From a cyanobacterium endosymbiont of Epithemia turgida isolate EtSB Lake Yunoko (lineage in GTDB: Bacteria > Cyanobacteriota > Cyanobacteriia > Cyanobacteriales > Microcystaceae), in assembly GCF_000829235.1 (NCBI RefSeq), contig NZ_AP012549.1, positions 1,380,001 through 1,412,000 of the forward strand: DNA of 32,000 nucleotides, read 5' to 3'. Shown here one piece after another: positions 1-32,000 of this stretch. Position numbers and translations under genes: made by a program. The notes under the pieces are model-generated. The model ran no database searches. It was not told where the DNA came from and saw only the letters and a program-made list of their open reading frames with translations. How positions within the stretch are numbered: position 1 is the stretch's first letter; each line of letters starts with the position of its first letter.

Positions 1-631
1 GCGCGCCAGGAATATTATCAGGAACACTAAATCCTAAGGAAATCCGACTCCCTTTTATGGTGGTTGGTGTTAATTCCAATATCCAGAACCGAGTACAATT
101 ATCGGGATAATCGTTAATATCATTGATCAGGATGGGATAGTTGTATAACTTAGCAGCACGAGGAGAGGAGATCGCCGCCGAGGTAAAATCGAGATCTATT
201 TGATGTAGAGCTTCCGTGGTCGAATTTGTTGAAATTAAGGAAACAGAAGGTAAATTCTGCTCTAGCCAATGTTGACATTGTGCTAAAGCTTGGGGATGGG
301 AATAAACTGTTCTTAGTCCTTTTAGAGATTTTCTTCTTGATAATAAAGCATGGGAGATGGGCAAGACTAACTCTTGTTGAATCTTGAGTTTGTCTAATTG
401 CCAAAGGCTGTCGAGGATGATAGCCACTGTTCCTTCTGTAGAGTTCTCCACTGGGACAACAGCCTGTTGAGTTTCTCCATAGGCAACAGCGTATAAAGAT
501 TGAACAATTGTAGGATAAGGACACAGAAAAGATTTTTTTCCCTCTTTTTGCTCTAACCAACGCTGATAAGCCAGAGTAGCAGTTTCTGCATTAGTTCCCG
601 TCGGACCTAGATGAGCAATGGAAATAGCCAT
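1..631 (-). CDS. pheA: Prephenate dehydratase, N-terminal ~210 aa; the 3' end runs off the left window edge
   Basis: My own translation of the minus strand from the ATG at 631..629 gives MAISIAHLGPTGTNAETATLAY...VPVENSTEGTV...YSHPQALAQC...TRFWIL...SLGFSVPDNIPGA. These are the typical PDT-domain motifs followed by the start of the ACT domain. The ORF is absent from the supplied track because it is open at the window edge. The track ORF 150..560 is in another frame of the same strand. Confidence 0.85.
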   Translation of the reverse strand, partial: MAISIAHLGPTGTNAETATLAYQRWLEQKEGKKSFLCPYPTIVQSLYAVAYGETQQAVVPVENSTEGTVAIILDSLWQLDKLKIQQELVLPISHALLSRRKSLKGLRTVYSHPQALAQCQHWLEQNLPSVSLISTNSTTEALHQIDLDFTSAAISSPRAAKLYNYPILINDINDYPDNCTRFWILELTPTTIKGSRISLGFSVPDNIPGA

Positions 632-751
632 AGACAATAAATTTGCAACCTGATTGATTATACTGAGATTTGGATCGCTATGCTTAAGTAATTTAACTTG
701 ATCTAAAGTTCACGTGAGTATCATTTAATTAGTAAAAATTTTTTTCATAAT

Positions 752-782
752 TTTTCTAAAAAAACTTAATTTTTTTAGAAAA
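752..782. repeat. AT-only hairpin: 13-bp arms (ttttctaaaaaaa / tttttttagaaaa) with a 5-nt loop
   Basis: Inverted repeat read directly from the sequence. It lies upstream of the pheA start. The composition is low-complexity, so significance is modest. Confidence 0.6.
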
Positions 783-2129
783 GTAAACTTAAATTAAATA
801 TAAAAATTTTTCTTTGAAAGATTTTTAGGTCGATCAATTATCTATGGATATTCATCCTAGTGCTTCGGAGACAATCTGGAGACAATCTCCATTGTTGTTG
901 ACGATACTTTAGTTTCAGTTTCCTTGCATGATTATCTACGACAACCTCAACTGTTAGTTGAGGCAATTACCAGTCCAAAATTAATAGAAACCATTTCCGA
1001 ATATCTCTTTAGGTTAAAGATGTATACCCTCCATTTTATGGAGCTTTATCACTTATAACTCATAGTTGTTTTAAACATTAGGACCTATAGTTAAGATAAG
1101 ATATATTTAAAATTTTCAGAATACGAATTTTGGGGTAGTGATTATATCAATAGTAGCTTTTATTTGAATCTTAGGAGAAAACTTATCCGATAAAATCAGG
1201 AGTAAAAAAATACCTAAAAAGTCAAGGTAATTAATAATTTACGGTAGCTTTAACTCCCCCATTATAGTTAAATTCCCAACTATTATTGGAAATGACTGGT
1301 AATATTTTTCTAAAAAGCATTCTACTAAAAACTAAACAATTCCTACTGAGTTAACTACTCAAAGACTACAGGGAGTGGGTCAGTCAATATTCTTTAGAAA
1401 GACTTACTCAAGAAAATCAACTTACTTCTTTCGTTAATTCTTTAGCCGGTTTATCTCAAAGCTTAAACAGGGCAAAACTGGCTATATGCCCAGTTATTAC
1501 CAGTAATGATCGGGCAGACGACTTATCATAACCCACTAGTTAGAAGGCTTTCATTACTTTTTATATTTACTTTATAAATGCTTTTGTATAGTCATTGGTA
1601 GTAAATATTTAACAATTTCGTATTAAGCTTAAAATGGCAATTATCTTTCCAGACAAGAGATTATACTGCTCATAGTTTATGAATCTCTTCAAACGTTCAG
1701 ATTTTGTCTAAGACAACCTTTTGAGTTACGTAACAATATAGGTCTTAAATTTTTAAAATACACCCATCCCAAAATCACTGTTTTTAGTATTTTTAAAATA
1801 AACTTCTGTGTAATTACTATAGATACTTTGGATTTAGAATGCTAAATTAGCGGTTAATAACTTACAAAACTCTTATTTTGACTACATTCTATTATGTCCA
1901 AAAACTCGACTTTTTTTGTTTATGGTGATTTTGTCATAGCCAAAGTAAAATATTTGCTGTCTTTAACTATTATTTTTTTAAAAATAAGGCGTATTTGAAA
2001 TAGAAAATACTATCACAGGGCTAAATAGCATTCTATATATCACTTTATCGGCTTACATAGCAATTAATGTCCATGAGGACAACGAATCCAGACTAATCTC
2101 CATAAATATGAGCTGACGTAATTTTTGTC

Positions 2130-2172
2130 ATACATAAGAAGAGACAAAGTTAAATTATCCCTTCTTATGTAT
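2130..2172 (-). terminator. Hairpin immediately downstream of the rne stop codon: 12-bp stem, 19-nt loop
   Basis: atacataagaag (2130..2141) pairs perfectly with cttcttatgtat (2161..2172), and the rne stop is at 2196..2198. There is no clear U-tract on the minus strand and the loop is large, so terminator function is uncertain. Confidence 0.35.
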
Positions 2173-2195
2173 CTATTTGCATTTTAAGATAATTA

Positions 2196-4178
2196 CTAAG
2201 CTTCTTTGGCGGAAGAACGACGACGACGACGACGAATCACAGGGCGTTCAGAGTCATTTTCCGGTAGTTTTGTTGATGTTTCTTTATCATCTGTCTTCTC
2301 GTCATTGTCAGAAAACTCAGATACTTTAGGAGAAATGGATTGAGATATAACAAATGATGTGTCTCCACAAAAAATCTCCGCTTCCTCTTTTACCTCTTGT
2401 ATTTCTTGTTCCTTTCTTATTTCTTGTGTGTTCGACATATTTACTAAATGTTCAGAGAACTTAACGGATACTAATACAGACTTAGGGTCTTTAAACTCAC
2501 GATCAAGACACACTAAGGGAGAAACTCCCATTAAGGCATATAGATCTTGTTCCAAAGGGGTCATTTCCACAGATACCTTTTCCATTGGTATTTCTTCTCG
2601 GCGTAAATGTCTATGCCCTTTTTCTTTCCTGGGTTCAGCTTCTATTTCTCCTAAATAGTCACTCTCTTTTACCACGATATTAGGAATTACTTTAGTCGTT
2701 GACTCATCCTTCAACTGAGGTTGAGATTGACGGCGACGACGACGACGAGTGGCATTGGAGGCATTACCCTGTTCTTGATAGCTCGGATGGTGAAGTAATT
2801 CTAGTTGACTAGGGGTCTGATATATTTCATTTTCAAAACTAGATTCTCCAAGAATTTCAGGCTTTTCCACAGATTTTTCCACTGGTTTTACAACAGAAGA
2901 GGGGGAAACCACAGTAACCGTTTCTAAAGGAATCAATTCGGATTGTCCTGGAAGGCGAACCATATGTCCTAAACCACCACAACTGGAACAGGCTTGACCA
3001 AATAATTCGTAAATATTTTTGCCTTGACGTTTTCGAGTCAGTTCAACTAAACCTAATTCCGAAAGTTGTGCAATTTGTGGTCTAGCTTTATCAGATTTAA
3101 GAGCTTTATTGAAATGTTCTAATAGCTTCAGTTGATCGCGCCGTGAGTCCATATCGATAAAGTCTACAATGATTACCCCTCCAATATTACGCAGACGCAA
3201 TTGACGGGCAATTTCTGTAGCTGCTTCACTATTAGTCCACAGAACTGTTTCTCTGGCTGTTGCTGAACGGGTAAATGAACCAGAGTTAACATCAACAACT
3301 GTTAACGCTTCGGTAGGTTCAATGATAATGTAACCGCCAGAAGGTAAGTCAACCCTTGGTTTTAGCGCTTCTCGAATCGCGGCATTGACGCGAAAATAAT
3401 CTAAAACTCCAAGATGTTCGCGGTGATGATCAATCAAGACTCCTTCAGGAGAACGGCCACTACTCCAGTTCATTAAGTGTTGTTTTACTCGTTTTACCCC
3501 TGCTTGGGAATCTAAAACAATGCGGTTTACCTCTGCACTATATATGTCCCGTAACACCCGTTGAATAAAATCGTCATCACGGTTGAGTAGAGAAGGAGGA
3601 CGGGTTGAAGTAGCCTGAACTTGAATAGATTCCCATTGTCGCTGGAGAAACTCTAAGTCTTCCATAATTGCTTCTTCAGCTTTCCCTTCGGCTTCTGTCC
3701 GAACCAGTAATCCCATTCCTGCAGGTTTAATCAAAATAGCTAAAGCACGTAGTCGACTACGTTCATCATCATTTTTAATTCTTCTAGAAAGGTTAACCCC
3801 TCGACCATAGGGCATTAAAACTAAGTACCGACCTGGCAATGTAATATTCCCTGTGAGTCGTGGACCTTTATTTCCCGTGGGCTCTTTCATCACCTGAACC
3901 AATACATTTTGTTGAGGAGTCAACAACTCTGTAATAGCTCCCGGACTTCTTTTTAAGCGAAGAGGACCTAAATCGGTGACATGAATAAACCCATTGCGTT
4001 CTGCATCCCCAATATTGACAAATGCTGCGTCAATCCCTGGAATTACATTTTCTACCACTCCTAAATAAATGTCGCTAACTTGTTGGTTACCAGTGGCAAC
4101 CACTAGCTCTTGAATTTTATCTTCCCAGAAAACAGCAGCAATGTGGTGTTGCTCTGCGATAACAATTTGTTTTGACAT
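2196..4178 (-). CDS. rne: Ribonuclease E (compact cyanobacterial type)
   Basis: 660-aa ORF. The N-terminus has an S1 domain and the RNase E/G catalytic core (VSDIYLGVVENVIPGIDAAFVNIG, VVDVNSG). A Zn-link-like CSSCGGLGH follows. The C-terminal region is non-catalytic, with two Arg-rich boxes including the terminal RRRRRRSSA (2208..2234). GAGGGA lies about 5 nt upstream of the ATG. Confidence 0.92.
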   Translation of the reverse strand: MSKQIVIAEQHHIAAVFWEDKIQELVVATGNQQVSDIYLGVVENVIPGIDAAFVNIGDAERNGFIHVTDLGPLRLKRSPGAITELLTPQQNVLVQVMKEPTGNKGPRLTGNITLPGRYLVLMPYGRGVNLSRRIKNDDERSRLRALAILIKPAGMGLLVRTEAEGKAEEAIMEDLEFLQRQWESIQVQATSTRPPSLLNRDDDFIQRVLRDIYSAEVNRIVLDSQAGVKRVKQHLMNWSSGRSPEGVLIDHHREHLGVLDYFRVNAAIREALKPRVDLPSGGYIIIEPTEALTVVDVNSGSFTRSATARETVLWTNSEAATEIARQLRLRNIGGVIIVDFIDMDSRRDQLKLLEHFNKALKSDKARPQIAQLSELGLVELTRKRQGKNIYELFGQACSSCGGLGHMVRLPGQSELIPLETVTVVSPSSVVKPVEKSVEKPEILGESSFENEIYQTPSQLELLHHPSYQEQGNASNATRRRRRRQSQPQLKDESTTKVIPNIVVKESDYLGEIEAEPRKEKGHRHLRREEIPMEKVSVEMTPLEQDLYALMGVSPLVCLDREFKDPKSVLVSVKFSEHLVNMSNTQEIRKEQEIQEVKEEAEIFCGDTSFVISQSISPKVSEFSDNDEKTDDKETSTKLPENDSERPVIRRRRRRSSAKEA

Positions 4179-5818
4179 GCAATTCCCTCAAACTTTTGTA
4201 GCCGACTAAAACACTTTATTAAGTCGAGTGCCTGTCGATATAAATTAGTCAAAAAACTGTCTAAATTTAGTTGCAATTGACTTCAAGCCAATGAAGAATC
4301 AAAGAAAATTATACTCACCCTTATCTTTCACCTAAACGTCGGCTATCTAATTAAGCTGATGTAAGTAATTTCGTCTGAGGAGGTTGCTCGTTTTCTGTAT
4401 CTCTACCAATCTTAAAACGAGAATTGTAATTCGATACTTAGTGGACCCCTCTTTGAATAAACTTGTCAGCACCAACATTTATTGCATGTAAGACGCTTCT
4501 TAGGTGAATTGAGTTGATGATAGAACCAACAAGAAACACTTTAACTGTTTCCAGCAGTGAACTAACTAATGATTACAGTCAGCTAAACGGTTAAGTTCTA
4601 TTTGTATTAAATTACTTCAGCTGGTTGAGTGATTTTGGTTTTTTTGGACATTAATCATTCAGGACAATCTACATAAATACTAGATTATTTTAACCCAATT
4701 AAAACCTAGTTAAAAACCTAAAACCATATCATTAGCTCACTTTTAGTTTTTGGATAACGTTAATGTTAACCAATTGTTCCTATTCATATTTTCAGGTTGA
4801 GCAACCAGTGTAAATCATATTTTCTAGAATCCTATATCTTTAGAAGTCAGATGTAACTCTATTTAATAACCCTAAGTAGATTCGTTACCAGCTGCAAGTG
4901 TCATCTTAACATATATATGTCCGTCATTTATTTTTCTCATGTAGACTTGAAAGCTAATGTTCGAAGTACATTGTATAAACTTTTCTGAACTATGATAAGA
5001 GAAACTTGTCCTAAATCGGATTGTAAAAACTCACTTTGATTTGAAGAAAGGAAGAAGGACAGAGATTTTAGAAGGTAAGAGAAAAGGGAAATATGAAAAC
5101 CAGATTATGATATTCTAGTTTGACACAGAGTAAGAGTGTAGACTGGGGGTGAAAAGATCAAAGGGATAATCTTCACTGAACTTTAACTCAATGGTAATCA
5201 CATGCCAAAAAAGGTTAGGTTTTTCCTTTTCCCAACTAGAAGCTAAAACCATTGAGTCAAGAGAGAATTTGTCACACCAAGTCTATATAATTTATTTTTG
5301 ATCAAAAATTACGGATAAAAGACTCTTTATTTTTAATAAATAAACCGTGGAGTCAACAGAAGTAAATCAAAGTAGAGAACTGAAAACAGATTTTAACTGG
5401 TTAGTTTTTGACAATACTAATAGTCATTCCACTTTCTTCTGTAAAGAAAGTAGGAGTCATGAACAGGATGTATTTTATTAATTAAACCCTGCGTTATGTC
5501 TAAAGATTCTGATCCATTTCCTTTCGATATATCATTTTCCACATTTATATTAGCTTTAATTGAGATAGCACTTATCCCAATTTTTTGCACTCTAATATAT
5601 TGTTAGTTCATCCTTAAGAAAAATTGTAGTTATAAATTATTATCTTTCAGAAATATTCATGCATTTTTACTAAGTCTTAAAGTTCTTAAAGTCATTGATA
5701 TACAAATATCTTCTCAATTTTTTCTCCTAACTGTTCCTTGTTCTCGATTCATAACTATCAGTCTACTATCCTAAGTTAACTAGCACTGTATATAACCTAA
5801 ACTATTACTAACGCAAGC

Positions 5819-7089
5819 ATAAACAATAACTCTTTACTTATTGGGAAAGGACTTCCCCCAGTTCATAAAGTTTGGACTGATCAAATAGTTCTGGTTATAA
5901 CTGAATTAATTGAAAACTTAGATTTTTAATTAACTAACCTAGAAACTAATGTCACTCACATTTCGGAAGGATTGGTAGAACCTTTAACAGAAATTGAAGA
6001 ATGGTTAAGATGAAGTCGGGAAATTGTCGAGCATTTAGTGTCAGTTAACAATAGTCAAGAATTGCGGAAGGATTATTAATAATCTTAACCTTATATTGTT
6101 CACTTTATCAATAAAATCAACCAAAGTCAATTCTTGTATAAGGCATTTAAAGCCCTACAAAAGAGTGAAGTATGGAATACCCTAGGATCTGCCCAGAAGC
6201 GTATTGTTGAGATAGCTATCCGTGAAGCAGAATTCGCTGGTGTAGGGGTAGAAGGAGAAAACCGAGGTAGAAGGAGAAAAACGAGAACGATTTAATCAAA
6301 TTTAATTAGAATTAGTAGAACTTTCTACTAAGTTTTCTAACAATGTTTTTGATGCAAACAAAGTATTCAGACTGAAATTAAAAACAAAAAAATAAGTTGA
6401 TGGTTTACCCTCTAGTTTGCTAAGTTTAGCTGCTAAAAACACTGGGATATTAGTTTTTAGACAGAAAAACAACGGAAAATGAAGGTTTATTTAACTGCTG
6501 AAAAATTGCGCCTTTATTTTCCTTTAATTCAAGTATTAGAGGGCTTATTTACTTTAGCATAACGTATCTTCCAGGTAACCATAACTCTTGCTGATGGTCA
6601 AGCCTCTAGATGGCATAAAGATGTTCGTTATTTTCAGGTTAACAATGAATTAGGAGAAACAATTACCTATTTTTATTTTGACCTCTATATAAAAGTCGTT
6701 CACTAGAAAACCGGGAAGGGGCTTGGATGAAAAATTGTATTGTCCGTCCGGGCAAAAATCAAACCAGACAAAGGATTTTATACTCGTTTACTTGTCCGCT
6801 TATCTTATTTGTAATCAAACCCCTCCTGTGGGAAAAGAACCTAGTTTGATGACCTTTGATGAAATCACTATTTTGTTCTATAAATTCGGTTACGGACTTC
6901 AATATATGTTAACCAAAGTAGATTATCCAGGGGCATCAGGCATTAATAATGTTGAATGGGATGCCGTAGAATTACTTAGTTAATTTATGGAAAATTGGTG
7001 TTATTATCGCTATAATTTATTTGACTTATCTAAACATAATAAACCCAATGAAAAAGATACTCTCTTTCAAGTACATGATCGAGGTTTAT
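5819..7089 (+). pseudogene. prlC: Oligopeptidase A (M3 metallopeptidase) pseudogene: start codon lost, multiple stops and frameshifts, internal and C-terminal deletions, HExxH destroyed
   Basis: Hand translation across shifting frames matches my recollection of E. coli PrlC in colinear order: NSLLIGKGLPPVHKVW..., LVEPLTEIEEWL, LYKAFKALQKSEVWNTLGSAQKRIVEIAIREAEFAGVG, ELSTKFSNNVFDA, KLRLYFP..VLEGLF, WHKDVRYFQV, FYFDLY, then track ORF 6723..6983 with [57 protein letters not shown], then FMENWC. The expected HEFGHG reads YKFGYG. The expected ATG reads ATA at 5819..5821. Confidence 0.8.
6247..6284 (+). repeat. 19-bp tandem duplication inside the prlC pseudogene
   Basis: ggtagaaggagaaaaccga is followed directly by ggtagaaggagaaaaacga, with one mismatch. 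The unit length is not a multiple of 3, so the duplication shifts the frame. Confidence 0.85.
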
Positions 7090-7090
7090 A

Positions 7091-7123
7091 AAAAAATGGC
7101 AATTTACCCATTGCCATTTTTTT
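7091..7123. terminator. Bidirectional intrinsic-terminator-like hairpin (aaaaaatggcaat / ttaccc / attgccatttttt)
   Basis: Perfect 13-bp inverted repeat with a 6-nt loop. It has an A-run on the left and a T-run on the right, so it has stem plus U-tract in both orientations. It sits at the truncated 3' end of the prlC pseudogene. Confidence 0.6.
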
Positions 7124-7353
7124 ATGTAATTTTTGTCATATCTTTTCAGGAACCTATGCGACAGGGTACTAAAGTTATAAATGGGCATAAGTATTAATAG
7201 TGTTCCTTGTTCTTTACCTAAAAAAATAATTAAAGAATAAAAAAATTGATAAATATCTAATTTATTGTAAAATACAAGAAGTAAAAAAGAGATTAAAAAT
7301 GTTCTAATATCTGGGGCTATTTATTATGACATCCGAAAATTTTTTTTTAGGGG

Positions 7354-7383
7354 TTGACAAATGCTGGTTGATTTAGTTATATT
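7354..7383 (+). promoter_or_regulatory. Sigma-70-type promoter for tRNA-Asp
   Basis: Consensus TTGACA at 7354..7359, an 18-nt spacer, then TATATT at 7378..7383. The tRNA 5' end is at 7403. Confidence 0.55.
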
Positions 7384-7402
7384 TATGGACGGCTTAGAGA
7401 AT

Positions 7403-7476
7403 GGGACTGTAGTTCAACTGGTTAGAGCACCGCCCTGTCACGGCGGAAGTTGCGGGTTCGAACCCCGTCAGTCCCG
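7403..7476 (+). tRNA. trnD: tRNA-Asp (anticodon GUC), 74 nt, CCA not encoded
   Basis: Manual cloverleaf: acceptor GGGACTG/CAGTCCC, D stem GTTC/GAGC, anticodon stem CCGCC/GGCGG with loop CTGTCAC, T stem GCGGG/CCCGT with loop TTCGAAC, discriminator G. Confidence 0.95.
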
Positions 7477-9290
7477 TGTAAATAGAACTAACTTAAAGAA
7501 ACCTATTAGCAAGTTGACAATTCATTGTCGCCTCTAGGTACACACTTGAGGGGCGAGATTCTTACCCACGAATTACGCGAGTGTATAGCGTAGGTTTTCC
7601 TAGCTCTTAATTAAGACTTTACTGCTTCAGTAGTCTTTTCTAAATAGAAAATGTTGCCATTTATTTGCTCTTGTTCGGACACTTCACTCGGTTAGTACTA
7701 AAGATTATCTATTGCCTATAATTTATATATATTATTTTAAACTACCAGAAAGACTGTTTTGAGATTCTTAAGATTGTTGATTATTTGACACAACTCAAGG
7801 ATACTCGTACCCGCTGACTAGAGTAGCTAGGTTTGCCTATTTATTTTAGCCTTTTACTGGGGGTAGTATTGACTATCCTATGTTAGCCAGCCTAGCTTTA
7901 TGGTTAAGTGCTTACTCTGCTTTAATTTCAATGCTAAAACATTTTGGATACTCCCTAGAATTTGATGTATTTTACTTATTGTATAGCAATTTCCCAGATG
8001 GGAGCTAGTTTCATTTAAGTCTTAATCATCTTTGCAAAATAAAATCAAAGGACATCGTTTTCTAAATGCTTTTCAGCACTTTAACTTTCTCGAATTAGTT
8101 TTAATAAATGATTGTCTAATTTTTTTTCGATATCTGTAAACTTTTAGTGACTAGTATTGATATAATCCTTATTATATCAAAAAAATAAAGTTTTTTTCAA
8201 GAAAACTAATTATTTACTCTCGCATAATTTGAACAAAGACATTAAGTAAAAACTTCTAAAAATATCAGTTAAAAATATTTTTCTTTATTTTAGAATAGCT
8301 ATCTTCTTTTTTGTTTATTGTATTTATAATTCGAGAGAAACTTATATTATCTAATATAGCTAATCAATGAACTTAAGTTAACATCTATAATAAGTTATTT
8401 AATGACTGTCTTGTCAATACCTAAGGCTTTGTTTAAATAAAAAATTTACTTTATTTAAAGTTATTGAATAAATCAACAGGTTAATAAGTTATTCTCAACC
8501 ATAAGCAATTAATATTATCATGAATAAATTTTTAAATCTCTTGGATAAAAAATTATTGCCTGAATATTGTGATTTATGAAAACATATAAACATAGAGCTA
8601 TAAATGATACTCAGCTATTGATTTGCTCATAAGAGTTACAATACCTCTCCTTCATCCTATTAGTTTTCTGCTTTTTATTTTTGATAATAGCTTTATGTTT
8701 TTAGACACCTTGTATTTAAGTTCATCTGTCAGTACATAATTCTTAGTACATAGGATAGTCAATCAAATTCCATACCATAAACCCAAAATTCTTTTCTGGA
8801 AGACACAATATTTTTATCTTCTCATAGCAACATAGTTTTCTGTGTTGTTAAAACAGGTTGATCCACTGATTCTGGCTACCAACTAACTTTATTATCTGAT
8901 ACTCTACTTAATAGTGTTAGAAGGATAGAAGATGCCACCGACTTATCAGTAAGTTTGAGTTTCGCAGTTATTGATTATAACAACACCTACAAAAAATCTG
9001 AAGCTACTTAGACTGTTTTAGTTTTCAATAATTTTGTTCAATTTTAAAAAATATGACTACAGTTTTCAACTCTTTAACTATTCCTAGTTTAGGAGAGGTT
9101 TTAGCTTTTATTTATAACTTCTAAGAGTAAATTGTTAAGAGCTAAATTTAATAATAAAAATAATTAAAGATTATATTTATTATTTATATTTACTTGTAAA
9201 AAATTAATTATGATTTTAATGATTTAGTATAATTTTCACTCAGTAAAATTATTGAATAAACAAATTTTTTGTACTATCAAAAAATAAAAA

Positions 9291-9896
9291 CTATCTAAAA
9301 AATTTATTTTTTAGATAGTAGTCAATTTGCTGATATAGTATATCTGGAGTCAAAGAATTATCAAGGACAACATTAGCTAAAGCAATTTTTTCTTCTAAGG
9401 ACATCTGACTTTCTATTCTTTGTATAGCCTGGTTTTTAGTCATTTTATTATTTTTTATAAGTCGTTTAATTTGTTTTTCATAAGAACAATGAACAACCCA
9501 AATTTCTGTGACTAGACTGGTTAATTGAGCTTCAAAAAGTAGAGGAATAGATAAAATCATTATTGAAGATTTTAATAGACTTATTTCTTTCTTAAACTTA
9601 TTTATGATAAAAGGATGAATTTTACTTTCTAACCACTGTCTTTCTTCGGAATTATTAAATATAATATCTCCTAATATCTGACGATTTAATTGTCCATCGG
9701 GTAACTGAACCAGTTGTCCATAGCGAATAAAAATTTCTTGCAAGGTAGAAGAATTGGCTTTAACAGCTTCTCTAGCATAAATATCAGCGTCTAAAATAGG
9801 AATTTTATAAATCTTATTAATGTAATTAGAAACCGTAGTTTTTCCGGTAGCAATTCCTCCGGTTAACCCAATAATTATTTGTGACTTCGTACTCAT
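9291..9896 (-). CDS. coaE: Dephospho-CoA kinase
   Basis: 201-aa ORF with the N-terminal P-loop IIGLTGGIATGKTTV and typical CoaE length and layout. Confidence 0.88.
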   Translation of the reverse strand: MSTKSQIIIGLTGGIATGKTTVSNYINKIYKIPILDADIYAREAVKANSSTLQEIFIRYGQLVQLPDGQLNRQILGDIIFNNSEERQWLESKIHPFIINKFKKEISLLKSSIMILSIPLLFEAQLTSLVTEIWVVHCSYEKQIKRLIKNNKMTKNQAIQRIESQMSLEEKIALANVVLDNSLTPDILYQQIDYYLKNKFFR

Positions 9897-10009
9897 TTTC
9901 TATTCCTATATTTTTGGTATTTTAAATGTTACAGTTAAGTCCATATCGTATCTTTCTATGATAAACATTAGCAATTTTTTAAAAAAAGAGTATTGGTAAA
10001 AAAAAAATT

Positions 10010-10399
10010 ATGAATTTATCAATCTGCCCTAAATGTAAGGGAAATTTAGAAAAAGTTATCTATGAAAAGATAGAAGTGAATCGGTGTTGCCAATGTCGGG
10101 GAATTTGGTTTGACTCTTTAGAAGCCGAACAGCTAAAAAATATTAAAGATTCTGAAACTATAGACTTAGGAAATTTTCAAGAGGAGAGTCCATCAGAATC
10201 ATTACAAAACAAAGTAAATTGTCCCCGATGTCAAGTACCAATGCTTAAAATATTTGATTTTGACAAATATCCCCTTTGGTATGAAACTTGTGTTGAATGC
10301 CATGGTATTTGGTTTGATGCAGGGGAGTTCCAACAATTTAAACATAATTTTCAGCAGAAAGGATACCTAGCTCAAGCGATGAAAATCCTACGCTTTTAA
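10010..10399 (+). CDS. Double zinc-ribbon protein (two zf-TFIIB-like CxxC...CxxC modules)
   Basis: 129-aa ORF with two modules: CPKCKG...CCQCRGIWFD and CPRCQ...CVECHGIWFDAGEF. This is the pattern of the transcription-factor zinc-finger (zf-TFIIB-like) family. The function is unknown. Confidence 0.7.
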   Translation: MNLSICPKCKGNLEKVIYEKIEVNRCCQCRGIWFDSLEAEQLKNIKDSETIDLGNFQEESPSESLQNKVNCPRCQVPMLKIFDFDKYPLWYETCVECHGIWFDAGEFQQFKHNFQQKGYLAQAMKILRF

Positions 10400-10524
10400 A
10401 AAAATGTGTTATCGTGAACAGGGAGGAAAGTAGTATATTGCAACACTCTGAGGTATCAGCATGTACTCTCAGAACTGACAGAGCTCAACAAGGAGTAGGC
10501 AATTTCTGGTAATTTAGATTAATT

Positions 10525-11685
10525 ATGTCCCAACGTCCCATTTACCTAGATTGTCATTCCACAACTCCCATAGATGAGCGAGTACTAGAAGCGATGATGC
10601 CTTATTTTACTCGATATTTTGGCAACTCTTCAAGTGCTACTCATATTTATGGATGGGAAAGCGAAGCAGCTGTTCAGAAAGCTAGAGAGACCATAGCGGA
10701 TGCTATAAATTGTCATCCAGAAGCAATTATTTTTACTAGTGGTGCAACAGAAGCTAATAATTTAGCCATCAAAGGAATTGCTGAGGCTTATTTCAATAAA
10801 GGACAACATATCATTACTGTCCAAACTGAACATCAAGCCGTGTTAGATCCATGCCATTATTTGGAAACACTAGGGTTTGAAATCACCTTTCTACCTGTTC
10901 AAAAAAACGGATTAATCGATTTAGATCAATTAGAAAAAGCCATTCGTCCTGAGACAATTTTACTCTCAGTCATGGCAGCTAATAATGAAATTGGGGTGAT
11001 TCAACCGTTGGCAAAAATTGGGCAAATTTGTCATGATCATAAAGTTTTGTTCCACAGCGATGCAGCACAGGCGATAGGAAAAATTCCTCTAGATGTTCAA
11101 ACGATGAATTTAGATGTTATGTCTGTAACTGCCCACAAAGTTTATGGGCCCAAGGGCATTGGGGCATTATATGTCCGCCGTCGTAATCCGAGAGTGCGCT
11201 TGGTTGCGCAGTTGCACGGAGGGGGACAGGAAAAAGGAATACGAGCAGGAACTCTCTACACCCCCCAAATTGTAGGGTTTGCTAAGGCTGTGGAATTGGC
11301 GTTAGAAGAAATAGAGTCTGAGGGAAAACGTCAAAGTCAATTGCGCGATCACCTTTGGCATCAACTAAGTCAACTGGACGGTATTCATCTTAATGGTCAC
11401 CCCACTCAACGGTTACCAGGTAACCTTAACATTAGTGTTGAGAAGGTTGACGGATCTGCTTTATTACTAGGATTACAATCAACAGTAGCAATATCTTCAG
11501 GATCTGCCTGTTCTTCGATGGGAACAACTCCTTCTCATGTTCTCCTAGCTTTAGGACATGGAGATTACCTCGCTTATGCTTCCTTGCGCTTTGGACTAGG
11601 GCGATTTACTAGCACCCAAGATATTAAGCAGGTGAGTGCATCAACAATGAATACTATTAAGTCCTTACGTCAAGCCATTATCTAA
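10525..11685 (+). CDS. iscS: Cysteine desulfurase, class I (IscS/NifS family)
   Basis: 386-aa ORF with SGATEANNLAIKG, the PLP-lysine context SVTAHKVYGPKGIGALYVRR, and the active-site loop SSGSACSS typical of group I desulfurases. The symbol is tentative because cyanobacteria carry several paralogs. Confidence 0.85.
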   Translation: MSQRPIYLDCHSTTPIDERVLEAMMPYFTRYFGNSSSATHIYGWESEAAVQKARETIADAINCHPEAIIFTSGATEANNLAIKGIAEAYFNKGQHIITVQTEHQAVLDPCHYLETLGFEITFLPVQKNGLIDLDQLEKAIRPETILLSVMAANNEIGVIQPLAKIGQICHDHKVLFHSDAAQAIGKIPLDVQTMNLDVMSVTAHKVYGPKGIGALYVRRRNPRVRLVAQLHGGGQEKGIRAGTLYTPQIVGFAKAVELALEEIESEGKRQSQLRDHLWHQLSQLDGIHLNGHPTQRLPGNLNISVEKVDGSALLLGLQSTVAISSGSACSSMGTTPSHVLLALGHGDYLAYASLRFGLGRFTSTQDIKQVSASTMNTIKSLRQAII

Positions 11686-11784
11686 CTATAATTTTTAGCA
11701 AAAAATAGGACTGTACACTAATTTACCTAATGAAATCAATTCTATATCAAACCAATATATCTCTTTAAAAGAAACAACTTTGGT

Positions 11785-11838
11785 CAACTTATCCTTGTTA
11801 AGGACTTATTAGGTAAAGTCTTTAACAAGGATAAGTTG
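11785..11838. repeat. Long hairpin: 21-bp arms (one mismatch) with a 12-nt loop
   Basis: caacttatccttgttaaggac (11785..11805) pairs with gtctttaacaaggataagttg (11818..11838). It lies about 100 nt downstream of the desulfurase stop codon. Confidence 0.75.
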
Positions 11839-12103
11839 TGGCTGAATTAGCTACACTCTACAATCTCATAATTTATTATACTACTTACTTTATGGATAAT
11901 TAAGATGTTAAATTGATGATAGCAAGAATCGATGGCAATATAATGGTAGTATGGATTAACAAAACATCGATATCTTCAGTTAAAAAAGCGATTAAAGAAA
12001 TTAGGTCTTTGAGACTACCTTTGTCAGGAACTATTAATAATCAAGTTTATTTACTATTAATGACTAGGGTCTTAGCTAACTTAACCTACTAAATCCGCAT
12101 CTC

Positions 12104-12172
12104 AAAACCCCTTTAATTTTTTCTTGATATTTTTGCAGAAACGCTGCATGCAACCTCTTGAAAAAAAAGGGG
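12104..12172 (-). terminator. Possible terminator structure downstream of ctp
   Basis: On the minus strand, CCCCTTT pairs with AAAGGGG and is followed by TTTT. The loop is large (~50 nt) and contains smaller hairpins. Weak call. Confidence 0.25.
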
Positions 12173-12276
12173 ATGACAACTAGCTCTAGGACTTTTTGCA
12201 TGGTAAGAGGGTTATTGATGTAGAACATCAATTCAGATGATCAACAATTCAATCATCCTCAACGCGTCAGTTCATT

Positions 12277-13695
12277 TCATTTTCTTTCACTGGAATTTTT
12301 ATCTTTTACCACTTCGTATAAATTCTCCCAACGAAGACTGACTGGTTTAGGGATTTTGGGTAAAGATATAGGGGGAGCATTTTTTCTTAAAACGTTAATG
12401 GCCCCTTTGTATTGAGGGTCAGCATGAGTTCCCATTAAAGATGGATCATTCCTAAGTTGTATATGTTGCTCCATGCTTAGGTCTAGATAAATATCAGGGT
12501 TAATCCCCTTTTGATTAATATCCTTCCCGCTGGGAGGATAATACCGGGCAATGGTAACCGCTAACCCAGATCCATCTGATAAAGAGTGAACTGACTGTAC
12601 AGTTCCCTTGCCATAAGTGGTAGTTCCCACTACTGTTGCTCGTCCATTTTCTTTTAATGCTCCTGCTAAAATCTCACTGGCACTGGCTGAACCCTCATCG
12701 ACTAACACCACTAAGGGCAAATCTGTTAATGAGGTTCCATTAGCTGAAAAATGGCGATCACCACCGCGACGATCAACTGTCATAACAATTTCCCCTTTTT
12801 TGAGCCAAAGGCGAGCAATATCTATGCTAGCAAGAAGTAATCCTCCTGGATTTCCCCGTAAATCTAAAATATAACCTGATACTTCTTTATTTCCAAGATC
12901 TTTTATGGCGTTTTTCATTTGCTCAGCGGCATGAGAACTAAACTCGTCGAGGCGAATATAACCGACACGAAGTTGAGCTTCCTGTTTGAGGTTATAACTT
13001 ACAGAAGCAATTTCAATCTGTGATCGTGTTAGGGTCACTTGAAAAACCCCTTTATTCTCACGGGACAATTGTAGGCTAACATCAGTTCCTAATTCCCCTT
13101 GAACTGCATCTCTAGCTTGTTCAAGAGTCATTAACGCTGTTGGTTTGCCATTAATACGAATGATGCGATCACCTCTTTTAATACCCGCCCTAGCAGCCGG
13201 TGAACTTCTAACAGACTCCACCACGTACAATTGGCTAGTGCGTTTGTCAAATGTTAGCCTAACTCCTACACCGGACAATTCTCCAGAGGTTTGACTAGTA
13301 AGGGTAGCAAAATTATCAGGTGTTAAAAAACGAGTATAAGGATCTCCTAACCATTTTAAGGTTTTTTGAATGGCTTTGTATGCTTGTTTATGATTAGCAT
13401 AATCTCGGCTAAGCAATTCTTGACGCTTTTCTTTCCATTCAACTCGATTGAATTCTTTGTCTACAAACTCATTGTTAACAATTTGCCACATCTCATCTAT
13501 GACCACCTTAGGATTATCTTCTAAGATGGTCATCTCTGATTTAGGAGAACTTAACGCAGGAGTAGCCAGAGACTGGAGAGTTACAGCTAAGATCGTCCCT
13601 CCCCAGAGACAAATTTGATGCAACCGAACGGGCTTTATCGGAATATTCATGGGGATTTTTACAGAATAATGACAATATGAAATGGGTTCAAGCAA
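12277..13695 (-). CDS. ctp: Carboxyl-terminal processing protease (S41 family, PDZ domain)
   Basis: 472-aa ORF with a PDZ segment (GVGVRL...GDRIIRINGKP) and S41 catalytic-region motifs (DLRGNPGGLL, GSASASEILAGAL, TYGKGTVQ). The likely true start is the Met at 13650 (MNIPIKPVRL...), which gives a signal-peptide-like N-terminus. Confidence 0.9.
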   Translation of the reverse strand: MLEPISYCHYSVKIPMNIPIKPVRLHQICLWGGTILAVTLQSLATPALSSPKSEMTILEDNPKVVIDEMWQIVNNEFVDKEFNRVEWKEKRQELLSRDYANHKQAYKAIQKTLKWLGDPYTRFLTPDNFATLTSQTSGELSGVGVRLTFDKRTSQLYVVESVRSSPAARAGIKRGDRIIRINGKPTALMTLEQARDAVQGELGTDVSLQLSRENKGVFQVTLTRSQIEIASVSYNLKQEAQLRVGYIRLDEFSSHAAEQMKNAIKDLGNKEVSGYILDLRGNPGGLLLASIDIARLWLKKGEIVMTVDRRGGDRHFSANGTSLTDLPLVVLVDEGSASASEILAGALKENGRATVVGTTTYGKGTVQSVHSLSDGSGLAVTIARYYPPSGKDINQKGINPDIYLDLSMEQHIQLRNDPSLMGTHADPQYKGAINVLRKNAPPISLPKIPKPVSLRWENLYEVVKDKNSSERK

Positions 13696-13941
13696 ATTAA
13701 CGAGGTTTAGGTAATAGAATTGTCCGCCTTCAACTTCAATGACTTTGATTAAACCACCACAATGGAAAAATTAAGTGTGAGTAGAGGTGATCACTATGTT
13801 TTCTTTTTGCTTTAAGTTGGACTCGAAAAAATCGAGTAGGATTGCCTGATGAACCTTTCCGATGGGATGAACCTTGTCGGTTTTTGGAGAATAGCATGGT
13901 CCTTGCTTAATCATATTCACAGGCACTAATCCAAAATCAAA

Positions 13942-14301
13942 TCATTCTTGCAAGACTAATTGTTCTATCGCAACAATTAAAGGAGAAGAATAAAGATAAC
14001 GAATAATATTCGGTCTATTATAAACTCTAAACTCCATTGGGTTAGGGACTTTATAATTAATTTCTTCAACTAATTCCCGTTTTAGTTCTTGTTCCGGGTT
14101 TTCCCCCAACTCTATATGACCTCCAAATAAACCACAACAATTAGGATAGGCGATCGTAGGCATATTATCACGCAACTGGAGCAAAAAATTATCCTCTTGG
14201 TAAACAATCGCTAAGGTTACCTGAGAAGAGAATTCAACGTCTTTGTCCTCAATGTTAGTTAAAGATAATTGAGGAGGGGACGAGGATTTATGCGCTCGCA
14301 T
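13942..14301 (-). CDS. Nudix hydrolase, apparently truncated by an in-frame TGA (see finding)
   Basis: 119-aa ORF with the Nudix box GGHIELGENPEQELKRELVEEI. The same frame continues open for 56 more codons (13941..13774) after the TGA at 13944..13942. Confidence 0.75.
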   Translation of the reverse strand: MRAHKSSSPPQLSLTNIEDKDVEFSSQVTLAIVYQEDNFLLQLRDNMPTIAYPNCCGLFGGHIELGENPEQELKRELVEEINYKVPNPMEFRVYNRPNIIRYLYSSPLIVAIEQLVLQE

Positions 14302-14324
14302 GGGTATTTTCGTGTAATTTAACT

Positions 14325-14864
14325 TTATTTTGAGTTACTTTTATGGGGTAGTAGAAGTTCATTAATATCTAAATCCGATGTCGATGTAGGTTTAGGTGGA
14401 GAAGAAGACAATGGTTGTGTGAGCTGATCGGAAGTTTGGGTTTGGGTCCCAAGTTTTTCTACCTCTAAAACATACAATTCACCCAAATCTTGGCCACCAA
14501 GAGAAATTGGTTGATACTCTACTCGCCCTTTAATGGTTATGGAATCTCCTGGTCTGGGAAGGGTGCCATTGGTCAGAACCCAAACTGTCCCTGTATTATC
14601 TTGGAGTTTATAGGAACCATTATCCATAAAGGGCGCATAATCAACCACCGTTCCCTCAATATAGTAAACTGCTTCTTGAGTTTGAGAGGTTTTCTTAGGT
14701 TGCTGATATTGGATAATTTCATTGATAGTAGTTACTGGTATTCGAGCTTTTCTGGAAAAATTAAGTTGATTACAACCAATAATTTCTCCTAGCAGTAAGA
14801 ACAGAAATCCACCATGGCAAATTCTAATGTTTAAATCTTTCATGATGAGTGGAAGTAGCTTCAC
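14325..14864 (-). CDS. Putative lipoprotein with an OB-fold-like domain and a Ser/Thr/Pro-rich tail
   Basis: 179-aa ORF. The N-terminus is hydrophobic with a lipobox-like LLGEIIGC. The central region YIEGTVVDYAPFMDNGSYKLQDNTGTVWVLTNG...ITIKGRVEY resembles OB-fold (BOF/tRNA_anti-like) proteins. The family assignment comes from pattern recognition only. Confidence 0.55.
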   Translation of the reverse strand: MKLLPLIMKDLNIRICHGGFLFLLLGEIIGCNQLNFSRKARIPVTTINEIIQYQQPKKTSQTQEAVYYIEGTVVDYAPFMDNGSYKLQDNTGTVWVLTNGTLPRPGDSITIKGRVEYQPISLGGQDLGELYVLEVEKLGTQTQTSDQLTQPLSSSPPKPTSTSDLDINELLLPHKSNSK

Positions 14865-14936
14865 TTAACTGAGATATTTTAACTAAAAGGACACCTTAAA
14901 ATTTTCACTAGTTCCAAATTTATTACTTATTTATCG

Positions 14937-15815
14937 ATGTCTTCTTCAACTTCTTTTGTGTTAAATGGTAAAGCCTTAGCCCAAAAAATTCAGTGTGAAC
15001 TCCAAGAATGGGTTCGAAAACAACAACCCAGTATTGGCCGTCCTCCAGGATTAGCAGTATTGATGATAGGGGATGATCCGGCTAGTGCTGTTTATGTGCG
15101 TAATAAAGAGCGAGCTTGTGCTAAGGTAGGAATTGCTTCTTTTGGTCATCATTTCCCTGCTAATACTTCCCAAAAAGAATTAGAAACCGTTATTAGACAA
15201 CTTAATCAAGATCCGCGAGTAGATGGGATATTGATCCAGTTACCTTTGCCCGTTCATTTAGACACAGTACAATTGTTATTGGCTATTAACCCAGATAAAG
15301 ATGCTGATGGTCTTCATCCGATGAATTTAGGACGATTAATACGTGGTGAAACAGGTTTACGCAGTTGTACCCCCGCTGGAGTCATGCGTCTATTAGAAGA
15401 ACATCAGATCGCAGTGGCAGGTAAACAAGCAGTGGTGGTAGGAAGAAGTATTCTAGTAGGTAAACCGTTAGGGTTAATGTTGCTTGAAAAAAATGCTACA
15501 GTGACTATGGCTCATTCTAAAACCCAAGATTTACGAAGTGTGACCCGTCAAGGAGATATTTTGATTGTCGCAGCGGGTAAACCAGAGTTCATTAACGCAG
15601 ATATGGTTAAACCTGGGGCGATAGTTATCGATGTGGGAATTAATCGTGTTGTTCGATCAGATGGAACTTCCCAACTGGTAGGGGATGTGGATTTCAACTC
15701 TGTTGCTGATATAGCGCAATGTATTACGCCAGTTCCTGGGGGAATAGGTCCGATGACTGTAGCGATGTTATTAAGCAATACTGTGTTAAGTTATCATCAA
15801 CGGGAGACACCATGA
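14937..15815 (+). CDS. folD: Bifunctional 5,10-methylene-THF dehydrogenase / methenyl-THF cyclohydrolase
   Basis: 292-aa ORF with [45 protein letters not shown] and [14 protein letters not shown], all typical of FolD. Confidence 0.95.
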
Positions 15816-16157
15816 ACAAATTTAATTTTTCTAGAATTATACCTGTGAGTCATCCTAAGGCAAAACTTAGCAGGTGTCCATTATTCTTGAGTGGAATGAT
15901 GTAGACTTTTATTTGATAATTGGAGATCCTGTAGGCAATATTATTACTCAAGATAATAGTACTAATGCAGATGTCTATTGTACATTGTTGCGGTGATTCC
16001 AACAGCAAAAAACGCATATTTTAATTTTTATATTGAATATTCCAAGGTCCAAGCGATTATTCATGATAGTAATCCCGATCTTTCTACAACTTGTGTGTTC
16101 ACTAGTATTATTGAAGGGGATTGTTGTTTTTGGGTTAAATCTCTTCTGAGCAGATAA
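15812..16157 (+). pseudogene. Candidate decayed gene translationally coupled to folD (ATGA overlap); at least 2 frameshifts, family unknown
   Basis: The ATG at 15812 overlaps the folD TGA. Three protein-like open stretches follow in shifting frames: [21 protein letters not shown] / VSIILEWNDVDFYLIIGDPVGNIITQDNSTNADVYCTLL / AVIPTAKNAYFNFYIEYSKVQAIIHDSNPDLSTTCVFTSIIEGDCCFWVKSLLSR*. The last ends at a TAA (16155..16157) inside the first arm of the 27-bp palindrome. I recognised no homolog. Confidence 0.3.
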
Positions 16158-16192
16158 TTTTCTTTAAAATTATCTGCTCAGAAGAGATTTAA
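16135..16192. repeat. Perfect 27-bp-stem palindrome with a 4-nt loop
   Basis: ttaaatctcttctgagcagataatttt, loop cttt, aaaattatctgctcagaagagatttaa. Checked base by base with no mismatch. Confidence 0.95.
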
Positions 16193-16596
16193 GTTGTTAT
16201 TTATATTTTCTACTGCTGCTAGAGCTTTTTCGATAAAAACATACAATAATTTTTCCGATCCGACACTTAATTCACTTAATTATTCTACAAATTTTTGAAT
16301 ACAACAAATAAGGGTTTTTATACAAACTAATTGATATTAATAGGTCTAATGTCCAAGTTTAGCTTTTCTCAAATTGGGTTTAATTTATTTTTTGTTTTAT
16401 ACTTAAATCTTCTTCGATTTGTAAGCAAAATGTATATGTGTTTAATTTAAACCTGATAAACTTTTTTCTTTTGTTAGAATAATTTTGTTATATAGTTCAT
16501 TAGTATCTTTTATAGCTAGAGCCTTTATTCTAAAATTAGAGATCCAAACGCTACATATAGAGTTTGCTTTAATTAGTTTCGAATGAATAAGGGATA

Positions 16597-19500
16597 ATGA
16601 ACCATAGACAAGAATGGCAAAATAGCGGTGTTGACGAACAATTGATTAACCTCAATGTAACAGCCTTAGAGGGGACTTCCCCTTTAGAGTACTTGTTTTA
16701 TTCTGACGCACTTCCTAGACGTAATGATGGTCGGGTTAATAATTCCATGTTAAGACGCTATAAACATACAGAACGAGGAGGTTGGTGGTGTTCAGGGGTA
16801 GATCTCTTGACAGGTGGCGAGGATTTATGGGGGTGTTTTAAACCCAATTCCCCTCGCACGAGTCATGATGAGCACAAGTTGATCAAGTACGAGCATCCCC
16901 CTAAAACATCAGCGGGGGTTTTTGCCTTGCGGGTTCCATTACATCTGTGGCGACAATTAGCCCAACGCTATCACCAGGATATTACTCCAGAAGAGATTAA
17001 TAATCAACTCCCAGATTTAGGTTTTTGGCAATGGGTGATAAATCATCCTTCGATTCCCGTTTGTATTACTGAAGGGGCTAAAAAAGCAGGGGCGTTGTTA
17101 ACAGCAGGATATGTTGCGATCGCTCTTCCAGGAATTAATAGTGGCTATCGAACTCCTCGAGATAAGTTAGGTAACCGAATCGGAAAGTCTCGTCTCATTC
17201 CCCAGCTCGGAAAAATAGCGATTTCAGGAAGAAAAATTTATATTGCTTTTGATCAAGATAATAAACCAAGTTCGATTAAAGAGGTGAATTATGCTATTAG
17301 AAAATTGGGAAGTTTATTCACTCAAGCAGGATGTCAAGTTAACATTATTGTTTGGCTACCGAAATGGGGAAAAGGAGTAGATGATTTTTTAACTCATAAA
17401 GGACTAAAAACTTTTAATAAAGCTTACGAACAGGCATTATCTCTAGAAACTTGGAAAGCACAAAGTTTAAGACAATTAACATATCCTTCTGATGTTGAAG
17501 TCAGTACTCGATATTTAGGAGATTTACTAATTCCTCCAGCTGCTAAATTAGTAGGAATAAAATCTCCAATAGGAACTGGAAAAACTAAGACTCTTGAAAA
17601 GATTGTTGAACAGGCAATCACTTGTCAACAAAAGATATTAGTAATTGGTCATCGAGTTAAGTTGGTTGAGCAACTTTGTCAACGATTTAAAATTCCTTAT
17701 TTAACAGAAATTCAAAAAAATAATGGTAAAATTTTAAAAGGATGTGGACTTTGTATTGATTCTCTTCATCCTAATTCTTTATCTAATTTTAATCCTAGTG
17801 ATTGGACAGGTAGTCTAATTATTATCGATGAAGTAGAACAGGTTTTATGGCATGGATTAAATTCAAATACTTGTAAACAAAATAGGGTTTCTATTCTAAG
17901 ATCTTTTAAAAACCTACTTGAACAAAGTTTAGAATTTCAGGGAAGAGTAGTTATTGCTGATGCAGACTTAAGTGATATTTCTCTTGACTATTTAATTTCT
18001 TTGATGGGAATTAAATTAAACCCGTTCATTGTAGTCAACAATTGGAAATCTAACGATAAAGAAACATGGGGAGTATATAATTATACGGAAACTACTCCCC
18101 GAGAATGGCTCAAGGATTTAGTGCAACATATTCAGCAAGGGGGTAAACCTTTTGTTTGTCTATCCGCTCAGAAATTAACTAGTAAGTGGGGAACACAAAC
18201 CCTAGAATTATACTTAAAAAAGCGATTCCCAGAAGTGAGAAGCCTAAGGATTGATTCTGAATCATTAACTGACCCTAATCATGACGCTTATCAATCTATC
18301 AACCACCTTAATAAAATTCTATTAAATTACGATATTATTTTGGCTAGTCCTTCCATTGAGACAGGAGTCAGTATCGATATCAAAGATCATTTTACCTCTG
18401 TTTGGGGATTAGCTCAAGGGATACAAACTGCTACTTCTGTATGTCAATCACTAGGAAGAATTCGTGATAACATTCCTCGTTATATTTGGTGTGCTTCCTA
18501 TGGGTTTAATAAAGTAGGAAATGGTTCTACTTCAATTCCCAATTTGTTAACTGCTGGTAATCGTGTTACTCAGTTAAATATTAAGTTGTTACAACAATCT
18601 GACTTAACAGCTTTAGATGATATAGATATAGAATTTCAAGCGGAATCTTTACTTTGTTGGGCAAAAATGGCGGTTCGCGTTAATGTTTCAATGATTCATT
18701 ATCGAGAGTCAATATTAAGAAATATTACTGATCAAAATCATCCAATTCTTCGCAAGAAGAAACTAGTCACTATTCAAGATATCAAAAAATGTAAAAAATA
18801 TTCGTATAATAGTAAAAATTCTTGTCAATTAATAAAAGCAATTGAAAGTGTTAGAGAACAAAATTATCAAGAAGAATGTGTAATGGTTTCCCAAGGCAAA
18901 GAGATTACTGATAAACAATATCAAGCGTTAAATAAGAGGTTAGTTAAAACTGTAGTTGAACGGCATAGCATCAAAAAATATAATTTACAAAGACGCTATT
19001 GTATTGAGATAACTCCTCAATTAGTTGCCTTAGATGATGAAGGATGGTATGACAAGATACGTTTACATTATTTTTTAACTTTAGGACGTTCTTATTTAGC
19101 AGATAGAGACACTATTCTTGCGAAGAAATTCATAGAAAAAGGACAGGGTAGCCTTTTCCTGCCTGATTTTAATAGTTCTCAATTAGGAGTAATTATTGGA
19201 ACAATGGAGGTGTTGGGAATGCCGGTGTTACTCATGAACCATGAGCGAAAGTTAAAGCCTACAGATAAAGACTTGCAAGCGATGGCAAGAATTGCTATTA
19301 AAAACCGCGCTGAAATCAAGACTATTATGAAAATTGGTATTGCTAAAAATTCTAGTCCTATTACGATCATACGGCGTTTGTTGAATAAGATCGGCTACGG
19401 ATTAACTTGTATTGGTTCTCAAAAAGTTAATAAAAAGCGAGTGCGAGTGTATCAAGTTGTTCTTCCTGATGATGCTAGGCAAAAGGTATTTAGACAATGG

Positions 19501-19638
19501 TGGATAAGAGATGGAAAATTACCAGGTAGTTCTGAACCTTGGTTTGAAGAATATACAAATATTAAGTCAGAAATGACTAAAATTCAACATCAGCAGGAAA
19601 AAAACAAAAATTATATCCAATTAAGTTTAGAATTTTAA
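16597..19638 (+). CDS. Primase-helicase replication protein of the CyRepA1 type: DUF3854/Toprim-like N-terminal half, P-loop helicase-like ATPase, ~300-aa C-terminal domain of unknown function
   Basis: 1013-aa ORF. The N-terminus EWQNSGVDEQLINLNV is typical of DUF3854 proteins. Toprim-like acidic residues: ITEG (E159, 17071..17073) and FDQD (D219/D221, 17251..17259). Walker A GTGKT at 17572..17586, Walker B IIIDEVE with D411 at 17827, then SPSIETGVSI and QSLGRIRD helicase-like motifs. AAGGGA lies 3 nt upstream of the ATG. Confidence 0.8.
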   Translation: MNHRQEWQNSGVDEQLINLNVTALEGTSPLEYLFYSDALPRRNDGRVNNSMLRRYKHTERGGWWCSGVDLLTGGEDLWGCFKPNSPRTSHDEHKLIKYEHPPKTSAGVFALRVPLHLWRQLAQRYHQDITPEEINNQLPDLGFWQWVINHPSIPVCITEGAKKAGALLTAGYVAIALPGINSGYRTPRDKLGNRIGKSRLIPQLGKIAISGRKIYIAFDQDNKPSSIKEVNYAIRKLGSLFTQAGCQVNIIVWLPKWGKGVDDFLTHKGLKTFNKAYEQALSLETWKAQSLRQLTYPSDVEVSTRYLGDLLIPPAAKLVGIKSPIGTGKTKTLEKIVEQAITCQQKILVIGHRVKLVEQLCQRFKIPYLTEIQKNNGKILKGCGLCIDSLHPNSLSNFNPSDWTGSLIIIDEVEQVLWHGLNSNTCKQNRVSILRSFKNLLEQSLEFQGRVVIADADLSDISLDYLISLMGIKLNPFIVVNNWKSNDKETWGVYNYTETTPREWLKDLVQHIQQGGKPFVCLSAQKLTSKWGTQTLELYLKKRFPEVRSLRIDSESLTDPNHDAYQSINHLNKILLNYDIILASPSIETGVSIDIKDHFTSVWGLAQGIQTATSVCQSLGRIRDNIPRYIWCASYGFNKVGNGSTSIPNLLTAGNRVTQLNIKLLQQSDLTALDDIDIEFQAESLLCWAKMAVRVNVSMIHYRESILRNITDQNHPILRKKKLVTIQDIKKCKKYSYNSKNSCQLIKAIESVREQNYQEECVMVSQGKEITDKQYQALNKRLVKTVVERHSIKKYNLQRRYCIEITPQLVALDDEGWYDKIRLHYFLTLGRSYLADRDTILAKKFIEKGQGSLFLPDFNSSQLGVIIGTMEVLGMPVLLMNHERKLKPTDKDLQAMARIAIKNRAEIKTIMKIGIAKNSSPITIIRRLLNKIGYGLTCIGSQKVNKKRVRVYQVVLPDDARQKVFRQWWIRDGKLPGSSEPWFEEYTNIKSEMTKIQHQQEKNKNYIQLSLEF

Positions 19639-19991
19639 AAATTTGCTTCAATATTTGATCTTAAAAACTATATTTCGTAGAGTGGATTAGATGAAGGTTA
19701 GATTTTAATGAAAAATCCTAAGTTTTTATTTACGTCGTAATCCCTAGGTAGGATGGAGAATCAATCTGAGTATATCGAAAGAATAAAATACCAGTAATGA
19801 ATTGCACCATATCTTATGGGATTATATCCGTAGAAACCTTATAGGTAAAGTATCTACAGATATGATATACAAGGCAACAAATAAAGAGAGATTAAAATGC
19901 AGATTTGTGTATTGTCAATAACTAGAAGTTTTTAGGGAAAACCCAATAAAATTGTTAATAAAATATTCCCTAAATTCTAGGATAAAAGACT

Positions 19992-21344
19992 TTAACGCAT
20001 GGTCACAAATTCTTCAGCAGAACTTGGATGAATACCCACGGTAGCATCAAAATCAGCCTTTTTAGCTCCCATTTTTACGGCAATAGCTATTCCTTGAATA
20101 ATTTCGGCAGCATGATCTCCTACCATATGTGCGCCCAAAATCTGATCACTTTCTTGATGAACAACAAGTTTCATCAAAGTTTTTTCCTTTGTGTCAGGCA
20201 ATACATAATACATTGGACGAAACTCGCTACTATATACTCTGATAGCATTTTTTCCATATTGTTCTTTAGCTTTTGCTTCAGTTAGTCCTACTGTGGCAGC
20301 TTCTGGAGTACTAAACACGGCAGATGGGACATTTTCATAACTCATCAGACACGATTTACCTCCAAATTTGGTGTCAGCGAAAGCGCGGCCTTCACTAATA
20401 GCGACAGGAGTGAGATTAATACGATCTGTACAGTCTCCGACTGCATATATATTCTGTTCGGCGGTTTGACTATACTTATCGACAACGATTACTCCATTGT
20501 GTACTTTAACCTCTGTATTTTCTAATCCTAAGTTTTCTAAGTTAGGGATACGCCCAGTAGCAGCCAATCCAATGGTATCAGCTAATACCATGTCATTATT
20601 GCTATCTCCTTCCAGAGAAATTGTTAAACCTTGGTTTGTCTTTTTGACTTCAGAGATGGAACAGTTTTTTAGGATGCGAATACCATGTTCTTCCATAGAC
20701 TCTTGGATGATGGTTCGGATATCTTCATCAAACCCTTTCAGTATTTTATCGCTGCGAATAATTTGGATGACATCTGACCCTAGTCCATGCATAATACAGG
20801 CAAATTCTACCCCAATGTAACCCCCTCCCCAAATGACGACGCGTTGGGGTTGTTCGGGTAGTTCAAACATAGCATCAGAGGTCACTAAATATTCTTTTCC
20901 TGGAATATTAGGTTTGATGGGACGTCCCCCTACAGCAATTAAAACTTTATCAGTGGTAACTTTGGTATTTTCCACTTCTACGGTGTGGGGGTCGAGTAAT
21001 TTACCATGGGCACGATACAGTTGAACATTGGACTTATCCAACATCTTTTGATAAATACCATTGAGACGACCAACTTCCTTATCGATAGCGGCCATCATTT
21101 TAGGCCAGTCGAGGATACTTTTAGCCGGACTCCATCCATATCCTTGGGACTCTTCCAAGACTCTAGGGAAATGAGAAGTATAAACCATTAATTTTTTGGG
21201 AATACATCCTCTATTAACACAGGTTCCCCCTAGACGATTAAATTCTGCTAAACCGACTCGAGCTCCATATTCGGCAGCGCGTCTAGCAGTGGCAATTCCT
21301 CCTGAACCACCACCAATAACGAATAAATCAAAATTAAAACTCAT
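19992..21344 (-). CDS. gor: Glutathione-disulfide reductase
   Basis: 450-aa ORF with FAD-binding GGGSGG, the redox-active GGTCVNRGCIPKK, NADPH-binding GGGYIGVEFA, and the C-terminal HPSSAEEFVTMR typical of GR rather than lipoamide dehydrogenase. Confidence 0.9.
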   Translation of the reverse strand: MSFNFDLFVIGGGSGGIATARRAAEYGARVGLAEFNRLGGTCVNRGCIPKKLMVYTSHFPRVLEESQGYGWSPAKSILDWPKMMAAIDKEVGRLNGIYQKMLDKSNVQLYRAHGKLLDPHTVEVENTKVTTDKVLIAVGGRPIKPNIPGKEYLVTSDAMFELPEQPQRVVIWGGGYIGVEFACIMHGLGSDVIQIIRSDKILKGFDEDIRTIIQESMEEHGIRILKNCSISEVKKTNQGLTISLEGDSNNDMVLADTIGLAATGRIPNLENLGLENTEVKVHNGVIVVDKYSQTAEQNIYAVGDCTDRINLTPVAISEGRAFADTKFGGKSCLMSYENVPSAVFSTPEAATVGLTEAKAKEQYGKNAIRVYSSEFRPMYYVLPDTKEKTLMKLVVHQESDQILGAHMVGDHAAEIIQGIAIAVKMGAKKADFDATVGIHPSSAEEFVTMR

Positions 21345-21592
21345 ATTTTTACTAAATCTCCTAAATTTTAGGTTTAAACTTTGATCTTGTACTTTTTAGC
21401 CCTATCTTTTATCTTAAGATAATTGGTTATTTAAACACAATGAATGATTACCTCTCATTACATATTAAACCTTATTTATAAGTTTCTCTAACTCCTGGAA
21501 ATATGGTTACTTTTTTATCTGATTTAAACTCTGCAACAAATAATAACTATACTTCCTAAGTATACCTTGTTCTCAGATAGCTAAAATCAATA

Positions 21593-21634
21593 ATTTTCTG
21601 AGGTTTAATCTATCGAATAAACCTCAGAAAATTT
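21593..21634. repeat. Perfect hairpin: 16-bp arms with a 10-nt loop
   Basis: aattttctgaggttta (21593..21608) and taaacctcagaaaatt (21619..21634). Confidence 0.9.
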
Positions 21635-21825
21635 ACACTATTTAAACAAAAATAAACTTAGGTGATTATCGTGAACAATTTTTATACAAACTTTGGACCA
21701 TGGAGAGAGTTTATATGGGTTATAAACGTAAGAATATTTTAATTTTTTGTTCTATATTAAAATACCAATAATAACAATAGTTTTATTGAAATTTAGTTGA
21801 TAATTTTGTTTTAAAATTTAAATTT

Positions 21826-21887
21826 ATATTAAACTTAGAACTTCCTTCTTTTAAAATTTTAAAAGAAGGAAGTTCTAAGTTTAATAT
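21826..21887. repeat. Perfect 62-bp palindrome: 31-bp arms, no spacer
   Basis: atattaaacttagaacttccttcttttaaaa | ttttaaaagaaggaagttctaagtttaatat, with the centre between 21856 and 21857. Checked base by base. The first mismatch is at 21825/21888. Confidence 0.95.
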
Positions 21888-22305
21888 TTGATAATCATAA
21901 AATCAATTTAATTTAAACCCAGCAAAAGTTTAATTAAAATACTTTATAGGTTAATAATTTAATCCTTAATGAGAATATATATTTTCTAATATCAACAAAA
22001 TTATAGTTATTTAACTTATAATTAGCCTTTTAAATAACAGCTAAATAATAGTAGATTAACCATAAAAAAACAACGTTATAAACAAATATTTTTTCTTGAA
22101 TTAAAGTACAATAATATTTTACTTGAACTGTTTTACTCATTAAATATAATTGACATATTAACTTAATAATTGTTACTATTAATATTTATTTTTTAATTAT
22201 ATTTATAACCAAACCTATAAATGATAACTGCAATATAATCTAAAAAATATAGTTGAATTAATCACAGAGACTAATAATGTCTATTCCAAAATCATTTCAA
22301 TTTAC

Positions 22306-22352
22306 TTTTAAAGCTTATATTCCTAAATAATTTAGGAATATAAGCTTTAAAA
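22306..22352. repeat. Perfect palindrome: 23-bp arms around a single central base
   Basis: ttttaaagcttatattcctaaat, centre a (22329), atttaggaatataagctttaaaa. Checked base by base. Confidence 0.95.
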
Positions 22353-22907
22353 ACTACTATAATCTGATTAATACTTAATCCTTATTCTTGTTAAGAAGAC
22401 GATGATTGATGGTGGGTTATTCCGTCATAATTTAGTTACTAGAGAAATATTGGTTACCGTTTTAAAGTTAATACCTAAGACATTAAAAATAGAAACTTAT
22501 CGTTAATTTTTAGCTTTAGGGATGGTCAATAGAACTCTTAAAAAGAGTTTTTAAAATATAGTCATTTAAGTTATTTTTTAAAGTAAAATAAAGGCAATAT
22601 CTAGTATTTCTACATTTTCAGGCTATCTAATTATTTCTAGTTATTCCCCTTTAACCATTTAGCTATTAGCTTTAATATAAACCCCTCAGAAGCTACTGTG
22701 CAAGAAACTAGAAAAGAAGTTTATGAGAGTACTTTTTGAATTAGTCAAATTATTTAAAGATGTTAATCTACAGAATGTATGATATCACACTTTAAGATTT
22801 TGTACTGCACAAAAAACATAAAATTACTACATTAGGAGCAGTTTAAATTATCTAATAAAAGAATAAGTTTTAATGAACAAGAGCTAATAATTCATTAGTA
22901 ACTTTAA

Positions 22908-23522
22908 TTATTTCATAGCTGCTAATAAAGCAATAAGAGCATTATTTTCGTAGGAATTAATTTCTTGATCCAACCAAGCAATCCTTACCGCAAGGGGAAA
23001 GACACTCGCCGCTACATCGGGGTCAAGTTTTTTCAATAATTCTGATGATTGAGGAACCTTCAAAGCAGATTTGATACTAATCAAAATAGATTGATCTAAC
23101 TTAAGGGGGGAAAGCTGAGTTTCTACCTCATGCCAGTCAATCTTACCCTTGGGAATTCCTACTTGGATTAAATAAGCCAGTAATCTAGACAGTTGCAATT
23201 GTTGTCCATCATTCATGTGGCTATAATTACCATCAGTAGGGCTACTAATTTTAGAGTGTGATCGCCCAATCTGCATTTCTGATGATCGCAGATTTTTAAG
23301 AATTTGTTGCCAGTCTTTAGCATCACATAAATCAGGTTTAGCTACTGTCAGACAAACATGAATGCGTTCAGCATGAGGAGAAAGTTGAGTCACCCTCGCC
23401 CGAACCCCAAGGTAACTTAACCAACGAGTAATGGTGTCAACTAGAGTCGCTTGGGTAGCTTGAGAATTTGCTAACAAACGGATTTGGGTTTGAACTAGGG
23501 GGCGAACAATTTGGGAGAGCAT
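22908..23522 (-). CDS. Hypothetical protein; the C-terminal half has a TerB/DjlA-N-like helical flavour (uncertain)
   Basis: 204-aa ORF with normal amino-acid composition in an otherwise ORF-free AT-rich neighbourhood. I recognised no diagnostic motif. Confidence 0.55.
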   Translation of the reverse strand: MLSQIVRPLVQTQIRLLANSQATQATLVDTITRWLSYLGVRARVTQLSPHAERIHVCLTVAKPDLCDAKDWQQILKNLRSSEMQIGRSHSKISSPTDGNYSHMNDGQQLQLSRLLAYLIQVGIPKGKIDWHEVETQLSPLKLDQSILISIKSALKVPQSSELLKKLDPDVAASVFPLAVRIAWLDQEINSYENNALIALLAAMK

Positions 23523-24291
23523 GATAACTACTAAGATGCTTTAATTTCTCTTCTTTCCGTAATATAGATCAATTGTCAAGTTTAATGTTGTCACAAGGAT
23601 AGCGAAACCAATTTCGAAAAAAAGTGCAAATCATAGTTTTAATGTGGGCTATTTGGTTGATAAAGAAATTCTTTAGAATCAGTAGGGAACTATTAGGTAA
23701 TTACTTCTATCCTAAGCTTTATTTAGCCTCGGTACCGAGTTTTTACTTACACAGCAGATTTGTTCTGACTTTTTTGTATGGTTGATTAGTGTAATCAATT
23801 CCCAAATGTTCTTAATATCTCTTAGTATTTCACTATTTCTGAACAAAAAATAAAGGATATTCAGGTTGTTTACTCAAACTTTTTTTATAAGAAGGGCGAT
23901 AGTTCTTAAAGTTAGTAAAACTAAAACTAGAATTTCACCTATTCTTTTAGCTTTTTATTTCAGAGTTTTTGCTTTTTTTACCTATATTTACCCTTAATTA
24001 TTTGAAACGACATAACTACCTATCCTAGTAAGATTACCAGTTATGTGTCAATCAATCAAGTTTTACTTGAAAAGTACCATTGATTTGAGGTTAATAATCA
24101 AAAGAATTTTAGATATAACCTAAATTATCCCACAATACACGGTGTAATTACTATTGCCAACCAACAACTCTATCCCATTAAAGAATTAGTTAATAAGCCT
24201 CAAATCAACAGAGTTCCCATGTTTTCTCTTTTTTGAAAATTTAAACTCAAGTAAACTAACTGTTTATTTAAGATCAACAAATCGCTTTCGT

Positions 24292-24308
24292 CTAGGGTAA
24301 AAACCCTA
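24292..24308. repeat. 17-nt mini-hairpin motif ctagggtaaaaacccta, copy 1
   Basis: Exact 17-mer shared with 28036..28052. It folds as TAGGG / taaaaa / CCCTA. Confidence 0.8.
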
Positions 24309-24414
24309 CACTACAAAAGTCGAGAGTTAAAAACAGTCCCTAGTTAGTCTATCCTGTTATCCTGAAAAGGACAAGGTTTGTTAAAATCTACGAAAATTAT
24401 TTTTTCCAACTTTT

Positions 24415-25239
24415 ATGGAATGTATCATTAGCCGCCGCGCTCAATTTTCGGCGAGCCATCGGTATTGGCTACCCGAATTCGATGAAAGGGAAAATCAACG
24501 ACTATTTGGAGCTTGTACATGGTTTCCTGGTCACGGACACAACTATGTCCTTTACGTTTCCTTAATCGGAGAAGTCGATCAGTATGGCATGGTCGAAAAC
24601 CTTTCCACTGTCAAGCGAGTTATAAAAAAAGAAGTTACTGGTCAACTCGATTATAGTTATCTCAACGACGTTTGGGAAGAATTCCAACACACCTTACCCA
24701 CCACCGAAAACCTAGCAAGGGTAATTTGGCAAAGGTTAGCGCCCCATTTATCTCTTGCTAATATCCAATTATTTGAATATCCCCAATTATGGGCACAATA
24801 CGAAGGAAATGCCATGAAAGCTAGTTTAACCATTTCTACCCATTTTAGTGCGGCACATCGCTTAGCTCTTCCCGAATTAAGCTTAGAAGAAAACACCAAA
24901 ATTTATGGAAAATGCGCCCGTCCCCACGGGCACGGACACAATTATCATCTCGAAGTTTCTGTTACTGGACAGATAGATCCACGTACAGGAATATTAGTAA
25001 ATTTAGTCGCCTTACAAGAAGTGGTCAATAACTACGTAGTTGAACCGTTTGACCATAACTTTCTTAACAAAGATGTTTCTTACTTTGCTCAAGTCGTTCC
25101 TACCGCCGAAAATATTACTCTTCATATTGCTCAATTACTGCGAAAACCTATTGGAGAACTTGGTGTAGACCTTGATAAAGTTAAATTAATCGAGAGTCCC
25201 AACAACTCCTGTGAGATTCATTGTCGTCAGTCTACTTAA
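24415..25239 (+). CDS. Tandem-domain 6-pyruvoyl-tetrahydropterin synthase / QueD-fold (T-fold) protein
   Basis: 274-aa ORF with two PTPS-like halves. Each carries the His/Cys/HGH zinc and catalytic pattern: FSASHRYW...GACTWFPGHGHNY and FSAAHRLA...GKCARPHGHGHNY. Confidence 0.8.
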   Translation: MECIISRRAQFSASHRYWLPEFDERENQRLFGACTWFPGHGHNYVLYVSLIGEVDQYGMVENLSTVKRVIKKEVTGQLDYSYLNDVWEEFQHTLPTTENLARVIWQRLAPHLSLANIQLFEYPQLWAQYEGNAMKASLTISTHFSAAHRLALPELSLEENTKIYGKCARPHGHGHNYHLEVSVTGQIDPRTGILVNLVALQEVVNNYVVEPFDHNFLNKDVSYFAQVVPTAENITLHIAQLLRKPIGELGVDLDKVKLIESPNNSCEIHCRQST

Positions 25240-25506
25240 CTCTTTCAGGGATTAACTCATCAAGAATCTGTCTTAGCAACAACTAATTAGGGGATTAAAA
25301 TTGAAATAAGTTTATCTCAAGCTACTAAGAATTGATTTAAGATTCAAACTTGAAGATTACAACAGAAAGTTGACAGTTGTTTTGAGGAAATGATCTAGCC
25401 ATGAGTGTGTCTGGTAATATGGGCAAACGCTAGGCGGTATACTAAATGATACGACTGTCTTGTCGCCTGCAAAAATCTCCAATCTTAGATTAAGGATAGA
25501 TGTACG

Positions 25507-25959
25507 ATGGAATTCCAAGCTCAAGAAAAAACGATCCCTCAAGACTTAGATACCGACCCTCAAGGCTTAGATGCCGACCCTCAAGGCTTAGATACTGAAG
25601 TTCCAGGGACATTGACCAAGCAACTGTCCATGATTGATCAACCTTGGCAAGAGTGGTTAGAACCTGTAGTTTATCTTCTTTCTAATGCCTCTGATTACAT
25701 TGGAGAATGGTTCAACACCTACAAACAATTGCTGACGACTCTAGGCATTTTCCTTTTTGCTATCATCAGCGTTAAGATTATCGTGGCAGTTCTCGGAGCA
25801 ATTAGTGATGTTCCTCTTTTGGCCCCTGTCTTACAACTTGTAGGACTAACTCATACTGCTTGGTTTGCGTGGCGTTATCTTTGGAAGGCATCTAACCGCC
25901 AAGAGTTAGTGGCTGAATTTGATGCCCTAAGAAATCAAATTTTTGGAGAAAACGCTTAA
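25507..25959 (+). CDS. curT: CAAD-domain thylakoid-curvature protein (CurT / CURT1-like)
   Basis: 150-aa ORF. The C-terminal two-helix segment LLTTLGIFLFAIISVKIIVAVLGAISDVPLLAPVLQLVGLTHTAWFAWRYLWKASNRQEL matches my recollection of the CAAD/CurT signature (IPLLAP...WF..RYL....NRQEL). Confidence 0.75.
   Translation: MEFQAQEKTIPQDLDTDPQGLDADPQGLDTEVPGTLTKQLSMIDQPWQEWLEPVVYLLSNASDYIGEWFNTYKQLLTTLGIFLFAIISVKIIVAVLGAISDVPLLAPVLQLVGLTHTAWFAWRYLWKASNRQELVAEFDALRNQIFGENA
25537..25599 (+). repeat. In-frame imperfect 21-bp x 3 repeat encoding PQDLDTD-PQGLDAD-PQGLDTE
   Basis: The units are 25537..25557, 25558..25578 and 25579..25599. Adjacent units differ at 2 to 3 positions. All are codon-aligned with the curT-like CDS. 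Confidence 0.9.
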
Positions 25960-26189
25960 ATCAACTTTTTGGTCGACCCAAATCCCTCCGTACTGTGATA
26001 GTCGGAGGATTTTTGATCTATATACCATTAATCTTCTTGTATACAAACATAAAGGAATCTATTAAGGTTTAACAATTATGCCATTGTTCAACAAAACATC
26101 GGCAAGGATTTTATGATATATTCAGAACCAAAGGTGAACGTGAAAGTTTTCCCAAGGTTAGCTAGCAGATTTTAGGAGACTTATAATTT

Positions 26190-26789
26190 ATGACCACAGA
26201 AGGACGCCTGCAGGTCGGTCACCCTGCGCCAGACTTCACCGCCACAGCCGTTATCGATCAAGAATTTCAGACCAAAAGACTATCTAGCTATCGTGGCAAA
26301 TATGTCGTACTATTGTTCTATCCCTTAGACTTTACCTTTGTTTGTCCCACTGAGATCATAGCATTTAACGATCACTATGACGAATTTGCCAAACTTAACA
26401 CAGAAGTTTTGGGGGTATCAGTAGATAGTGAATTCTCTCACCTAGCTTGGATTCAAACTGACCGTAAAGAAGGAGGAATTGGTGATATTAATTATCCCCT
26501 GATTTCTGATATCAAGAAGGAGATTAGCACTGCTTATAATGTCTTAGATCCAGAAGCAGGAGTTGCTCTACGAGGACTATTCATCGTTGATAAAGAAGGA
26601 ATTGTTCAACATTCCACTATTAATAATCTTTCCTTCGGCCGTAGTGTTGAAGAAACCTTGCGGACTCTTAAGGCCATTAAGCATGTTCAAACCCACCCCG
26701 ATGAAGTTTGTCCTGTGGATTGGAAAGAAGGAGACAGAACTATGATCCCTGATCCTGTGAAAGCGAAAGTATACTTTTCAACTGTTTAG
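26190..26789 (+). CDS. Typical 2-Cys peroxiredoxin
   Basis: 199-aa ORF with the peroxidatic Cys in [14 protein letters not shown] and the resolving Cys in EVCPVDW. Confidence 0.95.
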
Positions 26790-28035
26790 TTTCTCTTTAC
26801 CTAAATTAAACAAAATCCATGAGCCTCCACTAATTAAAAATCGGGAGTCAGGCTCTGCCTGTAGTCAAGGATGTTTTAGTTTTGACAGTTAATCTTAAGG
26901 TGATTAATTGTAATTAGGGATAATATTCACTTCTACGGATTTAGATTCCTCATATAAACGTTTTTGGCTTTTCTCTATTAAGGCGCACAAAGTTGACAGC
27001 TAGGTAAAATAAGACCTTTAACTTTTTTTATTATAACTTTATTACAGTTAAGCTAGAAAAGTAACAATTTATTCTCGGTTTATGCTGCCAATTTTTTACT
27101 TTTAGTTAGCATTGACCCTAAGTGCATTTTACAAAAATAACTCCTAACAACTCTTTGAAATCTCTAATTTTTAACGATAACAGCTCTTATTCTTAATTTT
27201 TATACTAATATTCACTAATAAATAATATTTTCTTTTTTATTATTTTTATAATAAAAGCTCTTAGCTAAAATTATAAACAGTTTATGGAGCGCGGAATGGG
27301 AGACTAATTAATGATTACTAGTACCAATCAACAACAAAGCCAAATTGTAGTTAGGGAGAGTTTAGTATTAAAATCGAGACATTACAACTATTAAGTATTT
27401 GGATATATACACGAGGTAAATTCTAAGTATACTTTTTCTGGCAAAACTTATCTGGAATCAAAAGGGAAAAATATAATATAAACATTTATTTGCTTTTCTC
27501 AAGCTCAACATGAGTGTTGACAAGGCACAAAAATTTTCTAATTTGGGGTGATTCAAGAAAAATTTTAATTCTAGTCTAGTCTGGGAGTTATCCTCCAATT
27601 TTCTGTTACGAATGAACTTAGTATAGGTATCTGCTTCAATATCTAAAAGGATTTCTTATTATTTTTCTATAGCGAACTATTCAATTAAAAGGTATTCCCG
27701 CCAGATTTTTTTAATGTCTTCTTTGAAATCTTGTAATTGTTATTTAATTATTTTCTTTTTAGAATAATAAAAATTTTGTTATCAAATAGTAATATTTTTT
27801 GTTTTATAGGATAGCATGAAACTATTATTAGCGCTTTTTAATTATTCATTAAATTATTAATCTTAAAAACACAAAAGTAAATAAAACTACTCCAAATATG
27901 GCATCAATATTTTTGATATTTTAGGTAAAAAAATAGATATGCTTAATTACGACATAATGGAATATACGCTTATAAAATAACTTAAATAAATTAGTTTTTT
28001 TCTTTACTTTTAAAGGTGTTTTTCGTTGAAATTGG

Positions 28036-28052
28036 CTAGGGTAAAAACCCTA
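28036..28052. repeat. 17-nt mini-hairpin motif ctagggtaaaaacccta, copy 2
   Basis: Exact copy of 24292..24308. A looser relative, tagggaaaaccca, lies at 19933..19945. Confidence 0.8.
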
Positions 28053-29051
28053 AATTTTTCCAGTATATGGGAGTAATTTTAATAATGAGGTTTTAATTAA
28101 AACTATATTATTATCTTACCCATTAAATAAAAAGTGATTACAAGGGTTTATGATTATTCGGGAGTTAAATTTTATAAAATAATTCTAAATACCACAACAA
28201 TTAATCCAATTAATCTAATTATTCTGTCATTAAATGGGTGCCATAGGTAGAAAATAAAGTTAGAGATTGTTATTCTGAGAGAACATCAAATTATTTAGTA
28301 AGACACTACATACTAAAAATATACTAAAGAATTAAATTTAATCTCGATTTCCGTAAAAAAACAGAAACTTATAAGGGAGAGAAAAATATTCGTTTTCAAT
28401 AGACACCTAAGTAATAATAAAAAAAGGGATGACCACTACCCTATTAAATAATACTTTTTACTAACTTTTAAGTCTCGAAACAGATGCCAAAAACTAAACT
28501 CTACTAATAAAGTAATTATAAGAGATCAAGTAATAAATTTAATAAAAGTTAAGGAGAGCTAGTCATCGAAATGATAATTATATTACAACTACAATACAAA
28601 GAACAAGAAGAAAATAATTGATTGTGAACTTAAGTTAACGAAATATTTCAAGCTACTTCAAAGTAAAAGAGGTGAGAGAGAAATTTCCAGGATCGCCTCT
28701 ACGGAAAACCTGACTGAATGGGCATCTATAAAAACTAAAGTTAATCCAACAATGATAAAACTAAGGAAAGAATACATGAAGATTCGACGAATCCAAGAAA
28801 TAATACAAGAGATAGTCGCCGTACTAAGAGAAGTATATAAGACTATTAAGAACTTCTTAGGATTAGTTTTTATTATTACATCAACTGTAGATTATAAACC
28901 TATTATCTTATTTCCAATTGCTGAATATATGAGATTGCTTTAGGTTAATAATTATTCCAATGACTAAATGAATCAAGAGTTAAGTAATCTTTTTATAAGC
29001 TAGTTTAAAATAGTTAGGTAAGTCAATGCTACAACTACTGATAACGTACTA

Positions 29052-29666
29052 TTGAGGGTAATTCAATCAATGTCTTCTCTTGTTGAAATGTCAATATCTG
29101 TAACCAGTTGGGCAGAATCTCCTGTAACTAAAGTTCCTACTTCAGAAGAACTTAAACGGATCAACATCCATTTAGACTTAATATTGCTGGGCTTAGAAGC
29201 TTTAACTAATCTTCATGGCGATAGTCTAATTGAAGTAGCTACTGAATTAAGCTTACAGACAACTATGATTCAAAGTTGGCTCCCATGGGTACAAAGACAA
29301 TCTCTAACGTCGTACGAGAGCCAAAAATCAAAACTATTAAAAGTAGAAGAGGTACGCTCGCTAATCGTTATTATTTGCTATTTATGCCAACAAAATCAAG
29401 AAATCATCCGCCGCGCTGTCATTCTTTTGGAACAGATTACAGCTCAAAATAAAGATCCTTTGGGACTTGCCTTACTTAGCAATTACTTTAACAAGTTTAA
29501 TCGCCTCTATCACTCAAATGTATCTAAAAATAAACGTCTTGAATATCCCCAGTTATCAAAATTAGCTTTTAAACTCTTAGTAGATTTACTCTTTTACAGT
29601 ACTACTAATGGTCATCACCGTCTTTGGTTAGCTATGTTAGATTATACCCGTTATAACGCCCTTTAA
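29052..29666 (+). CDS. Conserved cyanobacterial hypothetical protein (possibly DUF3038 family)
   Basis: 204-aa ORF, helical and soluble-looking. It ends 43 nt upstream of the next co-oriented ORF. The family name comes from memory of this gene pair in cyanobacteria and was not verified. Confidence 0.55.
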   Translation: MRVIQSMSSLVEMSISVTSWAESPVTKVPTSEELKRINIHLDLILLGLEALTNLHGDSLIEVATELSLQTTMIQSWLPWVQRQSLTSYESQKSKLLKVEEVRSLIVIICYLCQQNQEIIRRAVILLEQITAQNKDPLGLALLSNYFNKFNRLYHSNVSKNKRLEYPQLSKLAFKLLVDLLFYSTTNGHHRLWLAMLDYTRYNAL

Positions 29667-29709
29667 ATTATCAACTGCTCTCTCTCAATCCTAAATTTAA
29701 AGCCTATTT

Positions 29710-31176
29710 ATGCAATTATTTAGCAATACTCCTATCCGACGACGCTATACTCCTCCTACTTGTACTCTAGAATTGTGGGACAAACGCTCTTATTTATCTC
29801 GTTGGCGGGAAGAAGGCTACCCAAAAGAGTTAAACTTTGTGCTAAATTTCGATGATCCTAAACTCTTAGAAGAACAGCAAGTAACGCTTCAGGGAGATCT
29901 CCCTCAATTAGAAGTGTTATGTGATGTGGTTGCTTGTTATGTCCAAAATCTTCTCTATCAAACCGTTAATTGTTTGACCGTTACTCATCAAGTTTCCTTT
30001 GAAAAGACCACCTGTTCGTCTGAATTATCCTCTTCAAACCCTTCAAGTGAGGAAATAGATGAGCTAAATTTACCTCCTTCATTACGACCTAAAGGATTTT
30101 TAAGTCATCAGCTTAATTTAGGTTTCCTAGAAACTCAAGCTTCTCATTCCTTCGTTAGTTTGACTTCTTCTCAACTCTTTGATCTGCTTAACGCTTTAGA
30201 AGAATATAAAGAGGATATGAGTGTATTATCTTCTTCGAAGACTTCTATTCAACGTCAAGGAATTTGGGTGTGGACTTGGACAACAGTGGTTGTTTTATTG
30301 TCCATTGCTATTCCAATATTGGGACCAAAATGGTTCGATAGACTAAACTCTGGTGATGTATCCCTAATTCAGAATCAAGAAAGTTCAGAACAACAAATGT
30401 TATCTTTTTTAGATGTGTTGCCTCCTGTACCACCTCCACCTAGTGCCCCCATTCCTTCTCCATCAATGCCACCAATGTTGGACACAAAAGATATTTTACC
30501 CCCCCCCGAAAAGATTAGCATAACGGACCCACCTCTTCGTAATCCATCTGTTGATATAAAACCCCCCACCTCTCCAGTTTTGTCACCTCTCTCTATGTTA
30601 CCCTTTGCTTCTCCACAAATTTTAACAACTAATAACTACTATCAAGTACATAATCAGCTTTCGGCTGAAGATATCCTAACCCTTCAAGTATCAAAAATCC
30701 CTACGATTATGCCTTTTTCTCCTTTGACAGTAACTGATCGTATTAATGCTATTCCTAGTATTCCTACCTCACCTTCCCTACAAGCTGAGGCGTTAGTAGA
30801 GCGATTTACTGAAAAACAAACCTCCGAAATCCCAATTGTCAACCCTTTATCAGAAGATAATATCTTTGCTGAAGCAACCCCCCAGACAACTCTTCTTGAT
30901 GTCATTCCTCAAGTATCAGAAGCTCGTCAGTATTTTCAGCAACGCTGGCAACCCCCTAGAAATCTTTCTCAAACTCTAGAATATCGCTTAATAGTTCAAT
31001 CTGATGGTTCCTTGAAACAGGCGGTTCCTTTGGGAAAAGCAGCTATTGTGTATTATCAGAAAGCATCTATTCCTACCCCTGGGAGTGCTTTTGTTTCAGC
31101 CCTAGATATATCAGAGAATCAAACTATTCGCTTAGTGTTGAGTCCTAATGGTAGGGTTAAAACCTTTTTGGAGTAG
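29710..31176 (+). CDS. Single-pass membrane protein: DUF4335-like N-terminal domain, TM helix, proline-rich linker, C-terminal beta-rich domain
   Basis: 488-aa ORF. The N-terminus RRRYTPPTCTLELWD resembles the DUF4335 signature as I recall it. There is a hydrophobic segment IWVWTWTTVVVLLSIAIPILG (about aa 185..205) and a Pro-rich stretch LPPVPPPPSAPIPSPSMPP...PPPEK...PPTSPVLSP. The C-terminal ~90 aa are QYFQQRWQPP...LEYRLIVQSDGSLKQAVPLG...IRLVLSPNGRVKTFLE. Confidence 0.65.
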   Translation: MQLFSNTPIRRRYTPPTCTLELWDKRSYLSRWREEGYPKELNFVLNFDDPKLLEEQQVTLQGDLPQLEVLCDVVACYVQNLLYQTVNCLTVTHQVSFEKTTCSSELSSSNPSSEEIDELNLPPSLRPKGFLSHQLNLGFLETQASHSFVSLTSSQLFDLLNALEEYKEDMSVLSSSKTSIQRQGIWVWTWTTVVVLLSIAIPILGPKWFDRLNSGDVSLIQNQESSEQQMLSFLDVLPPVPPPPSAPIPSPSMPPMLDTKDILPPPEKISITDPPLRNPSVDIKPPTSPVLSPLSMLPFASPQILTTNNYYQVHNQLSAEDILTLQVSKIPTIMPFSPLTVTDRINAIPSIPTSPSLQAEALVERFTEKQTSEIPIVNPLSEDNIFAEATPQTTLLDVIPQVSEARQYFQQRWQPPRNLSQTLEYRLIVQSDGSLKQAVPLGKAAIVYYQKASIPTPGSAFVSALDISENQTIRLVLSPNGRVKTFLE

Positions 31177-31742
31177 TAGCAAACAACTTTTGTGGGTTTT
31201 TTAAAAATTTAATTAACCAACTTTTCCAGAATTTTTATTCAAAGATTAGGTTAGAAGGCAAATAAGAAACTCGATTAATTTGCCAAAGAAGTAATTACAA
31301 ATCTTATAGCAGACAAATACTATATCATTTATTTAATATTTCTGGTATATGCCATCATTATATTGATAATTGTTTAAAAAATCTGTATACTCTAAAAATT
31401 AATACGCTCTATTAGACGTAAATTAAAGTAATTTTGTATAAACTTAATTTTAAAATATTTCTCGTTGAGTGTTGTACTAAATAAAATGTATTTATAAATT
31501 TCAAAAAAGGTAAAAATGAAAGAAATAATTACTTTATTTTCTAAATAAATTAGACTAAAAAATTTACTATTTATATTTAAAAAAATAAATATAGTCATCT
31601 TTTATGATGCTAGCTAAGTACATATTAATTGGTTTTATTCTAAAATAATTAAAAGAAAAATAGTTATATATTTCTTATTTGTACTCTCTAACTAAATAGA
31701 ATAAAAGAAAATAGTCTGAAATTAAAGATTATAAAAATTACG

Positions 31743-31976
31743 AAGTAATTTTTATAAATAAATATGATTTGGCTAAGATAGTTAAATAAAGTAATTTTTA
31801 TAAATAAATATGATTTGGCTAAGATAGTTAAATAAAGTAATTTTTATAAATAAATATGATTTGGCTAAGATAGTTAAATAAAGTAATTTTTATAAATAAA
31901 TATGATTTGGCTAAGATAGTTAAATAAAGTAATTTTTATAAATAAATATGATTTGGCTAAGATAGTTAAATAAAGT
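31743..31976. repeat. Perfect tandem repeat: 46-bp unit x 5.1 copies
   Basis: The unit aagtaatttttataaataaatatgatttggctaagatagttaaata starts at 31743, 31789, 31835, 31881 and 31927. All five copies are identical, and the array decays after 31976. The 13 nt to the left (31729..31741) are the reverse complement of the unit positions 3..15 (31745..31757), which forms a boundary hairpin. Confidence 0.95.
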
Positions 31977-32000
31977 TATTATCAATGAACAAAGTAGTTG

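What the first reader, a model, noticed from the sequence alone, without database searches (positions are those of the whole stretch)
16597..19638. Intact 1013-aa CyRepA1-type primase-helicase (plasmid Rep) sitting alone between chromosomal housekeeping genes in a decaying region
Seen in sequence: the ORF combines a DUF3854/Toprim-like half (EWQNSGVD..., ITEG, FDQD) with a P-loop helicase-like half (GTGKT, IIIDEVE, QSLGRIRD) and a ~300-aa C-terminal domain with no motif I recognise. Established knowledge: this architecture is that of Slr7037/CyRepA1, the replication initiator of Synechocystis plasmid pSYSA, and of related cyanobacterial plasmid Reps. Here the gene sits between folD and gor. 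Within 32 kb there is no integrase, partition gene, relaxase, transposase or other plasmid or phage gene. Its neighbours include pseudogenes and kb-scale gene deserts. A 3-kb open frame in DNA this AT-rich, where stop codons arise easily, should not persist without selection. The only perfect HIP1 octamer (GCGATCGC, 17116..17123) I found in the window lies inside this gene, which suggests long chromosomal residence. Inference: this is a domesticated plasmid Rep. It could act as an alternative, DnaA-independent chromosome initiator, since dnaA is reported dispensable or absent in several cyanobacteria including some endosymbionts. Alternatively it could support a separate replicon in trans. The unassigned C-terminal domain is the candidate origin-recognition module.
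Basis: partly seen in the sequence, partly recalled or inferred. Interest (0 to 1): 0.78.

Follow-up and report, generated by a model that had tools for sequence, protein, structure and literature searches.

The report
Chromosomal plasmid-type replication enzyme in diazoplast
A nitrogen-fixing diatom endosymbiont that has lost the usual bacterial replication starter DnaA keeps, under clear selection, an intact chromosomal relative of a cyanobacterial plasmid replication protein, inherited from its free-living ancestors; this makes the protein a testable, unproven candidate for how such genomes start copying their DNA.

Summary
ORF 16597..19638 (+) is intact at 1013 aa. It scores 539 bits against NCBIfam CyRepA1 (cutoff 200) and E=6.7e-51 against Pfam DUF3854. 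It lies between folD and gor in a window that is about 52% coding and has no mobile-element genes.

The window comes from a spheroid body (diazoplast) of an Epithemia adnata-type diatom.

The "domesticated plasmid Rep" reading needs correcting. The gene sits at the same syntenic site in four other spheroid-body genomes and next to gor in the free-living relative SU2. Its dN/dS is 0.17-0.19, like its housekeeping neighbours. It belongs to a chromosomal clade that is separate from plasmid Reps (200/200 NJ bootstraps). It is 58-67% identical to chromosomal copies in other orders, but only 38.6% to Slr7037 and at most 52% to any plasmid copy. So it predates the endosymbiosis.

A supplementary table published in 2024 already lists chromosomal CyRepA homologs in 80 of 145 cyanobacteria, including spheroid bodies and UCYN-A, with function unvalidated.

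New here:
- the clade structure and the selection estimates;
- a roughly 75-bp conserved element directly upstream of the gene;
- a fold resembling the herpesvirus UL9 origin-binding helicase;
- a confidently modelled C-terminal domain with no structural match.

A role as a DnaA-independent initiator is plausible but unproven. DnaA-less Cyanobacterium species have no CyRepA at all, which argues against it as a general mechanism.

The parts
16597..19638 (+). Intact 1013-aa chromosomal-clade CyRepA (CyRepA1-family primase-helicase) gene
   Evidence: ORF. NCBIfam CyRepA1 539 bits. Orthologs 83-91% identical at the same site in four spheroid-body genomes. dN/dS 0.17-0.19.
16597..17016 (+). N-terminal extension, aa 1-140; the most constrained part. 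H57, C65, C80 and H100 are nearly invariant, which may indicate a metal-binding module.
   Evidence: dN/dS 0.05-0.11. Conserved columns. Low model confidence for aa 28-61 and 79-105, so the fold is unknown.
17023..17406 (+). DUF3854 / Toprim-like putative primase domain, aa 143-270
   Evidence: Pfam E=6.7e-51. E159, D219, D262 and D263 are invariant and D221 nearly invariant across chromosomal and plasmid copies. pLDDT about 90.
17494..18636 (+). SF2 (DEXDc, UL9-like) helicase core, aa ~300-680, with Walker A GTGKT (17572..17586), Walker B DEVE (17827..17838) and the R621/R623 motif (within 18445..18468)
   Evidence: Weak ResIII hit. Invariant G328 K329, D411 E412, Q415, R621, R623. Foldseek top PDB hit is HSV-1 UL9 bound to OriS, E=9.4e-13. 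BFVD origin-binding helicases down to E=8.9e-25. PHROG 'replication' 1.2e-33 and 'replication origin binding' 6.3e-10.
18637..19635 (+). C-terminal domain, aa 681-1013: helical bundle plus a beta-hairpin; function unassigned, candidate DNA-binding module
   Evidence: Domain-only AF2 model pLDDT 82.7, pTM 0.71. No significant PDB match: best E=0.19, and the weak hits are mostly winged-helix proteins. dN/dS 0.17-0.21.
16492..16566 (+). Conserved ~75-bp non-coding element directly 5' of the gene, containing a -10-like TAAAAT (16531..16536); a candidate promoter/operator or cognate binding site
   Evidence: nhmmer E=6e-18 in the window, with exactly one significant copy (E < 0.01) per locus, always upstream of the ortholog, in spheroid bodies, SU2, SU3, UBA12306, BG0011, Crocosphaera 51142, UCYN-A4 and others. 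All 3 metagenome matches also lie just 5' of an ortholog. Promoter-like hexamers 16509..16536. Absent upstream of plasmid CyRepA1 genes.
17116..17123 (+). HIP1 octamer GCGATCGC encoding the conserved Ala-Ile-Ala; a relic of the free-living ancestor
   Evidence: Only copy in the window. The same site carries HIP1 in SU2, SU3, UBA12306, BG0011 and Gloeothece 7424. It is eroded in the other spheroid bodies and in UCYN-A4.
14937..15815 (+). folD, the upstream housekeeping neighbour
   Evidence: NCBIfam FolD 494 bits. Synteny in L002-L005.
19992..21344 (-). gor (glutathione-disulfide reductase), the downstream convergent neighbour
   Evidence: NCBIfam 625 bits. Adjacency is conserved in the spheroid bodies and in free-living SU2.

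Best explanation
The ORF is the spheroid-body (diazoplast) ortholog of an old chromosomal lineage of CyRepA proteins. It was inherited vertically from the free-living ancestor and is kept functional by purifying selection.

It is a single polypeptide with four parts: a conserved N-terminal module, a Toprim-like (DUF3854) putative primase, an SF2 helicase with the fold of viral UL9-type origin-binding helicases, and a C-terminal domain that is probably DNA-binding.

The most likely job (inferred, not shown) is that of a self-contained initiator/primosome. It would recognise a DNA site, open it with the helicase, lay down a primer, and so start DNA synthesis without DnaA on the endosymbiont's DNA, meaning the chromosome and/or its ~6-kb plasmid.

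The conserved ~75-bp element just upstream of the gene is its promoter/operator and possibly a cognate binding site.
For: Shown:
- Family and domains.
- Catalytic residues are invariant in 47 chromosomal and plasmid homologs.
- The gene is at the same position in four other spheroid-body genomes, and next to gor in SU2.
- dN/dS is 0.17-0.19 for the whole gene and 0.05-0.23 in each domain, matching folD, gor and iscS.
- Full-length copies occur in at least 8 spheroid-body-like lineages.
- The chromosomal clade is monophyletic and follows the species order: spheroid bodies, then SU2, UBA12306, Crocosphaera/UCYN-A, and other orders (200/200 bootstraps).
- Plasmid copies are at most 52% identical.
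- The HIP1 site is ancestral.
- The fold matches origin-binding helicases, and orthologs pass Pfam Herpes_ori_bp.
- A conserved upstream element is linked only to this gene.

From the literature:
- CyRepA1 (Slr7037) is required for autonomous replication of pSYSA (PMC9978351).
- dnaA is absent from all spheroid bodies (bioRxiv 10.64898/2026.03.19.712447), and from UCYN-A and 'Nostoc azollae' (PMC7198777). Each of these keeps one chromosomal CyRepA (PMC10899382 supplement).
- In S. elongatus, loss of dnaA was rescued when a plasmid integrated and its origin took over. That strain's plasmid pANL carries a CyRepA.
Against: - No biochemical or genetic data exist for any chromosomal CyRepA. The authors who catalogued them say their function needs validation.
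- DnaA-less free-living Cyanobacterium aponinum, C. stanieri and HL-69 have no CyRepA at all. Geminocystis has them only on plasmids. So CyRepA is not generally needed for DnaA-independent replication.
- Many species that have dnaA also carry the chromosomal copy.
- Synechocystis replicates from many dispersed origins, which fits a single sequence-specific initiator poorly.
- The C-terminal domain has no significant structural match.
- The upstream element shows no clear inverted repeat in the window itself, and one copy next to its own gene fits a plain promoter equally well.
- GC skew in 32 kb follows gene orientation and is uninformative.
Confidence: 0.6

Rival explanations
1. It is a Rep acting in trans, whose essential role is to replicate the conserved ~6-kb spheroid-body plasmid (feoA-like, CfeoB-like, glpF/aqpZ plus two other genes). 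That plasmid is too small to encode a 3-kb CyRepA of its own.
For: Every spheroid body carries this plasmid at 1-2 copies per chromosome. It has only five genes, and none is reported as a Rep. The only experimentally shown function of the CyRepA1 family is plasmid replication.
Against: The ortholog is also kept in UCYN-A, whose entry in the published table lists a single 1.44-Mb chromosome and no plasmid. In free-living relatives the chromosomal copy coexists with plasmids that carry their own CyRepA paralogs (Crocosphaera 51142, Stanieria NIES-3757). The conserved upstream element was found only next to the gene. The plasmid sequence itself could not be obtained, so this rival was not directly tested.
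Confidence: 0.2
2. It is a chromosomal maintenance enzyme rather than an initiator. It would be a primase-helicase used for replication restart, lagging-strand or repair priming, or recombination-dependent replication in polyploid cyanobacteria.
For: It is single-copy, sits among housekeeping genes without conserved synteny across orders, and is present whether or not dnaA is present. Replication from multiple origins in Synechocystis and Nostoc fits initiation that is not sequence-specific. Spheroid bodies retain most DNA-repair genes.
Against: The closest structural relatives are origin-binding initiator helicases, not restart helicases. All characterised family members are initiators. The gene is missing from 65 of the 145 cyanobacterial chromosomes surveyed, so it is not a universal maintenance function.
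Confidence: 0.17
3. It is a remnant of a recently integrated plasmid or ICE, or a decaying gene with no current function.
For: The surroundings are gene-poor and contain pseudogene fragments.
Against: The gene is at the same locus in all spheroid-body genomes examined and beside gor in free-living SU2. dN/dS is about 0.18 in every domain. There are no mobile-element genes nearby. Spheroid bodies lack intact transposases. An open frame this long has a chance probability of about 6e-34.
Confidence: 0.02

Closest known systems
CyRepA1 (Slr7037), Rep protein of Synechocystis PCC 6803 plasmid pSYSA
   Same: Same NCBIfam family (539 bits) and same DUF3854 + DEXDc helicase + C-terminal architecture. 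The catalytic residues are shared.
   Different: Only 38.6% identical, and in a separate, fully supported clade. The window gene is chromosomal, syntenic and vertically inherited rather than plasmid-borne. Its upstream region is unrelated to the ssr7036/asRNA1 control region of pSYSA. Replication activity has not been tested.
Chromosomal CyRepA homologs catalogued by Sakamaki et al. 2024 (PMC10899382, Suppl. Data 1): cce_1866, UCYN_11190, PCC8801_2115, slr0554, SYNPCC7002_A0214, alr3925, Aazo_4775, and the E. turgida and R. gibberula spheroid-body copies
   Same: The window gene is an ortholog of the spheroid-body copies (89-91% identical to the R. gibba and R. gibberula copies) and of cce_1866 (P0019, 65% identical, same clade, same upstream element).
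   Different: These were only counted; the paper states that their function needs validation. The clade structure, selection estimates, upstream element and structural relatives are added here. I did not test whether slr0554, A0214 and alr3925 fall in this clade.
Herpesvirus UL9 origin-binding protein and UL9-like 'replication origin-binding' SF2 helicases (some fused to primases) of giant viruses and phages
   Same: Best structural matches: PDB 9hgi/9hgj at E about 1e-12, BFVD down to 9e-25. Orthologs pass Pfam Herpes_ori_bp. Like these proteins, it is an initiator-type SF2 helicase rather than a hexameric DnaB or SF3 helicase.
   Different: TM-scores are modest (0.3-0.45). The window protein itself gave no Pfam PF02399 hit at E<=1. 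The C-terminal domain does not match the UL9 DNA-binding domain. UL9 has no fused Toprim primase.
Toprim primase-helicase fusions (T7 gp4 / Twinkle) and the RSF1010 RepA/RepB'/RepC set
   Same: Functional analogy: priming and unwinding are combined so that replication can start without host DnaA or DnaG.
   Different: T7 gp4 and Twinkle use an SF4 DnaB-like hexameric helicase, whereas here the helicase is SF2. There is no detectable sequence similarity beyond weak Toprim hits. This comparison rests on general knowledge of those systems and was not tested here.

Membership tests
CyRepA1 family (NCBIfam NF042913) | HMM score above the curated cutoff | tested here: met
   539.2 bits against a cutoff of 200; aa 316-937 cover model positions 2-593 of 595.
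CyRepA1 family (NCBIfam NF042913) | N-terminal DUF3854/Toprim-like domain followed by a DEXDc-type helicase with intact Walker A and B motifs | tested here: met
   DUF3854 E=6.7e-51. GTGKT and DEVE are present. E159, D219, K329, D411 and E412 are invariant.
CyRepA1 family (NCBIfam NF042913) | Encoded on the plasmid that it replicates (the basis of the name; Kaltenbrunner et al. 2023) | tested here: not met
   Chromosomal, between folD and gor. Same site in four other spheroid-body chromosomes of 2.5-3.1 Mb. Orthologs lie on the main chromosomes of free-living species.
CyRepA1 family (NCBIfam NF042913) | Required for autonomous replication of a replicon | not testable with these tools
   Needs genetics or an AR-seq-type assay.
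CyRepA1 family (NCBIfam NF042913) | Groups with Slr7037 and the plasmid Reps in a phylogeny | tested here: not met
   The chromosomal-type sequences form their own clade in 200/200 NJ bootstraps. Identity to Slr7037 is 38.6% and to pAQ1 Rep 39.2%.
UL9-like origin-binding SF2 helicases (Pfam PF02399 Herpes_ori_bp) | Helicase core with the UL9 fold | tested here: met
   Foldseek 9hgi_B E=9.4e-13. Viral origin-binding proteins down to 8.9e-25.
UL9-like origin-binding SF2 helicases (Pfam PF02399 Herpes_ori_bp) | Pfam PF02399 match above the gathering score | tested here: inconclusive
   Not reported for the window protein at E<=1. Orthologs P0022, P0058 and P0073 score 23.8-28.9 bits against a cutoff of 20, over the N-terminal helicase motifs only.
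UL9-like origin-binding SF2 helicases (Pfam PF02399 Herpes_ori_bp) | C-terminal sequence-specific origin-binding domain homologous to that of UL9 | tested here: not met
   The domain-only model (pLDDT 82.7) has no PDB match below E=0.19, and UL9 is not among the hits.
UL9-like origin-binding SF2 helicases (Pfam PF02399 Herpes_ori_bp) | Binds paired inverted boxes flanking an AT-rich spacer at an origin | not testable with these tools
   A conserved upstream element exists. Inverted arms around an AT-rich spacer are clear in L008 and L020 but degenerate in the window. Binding is unknown.
DnaG / T7 gp4-type Toprim primase | Toprim acidic residues (E, DxD) | tested here: met
   E159, D219, D262 and D263 are invariant and D221 is nearly invariant. 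The direct Pfam Toprim hits are only weak (E 0.08-0.2).
DnaG / T7 gp4-type Toprim primase | Zinc-binding domain N-terminal to the Toprim domain | tested here: inconclusive
   H57, C65, C80 and H100 are nearly invariant, but that region is modelled with pLDDT below 50.
Integrated plasmid / ICE / prophage | Integrase, relaxase, partition or transposase genes nearby, and the insertion absent from sister genomes | tested here: not met
   No such genes among ORFs of at least 80 aa. The locus is conserved in L002-L005, and the adjacency to gor is present in SU2.

The most novel reading that the evidence does not exclude
The chromosomal CyRepA clade is the missing DnaA-independent initiator of chromosome replication in clade A/B cyanobacteria. 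Its retention is what allowed dnaA to be lost repeatedly on the way to nitrogen-fixing organelles (spheroid bodies/diazoplasts, UCYN-A/nitroplast, 'Nostoc azollae'). The conserved element 5' of the gene would be one of its cognate sites.
Probability: 0.25. Interest if true: 0.88.

Novelty: new variant of a known kind. Interest (0 to 1): 0.6.

Why it matters
How many cyanobacteria, and the DnaA-less endosymbionts and organelles derived from them, start chromosome replication has been open since dnaA was shown to be dispensable in Synechocystis and Nostoc (PMC7198777).

A recent preprint proposes that loss of dnaA in spheroid bodies hands control of replication to the host. That proposal does not consider that every spheroid body keeps an intact, selected initiator-type primase-helicase.

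Showing that this gene belongs to a distinct, vertically inherited chromosomal clade with its own conserved upstream element gives a concrete candidate and concrete experiments in tractable relatives.

If the gene instead serves only the small feoAB/glpF plasmid, it would be a case of a plasmid depending on a chromosomal Rep in an organelle-like symbiont.

Tried and rejected
- **Spheroid-body plasmid.** I tried accessions AP018342, AP012550, CP067996, CP076463 and NZ_AP018342; none is in PLSDB. NZ_AP012550 turned out to be an unrelated S. aureus plasmid. The trans-Rep rival therefore could not be tested.
- **Upstream element as structured RNA.** RNAalifold predicts no pairs. The only Rfam hits are spurious miRNA matches to a nearby hairpin.
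- **Upstream element as a LexA box.** By eye it has two or more mismatches to the cyanobacterial consensus as I recall it, so I dropped this.
- **Inverted repeat in the element.** It is detected objectively only in L008 and L020, not in the window.
- **Extra copies of the element.** nhmmer on all loci and one metagenome pattern scan found it only directly 5' of orthologs.
- **UL9-like C-terminal DNA-binding domain.** Not supported.
- **PDB sequence search.** Nothing found.
- **dnaN proximity.** Seen only in Crocosphaera 51142, so probably coincidence.
- **GC skew in the window.** It tracks gene strand only.
- **UCYN-A4 protein cluster look-up.** No exact match.
- **Literature searches.** Searches for slr0554 and A0214 found no functional data. 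No expression data were found in the supplements that are held.
Full report
**Observation**

The window has a single long ORF at 16597..19638 on the + strand, 1013 aa with an ATG start. Given the window's 34% GC, the chance of 1013 stop-free codons is about 6e-34.

Pfam finds DUF3854 at aa 143-270 (E=6.7e-51) and weak ResIII and AAA helicase hits at aa 317-416. NCBIfam NF042913, 'plasmid replication protein, CyRepA1 family', scores 539 bits against a cutoff of 200 over aa 316-937.

The neighbours are ordinary chromosomal genes:
- folD, glutathione reductase, CtpB, an IscS-type cysteine desulfurase, RNase E and tRNA-Asp;
- CoaE, by the Pfam family precomputed for the same gene in L001;
- a 2-Cys peroxiredoxin, a PTPS/QueD-like protein, and CAAD, DUF3038 and DUF4335 proteins.

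No integrase, transposase, relaxase, partition or phage family was found. Only about 52% of the window is coding. The non-coding gaps are 0.8-3.2 kb at 22-32% GC, and there is a Peptidase_M3 gene fragment.

**Source**

The identical protein is on a Logan contig (SRR29904087). The best database relative (99%) is from the cyanobacterial endosymbiont of Epithemia adnata. The window is therefore from a spheroid body (diazoplast) of a rhopalodiacean diatom. These genomes are described as about 2.8-3.1 Mb, about 34% GC, low in coding density and free of intact transposases.

**Vertical inheritance and selection**

A scan of one genome per species found full-length orthologs in four spheroid bodies: R. 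gibba (90%), R. gibberula (89%), E. clementina (89%) and uoEpiScrs1 (83%). It also found them in free-living SU2 (80%), Cyanothece UBA12306 (72%), SU3 and BG0011 (65%) and a UCYN-A4 MAG (61%).

In all four spheroid bodies the order coaE ... iscS-ctpB-nudix-orf179-folD-CyRepA-gor-... is the same as in the window. In SU2, the closest free-living relative by genome phylogeny, the gene is already near gor.

Pairwise dN/dS against these orthologs is 0.17-0.19. That is the same range as folD (0.11-0.24), gor (0.10-0.15) and iscS (0.12-0.19). Each of the four protein regions is constrained (0.05-0.23), and the N-terminal 140 residues are the most constrained.

The lone HIP1 octamer at 17116 encodes a conserved Ala-Ile-Ala. 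It sits at exactly the site that carries HIP1 in SU2, SU3, UBA12306, BG0011 and Gloeothece 7424, and it is eroded in the other spheroid bodies and in UCYN-A4. It is therefore a relic of the free-living ancestor.

A recently integrated plasmid and a decaying gene are both excluded.

**A chromosomal clade distinct from plasmid Reps**

The protein search returned about 1000-aa homologs at 58-67% identity on the main chromosomes of several species:
- Crocosphaera subtropica ATCC 51142 (4.93 Mb)
- Gloeothece PCC 7424
- Stanieria NIES-3757
- Pleurocapsa PCC 7319
- Lyngbya aestuarii

Their neighbours are housekeeping genes. In contrast, a tblastn search of 72,556 plasmids found 243 records, all below 60% identity. 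The best was 50.9%, and pAQ1 was 38.5%.

I built an NJ tree of 16 chromosomal-type sequences (several from draft contigs) and 6 plasmid sequences. It puts all chromosomal-type sequences in one clade that follows the species order. The Stanieria NIES-3757 chromosomal copy (58.8% to the window) is separated from that strain's own plasmid copy (45.1%). Slr7037 is 38.6% identical. All tested splits have 200/200 bootstrap support.

So "domestication", if it ever happened, is ancient and predates the split of several cyanobacterial orders.

**What was already known**

CyRepA1 (Slr7037) is needed to keep pSYSA as an autonomous replicon (PMC9978351). CyRepA2 drives a broad-host-range vector (PMC10079941).

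Sakamaki et al. 2024 (PMC10899382) report CyRepA homologs on the chromosomes of 80 of 145 cyanobacteria and state that their function needs validation. Their supplementary table lists one chromosomal copy each in the following:
- the E. turgida and R. gibberula spheroid bodies
- UCYN-A (UCYN_11190, in a 1.44-Mb genome)
- 'Nostoc azollae' (Aazo_4775)
- Synechocystis (slr0554)
- Synechococcus 7002 (A0214)
- Nostoc 7120 (alr3925)

The existence of this gene is therefore not new. I found no paper that discusses it together with dnaA.

**dnaA context**

dnaA is reported absent from all spheroid bodies. It is also absent from the E. turgida symbiont, UCYN-A, 'Nostoc azollae' and the Paulinella chromatophore. 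It is dispensable in Synechocystis 6803, Nostoc 7120 and Synechococcus 7002, and the mechanism is unknown.

For the initiator idea:
- The chromosomal CyRepA is present in all three experimentally DnaA-independent strains.
- It is present in three independently reduced DnaA-less symbiont lineages.
- It is absent from the chromosomes of DnaA-dependent S. elongatus, of Thermosynechococcus and of nearly all marine picocyanobacteria (Synechococcus sp. KORDI-100 is the one listed exception). These belong to lineages described as mostly having V-shaped GC skew.
- In S. elongatus, loss of dnaA was tolerated when a plasmid integrated and its origin took over. That strain's plasmid pANL encodes a CyRepA. 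That the integrated plasmid was pANL is my recollection and was not checked here.

Against it:
- The DnaA-less free-living Cyanobacterium aponinum, C. stanieri and HL-69 have no CyRepA anywhere. Geminocystis has it only on plasmids.
- Many species that have dnaA also carry the chromosomal copy.
- The correlation is confounded by phylogeny.
- Synechocystis uses many dispersed origins.

**Anatomy of the protein**

Across 47 chromosomal and plasmid homologs, these residues are invariant: the Toprim glutamate E159, D219, D262/D263, Walker A G328-K329, Walker B D411-E412, Q415, and R621/R623. D221 is nearly invariant.

The AlphaFold model (46-sequence alignment, pLDDT 72.5) is confident for the Toprim domain, most of the helicase and aa 750-985. 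Its best PDB matches are the HSV-1 origin-binding protein UL9 bound to OriS (E=9.4e-13), followed by generic SF2 helicases.

In the viral structure library the top named hits are 'replication origin-binding protein' or 'helicase-primase' proteins of giant viruses, phages and herpesviruses, down to E=8.9e-25. PHROGs gives 'replication' (1.2e-33) and 'replication origin binding' (6.3e-10). Three orthologs pass Pfam Herpes_ori_bp over the helicase motifs.

The C-terminal 334 residues, modelled alone (pLDDT 82.7), form a helical domain with a beta-hairpin. They have no significant structural match: the best is E=0.19, and the weak hits are mostly winged-helix proteins. The UL9 resemblance is therefore in the helicase and not in the DNA-binding domain.

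**A conserved upstream element**

The 781-bp folD-CyRepA spacer has three parts:
- the remnant of a small gene that is longer in the other spheroid bodies;
- a variable AT-rich stretch;
- about 130 bp next to the start codon that are almost invariant among spheroid bodies.

The core of that last part (16492..16566) is recognisable upstream of the orthologs in SU2, SU3, UBA12306, BG0011, Crocosphaera 51142, a TARA contig and UCYN-A4. It is partly recognisable in Chroococcus and a Microcystaceae MAG. The proteins in these genomes are only 60-65% identical to the window's.

A profile search finds exactly one significant copy (E < 0.01) per locus, always directly 5' of the gene. All three exact-pattern matches in the metagenome collection also lie just 5' of an ortholog.

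The element contains a conserved TAnnAT box, and a promoter-like hexamer pair lies at 16509..16536. In Gloeothece and Chroococcus, inverted arms (CCCATATATAGAGT/ACACTAGATATGGG and TAGTGTTTT/AAAACACTA) bracket that AT-rich box. In the window the symmetry is degenerate.

No RNA structure or Rfam family fits it. It is absent upstream of the plasmid Rep genes, which have different repeats.

The safest reading is a conserved promoter with an operator. Two inverted boxes around an AT-rich spacer is also how UL9 sites are arranged at OriS (general knowledge), so a cognate binding site, or even a gene-linked origin, is possible but unproven.

**Verdict**

The gene is a functional, vertically inherited member of a chromosomal sub-lineage of the CyRepA1 family. 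It combines a putative Toprim primase, a UL9-like SF2 helicase and an unassigned C-terminal domain.

It most likely starts or primes DNA synthesis without DnaA on spheroid-body DNA. Whether the target is the chromosome, the conserved ~6-kb plasmid or stalled forks cannot be decided here. I could not retrieve the plasmid sequence.

I rate it a new variant of a known kind. The family and the existence of chromosomal copies are known. The distinct clade, its selection in DnaA-less organelle-like symbionts, its upstream element and its structural relatives are new, and they make a long-standing question testable.

Noticed in passing
window 15816..16150: The first ~335 bp after folD align to a sequence that is ~530 bp long, conserved and coding-like in the other spheroid bodies. 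It contains two similar repeats with '...DVDFDL.IEDP...' motifs. The window copy has lost about 140 bp, so it is probably a pseudogene remnant of a small repeat-domain protein.
   Followed up: partly
window 16140..16187: A perfect 20-22-bp inverted repeat (TCTCTTCTGAGCAGATAATTTT ... AAAATTATCTGCTCAGAAGAGA) followed by T-rich sequence, which looks like a terminator. It lies where the pseudogene remnant ends. It is not conserved in the other spheroid bodies and draws only spurious miRNA hits in Rfam.
   Followed up: partly
window 31743..31980: A tandem array of a 46-bp AT-rich unit, 5.2 copies at 99% identity, near the end of the window. The published E. adnata spheroid-body assembly is said to have gaps at complex tandem repeats.
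   Followed up: no
window 6723..6983: An 86-aa ORF matches the middle of Peptidase_M3 (profile positions 214-278 of 457). It is a fragment of a decayed oligopeptidase gene inside a 5-kb stretch that otherwise holds only tRNA-Asp.
   Followed up: no
L019 389..1570 and 4001..7138 (Crocosphaera subtropica ATCC 51142 chromosome): The ortholog cce_1866 lies 2.4 kb from dnaN, the gene next to oriC in S. elongatus. No other fetched locus has dnaN nearby, so this is probably a coincidence.
   Followed up: yes
L009 18090..19220 (UCYN-A4 MAG contig): The contig labelled UCYN-A4 encodes a ChpXY CO2-hydration protein near the CyRepA ortholog. This is unexpected if UCYN-A4 were as reduced as UCYN-A1/A2. 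The lineage may be less reduced, or the contig may be mis-binned.
   Followed up: no
L013 and L016, about 350-400 bp upstream of the plasmid CyRepA1 genes (Stanieria plasmids): Repeated and inverted CCTAAACACT motifs (AGTGTTTAGGAG...CTCCTAAACACTCCTAAACACT) lie upstream of the plasmid Rep genes. They look like iterons and are unrelated to the element of the chromosomal clade.
   Followed up: no
window 25536..25595: A 21-bp unit repeated 2.9 times (92% match) inside the CAAD-domain gene. It is an in-frame coding repeat.
   Followed up: no

Follow-up and report, generated by a model that had tools for sequence, protein, structure and literature searches.

Why do three long perfect palindromes, here named P1, P2 and P3, lie within less than 800 bp of one another in the genome of a cyanobacterial endosymbiont, and are they traces of a mutational process or elements kept for a function? 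The question was raised by a first-pass annotation of 32,000 nucleotides from the endosymbiont of the diatom Epithemia turgida (G000:C1:1380001-1412000), and this whole stretch is referred to as the window throughout. The genome is a single contig of 2,794,318 bp with 33.4% GC. The gene content of the window is cyanobacterial, and the only Rfam match in it is a tRNA-Asp gene. In this study, the palindromes of the window were compared with the hairpins of the entire genome and with 180-400 kb each from four sister genomes (G003, G001, G006 and G004) and two free-living congeners (G002 and G007).

Structure of the palindromes

All three palindromes announced by the first-pass annotation were recovered in the window (Table 1), P2 and P3 exactly where they had been placed and P1 shifted by one base, at 21592..21633 and not at 21593..21634. 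An inverted-repeat search of the window gave arms for P2 that overlap each other and are 100% complementary (21826-21858/21855-21887), arms of 23 nt that are likewise 100% complementary for P3 (22306-22328/22330-22352), and arms of 19 nt with 95% complementarity for P1 (21592-21610/21615-21633), within which the genome-wide census described below located a perfect 16-nt stem (21592-21607/21618-21633). Folded as single-stranded DNA, P1, P2 and P3 reach -15, -27.1 and -19.3 kcal/mol, respectively; against dinucleotide shuffles, the corresponding z-scores are -8.8, -13.2 and -9.4, and none of 200 shuffles is as stable. The 62-bp sequence of P2 occurs a single time among 151 cyanobacterial genomes.

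Table 1. Positions of the palindromes, of the gene remains that hold them and of further hairpins in the window
Feature	Position	Strand	Remarks
Pyridine nucleotide-disulphide oxidoreductase (450 aa), intact	19992..21344	-	start faces the dacB remains
Remains of a dacB-type D-Ala-D-Ala carboxypeptidase gene (PBP4, Peptidase_S13)	21345..22907	+	identified by congener synteny and tblastn
P1	21592..21633	.	16-nt perfect arms (19 nt at 95%); this genome only
P2	21826..21887	.	spacer-less 62-bp perfect palindrome, 31-nt arms; this genome only
P3	22306..22352	.	23-nt arms, 1-nt centre; this genome only
204-aa ORF, no Pfam match, intact	22908..23522	-	stop faces the dacB remains
Hairpin, 13-nt arms	752..782	.	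made in this lineage; 24-bp deletion relative to sisters
Hairpin directly 3' of RNase E/G gene	2130..2172	.	kept in all sisters
Perfect hairpin, 16-nt arms	7088..7125	.	lineage-only extension of a 5-6-bp hairpin kept in four sisters
Hairpin, 23-nt arms	11785..11838	.	right arm rewritten relative to G003, adjoining a deletion of about 640 bp
Hairpin, 27-nt perfect arms	16135..16192	.	different, unrelated 26-nt-arm palindrome at this site in G003
Hairpin, 13-nt arms	31729..31757	.	ancestral quasi-palindrome perfected independently here and in G006

Remains of a dacB gene under the palindromes

The spacer that holds the three palindromes (21345-22907) is 1563 bp long and has 22.2% GC, and thus it is as AT-rich as first described; the supposed gene desert, however, consists of the remains of a dacB gene. 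In the free-living congeners G002 and G007, the same two neighbours enclose an intact gene of 519 and 501 aa, respectively, which lies on the strand opposite to them and the product of which matches PF02113 (E 2e-99), and a tblastn search with the G002 protein found a match at 21404-22659 of the window that covers aa 6-488 (E 1.5e-19). The decayed fragments carry 13-14 stops each, and every one of the genus's five reduced genomes has dacB in this dead form only. As judged from sequence comparison, P1, P2 and P3 all fall within the former dacB reading frame, at about codons 68-81, 145-167 and 372-385, respectively, and they lie 250-1080 bp from the ends of live genes.

This position bears on the proposal that such hairpins are functional and maintained by selection, whether as bidirectional terminators, as stabilisers of RNA 3' ends, or as cruciform or nucleoid-protein sites. 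Among P1-P3, only P2 fits a loose version of the terminator pattern, which it does on both strands, with 5-6 G-C pairs of 20 and the tail TTTAATATTT. Because they lie inside the former dacB frame, P1-P3 cannot be terminators left behind by the lost gene, and with the nearest live stop codon (22908) 555 bp away from P3, a terminator role was rejected for all three.

Polarity of the arms

The dacB remains were aligned with those of the four sisters and with the intact genes of the outgroups G002 and G007. Such an alignment had been recommended in the first-pass annotation, and it makes P1-P3 lineage-specific, since none of the three is present in G003, G001, G006 or G004. P1 has kept its left arm in nearly ancestral form, and its right arm was overwritten with the reverse complement of the left; G003, G001, G002 and G007 have non-palindromic sequence at this site, and P1 contains 11 differences private to this genome. 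In P2 it is the right arm that is ancestral, the left having been rewritten in place of about 38-44 nt of unrelated ancestral sequence. The ancestral arm, AAAGAAGGAAGTTCTAAGTTTAA, can be aligned with GGAAAAGGCGATCCGAGTTTAACG, where the intact gene has its codons 160-167 (GKGDPSLT), and goes back to GGAAAAGGCGATCCGAGTTTAAC, the stretch that specifies GKGDPSLT where the gene is still live. P3 is a mosaic, with its outer left arm copied from the right and its inner right arm copied from the left; G006 has exactly the same outer right arm, ATATAAGCTTTAAAA, and G003 shares the inner left arm TCCTAAA, and this change of direction within one stem requires at least two events.

The non-ancestral arm of each palindrome matches only the reverse complement of the ancestral arm. 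Private differences were counted at 23 of 90 informative sites within the palindromes vs 110 of 918 outside (p = 3e-4), and thus they are about twice as dense inside. The dacB remains of G001 have perfect palindromes of their own, different from those described here.

A genome-wide population of one-off hairpins

Perfect hairpins with loops of up to 10 nt were counted over the entire genome and compared with five dinucleotide-preserving shuffles within 300-bp blocks, by which local AT-richness is retained. This census with a shuffled control, called for in the first-pass annotation, yielded 554 hairpins with arms of at least 12 nt against 8-14 per shuffle, and 411 with arms of at least 14 nt against 0-3 per shuffle, the longest arm measuring 34 nt. 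Together with the fold z-scores, the shuffles bear out the early impression that perfect repeats of this size are unlikely to arise by chance. At an arm length of 20 nt, 167 stems are perfect, 106 have one mismatch and 128 have two, compared with none, none and at most one in the shuffles. The abundance of stems with one to three mismatches indicates that decayed hairpin copies exist too.

The 411 hairpins with arms of at least 14 nt fall into 367 similarity components, and the larger components are few and linked by A/T runs only. The hairpins therefore form no repeat family, as had been proposed on the ground that the arms in the window are unrelated and do not represent one family of MITEs. 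REP/RAYT and IS200/IS605 systems typically involve repeats in the form of hairpins, and by their shape alone the palindromes might pass for footprints of mobile elements, either as MITE/REP-like hairpins or as products of hairpin-forming transposon excision. Against this stand the lack of a family and the orthology of one palindrome arm to resident dacB sequence, which means that nothing was inserted. Consistently, no match to the Y1 transposase of RAYT/IS200 type (PF01797) was found in the genome, and according to a preprint, spheroid-body genomes contain no transposases (10.64898/2026.03.19.712447). With sequences that are unique and no Y1 transposase, we rejected the mobile-element reading, which now appears next to negligible.

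The first-pass annotation had also raised the question of where the hairpins lie relative to genes. A preference for intergenic DNA was found, with 391 of the 411 hairpins (95%) outside the long ORFs that cover 53% of the genome, but an association with gene 3' ends was not: genome-wide, the distance from a hairpin to the nearest gene 3' end equals that of random non-ORF positions, and hairpin density in divergent spacers equals that in convergent spacers. Of 41 lineage-specific hairpins, only 2 are no more than 100 bp away from the end of an ORF. The mean GC content of the hairpins is about 21%.

Seen against this population, the cluster as such has no special status, and it is the population that constitutes the actual feature. 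Three palindromes within 800 bp are real, as first noticed, but their proximity is close to chance and unremarkable: clusters of at least three hairpins per 800 bp number 10 in the genome vs 6.1 +/- 2.6 after random placement in non-ORF DNA, and the cluster was accordingly rejected as a hotspot. Hairpin pairs show a mild excess (79 observed vs 60.7 +/- 6.5 expected), which goes with a preference of hairpins for lower local GC (25.4% vs 28.6%).

Turnover and direction of change among sister genomes

At 1.2-1.6 Mb of the genome there are 63 palindromes with arms of at least 14 nt, 49 of which could be aligned to the corresponding site of one or more sisters. In 41 of these 49 (about 84%), a perfect stem of at least 60% of the arm length was present in none of the sisters, and at least one of the eight "shared" palindromes (16135-16192) is a different palindrome at that site in G003. 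The reverse comparison gave the same picture, as only 2 of 30, 5 of 25 and 4 of 32 hairpins of the sisters are matched by a comparable stem in this genome and at most one hairpin per sister has a counterpart sharing its arm sequence.

In P1-P3 and 41 further cases, derived sequence is the reverse complement of adjacent ancestral sequence. Several changes are especially informative. At genome position 1484181, a conserved hairpin of 10-11 bp has grown to 26 bp through the insertion of 8 nt that form an exact complement of the opposite arm, and arms of 28 nt have been rewritten in a single block at 1434428 and 1289670. All six further hairpins that the first-pass annotation listed in the window were found (Table 1), two of which are of this informative kind. 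The stem-loop at 2130-2172 is wholly inverted between G000/G003 and G001/G006, with the loop AGTTAAA in one pair and TTTAACT in the other, and at 31729-31757 the left arm was kept in this genome and the right arm in G006. Templated insertion, block rewrites, stem-loop inversion and perfection in opposite directions lie outside what point mutation can bring about.

Single clear copied tracts are seen in P2, 1434428 and 1574370, and alternating direction in P3 and many others. Since the direction of rewriting often alternates along a stem, many stems appear to have grown stepwise from sloppy inverted repeats. In the 41 lineage-specific stems, 438 pairs are ancestral on both sides, 290 are derived on one side and 72 are derived on both. 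The one-sided derived pairs (36% by lenient parsimony) are not far above the flank divergence of 18.7% per site, and thus the case rests on the direction of change and on the block events, not on the number of changes. No significant asymmetry was found in the choice of the rewritten arm (right arm ancestral in 17 cases vs left in 11), and cumulative GC skew was too noisy to delimit replichores.

It has to be considered whether the arms were homogenised by mismatch correction in an extruded hairpin or cruciform, that is, by short-patch intramolecular gene conversion without polymerase switching. Short-patch repair in either direction yields mosaics naturally, such as the change of direction within the single stems of P3 and 1279951, and mutS and mutL are intact in this genome. 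Such correction, however, cannot create an arm of 27-31 nt where there was no ancestral complementarity (P2, 1434428), nor can it add the 8 templated bases at 1484181 or flip the whole stem-loop at 2130-2172. De novo arms, templated insertion and stem-loop inversion need synthesis with the other arm as template, and mismatch correction as the sole process is therefore unlikely.

A minority of hairpins, exemplified by 1311810 and 2130-2172, are conserved with compensated arms, which suggests that selection acts on some of them. The sequence pattern at 2130-2172, next to the stop of the RNase E/G gene, is that of a hairpin that is probably functional. Compensatory arm changes of this kind, seen also in 10 of 29 hairpins of the UCYN-A-like genomes discussed below, and the loose terminator pattern of P2 favour a functional reading of the hairpins. 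Yet P1-P3 are absent from the four sisters and sit within a dead ORF far from live gene ends, and for the population as a whole the same reading is contradicted by the lack of 3'-end enrichment, the equal density in divergent spacers, the near-complete turnover among sisters and the low GC content of the stems. Function fits only a minority of the hairpins, e.g. 2130-2172 and 1311810, and selection for function is quite an improbable explanation of the palindromes studied here.

Hairpins in endosymbionts and free-living relatives

In the five reduced genomes of the genus, hairpins with arms of at least 16 nt number 25-68 per 220-400 kb, compared with none in 400 kb of G007 and none in 180 kb of G002, the two free-living congeners. 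At the density of the reduced genomes, about 19 hairpins would be expected in the 71 kb of free-living non-ORF DNA (Poisson p = 6e-9), which is, however, more constrained. The genome of the sister G006 measures 3,020,309 bp and that of G007 4,679,413 bp.

Two UCYN-A-like genomes of the same family (G041 and G053) have 31% GC and 81% ORF, and their hairpin density per non-ORF kb is as high as that found here, with arms of up to 41 and 48 nt, respectively. The 10 of 29 UCYN-A-like hairpins that are conserved have fully compensated arms. Over spheroid bodies and UCYN-A-like genomes, two lineages of one cyanobacterial family that underwent reduction independently, long perfect hairpins amount to about 22-42 per 100 kb of non-ORF DNA. 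That compact UCYN-A-like genomes are equally dense suggests that the trait tracks the reduced, AT-rich endosymbiont state and not the amount of junk DNA.

The same comparisons bear on whether the palindromes are artefacts, i.e. chimeras of phi29 whole-genome amplification or assembly errors in the consensus. Chimeras made by phi29 are typically inverted joins, and this genome and those of UCYN-A were, we presume, made from amplified DNA. The sister genome RgSB was likewise assembled from amplified DNA (PMC5638926). Artefacts, however, would not avoid ORFs as 391 of the 411 hairpins do, and they would leave neither the abundant decayed stems with 1-3 mismatches nor the several hairpins that are common to independent assemblies, nor similar densities in all five reduced genomes; moreover, the events are in-place and roughly length-neutral rewrites, not joins of distant sequences. 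At least one published Epithemia endosymbiont genome comes from unamplified Nanopore and Illumina data (PMC11070190), which also counts against an artefact. Given the avoidance of ORFs, the decayed copies, the sharing between assemblies and the similar densities, an artefactual origin is very unlikely.

Repair genes

It had been suggested that SbcCD should make palindromes of this size unstable, and that sbcC, sbcD and recombination genes should be looked for. Full-length, stop-free copies of both sbcC and sbcD are present in each of the genus's eight genomes as well as in three UCYN-A-like ones, and recJ (two copies), mutS, mutL and recQ are intact. The expected instability was overstated, as sbcC and sbcD are intact here and in the sisters and the palindromes do not exceed about 70 bp; with sbcCD intact and no palindrome longer than about 70 bp, there is no paradox with SbcCD. 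The loss of SbcCD was thus rejected as a cause, the two genes being intact in all genomes checked. While xseA is absent from this genome, it is likewise absent from free-living G007, and a PF00929 exonuclease was found in neither lifestyle, apart from a weak match in G002. Loss of recJ, mutS, mutL, recQ, xseA or PF00929 was also rejected, since none of these separates endosymbionts from free-living relatives. The only lifestyle-correlated loss seen concerns two accessory RecQ-family paralogs, missing from both reduced lineages, which is a weak lead because so many genes have been lost in these genomes.

Discussion

The palindromes of the dacB remains are real, unique in sequence, confined to one lineage and placed inside a dead ORF, and in them ancestral arm sequence faces its own reverse complement. 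We consider it likely, on the strength of these comparisons of sequence, that P1-P3 are recent, lineage-specific products of short-range template switching without function, i.e. mutational scars. The first-pass annotation had left a choice between a generating mechanism and a function; the alignments with sisters and outgroups favour the former, and the latter does not hold for this cluster, which consists of dead coding sequence and is absent from the sisters. The switch of the polymerase would be the molecular event behind this footprint, although mismatch correction in a hairpin would leave the same one, and the palindromes presumably serve no function.

The model envisaged is quasi-palindrome correction (Ripley's model) or four-point template-switch mutation. 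During replication or repair synthesis, the nascent strand would for a short time be extended on another template, either the complementary strand or the nascent one, at a distance of some tens of bases, before returning to its place, and a stretch of 10-30 nt would in this way give way to the reverse complement of its neighbour. The outcome would be a perfect hairpin created outright, an existing one lengthened, or mismatches removed. The neutrally decaying dacB remains would provide a setting without selection against hairpins, and the hundreds of one-off hairpins in non-ORF DNA, which makes up roughly 47% of the genome, may owe their origin to the same process. One clean event is insufficient for all stems, as the mosaic ones need at least two switches each or short-patch correction.

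Template switching is known from bacterial quasi-palindromes and has been put forward as both source and keeper of perfect stems (PMC8794818, PMC5941160). The hairpins described here add a new and exceptionally rich case to this known mutational mechanism and do not amount to a novel type of element. Full-text searches found no literature linking spheroid bodies, Epithemia or UCYN-A with palindromes, hairpins or template switching. Within the literature searched, the initial belief that such a feature had not been described thus holds for these endosymbionts, but it does not hold for the mechanism, nor for the enrichment of perfect inverted repeats in bacteria, both of which have been published (PMC5941160, PMC8794818). 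The nearest mechanism is quasi-palindrome mutation as in Ripley's model, studied with E. coli reporters (PMC7202029), together with the four-point model of Loytynoja and co-workers (PMC5453318, PMC8794818), and the one-step perfect stems, multi-base clusters, templated indels and inversions of loops or stems known from these models are all found here. Unlike the published template-switch cases, which concern single reporter hotspots, RNA-gene stems of 2-10 bp and primate mutation clusters, there are hundreds of cases per genome here, with arms of up to 34 nt, and the products lie in neutral endosymbiont pseudogene DNA, many of the stems being multi-event and mosaic.

As in our census, non-coding perfect inverted repeats far above shuffles were found in proteobacteria by Lavi et al. 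in 2018, who described short inverted repeats there as over-represented and preferentially perfected and attributed the excess to template switching, and the excess grows with arm length, to about 150-fold at 13 nt or more in E. coli (PMC5941160). The E. coli inverted repeats analysed, however, all had arms shorter than 20 nt, with a mean of 5.75, and were reported to be conserved across species (PMC5941160). The present genome differs in that perfect arms of 20 nt or more occur in 167 hairpins and that about 84% of the alignable palindromes belong to a single lineage.

Plastids offer a further parallel. Hairpin-associated small inversions and stem-loops in plastid non-coding DNA are said to have been described by Kelchner and Wendel in 1996, and the AT-rich, organelle-like genome and the stem-loop flip between close relatives at 2130-2172 resemble that situation. 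Plastid hairpins are mostly found at gene 3' ends, where they act in RNA processing, whereas P1-P3 lie within dead coding sequence.

Short palindromes are tolerated despite SbcCD. Those of this genome share with SbcCD substrates the form of spacer-less perfect palindromes able to form single-stranded hairpins, but the substrates are an order of magnitude longer, the longest palindrome here being about 70 bp and P2 62 bp, below a scale of about 100 bp; a 246-bp interrupted and a 460-bp perfect palindrome of E. coli are among the substrates described (PMC4245961, PMC3315005). It is possible that SbcCD sets the length ceiling in this genome.

A further and rather doubtful proposal, towards which the comparison per kb of non-ORF DNA leans, is that endosymbionts generate hairpins by template switching at a higher rate per neutral site, instead of merely tolerating them, as a mutational signature of early organelle evolution. 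On that reading, the higher rate could be due to AT-enrichment, or to accessory helicases having been lost, for instance the two RecQ-family paralogs, and some of the hairpins would later be recruited as RNA 3'-end hairpins, in the manner of plastids.

The dacB remains provide a clean natural record of template-switch mutation, in which the intact outgroup genes supply the ancestral sequence codon by codon and the four sister genomes date each palindrome event. With hundreds of events per genome, these endosymbionts make it possible to determine how often an under-counted class of bacterial mutation occurs, how long its tracts are and in which direction it runs. Perfect stems with apparent compensation in these genomes are not by themselves proof of functional RNA structure, and where such mutation clusters occur in pseudogene DNA, they will be misread by aligners and substitution-based clocks. 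Should the difference seen between endosymbionts and their free-living relatives stand, the hairpins would be a new item among the genomic changes that accompany the formation of organelles.

Hairpins and palindromes

Long perfect hairpins of unique sequence were also numerous in two UCYN-A-like endosymbiont genomes of the same family, G041 and G053 (1,443,806 bp and 1,491,611 bp, respectively; both 31% GC and 81% ORF), of which 400 kb each was sampled (G041:C1:100001-500000 and G053:C1:465001-865000). With arms of at least 14 nt, 30 hairpins per 400 kb were identified in G041 and 45 in G053, the longest arms reaching 41 and 48 nt, respectively. Ten of the 29 alignable hairpins were present as hairpins in both genomes with arm differences fully compensated, and the remaining 19 were lineage-specific.

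Among the spheroid bodies, the entire stem-loop beside the RNase E/G gene (Table) was flipped between the Epithemia turgida endosymbiont (G000) and its sister G003 on the one hand and the sisters G001 and G006 on the other, with the arms exchanged; the two pairs differ in loop sequence (AGTTAAA versus TTTAACT). At the G000 palindrome at window 11785-11838, the rewritten right arm adjoins a deletion, G003 carrying about 640 bp extra directly right of this site; the rewriting and the adjacent deletion may represent a single event.

Helicase and exonuclease genes

The free-living congeners G002 and G007 encode two paralogous helicases of the RecQ family, one of about 490-516 aa and one of 710-723 aa, neither of which has a counterpart in G000, G001 or the UCYN-A-like genome G041. 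Spheroid bodies retain an intact main recQ, which G041 lacks. PF00929 (the DnaQ/RNase T-type 3'-5' exonuclease domain) had no match in the whole genomes of G000, G001, G007 and G041; xseA was present only in G002 among the cyanobacterial genomes examined.

Coordinates of features in the window and in free-living congeners
Feature	Location	Strand	Remarks
Hairpin	window 2130-2172		immediately 3' of RNase E/G gene; kept in G000, G003, G001, G006
ORF-poor stretches (ORFs of at least 80 aa)	window 4179-9290, 26790-29051		long; 25-34% GC
Intact 1013-aa ORF	window 16597-19638	+	DUF3854 (E 7e-51) and ResIII helicase segment
RecQ-family paralogs	G002:C75:38835-39866; G002:C17:31578-32618		free-living
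RecQ-family paralogs	G007:C1:4599153-4600235; G007:C1:1605663-1606727		free-living

Gene content and decay

The DUF3854/ResIII architecture is known from plasmid- or phage-type primase-helicases, and this ORF is oddly out of place in a genome reported to be without mobile elements. The ORF-poor stretches, interrupted only by one 86-aa ORF and a tRNA-Asp (7402-7477), are presumably additional gene corpses. Several imperfect AT-rich inverted repeats were observed around window 9128-9328.

Full-length dacB (PBP4) was absent or dead in both endosymbiont lineages, the UCYN-A-like G053, G041 and G027 and all five spheroid-body genomes, whereas a 300-aa paralogous protein was kept in all genomes searched.
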